In this document: piece by piece, positions 1 to 64,000 of the stretch
How the letters are laid out: the number at the start of each line of letters is the position of its first letter
How positions within the stretch are numbered: the stretch's first letter is position 1
Source of the DNA: Picochlorum sp. SENEW3
Taxonomy: Eukaryota
Direction: 5' to 3'
DNA: 64,000 nucleotides
NCBI GenBank assembly: GCA_034226945.1
Contig: CP120459.1
Location: 682,001-746,000 of the forward strand
Program-made: the position numbers and the translations under genes
Notes under the pieces: model-generated
Told to the model about the DNA's origin: nothing
The model's database searches: none
Seen by the model: only the letters and a program-made list of their open reading frames with translations

Positions 1-182
1 TGGAACGAAAAGCTTGTCAGCAAGGTTTTGAAATCTCAGCCGTCGAAATCGCCAATATTCTGCATGGAGTTGGCAGGGACAAGTCCTTCAAGAATAGCAT
101 GGGACTGTTTTGGGGCAGCATGAAGAAGTATGACTATATCGATGTCCTTACAATTGCTCATAATTTATTTGAATTGAAATGA
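1..182 (+). CDS. 3' end of a gene entering the window; possibly a RecQ4-like helicase C-terminus
   Basis: Frame 3 is open from the edge to TGA at 180-182 and reads ...AVEIANILHGVG...FWGSMKKYDYIDVL..., reminiscent of the RECQL4 C-terminal 'ARILHGIG...W' region. Fragment only. Confidence 0.4.
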   Translation, partial: ERKACQQGFEISAVEIANILHGVGRDKSFKNSMGLFWGSMKKYDYIDVLTIAHNLFELK

Positions 183-228
183 ATCAATATTCATGTGGAC
201 CTGTACAAAGTTGAATACAAGTATCAAA

Positions 229-2173
229 TCATTTATCAAAAAGCTTTGCAAATGGCCTTTTCTCTACAGTTATCTCTTCCTGAGCATCAGTTTTTGCTGC
301 ATTGTCATTGTCAATCATTCCCATCCATTTTGAATTACTCAATCCATCTAGGAACGAGAGGATCGATGTTGTTGGATGAATAACGTCTAGTGCAGAGAGG
401 TTACACTCCTCTTTCAAGGTCCCAGTGCCCTCTTTTCCTTGTTCCCTTTGTTTGCTATTATTACCAGGTGACTCTGTTGGGTAACAAGAGTCGAATATTC
501 CCTTCAGAGTTCGAATGGGAGAGCTATCAGCAGCATCAAACCGATGAAACTCGCTAGGCAACTTGAAAGACGAAGGTGGTGAAAGTGAAGCAATATTGAG
601 ATGCAAATCTTCCTGCATATTTGATTGTGGTGTCGATGCTGGGGGCATCTTCTGAGGACTGCTCAAATTCTCTGGCGTAGTTGTCTTTAGTGCCTCAGCG
701 ATCGAAAGTCGCACTTTAGGGTCTTGATTTTGCAAGGCTTCAAGCAGTGATTCTTCCTTTTTGTCCGCAATGGACCAGGAAGGATCAAATGCTGGATGTT
801 TCTTAATGGACACCTGAGATGACCCTCTGGCAGGAAGATGAGATGGACAATACTTTCCTTGCATCAGGTTGTAGTTTTGAATCTGCTGCATTGCACCAGC
901 ATATTGCATCCAGCCGTTTTTCAAAATCTTTCCTGGTGGTACCTCATTTGGCAGGCCATTAGAGACCCTCTTCTTCTGCCTTTTTGCTTTCTTCTCCTTC
1001 TCCACCGGCTGTGATCCTAGGAGTCTATTCAGGCCTATTGGAATTCTTTTCTGTTCTACAAATTCAAAGACGTTGTTGCCACCTGGTCGCTGTTTTGGTG
1101 AACTGTCAATAGGTGATGGTGGTTTCAACTTTGATATCGGGCTAAATACAGGCAAGCTGTCAGAATTCAAAATATCCATCAGCGATTTCCTCCCATCCTC
1201 CTCGGGACTCGCCCTTGACTTCTTCTCAATATGATTCGTATGGATAACAGCAGTCGCTGGTATAGAGGTTGGAGCATATGATTCCCAAACATACCCTAAT
1301 GTTGATGGTGAAGAGATTTGCAAAGCAAACATTAAATCCACCAGCTACAGGCAAAGAAAGAGGAAATAAGTTCATCTACAGGATATCTGTATAAGACTAT
1401 ACAAAGAACGCACCGTGAGCTCTCTATCACGAATGGGGTCACCCCAGCTAAGTGGCTTTAGGGCCACAGGCCCCCCTTCAGGTGCCTTCAACCTGACACC
1501 ACCTTTTCCCAGATGGCGCAAAGCCACGTCCCAAGAATTACGAAGCTGATCTATGATACCAACAATCTTTTGAGAAGGATTAAAGCTCAATCTCGGACAT
1601 GGATCGCATCCAGAAGAAGCTATACTATTTGCAAGATTCTCATCAAATGGCACCAGCAAAATTTCGACACGTTGCGCAGCATACAGATTGGCCATGGCAT
1701 CTGCAGGCTCCTTGACATGATGACTTTCACTTCCTATTTGCTGTGGATTCGATTTACTTGTTTCTACAGGAGGTGATACTATCCTGTCAACACCGGACAA
1801 CTCCTCAACAGAATCCTGTTTCTTTTGAGTCCTCTTTGGGGCAACAAATGTATCGTAAAATTTTATCAGGATACTGTGCATCTTTCTGTTTGTCATACCG
1901 CACGTTTCTTTACCCTTAACTAGCCATTGGAATGTTTTCTGGTAAAAGGCACAAACTTGCTCGACCGTCTTAGAGCCAAGGGTGCTCGAGATGTCTCGAC
2001 AACAGTCCTCAACCGATCGATCACCAGCCACACGAAGATATTCATAGAAATATCTTTCCTCTGATACTTTCCACGCTCCTTTGGGACCACCTGCACAAAT
2101 GCAACACACACGTCAGGAGACTCATGGATGTTCCAGTCTTTCACTGCCTACACGTACCGCCTGTACTCGCCAT
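229..2173 (-). CDS. TSL-kinase interacting protein 1 / Cramped-like SANT-domain chromatin protein
   Basis: SANT-like segment 'WKVSEERYF...LGSKTVEQVCAFY' and TKI1-like block 'VEILLVPFDE...QKIVGIIDQLRNSW'. A GTGCGT..TAG intron (1413-1345) joins the two ORFs as RELT|LVDLM...LGYVW. Short first exon from ATG 2173. Confidence 0.65.
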
Positions 2174-2521
2174 AACCCCTCCTCTTAATTGACTAATAAA
2201 ATCATATATTTAATAAGAGAACATAAATTGATATCCCTTTCGATTCAGATACAACGAGGAAAATTTGGAAATTTCAAATTTTTGCGTCGAATTCTGATGT
2301 CTATATGCGAAAAGTAATGCTAGAACATTTCATAATCAATGATATATATATGTTTATGTAAATATATACATATTGTACGCATGCAATCTTGCCCACAAGA
2401 AGCAAAATAACCCAACATTGGACACGTCCTATTTATGAAAAAGCTAGGCATGGATCCTAGACCCAAAGGATCTCGATGACAAGGTGTTGTTACAAGAGAG
2501 ATCAAAGTAGTATGCTGTATT

Positions 2522-3624
2522 TTACGATGAAGCTGGGGCTGCCTCTTTCTTCGCGGGCTCCTCTGGCTCCTGAACGACCACCTGTCTACTCTTTGCATCG
2601 AATCTAAGCTTGGACTTGCACTCGGAGCATTCCACAATGTTGGCATCCCTGTTTCCTGACACAGTGAATATGTCTCCAAAGTAGGCTACATTCTCAGTAC
2701 CACAGTTTGGGCATTGGGCTTTCAACACGAGTGCATCCCTGAAGACCAAATTGGTAATGGCATTTGACAAGACATACACAGCAGGGAGAATGACTCCCCA
2801 GACAACAATGATGCCAAATGGCTCTGGCAGTTCCATCAGCTGTGTCACCTCGAAGCCAGTCAAATCGTCAATGCTGAAAAGGGCTGCTAATACCGTGACT
2901 GCAGCCGGGGCATTCAAACTTAACATTCTCAGGTAGTCCACATTGGCATCAGAATACATTTTCCTAGACCGAATGCTGCAACGAGCTCCTTGGAATGTCA
3001 CAGCACTTCCCTCTTGTCGCAAAGCATTCTTCAGTTCATCGAATTCCTCATTTGATATGATTGGCTTTCCAGCATTGTACGCCATTGTCGCCTCCAAGAA
3101 CCTCTTCTCATTTGAAGAGAGAACTGCAACCTTGCTTCCACTCCAAAGCAACTCATCTTTCAGCAAGTCGAACTCTTCGTCCGAAATTGAGGGCGTCCCA
3201 TCATAGTAAAAGGCCTGTATACGGAACATCAAAGAGATAAATTGTAAATCAAGAGCATTAAACAAGGCGTGACACGTACAGAGAGTGCTTCCAAGAAAGC
3301 CTGCTCCTTCTCCCCCAGCGTCATCTGACTCACTGGTTTACCCCCTTCCATATCAATACTACAATAATCATTGATATTAGCACCGCATCCCTCTGCAATA
3401 TACAATACCACCGGGTGAACTCATTGGTACGCTGAGCAGGGGCTCGCACTGCCTGACGCTCAATTCAGCGTGTTTTAAGGTTTCTTTGCGATGTTCATAC
3501 CTGAATCCTCATTTGCTTTCACTCTGAATCTGTTCGAGGCTGTGCATGGCCTCTGAACGAGACGGGGGCAAGCGTTCCTTACGCCCAAACTCACAACACC
3601 CTGGACTTTGTTCACAGCGTACAT
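2522..3624 (-). CDS. PGRL1: PGR5-like protein 1 (cyclic electron flow), plastid-targeted
   Basis: Motifs 'MTLGEKEQAFLEAL', 'EEFDLLKDELLWSGS', 'RCSIRS', two TM helices and CPNCG/CSEC pairs. Transit-peptide exon MYAVNKVQ... from ATG 3624; multi-exon. Confidence 0.93.
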
Positions 3625-3787
3625 GTCTCTTTGATAGATTTATTAAAAAGTATCAAATCAATTTCCAATCATCCCAGACCCTCCCGACTGCTAGATATAC
3701 AGGGGATGAATCCCTTGGAGAGGATTCGAACGCATCATCTCGATCGATATCTAATGTTCTATTCAAGACATCCTAGACAACTTTGAA

Positions 3788-4712
3788 ATGAAAAGAGCTC
3801 GGGGTCTGACGACGACAGGTGATTGAGAAAACAGTTTATTACCTTGAGAGAAAGGAATAGATGTAATGTTCTTCTCGATCGATGTCGAATGTGTCGCTGT
3901 AGGTACAGACCACAATGCAAGAAGCGTGGCACAAATTTCCTTGGTGGTACGTTGACGGATGAAGTTACACTCATTATCATGCGAAATAATCTTCTTCATA
4001 TATTTTCAATACAGAATCAGTTTGAGCAAGTGCTTCTGAATTTGTATGTGAGGCAAGAGGCTCACGTGGTGTCGTATCTCACCCCCCTTACTGGGTACGT
4101 TGCCATGCATGGTCTGACATTCCACATGTGTCCCGTGTATTGACTGCTGGTGATGATGTAGGTTATCAAAAGAAATTCTCGATACCCAGGGGATTCCTTT
4201 GTCTCATGCTCTTCATCTCCTGAGAACAATGCTCCCAAAGGATGCTATTCTTGTGGGACAGAATATTTCCAAGGATGTGGAATGGCTGGGGTTGAAATAT
4301 GGTCAGGATTTTCAGGAACTCAAAGATTTGACTGGCCTTTTCAGGGTCTTGAATCCAAAGTATAATTCGTATTCGGTATTTTCTCAGGATCACTTGGTGA
4401 AGACTCTGTTGAACTGGGATGTCTCTGGCAATCATGACGCAGTTGGGTATGTTTGTTAGTCCTCTTGTACTTTTGTGACCCGATTTTTACAATTTTTTTC
4501 TATTTTTCCTGCGTAGGGATGCGATAAAGTCGATACGATTATATCATTTGTACCTTCAATCTCAAAACCAGCCGGGGTTGTGGGACGAATTATGCCGGAA
4601 GCTCTTGGAGTCCACGCCCGAGCCCTCTTTTGCCAAACTGCATCCAACATATGAGGGTGTCTGCATGGGTAACAGAAAGACGTGCTCTTGTGGAGCTCCA
4701 TTCTTTGGATAA
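3788..4712 (+). CDS. DEDDh 3'-5' exonuclease (REX4/ISG20-like)
   Basis: Spliced reading gives ExoI 'FSIDVECVAVG', 'SYLTPLTG', ExoII 'ILVGQNISKD', ExoIII 'HDAVGD' and a Cys-rich end 'CSCGAPFFG*'. The start is approximate. Confidence 0.8.
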
Positions 4713-4768
4713 TACATATTATTGGTGTAACATCGATGTGCGAATAAATTAGGGCAATGTTTCTTTAG

Positions 4769-5627
4769 CTAATCGAAAACAATCTTCTTTCCTGCTGGCT
4801 TGTGTAAATGGATTGCTAGCATGTCCTTCGATTCCTTTTTCGCTGCCCATGATGGGTGCAGAGGAGCTTCAGCCGCTTTCTTCGTTTGATTTTTCTTTCT
4901 CTCTGAAGATTTATGCTTTGCATCCGTGCCATGCAATTTCTCCGCAAGCCTTTGCCGAGCCCTCTGTCCCATTCTATTTTTTGGCTTTTTTCTCTTGACC
5001 TTGTCCTGACTTTTAGGGATTGCATCTTTTGCAGAGGCTTTCACGGTCTTTTCCTCAACTCTTTGGAGATCATCTACCTGACTTTGTTTAGGCTTTAATG
5101 GCATGTTCTCCACCACAGGATTCATCTTGGCCTCCTGCAGTTTTTCCTTGATATCCCTCAAGCCTTGCACATGATCAACTACAACCTGAGAACCTGCGAC
5201 CCTGATGGAATCTTCATCTAACTCTTCTTCTTGTGGACCATCTGCACACAAAAAGCTCCAAACTTTTGCAACGTCGATATTTTTCGTCCGATTCAATTTG
5301 TCTTCCAGGGGAGGAACATGGGTTGGTTGAGAGTCCTTTGCCTTCTTCAGGCTCTTTACTACTTTCCAAATTTCTGCCTCCTTACTTTTCTTGATTGCCT
5401 GTACAATGATGAAATTCTAATCATTGATCTATCATGCTCAGATAGAGCCAAACGAGCCATACCCTTTTGAGTTGAACCTTGCATGCGTGAAGTTTTTTCC
5501 CGTAGTATTCTTCCCTGTAATCGGATTAAATGCCATCAAAAGTATTTCTGAACCAAAAGAAAATGAAACAGCCACCATACCCTTTGGTTGAGCTTCTTTT
5601 GCGGGCTTTAGGACGAGAGTTTCCCAT
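4769..5627 (-). CDS. BUD22/SRFBP1-like ribosome biogenesis protein
   Basis: C-terminal signature 'KNRMGQRARQ...LHPSWAAKK...GKKIVFD'; basic first exon from ATG 5627. Confidence 0.8.
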
Positions 5628-5830
5628 GCCGTCTTTACATGTGGTTTGACATTTTGTACACGTTAAGTTGCTGATCGTAAGATATATATAGTATAAAATT
5701 ACATACTTGGTTTACATTCGCACAGTAGTGTAGATGTCAAAATCCATGCAAAGACCAAATGTCGAGGAAAAAAGAGTGCCTATGCATCATTTCAGATCTG
5801 ATCAATGGTAAAGGCAAGTGAAGCTGCAGT

Positions 5831-7126
5831 TCAAAGAAGGCACAAATCAAGCACCTCATCGAACACATCTTCAGAGACTGAAGCACATTTGAGAAGTTTG
5901 AGTACCCAATCTTCGTCAAGCATGTCATAGTCTTCTTTTCTCTTCATCAGCATGTGACCAGATATTTCAAAAACTGCTGGATCCACCTGAGAATCCAACA
6001 CGTCCTGTGGCAGTTCGTTCCTTGCTTTTCTCTGCGAGAAGTAATTTGGAACCAAAAAAACTCTTGCACCTCTGTCCACAATGAGCATGTTGTGAGGAAT
6101 ATTTTTCACAGCAAGTCGCTGACACAGGCCTCCAATCAAATTTGCCATATCAGTTGGATCACCTCCTGATTCAAATACGAGACCATCCACTGGATAATCA
6201 ACCAATTTTTCGATACGAATAGAGGAGTGACCAACTTTCTTCTTTGAAACGAATGTGGTTTTTGCGCGCTCCAGAGGCATTGCTGCTGACAAGTAGTATG
6301 CTTGGAAATGAAGATGGTTGATTGTTGCATATGCGCCCAGCGAGTTATATCCAATCCTGAAATATGGATTATTTGCTTCCTGAGCAAATTGAAGTGCCAG
6401 CAGGAGTGTGTCAGGTGTCACAAGCTGTGGCAAATTATCCAACACTCGTGGAACGAGGAGGACATGGCCATACTCTATTGGTGAGACATTAATCACAACC
6501 AGATTTGGAGAACCTGAAACAACGAAAGCTTCCTCAAACTCTCCCCCACGTCCGTGTTGACTTTCTTCGAATGCAAACAGAACTTCTTTCTGCATTGCCT
6601 TGCAGAAATTGAATTTGCAGTCATCAAATGGCTGGTCCACCTTGTCCACGCGAAATTCTGTTGGCCTCTTCTTAGAAGCTCTGCCTTCGTTCAGCTGAGC
6701 AATAAACCCATATGATCCTTCAATTGTGTGCGTTGGGCACGCTGTCACATCGTATCTGAATAATCCTTCTTCCGCCTTGCATTCCCACTCTGCCAGGATC
6801 AAGGTGTCCAACAAGCTCTTCTGAGGGACAACCTGTCCACTGGACTCTGAGCTGTGCTCGTCAGTAGAATCTCCCACGTGTGAGGAGATTACCTCGGATT
6901 CATTGTCAACATCTGGGACAACCATATCGGTAAAGCTTCCGAAAGACCTGATTTTGTGAATGGCATTCACTTTTGGAGCAAAATTGTACAAATGCACCGT
7001 GGCTCCCAAAATCTGCCTGATTGGCTTCTCGGACGAATCAAGTTTCTCCTCATGTTTGCTCTGATCATCATCCTGTAACTGAGTCAGAGAATACACAGTC
7101 TGTGATTTCACAATGGAGAGTGTCAT
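5831..7126 (-). CDS. VTC2: GDP-L-galactose phosphorylase (ascorbate biosynthesis)
   Basis: Motifs 'GLFRYDVTAC', 'QLNEGRASKKRPTEFRVDKV', 'INVSPIEYGHVLL' and the HIT-like 'ATINHLHFQ'. First ATG is at 7126 (MTLSIVKSQTV); the CDS has no introns. Confidence 0.96.
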   Translation of the reverse strand: MTLSIVKSQTVYSLTQLQDDDQSKHEEKLDSSEKPIRQILGATVHLYNFAPKVNAIHKIRSFGSFTDMVVPDVDNESEVISSHVGDSTDEHSSESSGQVVPQKSLLDTLILAEWECKAEEGLFRYDVTACPTHTIEGSYGFIAQLNEGRASKKRPTEFRVDKVDQPFDDCKFNFCKAMQKEVLFAFEESQHGRGGEFEEAFVVSGSPNLVVINVSPIEYGHVLLVPRVLDNLPQLVTPDTLLLALQFAQEANNPYFRIGYNSLGAYATINHLHFQAYYLSAAMPLERAKTTFVSKKKVGHSSIRIEKLVDYPVDGLVFESGGDPTDMANLIGGLCQRLAVKNIPHNMLIVDRGARVFLVPNYFSQRKARNELPQDVLDSQVDPAVFEISGHMLMKRKEDYDMLDEDWVLKLLKCASVSEDVFDEVLDLCLL

Positions 7127-7337
7127 TTTTCTCTCTTGTCTCCTCAACTGTTGTAATCCACCTTTTGACCTTATTGCTAGCCTTATTTTCGATTATGGCC
7201 AAAAAATTTATGTACGATTCCTCACGATACTATCTGAAAGATTTATTTAATGTATGTATCCTTTAAAGGATTTGCTATGAGAATTCCTAATACTTGGCTC
7301 ACCAAGAGTCTATTCGAGCTGTTTGCTACTAGCAAGT

Positions 7338-7543
7338 CTACTTGTTTCCTCCACCAGACTGGCGCAAAATATCCTGGAAATACGTCAAAAACGAGATTAG
7401 GCAAAGATCTAGATCCAAGCCAGGGCGTAACGTTCAAACATAAACGAGAGGCTTTCAACACCACATGCAGCAGCACGCACCGAAGGGCTTCCCCCCAAAG
7501 ACACAGGACAACCTCTACCACCAGAATTATGTAAATTAATCAT
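7338..7543 (-). promoter_or_regulatory. Conserved-peptide uORF of VTC2, split by a 107-nt intron (32 aa: MINLHNSGGRGCPVSLGGSPS|DILRQSGGGNK)
   Basis: Exon 7543-7481, intron GTGCGT...TTTCCAG 7480-7374, exon 7373-7338 ending in TAG. The spliced peptide aligns with the land-plant GGP uORF motif HGGRGALPSEGGSPSDLLFLAGGG (recalled). Confidence 0.85.
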
Positions 7544-7858
7544 CTATAAGTATTTCTAACACCAATGTACTATGTATCTTGTTTCGATCGCAATATTCTC
7601 TTTTGATTCTGAAGTGAAGTCTCGGACTCTACCACGTTACGTATACGAGCTGAATGAACGCTCACTGAGTTGTATTCCAAAGTCAACAGTAAGAATCAAA
7701 TTTCTACCGGACCACTGCGCGGCATTGACGCATGTATATGCCACGTGAAATGGCGTTAATGCAACGCGTGTGGGCATCTTCAATCCCGAGAGATGGTACC
7801 ATCAATACTGATGTCCAATGGGGCACATACGCCTTGTAGATCCGTGGCTGAAATTACA

Positions 7859-9187
7859 TTACAGTGGCGGACTTCTCAAGTCAAACACTCGACATACGCA
7901 ATCTTCTCCTCCAGTCAAGATCTGATTGCCATCTGGTGACAAGGCCATATTCTGGATAGGATCAGTGTGTCCTCTGAACTCATACACACAAGACCCTGAC
8001 CTTGCATCCCAGCAGCGTACTATTCCATCGAGGCAGCTCGATACAATCATATGATTTGATGGATGCGCTAATACTTTGGTAACTCCATCGGGATGCTGGC
8101 ATTCCACGCGTACACTGAGTGTGGCCATATCCCACACGACCAGATTCCCATCCATACCAGCACTTGCTGCCAGGGAGTTGTCTGCCAGATAAATAATGCT
8201 TTCTATGCTCGTTCCATCAGCGTGCTTATCCAAAGACCCTAATACTTTCCCTCCCTCGAGGGATACTAATTTAACAGTCCCTGCTTCTGCTCCAGAGAGA
8301 GCAGTTTGGCCATTGGGATGCATTCCCATGCATGTGAGACCAGTGGCATGGAAATGTGCCCCCTCAACACACGTGATAGCCTGGCCTGACTTTGGATCCC
8401 ATACACGGAGAGATGCGTCTCCCTCTCCTCCCCCCGTGACGACCAATTTCCCATCAGGGGTAAAAGAGCCACACGTAACTGACCCTGCATGCCCAGAGAA
8501 GGTCATCATGAATTCCCCATTTTGGGCCGACCACATCCATGCCGTGAAATCAGAAGAGCCAGCAAGAACTATACTTCCTCTAGGATGCCATTGAACCCAC
8601 TCGACAGATTCAGATGGCCCATCAAGGGTATGCAGGCAGCTGCCATGTTTGACATCCCAGATTTTGACGCAACCATCCATGGCCCCACTGGCCAGCAAAC
8701 TGCCATCGTGATTAAAGTCCATCGACGTGATTGTATCCTTATGTCCTTTTAGTTCAAAGACATCCCCTTGATTTTCCATAAAAGCATCTTCGCCTACCCT
8801 CCAAATGAATCCTACATCGTCTCCCCCACCTGAGGCCACCGTGTCAGGTGAAACTCTGCTCCAGGCCACAGCATATACGGCTTCACTATGCCCTTGAAAT
8901 GCATGTATTGAATCATCCACATAATCACTATCCATCATCATATCCATATCTCCTTCATACTCTTCCACAACCTCGCCTGCGTCTCCTGCGCACATGCAAC
9001 TCAGCGTTGGGGTATATTCTTCACATGAAATAGACCAGGAACGAAAACCCATCACCAATTATGTTACAATACCTTGATTTCCATCCAAATCAGCCACAAC
9101 AGTCCCACCAACAACTTCTCCATTTTCAATAGCCACGTAATCTTGTTCGTCACCAGAAGCACCTCCCAGATCGGTAGATTCCTCCAT
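7859..9187 (-). CDS. WD40 protein, AAMP/Sqt1-like (uL16 chaperone)
   Basis: Acidic N-terminus, then 'DDSIHAFQGHSEAVYAV', 'ASGGGDD', 'WHPRGSIVLAGS', and about 8 WD repeats. First exon from ATG 9187. Confidence 0.85.
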
Positions 9188-9445
9188 ATCTGCAGAGAAA
9201 ATCATATATAAACACTTGTTGTTTAAGTTTTTTAATGCCTCATGACCTTGGATGCGTCATGGAAGTATTGCCATATTGCCATCTCTGATCAGAGTTCCCA
9301 TGAGAACGAGGACTCTTCAAATCAAGGGACACCTTTTTAATCCGACACACGCAAATCATTCAGAATATTTGAATTCCATGGATTTGTGTATCCAAATACC
9401 ATGAAGGAGAGGGGGAGCGATCGCGGTTGAGTTGAACGCTTGAAC

Positions 9446-11925
9446 ATGTACAGCATAATTGTCATTGGGAGCTTACTTCTTTTTGTGGTGTCTGAGAAGT
9501 CATTCATACATTTCTCGTACGTACATATGGGTTGAATATGGTCTTGTATGGTTAGGTATACGTACGATACAGCCTGCTGAATTCGATGTGTCATCGCGTG
9601 CAGGCGGACAGCAAGAAGGGCCTTTTGGTATGTGCTGAGCTGTGCTATTTTCTTATGGGTCGTCAAATGGCTCCAGGAGCTGGAGGGGCTCGGCATGGCT
9701 TGGATTATGCTTACAGCGGTGCGTTGACGGGACTTTTCGGAACTGTGTCCACTTTGTTTCCAGGACTGTGTTGGTTGATACTCCTTGAGGAACGGCACAT
9801 ATGCGACCTGCAGGTTATCGCTGCATCTGTTGTTGAGGATGAATATCTTAAAAAGACTGGATTGACTCCAATGGATATCGAGGCGACACGCGTTGTCAGG
9901 CAAAAGTATCGCAGTCCTTCTGGCCAAGGGCATTCGGAAAGGATTATGGATATTGTCAATGCAATCACCAGGGTGCGCATCTTTTTCCTATGTGTCAGCA
10001 TTTATGCTGTGATACGATTTTCATGACGACTTATGGAGATGTGCAGGGGAAAGGATACACTGCAGGGACCAAGCAGCTTGTTTCCAGGGTATCTGGTGCC
10101 ACCAGGAAACTCCAGAAAGGGCTGCATAGGATTATTCAGTCCGTTGGGAAGGAGGAATTAAATTTTATTTTATGTTCTATTAATGTTCCTGCCATGATTG
10201 AGGTTGCTCACACCAAGACCATAAAATTGCTTGTTGGGACAAGGTTGAAAGATCTGGAAACTGTGTCCAGGGCAGCTATTGTTGATGGTCTGCAAAAGAT
10301 TGGATTGAGATATAGGCACCAACGGCAAGAATGGGCGAAACAGGTTATATTACAGACATACGGGGTACATCTGACATTATTTAAAGCATATATTGATGAC
10401 GGTGGTGATTATCATTCAATGTACAAACTCCTGTACAATGACCTCCAGGGAGAAGTTCACAAAGAAGTTTTGAAGCATATTCACGTGCAAGCGGAAGCAG
10501 CAATGGAAGCCTTTCATCAAATTGATCAGAGTGGATCGAAAACTCCTGGGATAGTGTTGAAAATTTTGAGTGATGTAGATGACACTGTTTTTTCATCTGG
10601 AGGCTCATTCCCGGCAGGGCTTGACTCGCGATACCCAAGGTGCGATTGAATGAACCTAGTAGCCATAGAGTTATATGTATAGATTACTATCCACTGATTT
10701 GTACGTGATATACATGTGCAGAAAGTCATATTATCCAGGTGCATTGGCCCTGTACGCTGCTATGGACAGACACTTTGCAAAGAAACATCATGCAAGCTTG
10801 GAAACATTGAAATCTCTTGCATCAGGGGATTCGCCTACAAAGTCCAGAGTACCGTCAAACATTCAGAAACTTCATCCCGCGAACCTGCCAAAATTGAAGA
10901 CAAGCACACCTTTGAAGATACCTTCACTTCAGGTGTCTAATAAGAGTGACGAGTCACAATCGCCACTTCCAGGCACTTCTCCAGAATTTTACATTCTGGG
11001 TGATTTGATGACGCCCAGAGACACGGTTAACTTTTCGGCATTTTCTGGACTGAACAGATCTCACAGTGGAGCAACATCAAATAGGAAAAACAGTCCTCAC
11101 CAGGAGGGTTCTAATTTAGTCTTATTATCTGCTAGGCCAGAAAGTTATAAAGGACTGACAGAAAGTGAAAGCTATAGAAAGTATTTCCAGCCATTAGTTG
11201 AGCGCGGAGATTTGGATACTTCTCCAACAATGCTTCTTGGGTCATTGGATTCAGGCCCTCGAGCACTATTGAAGTTATTTTTCGGAAGCTCGAGCGACCC
11301 TGAACATCTCAAATCAAAAACTGCAACAGACGCATTGTATCAGACACTCGCTGCTAAGAAATTGAGTAGATTTAACGAATATGCAGCTTTGTATCCTGAA
11401 GCTGCCTATGTATATGTAGGAGACAATGGACAAGGAGATGTTCTTTGTGCTGAAGCATTGGCCAACGATATAGTATCGAATCCTAGGATTATCGCCAGCT
11501 TTATTCACAAAGTTGCACCAACAATGTCAACCCTATCCATGTTTCGGAAAGAAGAGAATAGACCTGAAGACATTGTTCGCTCATGGAAGATGAGAGGGAT
11601 ACATCTCCATCAAACGCACCTTGGCATGGCGAAAGCCGCACTTGATCTGGATCTGATTAGTATCGATGACGTAAGGAAGATAGGGATGTCCGCTGTATGT
11701 GAATTTGAAAGGATTTCAAGCAGGTACAGTGGCAGGCATGCAGGAAGGCACTTACCAAAAGCTGCAAAGGATCTGAACTCTGACATTGATAGTATCAATT
11801 CTTCACTTGCAGAAGCTGATAGGATCCCTTACGTCAAAACAACCTCTGGAGAGGAAGCACAAACTTTTCCAGGCGACATGGTTTCCAAGCAGTCTTCCAT
11901 GGAACATGACGTTATTTTAGAATAA
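9446..11925 (+). CDS. Membrane protein with an App1-type HAD phosphatidate-phosphatase-like domain
   Basis: Four exons. Hydrophobic N-terminal segments, then DxDxT 'ILSDVDDTV', 'LLSARP' and 'YVGDNGQGD'. Confidence 0.65.
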
Positions 11926-12162
11926 GTCCATTACGCATTCTGATTCCCTCATCGTGGTACAATATTTTGCAAATAGCACCTAAATGATATTATTGGTGTA
12001 ATTTTGAACTCACAAGCGAGCAATGAGAATGAATATGGCTTGAAACGGAGCCCGCACTGTTCTAAGTGTCAGTTTTGTTGCACCTTTTTTCGGGAGAGAT
12101 GGCGAGTTTTGCTTTGCATGCGCGATTTATAGATTATAACTAGATGTTATACTGGAATTGAG

Positions 12163-14092
12163 ATGCATTCTCGAGTCTACCACAGGCCCACGCCTTTGCA
12201 AGGTGTGGCAAGGACCTCTACGCCTCATATTCAAAGACGCTTCTGCGGCACTGATCCTCAGTTTCGATCGATCAGAATGATCGATTCTACAATAATTGTG
12301 TATTCAAGTTATGGAAATGAAAATGTCTCTGTCAGGACAAAGTTAGGGGTCGACAAGAACAGTTTTGACTCTGTCCTCAAATGTACGTGGACTGCGTCTG
12401 TGCTTCAACTTTGGATACTTGAGCGATCTCGTATTAAGATGTATTTTTCTCCGTGCAGCATTGTGTGAGAAGAGTCAGTACGGAGAAGCCTGGAGTTTAT
12501 ACAGAGATTCCAGTGACTGGCTTGCATTTTTAAGTTATAACACCCTCCAGAACTTGCTATCTCAATGTCTCAGGAATAGAAATTTTGCAGCTGCTGTTAC
12601 TGTATTTGAAGATATGAAAATGACGGGATTCAGACCAAATAAAGTGACGTTTTCCATGCTGATCAGTGGACTTGCGAAGCATAGAAGGAGGGGGTCGGGT
12701 TTCAGAGAGCTTGGATACAAGTATTGGAGAGAATTGCGGGCAATGCATGGCAATTTAGATCCTGCAGCTCTTAGAATAGGTATGCAGGCGTGCGTTGGAG
12801 TAGGAAAATTCGATGAGGCGGAAGAGATTTTGAATTTATTAGAAGAAAGGGATGCAGCAGCAGACATTAGGACGTACAATATTCTCATCAATGGATATGC
12901 AAAAAAGAGAGACACTTCAGCGATAGAGTCATTGTTTGATAAGATGAGAGTATCTGGAGTAAAGCCTTCAATAACAACTTACAATGCACTAATATCATCC
13001 CATGCAAAAAGAGGGAGGATGGGAGAGGCTGTCAGGTGCTTGGAGCGTGCTGAGTCCGATGGAATCGCAGCAGATGCCTGGACGTATACAATCATAATGA
13101 AGGGTCATATAAATAATGGTGATTTCTATCAGGCGAAACAGACATGGCGTCAGATGGTTGAATCAGGAGTGAAGCCAACCCTTGTCTCCTTCTCAGTGAT
13201 GATTGACTGTGCCATAGGAGAGGGTGATATGGCTCATGCCGAGAGATTACTGAGTCAAATGATTGAGCAGGGGGGCCATCCTTCTGAAGTTACATTCAAT
13301 TCGATTCTGAGAGCGTATGTTGCTGACAATTCCTTGGAGTCACTACACAAAGCTGTCAGGGTCTTGGATCAGATGCAAGATTCTGGAGTGATTCCTTCGA
13401 CAGACACCCTCAACATGCTCATGTCCGCAACTGTATCAGCAGAACAAAGTGCGCTGGCTGAGAAGGTGTACGATCGAATGCAAGAGATGGGGCAGTATGC
13501 TGATGGATACACCTATACGATTTTGATCCAGGCTTATGCAAGACAGGGGCGATTGCCAGATGCTGTGACAGCTTTTGAAAATCTTTCGAAAGACCCCCAC
13601 GCTATCGTAGATATAGCAGCTTATAATGCAATGGTGGATGCATTTGCCCGTTCCGGAGAAATGCAAGCCGCAGAGAAGATGCTAGACGCGACTTGTACAT
13701 TTGCATCTGAGACAAACACAGAGCCTCCTGTGGAGGCGTTTGGAGCAGTAGTAGCAGGATATGTTAGACTTAAGATGGTTAATGCTGCAGTCAAAACCGT
13801 AAGGAGATTTCATTCCATCGGCGGCCAACCCGATGTGCAAATGTTAGATCAGTTGATAGACCTCTGCGTTCGAACTGGAGACTACAAGGTAGCAATGCAA
13901 GCCGTGAGAGCAATGGAGCTTGTAGGAGCAGAAGTAGATAAAGAAAAGTATAAAACAATGATTACCCGCCTCGAAGAAAAATCTCGTGCGCGCCGTTCAA
14001 ATCAGTCAAAGTTGGAAGAAAAGAATTCATCAAAAGTGTACATGGAGCGATTTAAATTCTGGTTGGGACTCCCAAATTCGTATTACCAGTAA
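12163..14092 (+). CDS. P-class pentatricopeptide repeat protein, organelle-targeted
   Basis: Many 35-aa repeats ('TYNILINGYAK', 'TYNALISSHAK', 'AYNAMVDAFAR'). An intron at about 12383-12458 joins the two ORFs. Confidence 0.93.
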
Positions 14093-14101
14093 AACCGTGC
14101 A

Positions 14102-14960
14102 TCATGAGATATCCGAATTTATTATTTTATTCGCATATTGAAGTCCTTTTTCAACATCTTGAGGCAGAAACCCATACGAGTTAAGCTGTCTGAGCAGTTG
14201 CTTTCCATCACACATTCCTAGCCCGAGGTATTCACACAAAAGCTCCCTCCGCCAAGTCACGTTATCGCCCTGCATACCAAAATCACAATAATCCATATCA
14301 TACGGATTCCAAAGGTATTCCACGTACCCGTTGATGCATAGGTGCCACCACACCGTGAGATATCAAATATTCCCTAGAAAACACATTCTCTCGTCTACTC
14401 TTCCTGCTCCGCCTAATAGCTGCCTGTATCGCAGCTGAACTAGCATGCTCCACCCCAACATCTCCAATATCTTTATACTTTTTGTTAACACGTGATTGAG
14501 CTGAAGCCACAGGGATAAAAGCGTGCCAGCAGCCATCAACACGCCTATCAATCTCATTTCGAGCCTGCCTTCCCGCAACATCCGGATCCAGTAACAGTAT
14601 GATTCTCTTATACACTGTACCAAGATGCTGCAACTCCCCAATCAAATCACTATCACCTGCTCTTGTAGCACTCCCAAGCACATACACATCCACATCTAAA
14701 AACGCTCGTATCCTCCTCATATCATTCACCCCTTCAACCACAATCAACACCCCAGCAAGTGCCCTCTTCCTCTCTCCCGACTGAACCCCTCTTTTGTCCA
14801 TTGAACACACACATGTATTATCATATCGAGATTCCCAGGCCATTGTCCTTCTAGGCATTGGTCCACGCAAATAGAATTTGCTTCTCCTAGTCCCATGCAC
14901 TGCTGAGACCTGACCGGAGGCAATGCTTATAAAAGCCTGACAACTACGTATTCTACTCAT
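14102..14960 (-). CDS. rnmV: Ribonuclease M5 (5S rRNA maturase, Toprim) homologue with N-terminal presequence
   Basis: Motifs 'IVVEGVND', 'LLDPDVAGRQAR', 'GCWHAFIP', 'GVEHAS'. After a 58-nt intron (14327-14270) comes 'RRELLCEYLGLGMCDGKQLLRQLNSYG', colinear with recalled Bacillus RnmV. Confidence 0.85.
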
Positions 14961-15138
14961 AGATATGGCAATGTATTCACACTGACCCGGGCATCGAAGG
15001 GAATACTTCTTTTCCAATCCTGATGGCCTCGTGGGAAGATCCCAAGATGGCCAGGTCCATCAACATCTTTTCAATACACGCAGCAAAGGCTCACCATCTC
15101 CTTAGAAATACAATCATATAAATTAAAGGATTCAAGCC

Positions 15139-16006
15139 ATGAAGGCCCTATATCGCCTGGGTTTCCTCCTCCGAGAGACCGGGCAAGCACTTGATACACT
15201 AGGGTGCAAGTTACAGGGAAATTATTCTTATTTAGAGCAGCGTACGTGTTTTTATGGACAACTACCTGTACAGTAATGTATCAAAGTTCGCAAAAGGGAG
15301 AAGAAGAGGTATGCATCTTCAGCGACTGACAAGTAAGGGCGTGGTTCTTTTTTCGCAGTGAATCGCGCCAGGCCCGTGATGAATCTGTACGATAAGGTAC
15401 CAGATCTGGGTAAAAATGTTTTTGTAGCACCTAACGCCCTCGTGTCAGGTCGTGTTCGAGTTGGGAACAATTCCTCAATCTTTTACGGGGCTGTTGTTCG
15501 AGGTATGCGCTCACGTTCTTTGATGATTAGATCTCAGTTCAGTGTCTAATGTACACAATTCACGCGCAGGGGATAAAGGATCGATATCTGTGGGCGAGAA
15601 CACAAACATTCAGGACGGAACTACCGTCAGTACACACTCCAGCAGGCTTGGTGGCCATGTGCAAAACACATCGATCGGGTCAAACGTGACCATTGGTCAC
15701 CAAGCTAGCCTGCATGGGTGTATTATTGAAGATGAAGCCTTGATTGGAATGGGTGCGACGTTGTTGGAAGGCTCGAGAGTCGAAAAAGGAGCCATGGTGG
15801 CAGCAGGTGCCATTGTTCAGCCTGGGACCATAGTGCCAGCTGGGGAGATTTGGGGTGGTGCTCCAGCAAAGCACCTGAGGGCTTTGAAACCTGAAGAGAA
15901 GTCATTCTTGGCCGAATCAGCAGAGCATTATGTGAATGTTGCTGCCGTGCATTTGGAGCAGACAAACAAGAGTCTTTTGGATATTGCAAAGTCAAAGGGA
16001 TTGTAA
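15139..16006 (+). CDS. Mitochondrial gamma-carbonic anhydrase (complex I subunit)
   Basis: N-terminus 'LYRLGFLLRETGQALDTLGCKLQG' and hexapeptide repeats 'TNIQDG', 'VTIGHQASLHGC', 'WGGAPAK'; three exons. Confidence 0.92.
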
Positions 16007-16263
16007 CACACGTTTCTACCACCAAGCTCTGTGAAAGTACTGGTAGTATCGATATCTACGGCTTTGCGAGCCTACTACTATCATGAGATGACTCTGGTGA
16101 TGGATCATGATTGCTCTGTCTTAGCCCATGCATGGGATGCTTTGCATCTCGACCAGGTCATCAACCGAATGCACTTGGTTGTTGCGTAGCAACCCTCGAT
16201 GTCATAATTTTTTCAAATAATTCTAGTTGTTGTAATGATAGGTTTTGTTCTCACATTGAGCCA

Positions 16264-18648
16264 ATGAGAGAACATCACCGCAGAACAGAAGGCAGTGTTG
16301 CCTCAGAGGGACCGAGTCACGGGGAATGGTCTTTGCCACGAGAGAATTCAATAGCATCATCTCCAAATATTGATTATTTTGATGACGAAACACCTCGGCA
16401 TAGTATGGAATTAGATAGGCTCGTGTCTTGGGTTCCCCCAGCGTCGCCCGTTGGGAACAGAAAGACGAGGTCCCGTGCTGGCCCTTTCATACCACGAACA
16501 GATTCCTTGAAAGAGTCAAAGGTACTATAATAATTATGATAACATTTCCAAGGGGGTTTCTGGCCAAATATGGGTCTGCCCCAGGGGTGGTTGTGTTGCG
16601 TTGCGTTGGTTGTTACGGCGTCGTTGCAATTGACGAGTGCGTATGTTTCTGTGTTGTAGGTTTTAATGGTGACTGGTATGCGTCGAACAGAAAGCATTAT
16701 AGAACCGGAATTATTCCACTATCACGACCATTTTGAATTTCTCGGATTGATTGGGGAGACACAGACGAGCGAAGTGTTTCGGGTGAAGCAGCGTCAGAGC
16801 GGTGAGGTGTTTGCGGTCAAGCGTTCTAGAAAGAGATTCAGGAGTAAATTGCAGCGGGAAAGGTGCTTGAGAGAAATTCAGGCAGTTGCGGCGTTGCCAG
16901 CGCATGATAACATTGTTGCTCAGTACAGGGCTTGGCAGGAGGTGTGTGTGCTTTTCCTCTTCTTTCTTGCCGTAGCAGGCGCTTTGTGGAATTTTATGAA
17001 CTTTATGAATTGAGATATGCACGTATTGCAGGGCGGACATTTTTATATTCAAATGGATTATTGCGATGGAGGTAAGCTGCATGATGTATTGCATAGTGGA
17101 GGAGTTGACCTGAATCTTGGAGGAGAAGCATTGTGGAAGGTTGCCTTTGATGTGGCCAAAGGTCTATCTTTTCTACATGCAAACAATGTGTTACACTTGG
17201 ATATCAAACCGGAGAATCTATACAGAAAAGTTGAAAAGGATGGCTCATTTGGATCTTGGAAGATTGGAGATTTTGGTCTGGCCATTGGGAAAGAGACCAA
17301 GGACTGGGAAGAAGGGGACGGTGATTATGTTGCTCCAGAGTTGTTGAAGTCTGGATCAGAACCCTTGCCATCTGCGGACGTATTCAGCCTCGGCGCTACA
17401 ATATTTGAATGTGCTACAGGAAAAAAGCTTCCGAGAAAAGATGGGCTGCCTCAGTTTGATGTACATGACCTCCATGGAGATACAGATTTGGAACTTCTTT
17501 TGAAATCAATGACCTTGAAAGATCCTTTTGAGCGCCCCACGGCGGTACAGGTGATGGAATTTTCAAAGTTTATGTTGCAGCAGGAGAGTGTAGATGCCCC
17601 TGTGATGAATGAGAAGAAAAAACTGCCATCTCTCTCGCCAACAGAATCTCAGCGAGCAATCAATGCAGAGATTGTGTCAAAATTAAATGATTGTGAGCCA
17701 GATCAAGCAGAAGATGCTAACCCATGCACTGAATTTGAAGCTCGGGGGGTCAAATTCCGATTGCCAATGCTCAAAATTCCACAACCACCATCGTACTCAA
17801 ATCCGAACACATCGAGAACGAATGATACGTCAGGTAGCTTTAGAATAAGAAAAAGAGACCCTAATATCACTCCAGGTAGAGATATTTTGCCATCAACCTC
17901 AGATTCTGAAGCATATAGTTTTGGTGACACACTCGGTTCAATGTCAGACATGGAATATCCAGATATTCTGTCACCAAAGTCACACAGACAGCACAGTTTT
18001 GGTCCCTTATCATCTAGACTGTTACAAGGAGCTGGAAGTTTGAATTTCGACATGAGCAATTCACCAGACGTAGCACTCAGCAACCAATCCTCACCTGCGA
18101 GAGGCAAAATCAAAACAAGACTCGATATTAGCCAGAAAGACGTAGACGAATCAGTGCAGTCCCTCTCAGGACGTACAACAGGACGCAGTACTTCGGGAGC
18201 ACCAGTGATATCAGTCTGGAACGAGTTTGGGGACCAAGAGAAGCCAAGTTCAACCAGAATTTCAGCTCGAGGTGGTGCTTCGTACAAGAGTCCCTTTGAG
18301 GAGCAGCGTGGAGAGAACAAAAACAAGAAGATTCCCAGCCTACATGTTCCTCAGAAAAACTTTGGGAAGAAGCGGCAGCACAGCTCTAGAAAACTCGCTG
18401 TGAACAAGGGTAATAATTCAGATCGAAGCAATGATGTCAGCTCAGCCCGAAGTATTGACAATCTCATGCCTCAGAAGAAAGGTGCCCGTTTCGCACACAT
18501 GGAATTCCATGGCCAGAAAAATATTTCAACAAAGGATGCTGAGAACATAGCACCACTGAAAAATAGGCGGAACAAACGAGATCATTGTCCAGTTGCTATG
18601 GCTGCTCAAATGCACTCCATGACATTGACGGAAGCAAATTCGTTATAA
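16264..18648 (+). CDS. WEE1/MYT1-family CDK-inhibitory kinase with a long C-terminal tail
   Basis: Motifs 'FAVKRSRKRFRSKLQRERCLREI', 'AWQEGGHFYIQM', 'HLDIKPEN', 'IGDFGLA', 'EEGDGDYVAPE'; two introns. Confidence 0.8.
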
Positions 18649-18683
18649 TCAACCATGCAGAAATAAAATTCAATACATCTATT

Positions 18684-19097
18684 CTACGTATTTTGTGTAA
18701 ATACCATCTTCCCACTGGTACCATCAGAGAAGAGACACGGATGCTGTTTGGGAAACATGGCTCTCCCACAAAGCAAGGCAAGTGGAACAATGTAAACTCC
18801 CTTGCCGGCGTCATCCCACTGGTGATGAGCAAATTCTATGCAGCATCGACCTTTGGGAATTCGTTCCAGTCGTCCTTCCTCTATTCTACCCCAGTCTCCG
18901 TCGATCCCCACAATTCTACCGACCCTGGTTTTGCTTGGGTTGGTAGGGGACTTGAGCAGCACAACATCGCCGCGCTTATACTTGTGCAGTACTTTATATG
19001 AAAACTTATCAAATACTATAATATCTTTTCCGACAAATTTCAACGTGGCAAACAAATCATGGAACACATATGCGCAAGGCACCCATTTCAAAAGCAT
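18684..19097 (-). CDS. Mitochondrial inner membrane peptidase (IMP1/IMP2)-like protein, catalytically degenerate
   Basis: Motifs 'YKRGDVVLLKSPTNP', 'RIVGIDGDW', 'IPKGRCCIE', 'VPLALLCGRA'. The GxSMxP box and the catalytic Lys are absent. Confidence 0.7.
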   Translation of the reverse strand: MLLKWVPCAYVFHDLFATLKFVGKDIIVFDKFSYKVLHKYKRGDVVLLKSPTNPSKTRVGRIVGIDGDWGRIEEGRLERIPKGRCCIEFAHHQWDDAGKGVYIVPLALLCGRAMFPKQHPCLFSDGTSGKMVFTQNT

Positions 19098-19152
19098 GAC
19101 TACTTTCTTTTGCGAAACTTCACAGCCGCACGCGACAAACGTATGGTATTCC

Positions 19153-19933
19153 TTATGTATGGTTATTTTCTACTTCTGATGCCTTGAGCAATTTCTTAAG
19201 GGAATCCATGGTGGCCTTTTTCGGTTCGGAATTCGACCTCTTACTCTTCTTGTACAATGCTGCCAGGGCCTTGGAATCCATCAAACTGCCGACATTCCTC
19301 ATGGACAATGTTATCGGTTTCGGTGTATCATGCTCCACCCAATGTCTTCGCTTTAAATTCGATTTGATTGGCTGCTCAGCTTGTTCGCCAAATGAAACCA
19401 TGCCATGTGCATCCTTGTCATCCGTCTCTCTGTGAGTAGTTTTCTTCCGTTGATCTCTCTTTCTCAAGAATTCCTTTTTCCTTGCTTTTGATCGCTTTCC
19501 TTCCTTCTCTCCCTCCACAGGGCGAGTAGTCGTCTCTTTCTGTACGCGAGCATTGTTGCCCTCGGCAGGTGCATTACCACGACCATTCTTTCTTCCTTTT
19601 TTTTCTTCAACTGGTGTCCCACCACCAGGAGGGACATGCTCTTTCTTCGCCCCGTGCTTCATCGAAAGCATTTTGCGCATACTATCTGTCATATATGCAT
19701 CCCCATCATTACCCGCCACGCCTCCATTCTTTTGCTTTTGCTTCTTGTTCTTCCCATCTTTGGTCATGCCCTCCTCCAAAGCAAACGGAGCCCGCCTCAT
19801 ACTCTACACACATCATACACCATCGTCATACCAACATCCATCTCATATAGAAGATTGAATCACATACCTTCTTCTCATACTGCGCCTCTAACTGGCGGGA
19901 ACGCCTTTTCCTCTTCTTCCCTCCAGATGGCAT
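19153..19933 (-). CDS. Basic coiled-coil nucleolar protein, CCDC137-like
   Basis: Lys/Arg-rich with the motif 'VSFGEQAEQP'. First exon MPSGGKKRKRRSR from ATG 19933. Confidence 0.55.
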
Positions 19934-20224
19934 GCTGTAATGTGTTCTGTTTCTCTTCCACCCCTCGTCAACGCCAATGTCCTTCCTCCACCATGACATA
20001 AATTTTACTAGGAACCAAAATATAAATATAATAATGCCTATCGATGTATCGCCTTGTGATCTTTGTTGGTATACTCATCTACATTCCAAAACTCTACTTG
20101 GAATGGATGATCCAGCCTGGAACAAAAGCTTGCTATCTTCTGTTGTTGATCCCTTGTATTAAAACGAATTATATTTTTAATTGCAGCACATACGATACAA
20201 TCTGAAACGAATCTTGTACACAGA

Positions 20225-20869
20225 ATGAAAGCTCGTGGTATCCCACTGACCTGCACAAAATTACAGGGTGTTCAACGATGCAGACCCTACGCCAGAAGAC
20301 CAGTCATCACACTTGCATCTTCTCAGATACAAGGAGCTGGTGCATCAGGGTACGCAGTAGGACAAGGTCTTCGCCCAACATCACCCAAGGCTTGGGAGAT
20401 GATCTCCACAGAATTGCGAAAAAATAAGCTCAAATTCGCAAGTGTATCTGATGCGAAGAAGAGGAATGTTGTAGTGGTTGATATTAGACCAAAGGGAGAG
20501 TACGATAAGGGTCACGTGCCAGGTTCAGTCAATGTGGAATTCTTCCAATTGATTCAAGGCTGGGATCCAGTGAGGGTGGCCCGAAGAGCTGTGTATGCAT
20601 TCTTTGGGGTCATGAATGGCACAGAATTCAATCCTAATTTCTTTGATGATTTTGAAAAGGCACTTGCAGGGGACAAGAGAAGGGAAATTATTGTGTATTG
20701 CAGTATTGGAGGGAGCCTGGATCCCTCGGGTCCAAGCGAATTCGGCAGGCAGAGCAGATCTCTGACGGCGGCATATGAACTTATTCGAGCAGGTTACAAA
20801 AAAGTCAGCGTCCTGGACGGTGGCATGTCAGGTTGGATGAAAAGTGGTCAAGACTTTGAAATGAATTAA
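20225..20869 (+). CDS. Plastid rhodanese-like domain protein
   Basis: Transit peptide, then 'VDIRPKGEYDKGHVPGSVNV', 'IIVYCSIGG', 'GRQSRSL.AAYEL', 'LDGGMSGW'. Confidence 0.88.
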   Translation: MKARGIPLTCTKLQGVQRCRPYARRPVITLASSQIQGAGASGYAVGQGLRPTSPKAWEMISTELRKNKLKFASVSDAKKRNVVVVDIRPKGEYDKGHVPGSVNVEFFQLIQGWDPVRVARRAVYAFFGVMNGTEFNPNFFDDFEKALAGDKRREIIVYCSIGGSLDPSGPSEFGRQSRSLTAAYELIRAGYKKVSVLDGGMSGWMKSGQDFEMN

Positions 20870-20912
20870 ATGCTCTTAATCTGCACAGAAAAGTTTGTAT
20901 CAAACACAATAT

Positions 20913-21658
20913 TCAATGCGCCATGCTTTCATCACATACCTTTTTAGTATTAGTAATCTCCAGAGAATTCACAATCTGTCGCGTCGAATAGGCAAGCACA
21001 AGCCCAGGGATCACAATCCACAGGGCATTCAGAGTCACAAAGTATCCCCAAAAGTACAATGGCTCTGGTCTCGCATGAATAAAGTCTTCCAAATAGCATG
21101 TTCCATAATACAATATATCGCCATATATCTGGCACACGGACAAGATGGCCATCAGGGGATACTTCCATGATTTATGCTGCAGAATACCAAATACAGCAGC
21201 AAAGCACATTGGCCCAACCATGAATGCCGTTACTGCTTCCATGCTAATAATGAAGGAATCACGAGTCGCATATCTAGAGTCAGCCTTTGTATACTCTTTC
21301 CCTGCAACATGGAATAAGAAAAGACAGTATATTGGTATATTCCTTACAGGTAGCACACAGCATTCGACATACATGCTTCCGAGAGGTAATTATCCGCAGG
21401 ATGTTGATAATAATCTGGTGTCACAACAACATATCCCTCAATCACCATATGGATAGCCGCTGTGACCATCAACCAGCAGGAAATAACACGCTCCACAGTT
21501 GAAATGTTTCTTCCTCCACCCGACAGAGCCCACGTGCCTCCCACGAGGGACACAACACAGAATCCAAATACCATGAAAATATATATTGCTGGTATGGTCA
21601 TTTCATGATATCCAGTCAATCGAAGACCGATGGGAAAGAACGGATGTTTATACGACAT
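20913..21658 (-). CDS. HYD1: 3-beta-hydroxysteroid delta8-delta7 isomerase (EBP family)
   Basis: Motifs 'IHMVIEGY', 'W|KEYTKADSRY', 'MEAVTA', 'PLYFWGYFV..NALWIVIP'; one intron. Confidence 0.9.
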
Positions 21659-21912
21659 TTTGAAAGTCAATCAGGACTGATTCAGCCTTTTCAACAACAA
21701 CAGTCCTATCAGATAAATAATAAGATGTATATATACCAGATCTGCATGAGAAGAGGCTTTTGTCTCTTCATACGATGGATCTTGATATCAAGCCTTCATG
21801 AAGGGATGGGATGAGATGGCAATGGGAATGTCGGTCAGTATAGAGAATACGCTCATGGTACACAGGCATTCTTACCTAAAAACAAATAGATACTTATTTC
21901 TGACAAGGAAGG

Positions 21913-22961
21913 ATGTCTGAACGGAAGGAGAGAACTCGGGCCTTGTTTAAAAAGGGTCAAAAATGTCTCACTCCTCGTTTTGAAGTCGACTATGGCGGTG
22001 AAGATCGTATCTATTTTGAACTAGGAGAGGTATGAGAGGGTTTGTAAACAAAGGTGATCTAAAACTTGCCAGTCACACGTGAGTTGAGTTGAGCTCTGTT
22101 GCTGTAGGTGATGCGTGCTGAGAAGAGGGTATTGGATGATAATGGGGAAGAATCGATGTATTTTTATCTGATAAAGTTCTCTGGTAGTAAGAAGGCGACT
22201 GAAGTATGGATGGAGGAGCCAGACCTTTTCAAATATGATGTGGATCTGTTGCACGATGTGAGTACAGAAGCAACGCTTGAAGCGAAGAGGAGGGCGTGGA
22301 GAATATACAAGGAGAAGAAGGAGCAGATGCGTATGATTGATGTGCCGGAGCACTTGCGACTGCGGGTTCCTCCCCGTATGAAGAAAGAGCTCTATGATGA
22401 GTATGTTTCTGTGGTGGAATCTGGGCAGATTCTTCCATTGCCGAGGGCACCGACAGTGTCTGACATAGTAGAGAATTGGAACCAAAAGGTGGTAGAGGAG
22501 GTAGAGTCAATGTCTGATGAGACGAGAGAGGCTGTTGCCATAGTGGTGAAGAATCTGTTGGAGTATTTCAACTTGGGGCTGAGGCAGTTTTTGTTGTACC
22601 GAAGCGAGGTGCCTCTGTATGACAAGGTATGTACATGTATATCCTTATATAAACTGTTTCTATATGCATACAGAATACTATAGTGCAACCATACTGCGTG
22701 TAGGTGATTGTTGAAGGGGAAAAGGAACCAGCAGACGTGTATGGTGCTGAGCATTTAGTCAGGCTTTTAGTCAAACTTCCAGAGCTGGTCTGTGTACGGA
22801 TGATGGCACTTCCAGAGAATGCTAAATATATAGTCATGGCAGAAGATGTGATTCAAGATCTCATGAGTTACCTGAGTCAACCAGAGCAGCTTGAAACATT
22901 ATTTGCCCCATCACAAGAATACAAACAATGCTACGAGGTGATGAGCCATATTGCAACATGA
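21913..22961 (+). CDS. MRG15/Eaf3 family chromo-barrel plus MRG domain protein
   Basis: Motifs 'LPLPRAPTVSDI', 'EYFN..L...LLYRSE', 'VYGAEHLVRLLVKLPEL'; three exons from ATG 21913. Confidence 0.88.
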
Positions 22962-23076
22962 CAATGTTACTATGTCTATCCGTTACACAAATATAGAAAA
23001 ATTGTGAAATAACTGCTTTGTTTTTTTTCCACGTGGACCATGTGGTGATGATGACTGCCTATATCTCATGACATGT

Positions 23077-24011
23077 TTATGGCTTGATGACAACCAATGA
23101 CTGTCCTGGTGTCACAGGCTTGCCATTCTCTGCAGTAATCTTCACAACTGTTCCACTCACTTCAGCCTCAATTTCATTCATCAGCTTCATAAGCTCAATG
23201 ATACCAATCGTCTGTCCTTGGGTCACTGTATCCCCCTCATTGATGAATGCTGGCTCTCCTGGAGCTGGAGCTCTGTAGAATGTACCAGCCATTGGAGAAG
23301 CAATCTCCACGCCATCAACTGCCGCTGGTGCAGCGGCTGGCTTTGGAGCTGGTGCTGCTGGAGCTGGTGCTGCTGGAGCCGGTGCAGGTGCCGCTGGTGC
23401 CATCGGTGCTGCTCCCATTGCTGGAAGCTGCATATGAATAATTTGTGGCTCTGCCGCCTCCAGAGCTTCCTTCTTCTTCACAGCGAGTTTGAACTTTTTG
23501 CTATTGACAGAAAGTTCGACAATGTCCGTCTCATTGACCATCCTACAACCACATCCGATACGTTATTAGATCACACATTGTACTATAGAATATATCTCGG
23601 ACGCAATACATCTACATGGATCGAGATGCCCATCCATCTCGAGTGGAGTCAACGACACCAACCCTCTCGGAAGACATGTGAGTCCCACACCGTGCTACCG
23701 TACCTGATGAGATCAGTCAATTCGTCAAAATCAACCATTGGCGTTTCTTTTGCAGACCCATTCACGCTAATCGAGGTGTCTTGCTCTTCCGCTGCTGCTT
23801 TAGGCACAACGCTGCTTGTCTGCGTTTGAGAAGATGGATGTTACTTGTTCGATGCATTGCCCTCTCAAAAACTTGGAATATATTTTATTCTACTCTTGCT
23901 ATGTAATCGTACCTTTCTACCGGCAGACAAGACAGATTTCTTGGGCTGGGCCAAGGGCGTGGGAGGGACGGCACGCCCACGAATGCTCTGGATCGTCGAA
24001 ACAACCTGCAT
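23077..24011 (-). CDS. Plastid acetyl-CoA carboxylase biotin carboxyl carrier protein (BCCP)
   Basis: Transit peptide, Ala/Pro linker, 'SPMAGTFYRAPAPG' and 'IIELMKLMNEIEAE'; three exons. Confidence 0.93.
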
Positions 24012-24401
24012 TTTTCAATATTCGATTAACTTGAAATAGAATGTGTGAGGAATGCCTGCATCACTGACGTTGGGCATCGTATCGGGGCAATAACGGGAGT
24101 GGCCTTATCATCGTGTATCTCGAGAGAGGACCATCGGGTGTTGTATTTGACCGAAGAATATGTACCAATCTCAAGTGCGAGGCTGTTCCTGCTTCAAATC
24201 AAGACATGGTGCTCTGAGCGAATGTATTCATAACGGAATTACAACTGTGTTAGTTACATAATTTAGGTATTCTTGCATGGGGGATCTCGTGTCGTAGGAA
24301 CCAAAGAACAGAATCTCCCTGGTAAGAATTTGAGCCTCGTGGGTCAAACGTATGTTTCCTCTTGAAATCACCATGGCAGCAATTGTTTAGTGCAAGAAAT
24401 T

Positions 24402-27323
24402 ATGGAAAGGATAGTATCTATGGGCTTGGAGACTGCGCTGCGAGTGGAAGTGCACGGAGGTCTGTGGAGGAATGGGAGAAGGAATATTGGGACGGTTCCG
24501 AAGAGGGTACGAGCCAGGGGAAATACGACGATTGCGTTGCATGCTTTTCAAAAAGGTATTGATAACCTTCACGTGATAGGTAGAGAGCTACAATGGGAGA
24601 AGAGGTTTCCGAATTTGTCAACCAATGCAACAGACGGAAGTCGAGGAAAGGAGTCTCGCGGGGAGAAGGAGGTGTCGATTCTACGAATGTCTCCAGATGA
24701 TGAAAAGTTGGCTCTTAATGCGGGTCATTTCCTGACGAGATTGAAGGAAGCTGGGTTGGTGGATGATGGAGGACGTGTGACAGGACAGGGTGAAGAGTTT
24801 ATTGAGAGAATGAATGCAACCCATATACATTTGGCAATCAATAAAATGTTGAGCATGAATAAGAGGTATCAGACAGTGTTGGCTGTGGTGCGTGATGTTG
24901 GGGAGTACATTGGTGCTGTCAATTTGGCAACAGCCATGCATCGGCTTGGGAGATTGGTTCGGTCGGCAAAAGCTAACAATCCTCATGTTGTGAACAAAGT
25001 GCTGATGCATCCTCAGTACAAAAAGCTGTTGTCGAAGGCTGAGGATTTCATTGACATTATGGAGCCGAGGGCGCTGGCGAATTTTTTGTGGGGAATGGCT
25101 GCTCTGGGGGATCAGAAAAATACTGGTATTGTTCTTCGAGTGGGAGATAGGCTCATGGACATTGACCCGAAAGAGTTGAAAACGCAGGAGATAAGTAATG
25201 TTGTATGGAGCCTGGCGACGTTGGAGATGCACATGCCTGATTTGATGAACAGGATGCTTGCAGCAGCATGTGATAGAATCGATGACTGCGTGCCCCAAGC
25301 ACTGAGCAATATGATTTGGGCTTGTGCGACGCTTCGGCATCATAATTCTCGATTTATTGACGCCGTCGCTGAAAGTGCTGGCCCTCGATTAGACTCCTTT
25401 CAAAGTCAAACGTTGGCAAATACTCTGTGGGCGTATAGTGTTCTTGGAATATACCCCTCTGGGCTTTTCAATGTTGCTGCAGAGGAGATTGTTGATAGAT
25501 TGACATTGAAGGAGAAGTCAGTGGCATCTCTTAAAGCATACAAGCATTTGAAAAAGCCTCGAATGATGCAGCATAGAAAAAATTCAAAGCCAAAACAGAA
25601 CCCAAAGTTTATCGAGAGAGAACAGAGGGCATATTACGAGTTTCGGGGGCAAGAAATTAGCAATGTTTTAATCGCATATGCACGGGGATGCATCATTCAC
25701 CCACAGCTATTGGATTGTCTGGAGACTGAGCTCTGTAGCTCAGTTACTATTGAATCCGATGGAAATCAAGTTCAGATAGATCGTCTGGAACTTTTCACTT
25801 CTCAGGCATTGACTAATACACTTTGGGCGTTTGCAACACTGCGGTGGTATCCTGCCAGATTATTGCCATGCATAACACATGCAATGGGAAAGCTGGTGAG
25901 GAAAATGACTGCACAGGAACTTGCTAATAGTCTATGGTCGTATGCAAGGTTTGCCTATCATCCAGGTAGGGTCATGTGGTCATTTTTGGCCGTCATGTCT
26001 CTGAGGATTGACGAGTTTGAAGCACAGGGGTGCACGAATTCACTATGGGCACTGGCTGTTCTGAAAGCAACTCATTCCCCAGCTTTTATCAAATTGTTGG
26101 AAAGATACATTGCTTTGGAGAGAACATCTGTGTCATTTGGTGAACTTCAATATAATCAAGTATTACAGGCTGTATTACTTGCTCAGTTTGAATCCAGAGG
26201 CGGTAGGGTTGCCTGGCGCCCTGAGGTAGATTTACCAGAGGATGTTGTTGATCGGGCCCTTGACGCATGGGCATCTCAGCAAACATCAACTCAATTAAGT
26301 GGTTTCCATCTTGATGTGAGTGAGGGTCTCAGTAGGCTTGGTATTAGTCATCGTATTGAGCATCTTGTTGCCCGGGATTTACTGTCAATAGATATTGCTG
26401 TACTGACCGAAGGAAGGTGCATTGCTATCGAGGTAGATGGTCCGTTTCATTTCCCAGTAAATGCAAGGACTCCATTGGGCCATACCATGATTCGGAGACG
26501 ATTGTTGCGTGCTGCTGGGTGGACAGTTGTTCCCATACCATGGCATGAGTGGTTTGAGATGCGCACGTGGGATGAGCGACTTCAGTATCTTGCCAAGGCT
26601 CTTGCCAAAGCGGACGATAGTCTTATAGGTCAATTGAAACCCGCAATTGGAGAATTATTATCCACTGAATTTTCCCCTGGACCTGGTTTGGCATCTAAAG
26701 GATCTATTGAGTCAGTAGGGCGCAATACTCCAAGCAGGCAGGACACAAATAATGGTATGGAAGATGCTGAGGATGGTCCGGTGCTCACTTACTCTGATAC
26801 GCTCTATGGTCATTCGAACGGTTCTTCGGGTAATGCTGTTGAGACGGGTCTAATGGATGCTTTGAACAGAGACAATGTTCAACTTACTTCTGGTGCAATC
26901 AGAAGGCTAAAAAGTATGGGTCTGGAGGAGAATGTACGTGAGATTATTTCTCGAAAGAAGAAAAGCAAATCATCTGCGGAGGCGTACCGATCCACCTCAC
27001 TTTATCAGAATATTGACTCTTCCAAAAGACAATATCAAGACGAGGATCAAGGACAGGGCAAGGAGAGCAAAACAAGAAAAGTTTCAGCAGGGAAGAGGAC
27101 AACCTCGCAGCCCGTGACGCGATTCAGTCCCAAATTTGTAGATGAAGCCGGATGGTCACCCTACTGGAATGCCTCGTTTGTTAATGAATCAGAAGGGGAA
27201 GCAAGTGAAGATGTACAAGATGTGAATGATGATGCATCAATGAAAAACTCTGATACCCTTTTCAAAAAAGTCTTACATGGTAAATCTTCTGCGGCAAGAC
27301 AGTCGGATGGAAAAGCAGAATAA
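24402..27323 (+). CDS. Octotricopeptide-repeat / RAP-domain organellar RNA-binding protein
   Basis: Repeats 'PQALSNMIWACATL', 'SQTLANTLWA' and a C-terminal RAP domain 'IAIEVDGPFHF...RRRLLRAAGWTVVPIPWHEW'. Confidence 0.9.
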   Translation: MERIVSMGLETALRVEVHGGLWRNGRRNIGTVPKRVRARGNTTIALHAFQKGIDNLHVIGRELQWEKRFPNLSTNATDGSRGKESRGEKEVSILRMSPDDEKLALNAGHFLTRLKEAGLVDDGGRVTGQGEEFIERMNATHIHLAINKMLSMNKRYQTVLAVVRDVGEYIGAVNLATAMHRLGRLVRSAKANNPHVVNKVLMHPQYKKLLSKAEDFIDIMEPRALANFLWGMAALGDQKNTGIVLRVGDRLMDIDPKELKTQEISNVVWSLATLEMHMPDLMNRMLAAACDRIDDCVPQALSNMIWACATLRHHNSRFIDAVAESAGPRLDSFQSQTLANTLWAYSVLGIYPSGLFNVAAEEIVDRLTLKEKSVASLKAYKHLKKPRMMQHRKNSKPKQNPKFIEREQRAYYEFRGQEISNVLIAYARGCIIHPQLLDCLETELCSSVTIESDGNQVQIDRLELFTSQALTNTLWAFATLRWYPARLLPCITHAMGKLVRKMTAQELANSLWSYARFAYHPGRVMWSFLAVMSLRIDEFEAQGCTNSLWALAVLKATHSPAFIKLLERYIALERTSVSFGELQYNQVLQAVLLAQFESRGGRVAWRPEVDLPEDVVDRALDAWASQQTSTQLSGFHLDVSEGLSRLGISHRIEHLVARDLLSIDIAVLTEGRCIAIEVDGPFHFPVNARTPLGHTMIRRRLLRAAGWTVVPIPWHEWFEMRTWDERLQYLAKALAKADDSLIGQLKPAIGELLSTEFSPGPGLASKGSIESVGRNTPSRQDTNNGMEDAEDGPVLTYSDTLYGHSNGSSGNAVETGLMDALNRDNVQLTSGAIRRLKSMGLEENVREIISRKKKSKSSAEAYRSTSLYQNIDSSKRQYQDEDQGQGKESKTRKVSAGKRTTSQPVTRFSPKFVDEAGWSPYWNASFVNESEGEASEDVQDVNDDASMKNSDTLFKKVLHGKSSAARQSDGKAE

Positions 27324-27341
27324 TACATACATCCTGTAATT

Positions 27342-28490
27342 CTATTCAATGACATACTGAAGCTTGTACTCATTGGGCCTCTCAGTACGAGGTGAGCGAA
27401 GCATGTACCGCATCTGGATCAACAGTAATCTATGATTATCCTTCCTTCTTCTCATCTCAAAAGTACATTCAAGGCTATCTCCAGGACTACATGCTATGTT
27501 TGGATGCACTTGAAATACTTGTTGGCCCCAATGAGTGGCACCTGCTTCATCAGGTGCAGTAGACAGCACCACGGGAAGATCTGCAGGAGATTGAGGACTC
27601 CCTCTAAAATCTGTATCAAAGTACCCTACAAAGCCTTCAATTGACCCATGATCTGTAATTTTCATAGTAAAGGTTGATTTCAAAGGGGCTTTGAGCTCCT
27701 CAAGGGTCACAGTTTTGAGGTCATATGATTTGATCAAGGCAGCTTCTCCAATCACTTGAGAAGGATGAACATCTGCCCATGATGCAGTACTCTTGTAATA
27801 CTCCATCTGCTCCTTTCTAAAGTCCTCAGAAAGACAGTCAAGGTCTACTCCATAGTAGTTGTGCATATCAGACACGAAACTAGCCCAATTTTCCATGCTA
27901 TTCATGAATGCAAAACTTCTCTGGGACGTAAGGTTTGTTCTGATGGGTGCCATGTACAAACGCGCATGGGACGGATACAGTGCACCTTCTGGCTTCAAAA
28001 ATCTGTCTCGAGCAACCAGAACACTATCAAGCATAGATTCTCTCAACAGAAAATACCCCATCCATTCTGATATGATGATGTCAACCTTTTCTGGGATCTC
28101 GACAGATTCAATCACCCCTTGAATCACCTCTATAGTATCACCAAACCCTTGCGCATGCACAATTCGCTTGGCAAACTTGGCCATATCTGTAGCCTCCACG
28201 GCATACACCCTTCTCGCTCCCGCCTTTGCAGCAAATATTGCCAAAATTCCAGACCCTGTTCCCACATCAAGAACAACTTTATCCTGGAAAACCTTATGAT
28301 TCTTCATGCATGCATCAAAGTAAGCTCCTGTCCTTTTATGATCCTCAAGCATATCCTTTTGATGATACAGGTACGAATACGTGCAGAAATAATTGGCAAA
28401 ATCTGTGCTCTCTGGAGCTTGCCCATCCAACTTTGACACCTGCTTCTCATCTCCAACAAGCTCCCTCTGAGTATCATTATCTTGATTCAT
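27342..28490 (-). CDS. PRMT10: Protein arginine N-methyltransferase, plant PRMT10 type
   Basis: Motifs 'DFANYFCTYSYLYHQKDML', 'VLDVGTGSG', 'ISEWMGYFLLRESM', 'THWGQ'. Confidence 0.9.
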   Translation of the reverse strand: MNQDNDTQRELVGDEKQVSKLDGQAPESTDFANYFCTYSYLYHQKDMLEDHKRTGAYFDACMKNHKVFQDKVVLDVGTGSGILAIFAAKAGARRVYAVEATDMAKFAKRIVHAQGFGDTIEVIQGVIESVEIPEKVDIIISEWMGYFLLRESMLDSVLVARDRFLKPEGALYPSHARLYMAPIRTNLTSQRSFAFMNSMENWASFVSDMHNYYGVDLDCLSEDFRKEQMEYYKSTASWADVHPSQVIGEAALIKSYDLKTVTLEELKAPLKSTFTMKITDHGSIEGFVGYFDTDFRGSPQSPADLPVVLSTAPDEAGATHWGQQVFQVHPNIACSPGDSLECTFEMRRRKDNHRLLLIQMRYMLRSPRTERPNEYKLQYVIE

Positions 28491-28840
28491 CGTGTTTCTC
28501 TGAAATATTATACTACCACCAGGTCACTTGTAATCTTCCCAGTGATCTGTTCGTGCATGAGACAATTTAGGCGGACTGTCGATCTGGCATATCGGACATG
28601 ATTGTCATCATGTAACAATTCAAAAATACGAATACTATGCATTTGTCATGGCAAAATATGTGTATACTCCAACCACTTGAGATTCGCAGATCCGAAGTGA
28701 TTCCTTAAAGAGTATATAAAAAAGCGTGTGTGTGTCATTTCTCCCACATATTCCATTGGTAGATACAAGCTCATAGACAAAAAGAATGGAATACGTTGTA
28801 TACGGGGAAGCTTTGTACATGAGCGATTGGTCGGTTTGAT

Positions 28841-29712
28841 ATGACAACGTCAACGCCGACCGAAACCTCTTGGTTGGACGATTACCACGCAGCTGTCAGG
28901 TTACAAACTGAAACTCTTCAATTGATTCAGGTGGGTTTTGTCTCTACCATCTATTAGACAATGTGCATGGTCGCGTGGTCATGGTACTTGGCGAAACTCT
29001 GGAACGGACAAGGTCAACCATCACATTCTACTGGTTTTTGTCCTTGTGCAGGAAAGGAATAGTAAATATCCGGATGGTGGTCCTGAATCTTCGAGATTAA
29101 CCGCCACTGCGCGTCGTAGACTTGGATCTCTCAAATCTCAGATTGATACCTTGCAGGCTCAGTTGGAGTCAGACGCTTGTTCAGCTGTGTACGTGTGTGG
29201 CATGCAATATGTTGTTGTCTGTATCGAATTTTATATTTGTATCATGATGTAGATCTGAGAATGAGAAGAATAGACGGAGGAATCTCTTGCTGGCATTGAG
29301 GAATGATAGGGATGGAATGATTCAGGGGTTGAAGAGGGTAGGGTATCGGAGCGTGAATGTAACTAGTAGAGGTGTAGAGACGGATGTTACAGCTGAGAAG
29401 AACAATGAACAATTGTTGACGATGCAGACGGCGTTAATGGAGGAACAGGATCAGGCTCTAGAGCATTTGGAGAGGTCCACAGTGACGACCAAGCATATAG
29501 CACTCCAGATCAATGAGGAGACGCGATTGCAGAATCGGTTGTTGGAGGATTTTGACCATGAGGTGGATGAGACATCAAATAGGCTTGTGATTGCCCAGAA
29601 AAAGCTCAAAGCTGTGATGCAACGGGCAAATGGATGTGTTGCACCAATGTTACTTTTTGTCATCATCGTAATCTTGTTGGTTGTTCTTGTTCTTGCTTTG
29701 AAAGTATTATAA
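28841..29712 (+). CDS. Qc-SNARE syntaxin, SYP5/syntaxin-8 type
   Basis: N-terminal 'SWLDDY', SNARE motif 'MEEQDQALEHLE...IALQINEE..LQNRLLED' and a C-terminal TM anchor; three exons. Confidence 0.85.
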
Positions 29713-29718
29713 ATTTGT

Positions 29719-30859
29719 TCATGCTTTAATAGCTCGTCTTTTGGGAACTTTGGGCTGATCGTCTTCGTGAGGAGACCAGTAGTATGATGTAGGAGGCTGC
29801 ACATATGGCAGCATTTCCATTTCGCTGGCAGACTCTACAACAGCATGCCAAAACGTGTCTGCATTTGTTTCACCGTTGGCATACTGGCCTCGTCTACTTC
29901 TTTTCAGCATAATAATTTCAAGAACCCCATCCTGTATGTACCATGTGCTCTCTTCTGCCTTGATCTCGCGGTACAGAGTACCTCGCAAAATTGCCCTTTC
30001 ATTGATTTCCACACTCAATCTCTTTGGTTGAAGGTCAACTGACACCTTTGGATCTGTTGCTTCTTGAGCTACATAATCTGAAAGCGGTATGAATACTTCA
30101 ACGTAGGATTGATTTTGCCTCCATTTATAGTTTCCACAGTCGATTCCCAAATCTCTGGGAATATCTATCTGTCTATATGACTGGGAGACGAGTGCCATCT
30201 TTTGCGCCATCTTCTTCTCATCCTCTTCCCGCTTCTTCATCGCTCGTCGCTCCTCTAAGGAAAAAATCGGCTCTGCGAAATGCACGCACAAACTGATGAT
30301 GATGGTGTTAGAGCCCACAATACACAGAAAATGCACACATACCTTGAGGTTTTGGGTCAACTCTTCCATACATTGACTCCATCACATCCTGCCGAGATGC
30401 TCCCGCCCTTTCCAACCTATCTACCTCATCATCTTTCATCACAGCAATTTTACCATGCCGACGCATCCATGTTGCAAATTTAGGTTCAGTCTCCTCAATG
30501 GCATCAGCAAACTCATTCCTCTTGCAATTCGATTTGTGAAATGGCCAGTATTGCTGCATAGAGATGGGTACTTTTCAACACATGTATACAAACAACATGA
30601 TACTACTGATAGAAGAGGAAATGTAGAGCAGGATGTATAAATAAACACAAACCTTTTGACATTTGACTCCACAGAACCAAGTGTTGTGGCACCGGCTGCA
30701 CTTCAATAGATTCTCTGTCTCTCCACAGTTTGCTGCACATAAAATGATGCATATAATCAGTGAATATCATCGCCATGGATGGAATATGAACTGGTCAACA
30801 GACTCACCGCATTCCACACGTTCCTGCCAATCCTCTCGTCGTTCTTCTTGCTGCTGCAT
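29719..30859 (-). CDS. MYND zinc finger plus NudC/p23-like CS domain protein
   Basis: Spliced 'CANCG...CSRC..TWFCG..CQK|QYWPFHK..C' and CS domain 'YKWRQNQSYVEV...EESTWYIQDG'. Confidence 0.8.
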
Positions 30860-31225
30860 ATTTTTGGCCAGGAAAACGTACTATTTTTATAAAATTAAAG
30901 TATAGTCGCAGTGTTTGATACATAGGTGCCCGCATGGGACGATTCCTTTTGAACCTGTCCATGTTCAGGAACGGATGAGAGAAAAAAAGTCAACGGTCAT
31001 CATGTACATGTACTTTTCTTGCGCATGTCCGTAGAATGGACAGATTCTGGATCGAGTACTACATACACTTGACATGTATATTGTTCTTACAGCAAAGACA
31101 TGTAGACAATGATACGAACGACAGAACAAAATGGAAAAGAAATGCTACTCTGGATCACTTTGTGATCTACATGCAAAAGTCAATGATACAGTCATTCGTT
31201 ACGTGAATGGCTTTCACAGCAGTAC

Positions 31226-32419
31226 CTATACGAGGCCATCTGCCATGTTATATGCAGACATATCAACTGGCAATAACATGTCCTCGTCCTCTTCCTCCAT
31301 TCCATGCATCTGTTTCTGGAGGCTCTGCTCAAGAGGGGGGACAGACCATTCCTGAATCGATTTTCTCCTCTCGGCATGCAAAAGTTCATACTCTGCAGTG
31401 TCATCGCTCAAGCGTATTGGTAAAGAACTCGGACCATCAAAAAATGGATAGTCATATGTTGATCTTGAAATATCTTGACGGAGTGGTGCATCAAAAGGAC
31501 GTCCAAAGGGCAATTTGTAATCGTTTCCAGCGAACAAACTACTTGGCACATCATCATCACTTGCAGAGGTAGTAAAGCAATCATTGGCCATCTGCTTGTG
31601 CATGTCCAAGACAGAAACACCAGTAGTTGATGAAGGCAAACTCTTGCTTCGAGACACACGTCTGCTGGACTGCTGTCTCATGGTGGGAAACTCTGAATAT
31701 CCATCCTTCAGTCGGGCAGAAATTCTTCTTTTACGCCTTTCTGTTTTCACAAGGGTTCCTGCGCAGTCCGCATCACGCATCTTTTGCTTTTTGCTCTTCG
31801 TGCCATTCTTTCTGGCTCTACTCTTGCTTGGCAACTTTACTGGGGCAGCACCAATGGCTTCATACAGCTTCCTTCTTAACCACTCATTATTATTACTATG
31901 AGTTGGGGTGCCATACACCAATCTGAACTTTTGCTGCAACTCCTTCTGTCCCATCTTTGTCACATCCTTTGCCGCCTCCTTGACATCCTGTGTACCGAAA
32001 TGAGCAAGAGCTGCAATCCTCTGATCTTGGGATAACCAATGCTTCAGCAAATGATGTGCCTTACTCAAATCTTCTACATTCATCAATCTCACTTCGTCAT
32101 CATCTCCATCATCCTCCTCTTTCTTCTTCCCCTCTGTGAGCATTTTAGATGTTGTCGTCTCTGGAGTCTTGATGTCCTGAATGTCCCCAATCTTCTGCGT
32201 CGGAGTTGCCATGGGGTCCTTCAAGTCGTTACCATGCCTATCATTATTGTTTTTATCCACCGGAGAACCAGCAAAGATCTCAAGCCCCTCCTGCTCCTGG
32301 CATCCATGGGCAGATATGGCATTATTCCTTGCCTCATCTTCCAGCACATGACCTTGCAACATGAGCGTGTTGAAACTGCAACCAACTGCACCGACCCCAA
32401 TCTCTTTCATCGCAAACAT
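31226..32419 (-). CDS. Uncharacterised nuclear protein with a small helical domain and NLS
   Basis: 397-aa ORF with the block 'KMGQKELQQKFRLVYGTPTHSNNNEWLRRKL' and basic clusters. The 5' end is uncertain. Confidence 0.65.
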   Translation of the reverse strand: MFAMKEIGVGAVGCSFNTLMLQGHVLEDEARNNAISAHGCQEQEGLEIFAGSPVDKNNNDRHGNDLKDPMATPTQKIGDIQDIKTPETTTSKMLTEGKKKEEDDGDDDEVRLMNVEDLSKAHHLLKHWLSQDQRIAALAHFGTQDVKEAAKDVTKMGQKELQQKFRLVYGTPTHSNNNEWLRRKLYEAIGAAPVKLPSKSRARKNGTKSKKQKMRDADCAGTLVKTERRKRRISARLKDGYSEFPTMRQQSSRRVSRSKSLPSSTTGVSVLDMHKQMANDCFTTSASDDDVPSSLFAGNDYKLPFGRPFDAPLRQDISRSTYDYPFFDGPSSLPIRLSDDTAEYELLHAERRKSIQEWSVPPLEQSLQKQMHGMEEEDEDMLLPVDMSAYNMADGLV

Positions 32420-33176
32420 CCCACGCTTTCCTGCTACACTGTCTTCAAATCAGAATATTCCTTCAGAATTCTGTAGCTCAACCTGTAGTATGATTCCTTG
32501 ATATCAGGTTCACAATCGATAGTATTCCTTTCAAATCCCAAGATTTATTTTCATTCCTCACTTCTGCATAGATACAATAGAGCATATTAGAATCCTACAA
32601 TAACGCTGTCTCCGAGACACTTCTCCCCAAAGAGAATCTTCTCAGTACCATGTCAATAGATTCGCAGTACCCTGCGACGCACGGCGAGGGAAAAAGCGAC
32701 CTAGGGCACTGGTCGGAATTTCGATCCCTTGCTTGCATCAACGCATATAGGCACAAAAAGCATAACAAACTTACCACAACAACATAAAGTAAAGTGAATA
32801 TCTGTTTGTACGAGGTATCAAGCACGGCTCCTCCTCCGTCTGACAGAGACACGTGCACGTCGGAGGGTCGTCCAAATATCTGACCGTAATATCGCCGAAT
32901 TATACCGTATAGTATATAATAAATTTAATGAACAAAGGTGTGCAGCCCATGACCACATATCTCTCGATCGATGAATTACGATACGTTTCCGAGATTGATT
33001 CCAAGAGATTCCCCTTCATCACGTAGCATTGACCGAATGATTCGATTGGATTCGATGCTTGGCCGATCGATCGCATCAGCTGATGCACTGTCAACGAGGA
33101 CGCGTTGTTGTTGAGCCATCACCATGCTTTTGGATTTCCTCCGCCATCGACACTGTGAATTGGTTTGTTCATTCAA

Positions 33177-34886
33177 TTACATTCTAGGTTTACCTCCGGA
33201 TCCGAGGTCATCATATAGAGAATCCAAATCTCCGTACTTTTGCATGGCCAACTCAGCTTTGAACTTTCTAGCCGTGTCTGTGGCCACTCCTACGAGAATC
33301 AGAACAGATGTGCCCGCAAATCCTCTAAATGCTTGAAGTCCAGTGGTAGCTTCGACTAATGCTGGTGCAGCTGAGAGTGCTCCGAGGAAGGCAGATCCTA
33401 AGACTGACATTCTGTTGAGGGTTTTTGTAATGTAGTCTGCTGTGTTTCTTCCTGGTCGGACGCCAGGAATGGATGCCCCCTGCCTCTTAAGCTGTTCACT
33501 AAGTTCTTTTGGATCCAACTGAAGGAATGTATACAGGTAATTGAACGCGACAATCAGGGCAACATTGCTGGGCAAGTACAGAGATCCACCTGGGGAGAGC
33601 GATGCTGCTGCTTGCTCAACCACTGGTGAGTGTGCATACCGCGCAAGGGCTGATGGTACTGCCAGAAGCGATGAGGAGAAGATGACCGGCATTACTCCAG
33701 TTGCATTCACCTTGAAAGGGAGGTATGCTTGTCTCTGCAGAGATCCTGCTCTGTAACGAGATGCGTATGTCATGGGAATTTGTCTCTCAGCATCCTGAAC
33801 ATATACAATACCCAGGGTAGTCAAAATGAATGCCGTCGCATAGATTGACAAATTGGCTTCTTGCGATGTGGATGCTTGTGTGAAAGCGGCTCCAACTGAT
33901 GAGGGCAACGCTGATGCAATATTTGCAAAAATGAGGATGGATGTTCCATTTCCAAGCTTGAGTTCTGTAATGGTATCTGCTACATGAACCAAGATCATGG
34001 CCCCAGTGGTCAATGTCAGAACACCACCAGCAAGCCAATCAATAGACCAATCATCGACATATGGCCTGATATACGTCAGCTGTCCAGTAGATTGGACCAC
34101 AGCAAATGCAAGGGCAGCCAACTTTTGGTACAGGGTGAATCGAGCTCGGCCCTGGGGCCCCTCTTCTCTCTGAAGCTTTTTCAACGACGGAAAAGCCGTT
34201 GCTAAAAGTTGTAAGAGAATAGAGGCATTAATATACGGCACAATTCCGAGTGAGAATAATCCCACCTTGGAGATTGATCCACCTGACAAGGTGTCAATAT
34301 ACCCTAGCAGTCCAGATCCAGACATGGCATCCGCAAATCTGTCCACATCCACTCCAGGAAGTCTCACATACACTCCCACTCTCGAAAATACAATCAACGC
34401 CAACAAAAGGCCGACCTTTTTGGGCAAATCACTGGAGAAAAAGTCACCACTTCCACCCCCAGAGGGCTGAGCATTTCTACCCCCCAGAGAAGCAGCTCTC
34501 ATCCCATCTCCCCTCCCACGAGAAGATGAACGAAGTGCTACTTCCATAGATGTCGTCAAGTCACCATCCAAGCCCTGAAGAGATATCCCCAACGGATTCC
34601 ACATAAAATCCTCCTCCTCCCTCACCTCTTCTGTATTTTCTCTTTCCCATGACTCTGTATCAGCACCGTCGCTCACCAACCGCTTTCCATTTGTTCCCAA
34701 CCATCTATTCACTCCAAACGAAGGCAAAATTGCACTCCCGGCAGACGCTCCAACCACCACAGTACCCCTCCTGCCTCTCTTCTGTAAACGACACAGCTGA
34801 GCTTTGCGGCAACCTTTGCCCCCAATATCCTGTCCACGCAATCTCATATCATGAAATGCCACTGCATCATATGAAAAAACGGCCAT
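33177..34886 (-). CDS. SCY1: Plastid preprotein translocase SecY (SCY1-type)
   Basis: Transit peptide, then 'DTLSGG...FSLGIVPYINASI', 'GNGTSILIF', 'YLPFKVNATGVMPVIF', 'IPGVRPG', 'GTSVLILVGV'. Confidence 0.9.
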   Translation of the reverse strand: MAVFSYDAVAFHDMRLRGQDIGGKGCRKAQLCRLQKRGRRGTVVVGASAGSAILPSFGVNRWLGTNGKRLVSDGADTESWERENTEEVREEEDFMWNPLGISLQGLDGDLTTSMEVALRSSSRGRGDGMRAASLGGRNAQPSGGGSGDFFSSDLPKKVGLLLALIVFSRVGVYVRLPGVDVDRFADAMSGSGLLGYIDTLSGGSISKVGLFSLGIVPYINASILLQLLATAFPSLKKLQREEGPQGRARFTLYQKLAALAFAVVQSTGQLTYIRPYVDDWSIDWLAGGVLTLTTGAMILVHVADTITELKLGNGTSILIFANIASALPSSVGAAFTQASTSQEANLSIYATAFILTTLGIVYVQDAERQIPMTYASRYRAGSLQRQAYLPFKVNATGVMPVIFSSSLLAVPSALARYAHSPVVEQAAASLSPGGSLYLPSNVALIVAFNYLYTFLQLDPKELSEQLKRQGASIPGVRPGRNTADYITKTLNRMSVLGSAFLGALSAAPALVEATTGLQAFRGFAGTSVLILVGVATDTARKFKAELAMQKYGDLDSLYDDLGSGGKPRM

Positions 34887-35560
34887 CAATCGGAGAATGA
34901 GACACAAATGGTGTACTCTTGCTACCACGTACTACACCCACGGACGCCTGTCATATCTTTCTCGCTGCGTCTGTCGGTAGATCAGAATGCTCTATTTCAC
35001 AAGCTATTCAAATTAGGATAACAATGGGGATCGATCCATTTCTTGTGGATCCGTCTTCTCCACGTGAGATGATGTCCATCTTCATTCCAAAACCATGCAC
35101 ATGTTGGAAGCTTCAGTATGCACGGTCAAAGACACTCTGCTATGGGAAGGACGCAACACCAACACTGTTGAGGAAAATGCTCCTCCTAGAATCAAAATGA
35201 GACTCTGGACTCTGGGGATGATGGAGTATATATAAATTTCATGAAAAGGATCACTGTACATGCATCTTTCATGAACAGGTAGGTCATGTTTGTTCAAAGG
35301 CATCGTCTGGTAAAACTGATCGGCACGTGACAGGGTGGCATTGATTATTTTTTAGCTGCTTGCTGAATATTTTGATTCTTATGGGAGTATAAGAGATGTT
35401 TGATTGTGCAGTTCCGATTGCTTTGAATGAAATAGGTTGATTTCAGGACGACTCAATCGAGGTGAACAGTTTGACTCTCGGGCTGCTACCGTCAACAGAG
35501 GCATAATTCGTCTTGGAATGTATATTAGAGTTGTTGCGTAACTTGTATTGATAAAACAGT

Positions 35561-38500
35561 ATGCAGCCGTATCAAGGGGGTTCGGCAAGGGATGCTGGGA
35601 CTCGCGAGGGAGGGCAAAGGAGGTCTTCAGAGGAAGGTGCTGGTCCGTCCACGTCAGGTGGTGTTCAGCAGACGAGGCTCGGAGGTTTGAGCGATCGAGT
35701 GTATAATCATGCGATGCAAAGCCAGCCGCTTCAGGGTCATCCTCAGATGCCTGTTATGGGTATGCCGCAGGTATCTCATGGTCAACATGTGCTACAGAAC
35801 GTGGGTCAGCAGCAGGGTATACAAGAGATGATTACAAAGTACAAGCAGCAAATTGAACATAATATTGCGAGTGGACAGCCAGTATCGTCTCAGCAGTTGC
35901 AGCAGTTGCAAACATTGATGCAAATACATTCAAGGAGTACTCAGCAACAACAGTTTCCAAGCTATACTACGGTGCTGCCTCAAGCTGGTTCGAGCATGTA
36001 TCCCATGGTCGCAACGAGTGCTGGGGTGACTCCTTCAGGAACTATGGTGGTACCTCAGCACTATTCTCAGCAGTCTGCTCCGATGAATAGGCCTGTGTAT
36101 GTGAACACGACTGCCCCAGAGGTGCAACAGGCTAAAAGGCAAGCTGTAAGCAAATCAATGCACGAAGAGGCTGCGAAAATGGCATCCACTGCCTATCAAC
36201 AGTTGTATGCAAATGGAAAATTGGACAATCTGAGTAAGAGCGACCAGGAAGGGTTGGTGAAAAGTTTGTATCAGAGGGCAGTGCGACAGTTGACTCAAGC
36301 GTTATCTCAACCAGGTAGAGGAGCCATGAGGGTTTCAATTGATAAAAGAGAGAAAGCATCAGCTGATAAAATGTTCAATGCGGAGGATACAACTGCCACT
36401 GATCATGCCAGTGAAGTGATACAGCGTTGTGAAGAAATCACAAAGTCATTGAAGGCCCATGTTGGCGAAGGGAGCAATTTGGAATACAAACAAGTTACTC
36501 AGCAGCAGTTAATTGAAGCATGCGGAGATACAGCTCGATATTTAAAACCGTATCAAATTGTTGGAGTGAACTTTTTGATGCTGCTGTATCGTACAAATGT
36601 TGGTGGTGCTATTCTTGCTGATGAGATGGGGTTGGGAAAAACTGCTCAGTTGATCACCTATATCGGCGCAATATCTAGTTTGGAAAACGATAAAGGGCCT
36701 CATCTCGTCGTGGTTCCTGCATCGCTTTTAGAAAATTGGCAACGAGAGCTTCAGAGATGGTGCCCAAAGATGAAGTCTGTTGTATACTATGGGAAGCATC
36801 GATCAATCATTAGAAGGCGTTTGAATGATCTGAGGAGTCGACTACAGAAAGGGGAAACCATTGATGATGATTTGAGCGATCTTCAAGACCCTGATTTGCT
36901 GGCAGATATTGCTGCAAGTGAGAAAATGGCACGAGAGGCAAATAAGAATGATGATTGGGAGGATGATGATTCCAGCTTAGATGCCGGTGGAAATGAATCA
37001 GATGAAGATTATGATATGAAATATGACCAGGATGAGTCAAATGCTACAAGAAAGTCCTTTGTAGATTTGCCTCCACCGAACTGGGATTATTCTGCTTCAC
37101 TTCCTCCAGCCCCGTTTGATGTTTTACTCACATCTTATACGCTGTTTGAACGAAACAGTGTCGATCAAAGAGCTGACCGAGAGTTTTTAGAGAGTTGGAA
37201 ATGGAGCCATTTAATAATGGACGAGGCTCATGCACTCAAGAATAGAGAAGCTCAGCGAACAACAAGGCTTCGTAGAGTTGCAAATGTGAGTAGAAGACGC
37301 ATCATGATGACGGGCACCCCCCTTCAAAACGATTTGTTTGAGCTTCAAAACTTGATGCATTTCCTTTTGCCTCAGGTATTTGCATCCGAGAGTTTTGAGG
37401 ATCTTGCAGAGATGGTGAATGATGAGGCAGAGGTCCAAAAGTTGACTGAGAAAATGAAGCAGTTGTTAGGTCCTTTTGTTTTGAGGAGATTGAAGACAGA
37501 AGTCGCAGGGCAATTGACGAAGAAAAAGCATGCAACCGAGTTCATTGAGATGACTGAAGAACAAAAGGCCTTGTACCAGGCAAGTCTTGAAAGTATGAGA
37601 TCCCAGATAGCCTCCAAGGTATCTGACAAAGTTGTATCGGACTCCTCTGAAGGAGGCATGGAAAAGTTCATGAGATCTATTGGTGCGAAGAAGATCAATC
37701 ATATGTTCACCCATCTGAGAAAAATTGCTCAGCATCCATTGCTTATTCGTCATAATTACGAGGATTCAGAGGTCGAGGAAATTGCAAAGAAGGCAGTCGA
37801 ACACAATCTCTTTAGTGGTAATGCTACACTCAGAAAAGTAACAGACGAGTTGATGAGTTACAGTGACTTTAGCCTGCATGCGTTTTGTTATGGTGCTGGC
37901 CCAAATTTTGAAATGCATAGGCTCTCCAGCAAACATTTGATGACTTCCTCAAAATTCAAATTTCTCGAAGAATTGCTTCCAAAACTGAACGAAAATGGAT
38001 CGAGGCCACTAATTTTTTCTCAGTGGACTGCCGTGCTTGATGTTATCGAATGGCTCATGGAGGAGTTGAGATTACCATATGTCAGGCTTGATGGGTCAAC
38101 AGCAGTTGATGAGAGGCTTGCAACAGTTGATCGGTTTAATACAAGTGATGATGTATTTGCCTTCCTATTATCCACAAGGGCAGGTGGACAAGGATTGAAT
38201 TTGACTGGAGCTGACACAGTTATCCTGCATGATGTTGATTTTAATCCTCAAATTGACCGGCAAGCTGAAGACAGATGTCACCGATTAGGACAAACAAAAC
38301 CTGTCATGGTGTATAGGCTGGTCACCAAATCCACCGTGGATCAAAACATTTTTAATTTGAGTCAAAGAAAACTCAAACTTGATGCAGCTGTGCTGGATGG
38401 AATCACCACTGGAAGAGGGGCAAAACAAAGGCAAAATGCCCAAGAAAGGCAACAAATGGGCTTCATTCTCAGGTCATTGTTTGCAGGGGAAGAAGATTAT

Positions 38501-38647
38501 GAGAACATGGAAGGAGGGAAAAACTTTGAAGATGATGAGGTTATCAAAGAGTCCGTGGACAAAGGGCAGGAAAATGATAAAAAAATTGCGGAGGATGCAT
38601 CCCCATCCAAGGCTGTCAACGAGGTTGGCAATATTGCCAACTATTAA
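35561..38647 (+). CDS. SNF2-family chromatin remodeller, SMARCAD1/Fun30/ETL1 type
   Basis: Motifs 'LADEMGLGKT', 'MDEAHALKN', 'TGTPLQN', 'LSTRAGGQGLNL', 'FNPQIDRQAEDRCHR'; Gln-rich N-terminus. Confidence 0.9.
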   Translation: MQPYQGGSARDAGTREGGQRRSSEEGAGPSTSGGVQQTRLGGLSDRVYNHAMQSQPLQGHPQMPVMGMPQVSHGQHVLQNVGQQQGIQEMITKYKQQIEHNIASGQPVSSQQLQQLQTLMQIHSRSTQQQQFPSYTTVLPQAGSSMYPMVATSAGVTPSGTMVVPQHYSQQSAPMNRPVYVNTTAPEVQQAKRQAVSKSMHEEAAKMASTAYQQLYANGKLDNLSKSDQEGLVKSLYQRAVRQLTQALSQPGRGAMRVSIDKREKASADKMFNAEDTTATDHASEVIQRCEEITKSLKAHVGEGSNLEYKQVTQQQLIEACGDTARYLKPYQIVGVNFLMLLYRTNVGGAILADEMGLGKTAQLITYIGAISSLENDKGPHLVVVPASLLENWQRELQRWCPKMKSVVYYGKHRSIIRRRLNDLRSRLQKGETIDDDLSDLQDPDLLADIAASEKMAREANKNDDWEDDDSSLDAGGNESDEDYDMKYDQDESNATRKSFVDLPPPNWDYSASLPPAPFDVLLTSYTLFERNSVDQRADREFLESWKWSHLIMDEAHALKNREAQRTTRLRRVANVSRRRIMMTGTPLQNDLFELQNLMHFLLPQVFASESFEDLAEMVNDEAEVQKLTEKMKQLLGPFVLRRLKTEVAGQLTKKKHATEFIEMTEEQKALYQASLESMRSQIASKVSDKVVSDSSEGGMEKFMRSIGAKKINHMFTHLRKIAQHPLLIRHNYEDSEVEEIAKKAVEHNLFSGNATLRKVTDELMSYSDFSLHAFCYGAGPNFEMHRLSSKHLMTSSKFKFLEELLPKLNENGSRPLIFSQWTAVLDVIEWLMEELRLPYVRLDGSTAVDERLATVDRFNTSDDVFAFLLSTRAGGQGLNLTGADTVILHDVDFNPQIDRQAEDRCHRLGQTKPVMVYRLVTKSTVDQNIFNLSQRKLKLDAAVLDGITTGRGAKQRQNAQERQQMGFILRSLFAGEEDYENMEGGKNFEDDEVIKESVDKGQENDKKIAEDASPSKAVNEVGNIANY

Positions 38648-38715
38648 TAGTTGATTGACACCTAGAGCGCTATTCAAGTGTACATTTGATGGTCAGAATT
38701 GTAAACATTTATATT

Positions 38716-41700
38716 TCAAGATTGATTTGCTTTTATCGTTCTTAATTGCCAGTCTCCTAGTCCATCTGTCAATTTGAGCTCCATGTTATGATACTTGACA
38801 AGGGCAGTGCGCTGGGCAATTGTCACCAGATTTATACCAAGAGTCTCACTCGCATATTGATACAAACTTTCTTCTACATCAACGGACATAGCGTTCGTGC
38901 AATCGTCAAGAACAGCAAATATTGGCTTATGGAAAAACATTCGTGCCATTCCCATTCTTTGCTGCTCTCCCAATGACAAAACTTCCCCCCATTTCTTCTC
39001 AGTATCCCAACCACCTTCTCTTTCAATCAAATACCTCAATCTCACTACTCTCATAAGGTTATCAAGTTGAGAATCTAATTCATTGAGATTGCACTTCAAA
39101 GTCTCAAGAACATCCTTGACAGTGAGCGGATAGACAACCTGGTCTCTCAGGGTCCCAATCGTTGTGTAAGGCTTTTGCGTGACATAAAAAATTCCTCCAG
39201 GAGGTCCCCTGGGCGGTGAATGGATTTCCCCATCGCTCTGGGGCCAAAGGCCAGCTAAAATTCTAAATATACTTGTTTTTCCACTCCCATTAGGTCCAGT
39301 TATTAGAATTGATTTGCCCTCTGGCATTGAGAAAGACAACTTTCGAGCCATCACAACATTTTGTGGGGTAACAATATCGACACAATCAAACTTGATCATG
39401 GTTGAAGTTTTCTTCTCCCTATCTTCCAGAGATTGCATATCAAATTGATAAGCTTTTTCTATGGCGCTCATGGTATCGCTGACTCTATTTATGCTGCCTG
39501 AAATCTCCGCAAACCTTTTTGGCAAAGCCAGAATTTCACCAAATGCAGAGAAGCATTGAGTCACAACTGATGCCAAGTATCGCATCTGAAGCACAAGATA
39601 TCCTTGGAATTTAGAGTCTCCAAAGTCCCTCTGTTGATCGAGGGCATATAGCAGAGTTAATATCCAAGTCACAGAATGAGGCAACTGCTTTGCAAAGAAA
39701 TCATCAGCAGCTCCATATTTCCATTTCAGGCTGATCAGATTGGTCAAATGTCTCATCAGAGATCTGTATCCTTTGTCGATTTCACTTCCTTCTCTATGTC
39801 CACCACCGAAAAAGGCAATGGATTCTGCATGGCTTCTCAATCGCTCATGTGCTCCCCTGAAGGCACCCTCCAACTCATACTGATCGCTCAAAATTTTGGC
39901 AAAATCTGGTGTCACCATTCGGAGGCATCCATATCCCACAAGGGCATATGAATACAATATGATGGCACCTCTAGGACCCGTAAGATTCCATAATTGAAAA
40001 GAAAACCAGGCAATGTCTGTCACTGGCTTGACCAAGGTTGGAACAAGAGCTGCAAGATCTGTAGATAGTCTCTCAACATCCCTAGTAATGCTTTGATCAA
40101 CGTGCTTGAAGTTATGCAATTGACTAACACAGTAAGGACTATAACCTTTCAAATATTTTCTCAAAATAGCATTAGTTAGGCGAGATCTCCAAGTCAATGC
40201 GAGCCTATCTGCAACATGTCGAAGTGAAGGAGCCAGTACAGCGGAAGCAGCACTTTGTAGAACACTTTGACCGATCAGAAGAATGAATCCCTTCAAATTT
40301 TGGCGAAGTACAAGATCAACACTCCGTCCATTCAATTTTGCTATTCGATCCTGTAATAATGTTCTGAGAACCACGACTGCCGACACAGTAGCAACTTTCA
40401 AACCAGAGTCAGCTGGGTCACCCAAAATAACCTGCAGCACATTCCACCATTTTGATCGCAAGGACTTTCCTTCCGAGGCATGGAAGATTTTCCAGACGTC
40501 AGGAATGGGCGAGTCTTCATTGGGAGCTCGAGCAATGATTGTCTCACTGAAGCCTTCATTTCCATCTTCAAGCTCAATATCTGCCTCCTCATCTTTTGTG
40601 GTCATCCCTTTCAGTACTTCACTCACTTCCTTGGAGCGAACTCTCTCAACTGCATCCCTGTTTCTGTTTTGCTTCTTGGGGGATGACATGAGTTTTCCAA
40701 CATCAGTGCCGGCTTGCCTGTGTCCTGGGTGGATGCTCCACCCTCCTTCCCCATCAAGATTCAAGACAATATCATGGAATGCCATCAATGCGGGCCTGTG
40801 GGAGATGGTGATACATGTACAACCCATGTCTTTCACAGCATTACTGAAGCGCTCCTCCATTTCGACCGTGACTCCACTGGTACATTCGTCCAGAATTGCA
40901 AAGGAAGGTTTATGGTAGAATAGCCTTGCCATCCCAAGCCTTTGTTGTTCTCCAAGCGACAGAACTTCTCCCCAATTCACAACTTCATTACTTCCTCCTG
41001 ATCTATCCAGCAAATATTCCAAATCCACCGATTCTAATAAAGATCTAAGCTCCTCTTCTGGTACCGAGGTATCATCTGAATACAAGATAGCGTATCGTCA
41101 CGGACATGATAGAATAAATAGAAATGTACAAGCACTCAAAAAGTACAACATCACATACCTTTTGGAGACAAAGGATACAAAAGCTGTTCTTGAAGAGTTC
41201 CAACAGACACATATGGCTTTTGTGGAACGTAGAATATATCATGAGACAAACCTGTCTCATCACTTCCTCCTCCTGGCTTTTTAATGACACCGCTCGTCAA
41301 TGGCCACAGCCCCCCCAATACACGGAAAAGACTCGACTTTCCTGCCCCATTGGGACCAGTTACCAAAAGATTCACTCCAGCAGGAACGCGCAACGATAAA
41401 TCTTTCACTAGGGTTGTGTTTGCTGGGGTTACTACCGTGGCATTGACAAATTCAATGGAATCCTCGCTGACCTCGAAACGACCCCCTTGCAACACAGGCA
41501 CATCATTATCAGTTCCATCATTGGGTTGAATCATGTTACCAGATGCCGATATATTCCGCATAACATCAAAAGTTTCTTGAATCCTATCAGAATATGCTCC
41601 TAGTTTCAAAAATTTCCGAGAAGACGATCCAAGTGTGCCCAGAGCACCAAACAGAGATATAATCACAGACGTATGGTACCTCATGTTACTCAGCATCTGA

Positions 41701-42773
41701 GCTCGACCCATAACAGTTGCCTCTGGCCGCAAGTGACCACCGAAGAAAGGTCCAATGATTAAAGCTACGGCTACAGTCGCACCAAGGTACTTGAGCAAGA
41801 AATCCTGAACCATGAGGAATCTCCATTGCTTCCCCAACACCAATTTGGTATGCTTCACAACCTGTGAATACATATCCTTGATCAATGAGCCCTCTTTTTC
41901 TGTCCCATTGTAGAAAGCAACAGATTCACCGTTATGCATTAAACGGTAATGCATATTCCTGTACTCTCCTTCCAAAGATTGCTGTTTCTTGTACAATCCT
42001 CCAAAGTTTGGTGCTGCAACAGTCATGCATGCTCCCACCCCGATCACATACCCTAACACACTCATCGTATATCCATGGGTACCACTGTACTTTTTCAATT
42101 GATATGAGTAGAATGTAGCATCCACGCAAGCAGTAATCAACTCTTGCAACAATTCAGCCATACCAGCTGTCAAAAGAGGCACATCTTCACAAATCCTCTG
42201 ATCAGCCTGCTCGATTCGACGATCTACATAACTCATTTTATAATACATCATATCATTGAAGTATTTTTCATGCAGCTTGTCAGTCAACTGGTCCCTCCAT
42301 GTCAACTCAATTTTTGATATCCATCTCTTTGCTGAAGCCTCTAAAACTGCAGCAACCCCACATAGCAGCACATTCTCTCCTATATTCCTGATGAATAATG
42401 GAACTCGACGTAAAAATGCTGCTCGGAACAAGTATCCTTGCAATTTTGCCAATCTATTCGACAAAAGAGTCTTCATGATTGACAGCCCAATGAGCACAAT
42501 AATCTTCTCACTGCCCACCACCTTCATCAACATCATCATCATCTTTTTCAGCGATGATGCTGGCCTCTTCTTTTTGCTCTTCCTCTTCTGCTTGTCTGAC
42601 GTCGTCGACTCCTTGCTCGCTTTCGATGGATCATCGCCACGTATTTTCTTCCTGCTTGGCACTTGCATCTTCCCTGTGACATACCAACCCAGTCCCACAG
42701 CACCCACCAGTGCCGATCCCTGCAAAACTCGCCTCACAACAACCTTGTGCCGATCAGATGCCATCATTGCCAT
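38716..42773 (-). CDS. Full-size peroxisomal ABCD transporter (COMATOSE/PXA1-like)
   Basis: TMD-NBD-TMD-NBD layout with EAA-like motifs, two Walker A motifs (GPNGAGKS, GPNGSGKT) and 'LSLGEQQR' twice; intron 41158-41076. Confidence 0.93.
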
Positions 42774-43130
42774 ACCAAGGTGAGGAAAACGCCCGACACC
42801 CGAAACTTATGGTGACTTGAAACAAGATGAATTCCACGTCAGTCTCTCTTTTGAACCCCATCCATGATTCCTATGTAAAAATTCATTGAAAGCAATGCTT
42901 CTTCATCCAATTCATACACGCCATTCGATGAAATCGTGGCAATCGAGTTCTGGAGGATGCCCAATGTCGACACGAGGTCATCTCCTATTAAAAATGGCAT
43001 CAATGGGAGATGTTGTATCCGCGGTGTGCGCAGTCTCATCAGCCCCGCTGAAGCGTATACTCTCACGATTTCCTCTGCATTGCTTATTCCATTTATTCAT
43101 CAGGATTTTTTTAGAGTGTGTTTGACAGGA

Positions 43131-43823
43131 ATGATGATGACAAAGGCATTCCTTGTGGGTCAGGCCGTGGTGGCCTCCACTCCGGCCACACGAGGTACGT
43201 GGTGTTCTTGTGGATAGATACGCAGCGAAAGGGCAAGGGGCTGGTGCATTTGTACTTTATTAGTAAAATGTGCTATATGTGTAACGAGTGAGAGGGAATT
43301 ATTTCATGGCGACATGGATAGTAGAGACGAGTGTCGGCCGGTCAGGAAGAGAGGGGGACGGGTTCCTTATCGTTTGTATGGCTCATGATGTCTGATATGG
43401 TTGCAATTTGTGTTTTGTGTAGGATCAAGACCTCAGAGTGTGAATGTAGTGGCTGTATCGTCGACTCGTCGTTCTCAGTTGGCAAAGAGGCACAAGAGAG
43501 TCAGAAATAGTGTCGAGGGATCGACTGAGAGGCCCAGGTTGGCAGTGTTTAGGTCTAATAATCACATGTATGCCCAGGTTATCGACGATACTGCAGGAAG
43601 CACTCTTGTAGCAACATCTACTTTGAGTGCATCAGTGAAGGAAAAGTTGGGTGGAAAAGGAACAAATAATGCTGAAGCTGCAGCTGCTGTGGGAAGTGTT
43701 ATTGCCGAGTTGTGCAAAGAGAAGAAGATTGAAAAGGTCTGCTTTGATAGGGGTGGTTTCCAGTACCATGGAAGGGTTCAGGCTCTTGCTGATGCTGCGA
43801 GGGAAGGAGGTTTGAGCTTTTAG
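43131..43823 (+). CDS. Plastid 50S ribosomal protein L18 (uL18c)
   Basis: Transit-peptide exon, then '[20 protein letters not shown]' and '[24 protein letters not shown]'. Confidence 0.93.
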
Positions 43824-43898
43824 ACTACCAATAGATATTCATTTTCTAGAATCAATACCAGATAGATACAACGTCATGTTACAGTGAAAATAAATACG

Positions 43899-44560
43899 TC
43901 ACAAAAGACACAATCCCATTGCAAGGGCTGCTTCTTCTTCCGCTTGCTCCTTTTCCTTCGTGATCAATGCCCGAAGATTTCGCTCGATTTCGAGTTCTTG
44001 CCGCAGAACAAGCATACTCTGCTCCTTTTCTAAAAGTGCATTTTCCTTTGACATGAGTTCCAGCTCCTTCTGCGCAAGCTGAGCCTTAATCTCCTCTAGT
44101 TCTCTAATCCTCCCTCTCTTCTTTGAAACTTTTGTTCTTTGCTCATTCGTATCAGCAGGGGCATTGTCACTGGAAGGAAGAGAGTCTTCACTCTGCTGCT
44201 TCTCTTCTGGTTGAACGAGACTGATCTCCTCAGAAACTGTCGCATCTTGGGTACTGAACGATTGTAATTCTTCCTGACTACCTATTGCTGGGTTTATGCC
44301 AATCACGAGTGTCCCTGCACGCACATTATTTGTACATGTGTTTGCAATGTTGGACTGGGTACTGAAAATCGATAGTATGACGCACCAATACAGCACACTG
44401 AGAGGATATGAGCCTTTTTAATTAATCTAGATATTGTATCATGCAGTATATTCGCCGACAGGTGTCTTGAGGGGGTGTTCTGTCGAGAACAAGGTCGTGG
44501 AGCAACCTGCTGCGTACTGCGCCCAGTGACGACTCTCGTGCAATGTCGAGGTTGTAACAT
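43899..44560 (-). CDS. Uncharacterised coiled-coil protein, probably plastid-targeted
   Basis: Transit-like first exon MLQPRHCTRV..., one intron, and a C-terminal coiled coil ending 'EEAALAMGLCLL'. Confidence 0.6.
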
Positions 44561-44609
44561 TTTACAATTTTATATTGACATGCGATGCTTGCCTCGGAAA
44601 GAGAGTGAT

Positions 44610-47004
44610 TTACATGAGCGATTCTAGTCCCTGTTCCTTCAAAAAGTCATTTGTGTCTGGCAGAAATGCCTCAATCTCAGGATCCTTTTCAAAGAGGCCG
44701 GCTATATCAACGTTTTCGCTGCGAACCATCGATACCATCTCCTCCTGGCCAGATATCTCTTTAATTTTGACCAATGCTGATCCCACGAGCCCTCTCCTAG
44801 TCTCGGCACCTTCAATGCCCTTGGCCAAGGAGACGAGAGCAGAAAGAGAAGTAAAGTTCTTTGCGACAGATGTTCCCATCATCTCACCCAAAACTTTGGG
44901 GGCGGATGGTATATCAAGCATGGTATCATCAAGAATTTCAGTTTGTTTCGTGACAGCTCCCAGGACATCATCAAAGGAAATCACATTGTGGCTGACCAGT
45001 TCAATCACCAAACTTGCAGTCTTTGACTGCTCTGACATGCTTGGTAAATCATATGCTCTATTGATACCAATATCGACTAGAGTAGGGCCAAATCCTGGAA
45101 TAACAAGTTCTTGTGCTGCAGATACAGCTTCTGCCACATCATTGCTTGACAAATAGTCAGTGTACAGAGACTTGCTTAGGGATTCCCTATCCTCATCTGA
45201 CAAATCTGTCCTAGCAGGCCTGCAAATAAAACAATGTTGTAGCGATTAGTTTGGTACAATTGATGTATGTCACACCCTTGCTACTTGTATCATTGAGATT
45301 GACACAAAATGATATCGGACTTGATGAGTGTATGTGAGTATATGCAGGTTGTAGACCGATGTGCACCATCCACCAAGAGGCTCGTGTACTCGGAGAGTAA
45401 ACTGCAACATCAAAACAATTATACATAATGCATACCTTGTCGCAGCCCCAGAAGCCGCAGTTGTTTCTGTTACTGGCACAAATTCACCCAGCAGAGATGT
45501 GAATTTACCTTCATTCTCTGTTGCACCAGATGTCATAGCGCCCTTCAATGCTGGGAATAGTTCCATGTCATCTGGGCGATTTGGAGCTCCTGGAAGATTT
45601 TCCATACCAGGAATCAGAGGGGTGAGACCAGGAATCTCCACATCAACAATGCCAAGTTCTGCTTGGGCTTCTGTGCGAATCTCATCAAGCTTTTTCGCCG
45701 TATATGTCTCTCTCCTTGCAACCCAGTTCTGAGAACGGAGGTCGACAACATCCTTGACGACGAAACGAATACGTGGTGCATAGGATGTCGTGTTTGAAAG
45801 GCGAGCAAAGTGCTTGAAAATAGCATCCAGCTTTGTCTTGGAACGCGGTGTGGATTCTAAAGCTGCTCCTGCCACAGTCACTAACTCACACGCCGCCTCC
45901 AAAGAATCCTCAGGTGGATTATTCTCTGGCGGACCGAGTAGATCTGACAGAATAAGAAGCATGATTCTGTCATTCACCATACCCTTTTTGAATAATTCTG
46001 CAATCAGGCGCACATTACCTAACATTCTGTTCTTTGCCTTGGCCTGAATTTCTTCCTTATCTGCAGAGGAGGAATTTCCTGCAGCATTCCGTGCAGATTC
46101 TGTGGATTCATACTCCTCCTGGCATGTGTTTGCAAGCATCTTCCTAAATGATTCAGGCTTGCCATCTGGCCCTGTGAATTCTGGCAAAATAGAATCTAAC
46201 TCTGCGCACAAATTGGCATACATGGCGACAAAAGTTGGCTGCGCCACAGCATTTTCAAACACCAAGGTAATAGTCCCTTGCAAAATCTCATGATTGGTGA
46301 TCAATGGAATCAGTTGACCCAAGAGTCTCTCGAATTTCTCAGGAGTCAACTTGTTCAAAATTCCCTTCATCTTTCTCATCACTTGCTGAGATCCTGCACT
46401 CTCATCTCCAGCCGCCCAAGCAGTTCTACCTAAATCAGAAGCCCTTTGAATCTTGGACGCATCGCTTGGCTTACCATCCTTGTGTTTGCCCTTCTGATCA
46501 CCTGCACGAGCCCTACTCCTCCAATCCCTCTCATCATTCTCATCACCCGCAACTTTCTGAACAAGCTTTCTCTGAGCCTCTCTCTCAGGGTCCGAAGGAT
46601 CCAGAATAATCTCAATATTCCCAAACTGCAGCTCTGTAGGAATTCTGGTGTACCTCTGCAACACGTACACGTCACCTTGTCACTATCCATGGTCGAAACC
46701 ACATTCTTCACAACACATATACAACATACCTCTGCAAATTTCATAAGGAACTCTGGAGAATACTTGATAACTTCCCCACGAGGCTTTCTCTTTTCCTCGG
46801 TTGTGTTTGCAGACTCGGAGTCACGCTGCACATGTTCAACACCAATTATACATTATAAACCATGTATTTTAAATCATATTATCTTTACCATACCTTGTTC
46901 TTTAATCCCATACCCGCCCCATGGGCAAAACTGGCAAAAGGATTTACGCCGGCACCTGGTTTAAGAGACAAAGGTCTCAGACTGATATCTTCGAATGCCG
47001 TCAT
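44610..47004 (-). CDS. Translation initiation factor eIF(iso)4G
   Basis: N-terminal 'ISLRP', eIF4E-binding 'YSPEFLM', MIF4G 'KGILNKLTPEKF' and a C-terminal MA3 domain; four exons. Confidence 0.9.
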
Positions 47005-47350
47005 GTCCTCGTGTAATCTTCTACTAGATCAAATATGGAATTGAAGTGAAGATATACCCTCCGTGTGGGGAACGTTGCATGCATCGCCAAGAAGAAAAAG
47101 ACAGCGGCGCTTCGATGTGGACACTCGTCGATCGAGGTGGTCTGTGGACCGATGATGGCGTTCCTCATGATTCATGATTCCAATTCAATGGTCAAACTGC
47201 TCTTCGTGCTTGACAACTCATCACAGCCAACACAAGTTATAGTATGTACATGGGTGACCAGTTGGCCTCGCAGATCTATACATGTTACAAAGTTTATGGC
47301 AACACGGTGCCATCATCATCAATATGGACCACCTCCGAGTGGAGGATGAA

Positions 47351-47764
47351 CTATGATTGCCTTGGGGAGGGCATTTGTAAAGCCTTTTGGAACTGCACAC
47401 ACCATGTATGGTAACAATGATACTCTGATGAGATAGATTCCATGCACAACATGTACCGTACCATTGCTTGATTTTCATAATATGCACTTCCTGCTCCAAA
47501 GCCAGCGCCAAAGGCGGTCAATGCAGCTCGAGTGGATCCGCTCCCTGCAAAGGATAGCAAGAAGACGATGATGAGAAAGATGAATAGCCGTTGATGTATT
47601 CAAAAGCAGGTCGTACTGAATAAGACCATGGCTGTAATTCCACCAGCAAGTGATCCATAGACTACCTTGCGAAGGGTTGAATCCAAGGCAGCATCCCATT
47701 TCTCATCAATGTAATAATGACTACCCAATTTAGTATCAGAAGAAGTGTTTTGCTCGCTCGCCAT
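47351..47764 (-). CDS. MIC10: MICOS complex subunit Mic10
   Basis: 'DEKWDAALDSTLRK' and the glycine motif 'FGAGFGAGSAY'; three short exons. Confidence 0.85.
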
Positions 47765-48106
47765 GGTGGACCAGGACGCAGCGTCTACAGAACAATGTTC
47801 CAACTTTAAAAACCGAAGTCGACCGATTGATAACACACAGTATTGCCTCAATTACTACGATGTGTGTACTATGTTTTCTTATTTATTTTCCAGTTCGTTT
47901 GAAAAAAATACTACAGGAATGGCGTGCTCTGCAGGCGCTCTGTGTCCAGGCAAGATCTTGCAAGATTATTTTAAAGTATCGTAATACGGAGTTTTGGCAA
48001 CGGAATTGCTACACTGCACCTGTGTTTGTGAAGAACAAGCGTATAAAACGATTACATTGTATTTTATATGGCGATGGCATGGATATCATGAACTGATTGG
48101 TCACAG

Positions 48107-49486
48107 ATGCAGTTTGTACCAAGCAGCTCTCGCATGCAAAGCCAACCTACCATCACATTGGCTACATTAAAAAGGAATCTTCCTGTGTCTTGGAATACAG
48201 TACATACATTTGTGTCGAAACGCGTCCATCAGGGACTCACGTGCTGTGCAAGGCCCGCCTCCATGACGACAACGACGACAGAAGAAAAGCGTGGTGTGGA
48301 ACACTTTAATCCTTTGGATCAGCAGCATATCGTTGAGAAGGTCAAATTTTATGATAAAGTGAATAGAATTGAGGATGTGCCGCATGTGGAGGCTGCGTGG
48401 GATTGGTTTGCTGGGCTTGGTAAGCCAAAGTTGTGGGTGGCACCCATGGTGGATCAGAGTGAGTTGGCGTTTCGAATGCTATGCAAGACGTATGGAGCAG
48501 ATGCTGCGTATACACCCATGCTTCACGCTCGTCTCTTTAATGAGACACTGGCATACAGAGAGGAGCATTTTCTGACGTGTCCAGAGGAGGACAGGCCCTT
48601 GTTGGCACAATTTTGTGCAAATGATCCAGACATTTTGCTTGCTGCTGCGCGACATGTGGAGCCATATGTGGATGGGGTGGATATTAACCTTGGCTGTCCT
48701 CAACGAATAGCGAAGAAAGGTAGATATGGAGCATATCTTATGGATGATATTCCATTGATTGAGTCTCTGGTGAGAACCCTGGCAGAGAATTTGTCCGTTC
48801 CGGTGACCGTGAAAATTCGTAGGTTTCCGGATATTCGAGATACAATTGAGTATGCAGCTCGTCTTGAGAAGGCTGGGGCCAGCCTTGTTGCAGTTCATGG
48901 GCGGTTGCGTGAGGAAAAGAGGTCAATAGCAAGTATGGCTTGTTGGGAGACAATAGCGGCTGTGAAAAAGTCTTTGCATGTTCCTGTTCTTGCTAATGGG
49001 AATTTGAGAAACATGTTTGATGTGCAGCACTGTTTAGAATTGACCGGGGCGGATGGAGTCATGTCAGCGGAATCATTGCTGGAAGACCCAGCAATGTTTT
49101 CTCCAAAGAGACTCTTGCCAGGAGGAGAATACAAGCCCAGTGAAGGACCTCACCTTCTTCTGGAATACTGTGACTGGGCAGAGAAATTCCCACCACCCTA
49201 TCGGATGGTTCGAGGGCATTCTTTTGCAATGCTGGGGTCTTGGTTATCTGAATTTATTGACATGCGAGAAGAGTTGCGGACTTCAGTTCGAGATATTCCA
49301 GCGCTGCGCGAATTCACTGGTCGTTTAATTCAAAAAATTGAAGCAACAGGCAGAGATCATCCTATACCCGCTGTATCCAAAAGGCGCCTGAAGGCCATGG
49401 AAGCAGAGGCAGCAAAGGAAGCTGCAATCCAAGCACAAGAAGAGGAAGAAAAAGCATTGGCTGCCCTGGACTGGAGCGATGCTTGA
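48107..49486 (+). CDS. DUS1: tRNA-dihydrouridine synthase, DUS1-like
   Basis: Motifs 'APMVDQSELAFR', 'YTPMLHAR', 'DRPLLAQFCAND', 'DINLGCPQ', 'VHGR', 'ANGN'. Confidence 0.9.
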   Translation: MQFVPSSSRMQSQPTITLATLKRNLPVSWNTVHTFVSKRVHQGLTCCARPASMTTTTTEEKRGVEHFNPLDQQHIVEKVKFYDKVNRIEDVPHVEAAWDWFAGLGKPKLWVAPMVDQSELAFRMLCKTYGADAAYTPMLHARLFNETLAYREEHFLTCPEEDRPLLAQFCANDPDILLAAARHVEPYVDGVDINLGCPQRIAKKGRYGAYLMDDIPLIESLVRTLAENLSVPVTVKIRRFPDIRDTIEYAARLEKAGASLVAVHGRLREEKRSIASMACWETIAAVKKSLHVPVLANGNLRNMFDVQHCLELTGADGVMSAESLLEDPAMFSPKRLLPGGEYKPSEGPHLLLEYCDWAEKFPPPYRMVRGHSFAMLGSWLSEFIDMREELRTSVRDIPALREFTGRLIQKIEATGRDHPIPAVSKRRLKAMEAEAAKEAAIQAQEEEEKALAALDWSDA

Positions 49487-49546
49487 TTGCTATTTTATGT
49501 AGAACATTTATATTAGCTGTGTATACAATAGTTATTTTTTAATTCA

Positions 49547-50326
49547 TTACAGATCATCCAGTTCAATATTCAAGTCTACAGTGTCATCCTTCTGTTGAAG
49601 ATCGATCAAGCCTGCACTCTCCTTTGCGAGCTCAGATATCCCAATTCTCCCTCGCTGCTTGATAAATGCTGCGACACTTTTCATCTCCTCATCAGATATA
49701 TAAATATATTTACCTCTATCGTCCATAATTCCCGTGATTCTCTTGTCACCCTCCAGCTGCTTCACCTTTTCAATCACATCTGCAGTGCGAATTCCAAACT
49801 GTGCTGCCATGTCCTCCAAGGGAACCATCTTCTTCGTCTTGATGTACTCCACCATATTATTTAATAGTTCTTCTCCATCTTTTTTGGAAATAGCTTCTTC
49901 TCCAGCCTCCTGCATCGTAAACATGTGCATCCATTTTTCTGCCTCTTCTTGCTCTTTTGCCTCCCTCTCCTGAGCTACACGAAGCATTTCGGCCCGCTGG
50001 GCCTCTTCCTGCGCCTCCCTTTCAGCATCCTTAGCAGCTCTTCTTTGTTCATATGCATCTCGGCGTGAAACTGGTTTCTGCTGCTCCTCCTCCGGTCGAG
50101 GCTCCTCCTCCTCCTCCTCTTCGTCTTCCTCCAGGCCTCGTCGTCTAGCACCACCTCGCCTTCTACGCAGCCCAGCTCTCATTCTATTTGATCTATCAGC
50201 TAATTCATTTCTACCTGGTCCCTGATCAGATTGTAATTCCTCCTGGCTAGAGACACTTCGGGTTGCAACGATTGCAATTACAACCAGCGCAACAAGTGCC
50301 ACAATAGCGACCACTAAAGGAATCAT
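49547..50326 (-). CDS. DDRGK1: DDRGK domain-containing protein 1 (UFM1 E3 adaptor)
   Basis: N-terminal TM anchor, coiled coil, and PCI-like domain with 'GIMDDRGKYIYIS'. Confidence 0.93.
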   Translation of the reverse strand: MIPLVVAIVALVALVVIAIVATRSVSSQEELQSDQGPGRNELADRSNRMRAGLRRRRGGARRRGLEEDEEEEEEEPRPEEEQQKPVSRRDAYEQRRAAKDAEREAQEEAQRAEMLRVAQEREAKEQEEAEKWMHMFTMQEAGEEAISKKDGEELLNNMVEYIKTKKMVPLEDMAAQFGIRTADVIEKVKQLEGDKRITGIMDDRGKYIYISDEEMKSVAAFIKQRGRIGISELAKESAGLIDLQQKDDTVDLNIELDDL

Positions 50327-50704
50327 ATTGCTATTTCTGGAAATTTGTACTAAATAAATACGAACTAAACACAGTGTCTATGAATTACCGCTGTCTGTGT
50401 TGATTAAACGATGCGTGCATGTTCAAAACAGTGCTAGTGATCTTGTTCATCTGAATCGTTCCGGCCATCCTGAACTATGGCATTCACCTCGATGCCCTTG
50501 TTGCCAGTGTCTTATAGTATGCACTTGAATCATGCATGGCTACCACTGTTGTCGCAGAGATTTTCCATATGGAAGTATGCATACTGAGAAAAGTGGTGGA
50601 TGCTTTACATTTCAACTGTATTCCAGAATGTACAAGTTTATTCATTCATACGTACGTATAAATTATTCACTTTTGCCTCCTACCTATCAGATACACTAGG
50701 AACA

Positions 50705-51661
50705 CTATGACACAGTGATATTCGAACAGAGATCCTCTTGCTTTAACACGTGTGATGAGATTCCAAAAAGGCAATAGTCAACAGCATAATGTCTCTCGAG
50801 GTCCTTCAATTGCTTCTCAGATAGATCTGATGCTGCAAAGGTAAAATTGTAAATTCCATACTCTGAATCTGAACGAGCTCTTGTTTTCTCCGAGGACCAA
50901 CGAAAATCACAAGTGGTATGCGAATGGCATGCTGATAGACCCCCACAGAATGCTCTCTTCATCATGCGCCTTGATCGTTCCACAGGACCAATAAAGATCG
51001 AATCTAATCTATTCCTGAAACTAATCCGTGATTTGATGAAGTTAAACTGAGGCATTAGATGAGGATCAGCTTCTTCGCCGTGGAGGACTCTTGATATGAA
51101 ATGATCAAGGTGCTCTTTGGATTGGTGTTCAGGCACAGAGGCTCCTCTGCGCTTCATAACTTCATGGTATCCGGATAAAAATCGCTCTATTGGATCTCTA
51201 TAAAAGCTTATACACAGATATTCCTCACACAGTTTCTTCAGATTGTAATGTTGTACTTCATTGTCACCAGTCCAAGCGCTGAAGACTCGAGCAGCCTCAT
51301 AACCAAATACACGTCTGCAATTATCTCTGAGGTTCTGGCCCTCTGAAGTGCCCCAGCTTTTGTAAATATGAATGTACGCGATTCTCAAGGGATCACATAA
51401 CCAAAGTTCGTCCCATGGAAATACATTTCCATGACGAATCTGTGAAGAATCACTCGAAAACTCAGCTTCCAAGGGGTATGGTCGACCACACTCAGAAAGC
51501 CTTCTTATGGAACGCCTTACGATACCATGTACACGGATTTGATTGTGGCTATTATTTATGAAAACATGCGATAGGAGAAGTGCTGAGAAGAGAAATACAA
51601 AGATAATGAGGATGGTTATGAGTTGGTGCCCGCGGATAGTATCCGAAAGGTACTCGGGCAT
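50705..51661 (-). CDS. Type II membrane sulfotransferase (Sulfotransfer_2-like)
   Basis: N-terminal TM, 5'-PSB-like 'YIHIYKSWGTS', 3'-PB-like 'FYRDPIERFLSGY', 'HLMPQ', 'HYAVDY'. Confidence 0.75.
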   Translation of the reverse strand: MPEYLSDTIRGHQLITILIIFVFLFSALLLSHVFINNSHNQIRVHGIVRRSIRRLSECGRPYPLEAEFSSDSSQIRHGNVFPWDELWLCDPLRIAYIHIYKSWGTSEGQNLRDNCRRVFGYEAARVFSAWTGDNEVQHYNLKKLCEEYLCISFYRDPIERFLSGYHEVMKRRGASVPEHQSKEHLDHFISRVLHGEEADPHLMPQFNFIKSRISFRNRLDSIFIGPVERSRRMMKRAFCGGLSACHSHTTCDFRWSSEKTRARSDSEYGIYNFTFAASDLSEKQLKDLERHYAVDYCLFGISSHVLKQEDLCSNITVS

Positions 51662-52460
51662 CCTCCCCACTCTCAACCTATCAGCATGGATTATTTATGG
51701 ACAAAACAATTTGAAAATAATCGCTCAGCAATGGTGCTTCCCACAGATGAGAAGGCATCCGTTGTCAAACATGGGATTCATCTTTCCCAGGTTCCAGTTG
51801 ACCTAATCAGGATGAGTAGGCCGCCTGGCATGAGATACTCGTAGGGCCATGCAACATAACACTGGCCAGCTCGTTATGAAAAGTCTACCCCCCGGTAGAA
51901 TTAAGTTCATTTTGAACCTTTTTGGGTGATAGATCTGCGTCTGCCAGCCCTGGCCGTGCCAACGTGTCGTGTGTTTGGGTGTGTTTGTGGACGGAGCCGT
52001 TTGCGCATCTCCGCCGGTCCCGGCGCACCCACGGGGCATACAAATCAAAATAGCCCCAAATGGGTCTCTTGCGGCATCTGGCGCCTCCAGTTCTGGGTGC
52101 CCAAGGCGCCCGATGTGTTCCGACCTGGTCGGGGAAGCTGGGGGAGAAGCTGCTGGCGTGCCCCATCCGACAAGGCCCGTGAGCGGCAGGTGGTGGCCTG
52201 TCCCGTGCCAGCCTGGCAAATTCAAATTTTGAATGTCACCGTGGATGGGCGTGGCCCCGTGCACAAACCAATTACCACTTGGATACTTTCAACCGGAAAA
52301 GAAATAATCTTTGAATCTTTTGTGGACAGAGACAGGATGAGACGCTGCGTGAAACGAAGTGTGACACATGTGCTGCACGAGGTGCGTTTTTTTGAAAGTT
52401 TCGATGGAGGGCATGGCATGCGCATCTGCGTGCTCCATATTGTTTGATAAGCATATTGTG

Positions 52461-53266
52461 ATGTTTTGGGCGTGGGTTCGTGGTGGTTTGTGCGGGGCTG
52501 GTGTGGTGCCTTCTCCAGGGTGCAGGCCGTTGGGCAGGGCAGGCTGGGAAGGGGGGAAGAAGGGTTGTTGTTAACCGCGGACGTGCCGGGGTCCCCGACG
52601 AGTTGCAGTTTGAACCCACAGGCTGTATTGGGGTCGCAGACGGCGCCGACTCACGCGACGTGGCTGTTTGTGTTGCAGGATACCACCACCATACCATCAG
52701 TGAGGACAACAAGGAGGTCGAGCAAGAGGCAGAGGGTTGCCCAAGCCAGCAGCGAGGATTCTGCCCTCACCTCCTCCATTCTGGTGCCCCACAACGGCGA
52801 CAAGGCAGCGGCGGATGCGACGACAAGGCAGCACGACATGGAGGCAGCCGAGAAGGCAGTGGTGACAGCCCTGGTGCGGTCCATCTGCCCCCAGGAAGGT
52901 GGCTTGCCCGTGGTGAGCGCAGGCCGCCCAAGGAGGCTGTCTGCCAGGAGGACCAAGTACGAGTTGAGGGAGGAGGAGGACACCAGGATCGCGTCGGCCG
53001 AGGAGCAGCGCTCCCGTCAAGCATGCGCGACTCGCACCGCAGGCAGCGGTGTGAACCATGCCCAGGTGGTGGCAGCAGCAGAGAGCCTGGTGCTGTTGAA
53101 GCACACAGTCCCCTCCAAGCGGGGATCCAAGCGGGGGTCCAAGCCCAGGTCCAAGGTGCCCCAAACAAGCTCCATGTGGTCCAACCTCGACCTCCTGGCG
53201 ACGGCGGCCTGCGACATGAGCGGGACCCAACGGGCCACCAGGCGTGGGTTGAGGTCCAGATCATAG
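52461..53266 (+). CDS. Orphan basic protein, copy 1 (about 200 aa if spliced 52475^52679)
   Basis: Putative ATG 52461 with a GTTCGT donor, ACTCAC branch point and TTGCAG acceptor. The GC-rich exon is open to TAG at 53266, and TGTAA follows at 53581. Confidence 0.5.
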
Positions 53267-54272
53267 GCACCTCCCACAGCCCACCACCCTGCCCTACGGT
53301 CCTTCTGTGGTCTTCTGTGGACAAACAGGACAAGATCGAGATGATACACAGTACAGGAGAACATCGAAGGAAGAAGAAATAGAAACTCAACACTGGACCA
53401 GGAGAGGAGACTAGTCTGATGGAATGATACAGCACTGAAAACTCTTGCACCGTGTGAACATTTGATAGATTTGATAGATTTGATTGATGGGCCGATTTCT
53501 TTGGTCTGTTTGGTTTTAGTTGCTCGTGATGCAATACCGACGTATTGAACACGCATGAATGCTTTACAAAGGTTGAAACCTGTAACAACAACAACAGCAG
53601 CAGCAGGATTACATGCCACCACCAGCTGGCCTGCGTTGGCTGGGTCATTCTGTTTCGCAGGCTGCATCGTGGCATTGCCTGCCACGTTCCGGTCTCCAGT
53701 TCTCTGATTGATTTGGCTTCATTTTGAACCTTGTTGGGTGATAGATCTGCGTCTGCCAGCCCTGGCCGTGCCAACGTGTCGTGTGTTTGGGTGTGTTTGT
53801 GGACGGAGCCGTTTGCTCATCTCCGCCGGTCCCGGCGCACCCACGGGGCATACAAATCAAAATAGCCCCAAATGGGTCTCTTGCGGCATCTGGCGCCTCC
53901 AGTTCTGGGTGCCCAAGGCGCCCGATGTGTTCCGACCTGGTCGGGGAAGCTGGGGGAGAAGCTGCTGGCGTGCCCCATCCGACAAGGCCCGTGAGCGGCA
54001 GGTGGTGGCCTGTCCCGTGCCAGCCTGGCAAATTCAAATTTTGAATGTCACCGTGGATGGGCGTGGCCCCGTGCACAAACCAATTACCACTTGGATACTT
54101 TCAACCGGAAAAGAAATAATCTTTGAATCTTTTGTGGACAGAGACAGGATGAGACGCTGCGTGAAACGAAGTGTGACACATGTGCTGCACGAGGTGCGTT
54201 TTTTTGAAAGTTTCGATGGAGGGCATGGCATGCGCATCTGCGTGCTCCATATTGTTTGATAAGCATATTGTG

Positions 54273-55078
54273 ATGTTTTGGGCGTGGGTTCGTGGTGGTT
54301 TGTGCGGGGCTGGTGTGGTGCCTTCTCCAGGGTGCAGGCCGTTGGGCAGGGCAGGCTGGGAAGGGGGGAAGAAGGGTTGTTGTTAACCGCGGACGTGCCG
54401 GGGTCCCCGACGAGTTGCAGTTTGAACCCACAGGCTGTATTGGGGTCGCAGACGGCGCCGACTCACGCGACGTGGCTGTTTGTGTTGCAGGATACCACCA
54501 CCATACCATCAGTGAGGACAACAAGGAGGTCGAGCAAGAGGCAGAGGGTTGCCCAAGCCAGCAGCGAGGATTCTGCCCTCACCTCCTCCATTCTGGTGCC
54601 CCACAACGGCGACAAGGCAGCGGCGGATGCGACGACAAGGCAGCACGACATGGAGGCAGCCGAGAAGGCAGTGGTGACAGCCCTGGTGCGGTCCATCTGC
54701 CCCCAGGAAGGTGGCTTGCCCGTGGTGAGCGCAGGCCGCCCAAGGAGGCTGTCTGCCAGGAGGACCAAGTACGAGTTGAGGGAGGAGGAGGACACCAGGA
54801 TCGCGTCGGCCGAGGAGCAGCGCTCCCGTCAAGCATGCGCGACTCGCACCGCAGGCAGCGGTGTGAACCATGCCCAGGTGGTGGCAGCAGCAGAGAGCCT
54901 GGTGCTGTTGAAGCACACAGTCCCCTCCAAGCGGGGATCCAAGCGGGGGTCCAAGCCCAGGTCCAAGGTGCCCCAAACAAGCTCCATGTGGTCCAACCTC
55001 GACCTCCTGGCGACGGCGGCCTGCGACATGAGCGGGACCCAACGGGCCACCAGGCGTGGGTTGAGGTCCAGATCATAG
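54273..55078 (+). CDS. Orphan basic protein, copy 2
   Basis: Identical translation to copy 1. Confidence 0.5.
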
Positions 55079-55533
55079 GCACCTCCCACAGCCCACCACC
55101 CTGCCCTACGGTCCTTCTGTGGTCTTCTGTGGACAAACAGGACAAGATCGAGATGATACACAGTACAGGAGAACATCGAAGGAAGAAGAAATAGAAACTC
55201 AACACTGGACCAGGAGAGGAGACTAGTCTGATGGAATGATACAGCACTGAAAACTCTTGCACCGTGTGAACATTTGATAGATTTGATAGATTTGATTGAT
55301 GGGCCGATTTCTTTGGTCTGTTTGGTTTTATTTGCTCGTGATGCAATACCGACGTATTGAACACGCATGAATGCTTTACAAAGGTTGAAACCTGTAACAA
55401 CAACAACAGCAGCAGCACACCACTGCCTAGTGGCCTGCAGGCCAGGGGAAACCTGGCCGTTGGCTCGGTCATGTATCTGTAATTCTCATATAGACACTGT
55501 GCATATTACACAAATGTACAATTGATTCGAAAT

Positions 55534-57002
55534 TTATCCCACGATGTTTGGCCTGCATTCAGGAGTCAAACAGCTTTGGTCATTGAACATTTGTCCTGTT
55601 GTCAACTTATTTTCACAGCATTTTCTGCAGTTTTGCTGCGATGCACAGCTTGCTCCAAGCACCGGTGTGGACGGTGACTGACCAAATGGAAAGCATTGTG
55701 ATGTCAAGCAAGACGGATCATTTCTCCACGTGCCCTGGATGAACTTTCTCTGGCAGCATGACCTGCAATCTGTGGTTGAGCTGCACTGACTGCCGAGTGG
55801 AGGTGGACTTGGCTTTGGTGGACTTGGCTTTGGTGGACTTGGCTTTGGTGCTGGGGGTGGAGGCAAAAATGGCGAGCACTGTGGTGTGAAACATGAAGCA
55901 TCATTTTTCATTGTTCCTTTGGTAGCCTTTGAGAAACAGCAATCTCTGCATGCTGGTCCAGTTGATGCACATTCTGCTCCAGGTGTTGGATTAGGCGGTG
56001 CCACAAATGGAGAGCATTGATACGTGAAACAGCTCCCATCAGAAGTCATGGTTCCCGTGAGAAGTTTCTTCTCACAGCATGATCTGCAATTTGAGGGTCC
56101 AGTGGAAGAACATTGTGAGCCCAGTGGACTCGGAGGAGGAGAGGGGGTCACACATCCTCCGTTACAGCTACAAATCTGACCCACAGATGCCTTCTGAAAC
56201 ACTGGTGCCGTCACCTGCTGCACTGGCTTGGGTGATATTTTTGAACACTGACCACCTGACACAGAGCAAGTACCATCACTGTACTGCACCAATGATGGAT
56301 CACTCGAACTTCCAGAAATGACCAGTCCTTCAGGACCACCAATATATATATTAGTGGTCGAGGCCTGAGCAATATTGGCATTCTGCAACACCTGGTTCAA
56401 AGAAACAGACCCTGCACCCTGCTGAGCAGCAACCTGAGCAGAACCTAGTGCCCCAATGATGCTCAAGGCTCCCGTCGACTGCTGCGAAATCACAGCAAAT
56501 GAGTTTGAATTATCAAGACCAACAGTAATATCTCCGCTGTACCCTATGGTCTGGATATTAAGGGCACTCGAGTTGAGCCCACTCACAACAGTCAAAGCAC
56601 CAGGACCAGACTGTGAAATTGTGTCCAGCACATCAGATGGCATCGTCACTTGAATCCCAACAGGAGAAGAGCTCTTAAATATACCAGTGTTCTCAATATT
56701 CAAACTCCCATCCTACATAATATGATTCAATGGGGTCATATTGGCGTCAGAAAGGAACACTGATTCTACCCTAGACCTACCTTGACATAAGCATTCAAGT
56801 TCTTCGTCACAGCCGAGTCCCCAACGAACTCAACCGAATACTTTGATGGATCAGATGATGGAATAACAGTCACCTGAACAGGACCACATTGTCTAATGCT
56901 GGTAAATGCGTTCAGATTCCAGACCGTGTTCGCAGACACGGCGCTCACAAAAGCATGCACAAGCATGCATAGCATGAGATATCTTGTCTCTAACGGTCTC
57001 AT
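55534..57002 (-). CDS. Secreted cell-surface protein: GIN/DUF2807-like beta domain, Pro-rich linkers and four Cys-rich repeats
   Basis: Signal peptide, then 'WNLNAFTSIRQCGPVQV...NLNAYVK|DGSLNI' (intron 56780-56713), SPPPSP/SPPKP linkers and repeated C-C-CC-C-C modules. Confidence 0.7.
55802..55850 (-). repeat. 15-bp tandem repeat (three copies) encoding KPSPP
   Basis: ggtggacttggcttt occurs three times in tandem. Confidence 0.9.
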
Positions 57003-57248
57003 GTTAAAACCCTTCGCATACAAATACACTGAAAAGGTTAGAAATGATGAAAAAGTCTTACAAACATGTGTGGATAGATTCCATCTAAAGACAAAAGGCC
57101 GCGTTGTCCCATCCAAGAAATGACTCTCTCTCAGAAACTTGTGCCACCAGGAAACTCAATGGCTTTGAGGCTTTTGCCCTTGCATGGCATTCTGAAAACA
57201 AAGATACGAGATTATTTTGAATATATAGATGATTAGAGTGTGTTTATT

Positions 57249-58932
57249 ATGCCTTTGATACTCGAGCCGTTCTCAACAGTGTTTTCAATTTCTGATTATC
57301 AATGCCAGTCTACTAGTTCCACTGCAGACGGGTCAAATGAGGAAGAAGCAGCACACATTGACGCATCTATTAGCGAGAAAATCTCCTCTTTGACTCTGGA
57401 TGCATATGATGCGCCTGGAGCTGAATCGACACGTTCAAATGACGATGCGTTGGAGCCATGTGCCGGCAGGAAAACCTGTGTAACGTGCGGTATAGCAGCT
57501 TTTGAAGATGATTTAGAGCAAAGAATTCATTTTAAGACTGATTGGCATCGATTTAATGTGAAGTTGAGGGCACTGAACAAAAAGCCAGTGCTGAAGGAGG
57601 AGGATTTCAATGCTCTGGTTGAGCAAGGAGGAGGAGGCTTGGATGATGACGTTGGTTCTATATCAGGTAGTGATGACGACGTATCTGATGATGATGAGTT
57701 GGAAAGGGTGCAAGACGCCAGTCTGTTGGCTCCGTATATTACATTTCGAGTCAGGAGTATACGTGATGGTACAACAGAGTGTAGGCTGGCAGTCTGGAAG
57801 TGCTTGCTCATGCCATCGTCATCTCGAAGCGACCATGCGAAGAACTTGGATCCTATAGAATGTGTACAGAGACTTGTGGGGATGAAGAAAGAGGCACAGC
57901 AATGGGCTGTGATTATGTTCCAAGGAGGTCATTTTGCAGCATGTGTGTACTCCATTGAGAGCCCTTCAGAAAATGTGTTGCAACGCACCGATAGGGCGAG
58001 TCACGAGATTGCTGAACTTTCTATGACGGAAATTGCACATAAATCATTTCATAGATATGTTGTTAGGGCAAAAGCAGGAGGTAAACAATCTGATAAGGAT
58101 GCTACAGGCAAAGTTGCAAAATCTGCTGGATCTCGATTGAGGAGGTATAATGAGGCCATGCTGAAGAAGCAAGTTGTGGAGACGTTGAACGCGTGGAAAG
58201 ATAATCTTTCGAACTGCAATTTGATTTTTGTATCGTGTCCTGGTTCAAATAGACTGGTACTTTTTGGTGGAGATGCACCCCCTTTGGACAAGAATGATGA
58301 GAGGATTCGAAAGGTCCCCTTTATGACTCGGCGTCCTACGATTTCGGAAACTAAACGAGTGGTCCGTACGTTGCTTACAATGTACAAGTATACTCCCAAG
58401 CAAATTCATCGGGAAGACAAAGTCGAACGAAAAGAGGAACACGTTGAATCTCACAAGCCTGACACGGAAGAGCGCCGGAGGGCTGAAAAGTTGGAGCTTC
58501 AAAAGCAGCAGCTCATGGCGCAAGAGAGAAATAAGAAGAAGAAGGAAAGAAGAAAGGAACAAAAACGTGCATCAAGGATGAAGGAAACTCAACTAAAAGA
58601 GGGAGAGGACACGGAGGGAAAAGAAGACGAGCCAAAGGCTGATAGCTTGGATGCAGCTTTGAAAAGTCTCGCTGCTGCCGCATCCGAGTCGACCATGAAA
58701 AGGTATGATGTGCAGTTATGTTCTTTTGTGAGATTTAAGTACTTCTACAATTATTATTTATCCACCCTGTAGATCAATGGCAGATCAAAAGAAGCCCCCT
58801 CAATCAAAAGAAAAGGCACGTTCAAAGAAAAACTCAGAAAGTATTGCGACGAGACGAGAAAAGCTAGCAGCTGCGGCAGAAGCTCGAGCGAAAGCTTTAG
58901 CAGCAGCTTCATCAAGTCAAAAGCTGTGGTAA
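57249..58932 (+). CDS. VMS1: Vms1/ANKZF1-like ribosome quality control factor
   Basis: Zn finger 'C..C...QRIHFKTDWHRFN', VLRF1 'GGHFA...HRYVVRAKAGGKQS...SAGSRLRRYNE', 'RRPT'. The last exon carries the VIM 'RREKLAAAAEAR'. Confidence 0.88.
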
Positions 58933-59131
58933 GCCGAGTATGTGTCATGCATGCAGGTGGACGATGGCATGACGTTGATCCATGTCATTGTCAGGATGTC
59001 AGCCATTCTTGGAGCAGGCCTCCTCGTCTTGACAACAATTCGTAAAAAATAGTGAACAGTACTTACGTATATCTCGGATATTTAAATGATAATAGACTCT
59101 ATCCAGCATCAGGAGTTGAATCGAGGGTACT

Positions 59132-60100
59132 CTAGTCAGCTTTTGGCCCACCTTCTCCACGCTGTTGAATCCATTCCTCAGTCCCAGTTGTCCTCCCTGG
59201 CAGATTTGCCTCACTATCCCTCGTTTCGCGCACCATGGATAGTCGATCCTTCTCATCCTGTCTCTCTAGAATCTTTATTTCATCATTGGAGTATCCTTCC
59301 CGCAGAACTCGCGTGTATACATCGCAACATATTGCCGCCACAGCATTCTCTTCATCTGTTCGAGTTACATACCGCCGTGTTACATCTGCCACAGTATCAA
59401 GATCAACACCCACACACAGGTCTACTTTCTTCCCCCATCCCTCTTCATACAGCAATGGCTTGTCTACAATCCCTTCACAGGGATCCACATGAACCCAAAC
59501 ACCTTCTTTCTGTAACAAGACTTCATTCCACACATGATCTTTAAAATCCACAACCAATCGAACCTTATATCCCGTAGCCCTGCAACAAAGTCCAAAGCAA
59601 TTGGACCATTCCCCACAACGTCCCTTCTTTGTTTCAAGTAACTTTGTCGCATCATTGTACCGAGGAAACCTGATTGCATTTCCACACATGCCACATTGAT
59701 ACAGCTCCGTCCTGCTTGCACCACCATCATGCTGCTCTTCCACTGATGCTGGCACCACGCCCTTCAACGATGTCGAACCCATACAGTAGTCACACGCAGG
59801 TGCATTCACCCACTGGAAAAATTCCCGTTTAAACCATCCACACAGTTCCTCCAGCAAAGACCTTTCCTCAGTCAACCCTTGACACTCTTTCGAAAGGGTA
59901 CTCACGCGCTCATACGCCTTTCTATTCAACTCATCAATTGGGATTAAACTCAATGCTATACCAACCGCATCCTCGTATGCAGCCACCTTGCGTAATCCAT
60001 CGTCGATGGCTCTACGCAAAGCAACACATTCCTGCTGAATTCCCAAGGCAACGAGTTCCTGCCCTGCTATTTCAATCTGAGCATTCTTCTTCACATTCAT
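59132..60100 (-). CDS. PNG1: Cytosolic peptide:N-glycanase
   Basis: Motifs 'WFKREFFQWVN', two CxxC pairs, 'RFPRYN', 'GRCGEW', 'DHVWNE', 'HVDPCE', 'YEEGWGKK', 'GRTTG..EWI..RGE'. Confidence 0.93.
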   Translation of the reverse strand: MNVKKNAQIEIAGQELVALGIQQECVALRRAIDDGLRKVAAYEDAVGIALSLIPIDELNRKAYERVSTLSKECQGLTEERSLLEELCGWFKREFFQWVNAPACDYCMGSTSLKGVVPASVEEQHDGGASRTELYQCGMCGNAIRFPRYNDATKLLETKKGRCGEWSNCFGLCCRATGYKVRLVVDFKDHVWNEVLLQKEGVWVHVDPCEGIVDKPLLYEEGWGKKVDLCVGVDLDTVADVTRRYVTRTDEENAVAAICCDVYTRVLREGYSNDEIKILERQDEKDRLSMVRETRDSEANLPGRTTGTEEWIQQRGEGGPKAD

Positions 60101-60119
60101 AATTATTACAATAAAGAAA

Positions 60120-61448
60120 TTAATGGTGGTGTGCGTCGAGAAAAGCAGTACCGAGGTGATGCATGGTCACCTCACCTGAGGTCACCTCACCCAACTCTTC
60201 CAACGATTCAACCACTTTGATCTTTCTTCCAGCTTTCTTCGATACAAACGGCCTCATAAACGCTAAAATAGCTTTTAAGAATCTAGAAGGTCTGACGAGG
60301 ATGACATACTGTACATTCTTCCTGAAAGGTCTTGGCAGTGTCTGATACGCCCCCATGATCCAAAATGTGGGAAGCTTGGCCTTTTCTGCCGTAAACACAA
60401 TCACATAATCCCCAGCAGACACAACTGGCTCCAAGTGAGTCTTCACATATGTCAATGCAGACGATTTCATTCGAGGAGGCACCGCATCAGCATCCAACAC
60501 AATCACAGGCCTCCCCAATGCATCAATGCCTTCTTCATACACCAATCCTTTGAATGTCGACTCCCACTCCTCTCCCATATCAACAACTCTCCTCGTATTA
60601 CTGGCCACCGTCGCACCAGCAATATCCCCGGCGGCAGCAGCAGCATCATCTTTGGCATCCCCTCCGTCCTCAGTATCTTTGGCATCATCAATCTGAAGAT
60701 TCTGAGCACCCTCCTCTGCAGATATAGCCACTATATCATCACGCAGTTCCTCTTGTTCCTCCTCCTCATGATCATCATCACGCAGTTCCTCTTGTTCCTC
60801 CTCCTCCTCCTGCAGCGCATGGGCTGTCCCTGCCAATGACCGAGGACTCGTCACTGACGGCGATGGACACGCAGATGAACCAGCTGGTATAGAATCCGCC
60901 GTCATCCTCCTCTCATCCTCAGATATGACCATGCGAACCTCCACCCGCCCTCCCACCACCCCAACCCTCACATCAACATGTTGCTCCTCCTCCCCCTCTT
61001 CCTCCTGCACAAACGATGAAGGCGCCGCATCCAGCGATCCTCGCTCACCAATCGCATCCTCCTCTTCAATCATCACCCCAGACACCCCCATCTCCTCATA
61101 CACAGACTTGTCATCCTTCTCAGCATTCATGGAACTGGCTATAGACCTCTGATCAAAATCCCCCCTCTTCTTTACCCCCGCCCAATGAAGAGAATCCAAA
61201 CCAGGTGCACTGTAATCCTGATTTGCAAATGGCTTATCGCCCTGCTCCGCCGGATCCATTGTCGATACCTCCGTGTCCGTCCCAATCGTAGACACCCGCG
61301 GTGACATGGCAACCTCAGAATTCACACCACCGATAACATTCAGACTACCAGTGCTTTTCATATGGTCTTCCAGAGTCCCGTCTTCATCCTGCTGCTGCTG
61401 CCCAACGTGATCTCCGTCATTTGTCGCGTTCGAGGTTGTATGACTCAT
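60120..61448 (-). CDS. Acidic protein with a C-terminal CRAL-TRIO/BCH domain
   Basis: Motifs 'GIDALGRPVIV', 'GDYVIVF', 'YQTLPRPFRKNV', 'RPFVSKKAGRKI'. Confidence 0.8.
   Translation of the reverse strand: MSHTTSNATNDGDHVGQQQQDEDGTLEDHMKSTGSLNVIGGVNSEVAMSPRVSTIGTDTEVSTMDPAEQGDKPFANQDYSAPGLDSLHWAGVKKRGDFDQRSIASSMNAEKDDKSVYEEMGVSGVMIEEEDAIGERGSLDAAPSSFVQEEEGEEEQHVDVRVGVVGGRVEVRMVISEDERRMTADSIPAGSSACPSPSVTSPRSLAGTAHALQEEEEEQEELRDDDHEEEEQEELRDDIVAISAEEGAQNLQIDDAKDTEDGGDAKDDAAAAAGDIAGATVASNTRRVVDMGEEWESTFKGLVYEEGIDALGRPVIVLDADAVPPRMKSSALTYVKTHLEPVVSAGDYVIVFTAEKAKLPTFWIMGAYQTLPRPFRKNVQYVILVRPSRFLKAILAFMRPFVSKKAGRKIKVVESLEELGEVTSGEVTMHHLGTAFLDAHHH
60735..60806 (-). repeat. 33-bp direct repeat (period 39) encoding EEEEQEELRDD twice
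   Basis: atcatcacgcagttcctcttgttcctcctcctc occurs at 60735 and 60774. Confidence 0.9.
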
Positions 61449-61687
61449 ATCGGCTACTATCAACAACAATAAATGCTATATAAATACAATCAAAGGGATA
61501 TATGAATTAATATCGCACCCCAGTGGGCCATCCATAGAGAAACCATCCAACGACTGAGAGACCAGACAGAAAGGGCCCTTCTCCATGCCAGAGTAGTAGT
61601 ACTACGACTTGGCGCAAAGATAGAACAAGTATTACATCATTCCCAATACCTATATACTATATATATCAGAAGAACAGGAAAATATGC

Positions 61688-62080
61688 TTACTTCTTCTTT
61701 CCCTGCTGCTGCTTCTTCTTCCCAGCAGCCTTGGCTGCTGCCAACTCCTTGGCCTTTTGCAGCTTGAGCACCTTCTTCACAATTTTCTGCTCCTCCACAA
61801 GGAATGCACGAACAATCCTCTCCCTTACAACTCCAGCAGCCAAGTGCCCTCCATACGCACGATGCACCGTCTTGTTCTTCTTGCTAATCTTTTTCAATGT
61901 ATTTGGACGCACAGCTGGCAATCCATGAAGACGCTGACCAGACACTGGGCAGGTTGGGTGTGACACCTTTTTCTTTAAAGTCAAATACTGCAATTTCCCT
62001 CCTGGAGTCCTCACAATTCTCTGCTTATTCGACTTGGTCGCGTAGCTATGCCTACGGCGATAGGTCAGTCTCTGAACCAT
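61688..62080 (-). CDS. RPL34: Cytosolic 60S ribosomal protein eL34
   Basis: '[18 protein letters not shown]...RTPGG' and '[21 protein letters not shown]'. Confidence 0.97.
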
Positions 62081-62822
62081 GGTGCTCTCTGTATCCTCTC
62101 AATATATACCTGCATAGACACATATAGTGTTATTTATAATTATATTGGCATCAGATCGGCGCCTATTCATGGGAGGGCAGTATGGCATAGAAGAGGCTAA
62201 TGGCGTCGCCGTCACCCCCACGGCTCTTTCCCATACACGCGAGTCCCTTTGGAGTCATGAATGCCTGGATTTCATCAGCATACCTTTATATGTATATATA
62301 TTGTTCTATGGAGTGGCATGCGTCGAATATTTTTCTTCTTTCATGATGGACGAATGGGTCCCTTGCTGGCGTCGTCGCCTGCGAGGAGGGAACGGTTCTC
62401 CATCCATGGCGATGGGGAGTCTCAATCGATCAATTCACATTGGACAAAGTAATTCGGCGAACCTGTTCTTCTTCTGTTCATTCAGTCTCTGACGATGCCA
62501 TCTCGTCTTTTATACACTGGATGGAATCTCATGGTAGTTGGGAAGTCATCTTGATGTTCGTAGGACGTTTGGAGTGGAGGTCGGTGCGTCATACAGACAG
62601 GGGGAGGTGAGTGTGCATGACCTTGGTTGGTCAAAATTCTTCTCTCCACTAAGACATACTGCCTCCTTCCGCTACTGATAGTACTAAATAATGGCAGAAT
62701 GTATAGGAGATTTGATAAACTAGTCTTTAATAATGACGAGAAATGGACGTGCGTGTCTCGGTGTTTTCTGTTGAAAATTCAACCGAGTGCAGATAGGGTT
62801 TGTATCATGGCGTATGAGTAGA

Positions 62823-64000
62823 ATGGTCAGAAATTTAATAATTAGGACACATGAGAGGGAGAGTTCTGGTGCTGTTGGGAAGAATTCTCCCTCTTCTGTG
62901 ATGAATCCAAAGGAATCTTTCATTATCGACGAGACCAGGCGTGTCTCGAATGAGCAAAGGAGGAGGGGTGATTGTCATCGCCGTAGCAGTAGTAGTAGTA
63001 GTAGCTGTTGTGAGGATGCTGCTATAAATGGTGGTGGCTGGGGGAGTTCGTCAGTTGTACGACTGTCGAGTCTGTGTGTTGGGATGTGGAAGAGTAGGAG
63101 ACATGCGTCTCTGTGGATGATTATCGCGCCGAAGCGAGACGCGTTTGTGTTTGTTGTGGAGCATGAAGAGGTGGATATTGGTTCCGGGGTGTTGAGGCAG
63201 CTTGGGGCGGAGAGTCCGTTTGCTTCATCGAAAAAGACGCGTGGGACTCAGTCTGTGATGCGTGGGGTGAAAGATGAAGGACGTGGCGATGGCATGTCAG
63301 TTGCATTCGAAGTGAGATTTGATAGTGTGATGGGAGTTGATTATAGTAATCCTCTTGTTCGGAAAGGGAGGATGGTGGTGGAGGCATGCCATGTTGCGAA
63401 GAAGGAGTTTCCAAGTATGGATGATGTGTTGATGTATTATTATTGCTGTGATGAGGAGAAGCTCGCGACTCGCAAGTGTTCTTGTAGTGTAGATGAAGAG
63501 GAGACGCATTCGTGTCGCGATACGGATGTGGAACGGGATAGTATGCGGAAGAGTTTGTTGTCGTCCATGGATACAGTGGCTGATGATGTGTCCTTTGAAT
63601 TTGATACTGTGTGCGATCCACATGCATACAGAGATACAGTTAATAATAATAATAAAGAAGAAGAAGAGGTACAAAGTGGCAAAACGACTCTTGGGATGGA
63701 GAAGAATGGGACACATTCCATTGTGACGATGGACAAGATGCAAGCACGCGAGGGTTTCAGGAATCCTGCTAACAAAGACGATGTGAAAGAGCGAGTGGTC
63801 GAGGAGTATGATACACCTGTCAAAGTATACTCGTTTCGATCGATTTCTATTGAATGGACTGATGTTCATGTGCCTTGTGCACTGTTGCCAGTGTTTGAAA
63901 AGGACGAGAGGTTGTTGAAAATGTATGAGAGTGGTCTTCCGACATGGGCCAAGCTGCTTCCTGCATATGGCTTCTATTATAGACCATGGTTGAGGTCTTT
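62823..64000 (+). CDS. Uncharacterised conserved protein, truncated by the window edge
   Basis: The frame from ATG 62823 appears open to the edge (hence absent from the ORF track) and ends '...MYESGLPTWAKLLPAYGFYYRPWLRS'. Confidence 0.65.
   Translation, partial: MVRNLIIRTHERESSGAVGKNSPSSVMNPKESFIIDETRRVSNEQRRRGDCHRRSSSSSSSCCEDAAINGGGWGSSSVVRLSSLCVGMWKSRRHASLWMIIAPKRDAFVFVVEHEEVDIGSGVLRQLGAESPFASSKKTRGTQSVMRGVKDEGRGDGMSVAFEVRFDSVMGVDYSNPLVRKGRMVVEACHVAKKEFPSMDDVLMYYYCCDEEKLATRKCSCSVDEEETHSCRDTDVERDSMRKSLLSSMDTVADDVSFEFDTVCDPHAYRDTVNNNNKEEEEVQSGKTTLGMEKNGTHSIVTMDKMQAREGFRNPANKDDVKERVVEEYDTPVKVYSFRSISIEWTDVHVPCALLPVFEKDERLLKMYESGLPTWAKLLPAYGFYYRPWLRS

Follow-up and report, generated by a model that had tools for sequence, protein, structure and literature searches.

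The closest described system to the element reported here is the conserved-peptide upstream ORF (CPuORF) in the leader of land-plant mRNAs for GGP/VTC2 (GDP-L-galactose phosphorylase), which was reportedly presented by Laing et al. (2015, Plant Cell), in an abstract that is said to give its range as 'from mosses to angiosperms'. The fungal arginine attenuator peptide is a further metabolite-linked arrest uORF. Polyamine and sucrose arrest uORFs are named as other metabolite-linked examples in the accessible sections of a review (PMC11066809). With these three, the scheme that we propose below for a green alga would share the basic principle: a short leader peptide stalls its own ribosome and thereby lowers translation of the main ORF as feedback. 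They differ from it in their unrelated sequences, in a stall at or near the stop codon and in their ligands.

For the GGP uORF of land plants, a length of 47–65 residues is given in the accessible text of two papers (PMC6878703, PMC7020166), and ribosomes are described as stalling upstream of its stop codon in Arabidopsis in the available part of another (PMC13578316). The link to ascorbate goes back to land-plant reporter work as told in reviews, and the same reviews state, in their accessible sections, that even in these plants it has yet to be proven that ascorbate acts directly in stalling (PMC11066809, PMC6380273). Reviews treat the GGP uORF as a land-plant device; for green algae, another mode of VTC2 regulation and a lack of ascorbate feedback are described. 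Our literature search, whose reach ended before the taxonomic table of non-AUG CPuORFs, returned no report of a GGP uORF in green algae, of an AUG-started minimal form or of a conserved uORF intron. We regard novelty in green algae as provisional.

The window that we analyzed is a stretch of 64,000 nt from the green alga Picochlorum sp. SENEW3 (contig CP120459.1, positions 682,001 to 746,000), and all coordinates below refer to it. Its minus strand carries a single-exon, intron-free ORF of 431 aa (5831..7126), in which the initial annotation had recognized VTC2. This identification is borne out by the family relatives of the translation. We found 1415 of them at E<=1e-10, and PF26216/PF26217 are recorded on all 120 relatives listed (of the 1415), several of which are named GDP-L-galactose phosphorylase. 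A local Pfam scan of the 5831-7126 protein returned no family, despite these precomputed domains on its relatives. The closest relative is 98% identical, and its 90% cluster contains a 431-aa protein from Picochlorum sp. BPE23 together with a Picochlorum sp. SENEW3 entry. In a tree of the conserved part of VTC2, the window protein stands beside the Picochlorum protein of this cluster, inside the trebouxiophytes (Trebouxiophyceae). The protein evidence thus places the window in Picochlorum, a marine trebouxiophyte green alga.

On the same strand and 5' of the VTC2 ORF, a second and much shorter reading frame occupies the leader position. Its first exon (7481..7543, minus strand) consists of the AUG and 20 further codons and encodes GGRG-x5-GGSPS. 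It is followed by a phase-0 intron of 107 nt with GT..AG ends (7374..7480, minus strand), which opens with GTGCGT and closes with CTAAT and a pyrimidine-rich TTTCCAG before 7373. The second exon (7338..7373, minus strand) adds 11 codons, namely D-x5-GGG and two further codons, and then TAG. The spliced uORF thus has 32 codons, and its core comprises 26 residues. A spacer of 211 nt (7127..7337, minus strand) separates the uORF stop from the main AUG. Translation reproduced the uORF as the initial annotation had drawn it, from the ATG at 7543 through both exons and the intron at 7480-7374 to the tail ending in TAG. It also confirmed that an in-frame TAG (7544..7546, minus strand) lies immediately 5' of the AUG. 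Because of this stop codon, the start must be the AUG, and an in-frame upstream or near-cognate start does not come into question. One description needs to be narrowed: the spliced peptide had been called invisible to a six-frame ORF track. This is correct for the conserved tail, which stays hidden, but exon 1 does show up, as part of a 44-aa ATG ORF in the unspliced DNA (7409-7543) that lacks the tail.

Splicing of the leader could be observed directly in RNA. We compared the contigs of four public sequencing runs with window positions 5500-8000, namely X10, X2 and X4, which come from three studies, and X1. X10 is an oligo-dT metatranscriptome and is on record as RNA, while X1 was rated as probably DNA. 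In three of the four runs (X10, X2 and X4; three studies), the contigs contain a joint, 7372->7480, by which 107 nt are left out. Its ends read CT..AC on the plus strand, corresponding to GT..AG on the minus strand with the cut moved by +1. This is exactly the 7481^7373 junction, with splicing at 7480/7374, that had been predicted from the DNA. X1 reads through the intron and has no joint. The spliced form was the only one seen in the three RNA runs, in contigs that drop rare forms. X10 and X4 each have a single contig that runs from the VTC2 coding region through the spacer, exon 2, the splice and exon 1 to 99–139 nt upstream of it. Exon 2 shows zero differences from the window in all three RNA runs, and the interval 7480-7682, which comprises exon 1 and the upstream leader, shows 1–2 differences per run.

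The upstream limit of the RNA contigs is 7642 in X10 and 7682 in X2 and X4 (two studies), and the DNA-like X1 continues past these points. Since the RNA contigs reach this far, the uORF AUG lies on the RNA. The shared end is a weak hint that the 5' end of the VTC2 mRNA lies near 7682; contigs as such are not informative on transcription start or on rare unspliced forms. Stretches that are not covered by RNA contigs (for example 7684-7825 in X10 and X4) carry no evidential weight. There may be a second transcription start 3' of the uORF, which would give a VTC2 mRNA devoid of it.

Some further observations concern the surroundings of VTC2. Upstream, the neighboring gene on this strand encodes a WD40 protein (7859-9052, minus strand), which is the ribosome assembly protein SQT1 according to the source names, and a mere 316 nt separate its end from the uORF AUG. 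In X2, a lower-depth RNA contig overlaps the VTC2 leader contig at 7653-7682, which suggests that the 3' end of the WD40 gene and the 5' end of VTC2 are close to each other or overlap. The protein cluster of P0002 contains a public Picochlorum record of 1087 aa named 'GDP-L-galactose phosphorylase 2', as opposed to the 431 aa of the ORF found here, and SQT1-named proteins are also present in this cluster listing. The 1087-aa record may be a merged gene model. On the other side of VTC2, at window positions 5566-5580, loose ends occur in the RNA contigs of X10 and X2 just before 5580, where they share a near-identical consensus, and in X1 at 5566; such a pattern suggests a splice site or an edge of the next gene downstream of VTC2. 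Behind 5803, in the 3' region of VTC2, three runs carry an additional 7 nt, and 5 nt at 7610 are absent from all four runs relative to the window. Both indels are strain differences in untranslated parts.

We next turn to the relatives of the uORF. A survey of metagenome contigs around VTC2 relatives gave 291 pattern matches and, from these, 230 confirmed relatives, of which the best 80 were kept (L001-L080). The taxon labels of these contigs were inferred from the best named protein match and from the tree. A strict motif pattern was found within <=1500 nt upstream of VTC2 in 33 of the 80 loci (the best 80 of 230). Among them are 17 land-plant-like contigs plus one moss-like contig that carry GGRG-x5-GGSPSD-x5-GGG. 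The Picochlorum peptide, read across the splice junction, shares this core with the land-plant contigs at equal spacing, as the initial annotation had stated. The strict pattern missed the Picocystis-, Pyramimonas- and Mamiellophyceae-like loci. With a looser pattern the number rose to 36 of 80, the additions being contigs 94% identical to Picocystis, one Pyramimonas-like contig and one more.

A profile of 26 columns, built from 19 distinct cores, was more sensitive. The window and the 80 loci in six frames (about 0.9 million residues) served as the background. In 72 of the 80 loci (again the best 80 of 230), the profile matched at E<1 upstream of VTC2 and on the same strand, with 36 matches at E<1e-3. 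Exon 1 of the window scored E=6e-8, and the best match that was not upstream of VTC2 scored E=0.76. The 36 weaker matches comprise 35 Mamiellophyceae-like loci, which had been absent from profile building, and an exon-2-only match in L009. In the weaker matches the full core is visible, at 185–700 nt from the start of the main ORF; those at E 0.65–0.75, the weakest, are at noise level by score and were accepted on their position and the visible motif. Eight of the 80 loci gave no match, and six of these have less than 300 nt of upstream sequence. The remaining two, L069 (1616 nt upstream) and L074 (999 nt), did not respond to the loose patterns either; L074 is related to the Mamiellophyceae-like loci. 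Away from VTC2, the motif was not seen anywhere in the 80 loci.

The 72 loci span land-plant transcripts and trebouxiophyte-, Tetraselmis-, Bryopsidales-, Pyramimonas-, Picocystis- and Mamiellophyceae-like contigs. The peptide is thus conserved in related algae. The invariant residues of the core are G-R-G, a further G and a P; the D and the GG are nearly so. Directly before GGRG, every land-plant contig has His, whereas members of the Picochlorum clade have Ser. In land plants, this His is important.

The genomic loci of the Picochlorum clade, with the identity of their VTC2 to that of the window, are L002 (68%), L003 and L004 (66%), L006-L008 (62%) and the Chlorellales-like L012 (47%). They share the architecture of the Picochlorum uORF: an AUG lies 7–8 codons ahead of the core GRG, a GT stands right after the P-S/T codon, an AG comes 110–241 nt later, and D-x5-GGG then follows, with a stop after 2–4 codons. 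The arrangement of a stop codon followed by the ATG also occurs in L003, L004 and L006-L008.

Codons were compared pairwise within this clade. Between the window and L006, the 26 core codons comprise 4 identical ones, 16 with synonymous differences and 6 with residue changes, and in all ten clade pairs synonymous codon changes outnumber non-synonymous ones. Nucleotide identity between the window and L002 is 0.79 in exon 1 and 0.69 in exon 2, against 0.36 in the leader, 0.41 in the intron and 0.29 in the spacer. In related Picochlorum strains (P0257 cluster), the intron is stop-free and in frame, and the unspliced DNA reads as one 68-aa ORF with both conserved ends. Five strain variants of this ORF differ at five positions; all five are intron-encoded and none falls within the 32 exon-encoded residues. 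Both the codon changes and the strain variants show purifying selection on the uORF frame at the level of the peptide, as opposed to the RNA, with synonymous sites that are saturated within the clade.

The two start codons of the window leader differ in their context in the way that had been claimed: the uORF AUG has U at -3 (TTATAG[ATG]A) and the main AUG has A at -3 (AGAAAA[ATG]A). A purine occupies -3 in 18 of the 24 long ORFs of the window, which is a crude proxy for the local preference. The distinct uORF AUGs of the clade have U at -3 in four of five cases and G in L002, and +4 is never G, while the clade main AUGs have A at -3 in five of five. It had further been stated that the spliced leader contains no other AUG, and indeed there is none from 7682 to 7127 besides that of the uORF. 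The leader above the uORF that is present in the RNA contigs (7544..7682, minus strand) is free of ATG, and none occurs in the 307 nt that follow the uORF AUG after splicing, spacer included (mononucleotide shuffles: mean 6.8, P(0)=0.001). L002 is likewise ATG-free between uORF AUG and main AUG. In L003, L004, L006 and L007, the sole extra ATG is a tandem ATG directly 5' of the main start, and in L012 it is in frame and inside the uORF.

Leaky scanning past weak first AUGs has been shown experimentally in the trebouxiophyte Auxenochlorella, according to the accessible part of the report (PMC11892635). By analogy, the leader layout of the window, with a weak uORF AUG, an AUG-free path and A at -3 of the main AUG, is of the kind for which leaky scanning is demonstrated there. 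The bicistronic loci of that study, as far as its accessible text describes them, also have a weak first AUG, a strong second one and a depletion of AUGs in between; they differ in that their first ORF encodes a functional protein and there is no arrest peptide (PMC11892635).

Outside the Picochlorum clade, the uORF begins in different ways. In the land-plant contigs, ATC[ACG]G is located 31–35 codons ahead of the core, and the frames comprise 55–97 codons. An ACG with a purine at -3 and G at +4 is also found 22–29 codons before the core in four algal contigs, namely a Trebouxiales-like (L010:115-252), a Tetraselmis-like (L038:348-500), a Bryopsidales-like (L019:116-274) and an unplaced one (L025:393-530). 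Their frames have 46–53 codons, with Ala after the ACG in three of them, as in land plants, and the frames of L010, L038 and L025 contain no in-frame AUG. The non-AUG start may therefore be older than land plants.

A third form is found in the Picocystis-, Pyramimonas- and Mamiellophyceae-like loci, which have intron-less AUG frames of 40–55 codons. The Picocystis- and Mamiellophyceae-like loci are on long genomic contigs; the short algal contigs are possibly transcripts. The Mamiellophyceae-like uORFs are diverged, with 50–55 codons at 185–700 nt upstream of VTC2 (L013-L018, L020-L022, L028-L032, L041-L045 and L048-L050, with further loci in L053-L059, L061-L062, L064-L067, L070 and L073), and their cores fall into two types, TGRGSSS..GALPYD..GGG and GRGG..GAEPND..GGG. 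The 999 nt available upstream of VTC2 in their relative L074 contain no such uORF.

With a second profile, made from 18 unaltered uORF translations, we searched 1.84 billion representative proteins and obtained 105 proteins at E<=0.001, including 33 at E<=1e-10. The full motif is present in 96 of the 105, and almost all of the proteins are short ORFs in which the motif lies close to the end. A taxon name was obtained for two of the ten matched proteins that were looked up: XP_001693880.1 from Chlamydomonas reinhardtii, annotated as a 'predicted protein' of 55 aa, and a protein from Prasinoderma coloniale with 30 aa (P0260, P0262). For their alignments to the profile, both of which extend over the core, hhalign gives probabilities of 96.5% and 95.2%. 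The VTC2 gene of Chlamydomonas is Cre13.g588150. Prasinoderma coloniale represents a lineage outside both Chlorophyta and Streptophyta. Judging from these alignments, the uORF probably survives in both species.

Taken side by side, the Picochlorum and land-plant uORFs have in common the core GGRG-x5-GG-x-P-S-D-x5-GGG with equal spacing, conservation at the peptide level and a position upstream of the main AUG, at a distance of a few hundred nt. They differ in several respects. The Picochlorum uORF starts at an AUG after an in-frame stop instead of the ATC[ACG]G of the land-plant contigs. With 32 codons it is shorter than the 55–97 codons of these contigs and lies below the published length range. 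It is also split by an intron, has Ser in place of His before GGRG and stops two codons past GGG, unlike its land-plant counterparts. With the other green-algal GGP uORFs it shares the core and the position upstream of VTC2, and it represents the shortest, spliced form among them. In our view the start codon varies within this uORF family and is no bar to homology, and on the shared core and position it is almost certain that the Picochlorum uORF is homologous to the GGP uORF of land plants.

The initial annotation had described the element as a minimal chlorophyte version of the switch. An AUG-started minimal form is indeed what we find at this locus, but it does not stand for chlorophytes in general, since other chlorophyte contigs have longer ACG frames and, by their sequences, appear to keep the ACG-type start. 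The AUG-started, split form of 32 codons would accordingly be a derived state of the Picochlorum/Chlorellales-like branch.

These data suggest the following mode of action. Splicing of the leader, which is observed, creates a frame of 32 codons whose core matches the arrest peptide of land plants. Scanning ribosomes would meet the lone AUG in its weak context; some would initiate there, and others would leak through to the VTC2 AUG. By homology, the nascent peptide would hold its ribosome near the Gly-rich end, and the ribosomes that follow would be blocked, resulting in less GGP. Ascorbate or a proxy for it would probably strengthen this hold and so close a vitamin C feedback loop, a step that is taken over from land plants by analogy and is the least certain one. 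We consider it likely that the uORF is translated and acts in cis through its peptide, as its conservation suggests. Whether it responds to ascorbate in Picochlorum appears to us an even bet. The explanation as a whole, a Picochlorum orthologue of the GGP CPuORF that works by leaky scanning, a peptide hold and probable ascorbate feedback, is in our judgment probably correct. Points against it are the Ser in place of the His before GGRG, the G at -3 of the L002 uORF AUG and the possible second transcription start 3' of the uORF.

One reason for caution about the ligand lies in Chlamydomonas. According to the accessible sections of two reviews, its VTC2 is not subject to negative ascorbate feedback in the physiological range (PMC9916717, PMC7020166); reviews describe control by oxidative stress instead. 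A Chlamydomonas ORF matches the uORF profile all the same, and presence of the peptide thus need not mean ascorbate feedback. It is conceivable, then, that the uORF encodes a real arrest-type peptide that works as a constitutive damper or senses another signal (a GDP-sugar, the redox state or light), ascorbate feedback being a later use made of it in land plants. Ascorbate is far lower in green algae than in vascular plants, as stated in the accessible text of a review (PMC11066809), and the unproven status of the ligand in land plants points in the same direction. However, the core has been kept from Mamiellophyceae-like contigs to angiosperms, always beside one and the same enzyme gene, and one conserved ligand or function is the simplest explanation for this. 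We therefore rate a peptide that has nothing to do with ascorbate in Picochlorum as unlikely.

The intron could itself be the regulator. In that case, splicing would decide whether the arrest peptide is made, and intron retention, which brings in another tail and extra leader AUGs, would set VTC2 output. Genomic loci with VTC2 proteins only 47–68% identical to that of the window (L002, L003, L004, L006-L008 and L012) have the intron at one and the same codon boundary, and the VTC2 coding region of the window is itself intron-free. The same boundary is used in L033-L035 and L079, two GC-rich lineages whose place is uncertain. The uORF intron contains two ATGs in the window and six in L002. On the other hand, Picocystis-like and Mamiellophyceae-like genomic loci have the uORF in one piece, so the intron is not required for the element. 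The three RNA runs contain the spliced form only, in contigs that would not retain rare forms, and the in-frame open intron of a related strain suggests that there is no constraint on the coding content of the intron. A regulatory role of intron retention thus seems very doubtful, and we continue to favor a peptide that acts on the ribosome translating it.

It is hardly credible that the 32-residue product, once released, acts in trans as a small protein or that the frame is a chance ORF without function. Some genomes do list short ORFs of the family as 'predicted' or 'hypothetical' proteins, but conservation is confined to the core near the C-terminus and the N-terminal part has anywhere between about 4 and over 30 residues, which fits a nascent chain acting in the ribosomal tunnel better than a folded or secreted product. 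The motif also keeps to VTC2 in the loci surveyed. Chance is ruled out by the synonymous excess and by the constant place of the core, upstream of the one gene, in 72 of the 80 loci.

The presence of the core upstream of VTC2 across chlorophyte lineages would move the origin of this uORF to the base of the green lineage. We consider it likely that the GGP arrest-peptide uORF was already present in the last ancestor shared by all green plants, that the ACG start is ancestral and that the Picochlorum uORF is a derived minimal form. If this is true, it would be among the oldest known metabolite-linked nascent-peptide switches, and the question would have to be reopened whether green algae truly lack translational feedback on vitamin C synthesis. 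The comparison across lineages also shows which residues are truly essential, namely G-R-G, one G and one P, with D and GG close behind. A natural minimal version of 32 codons should be useful for toeprinting, reporter and structural work on stalling and sensing. The conserved uORF intron in an otherwise intron-less gene remains a small puzzle. The GGP uORF is already a gene-editing target for raising the vitamin C content of crops, and a corresponding edit would be conceivable in production algae such as Picochlorum.
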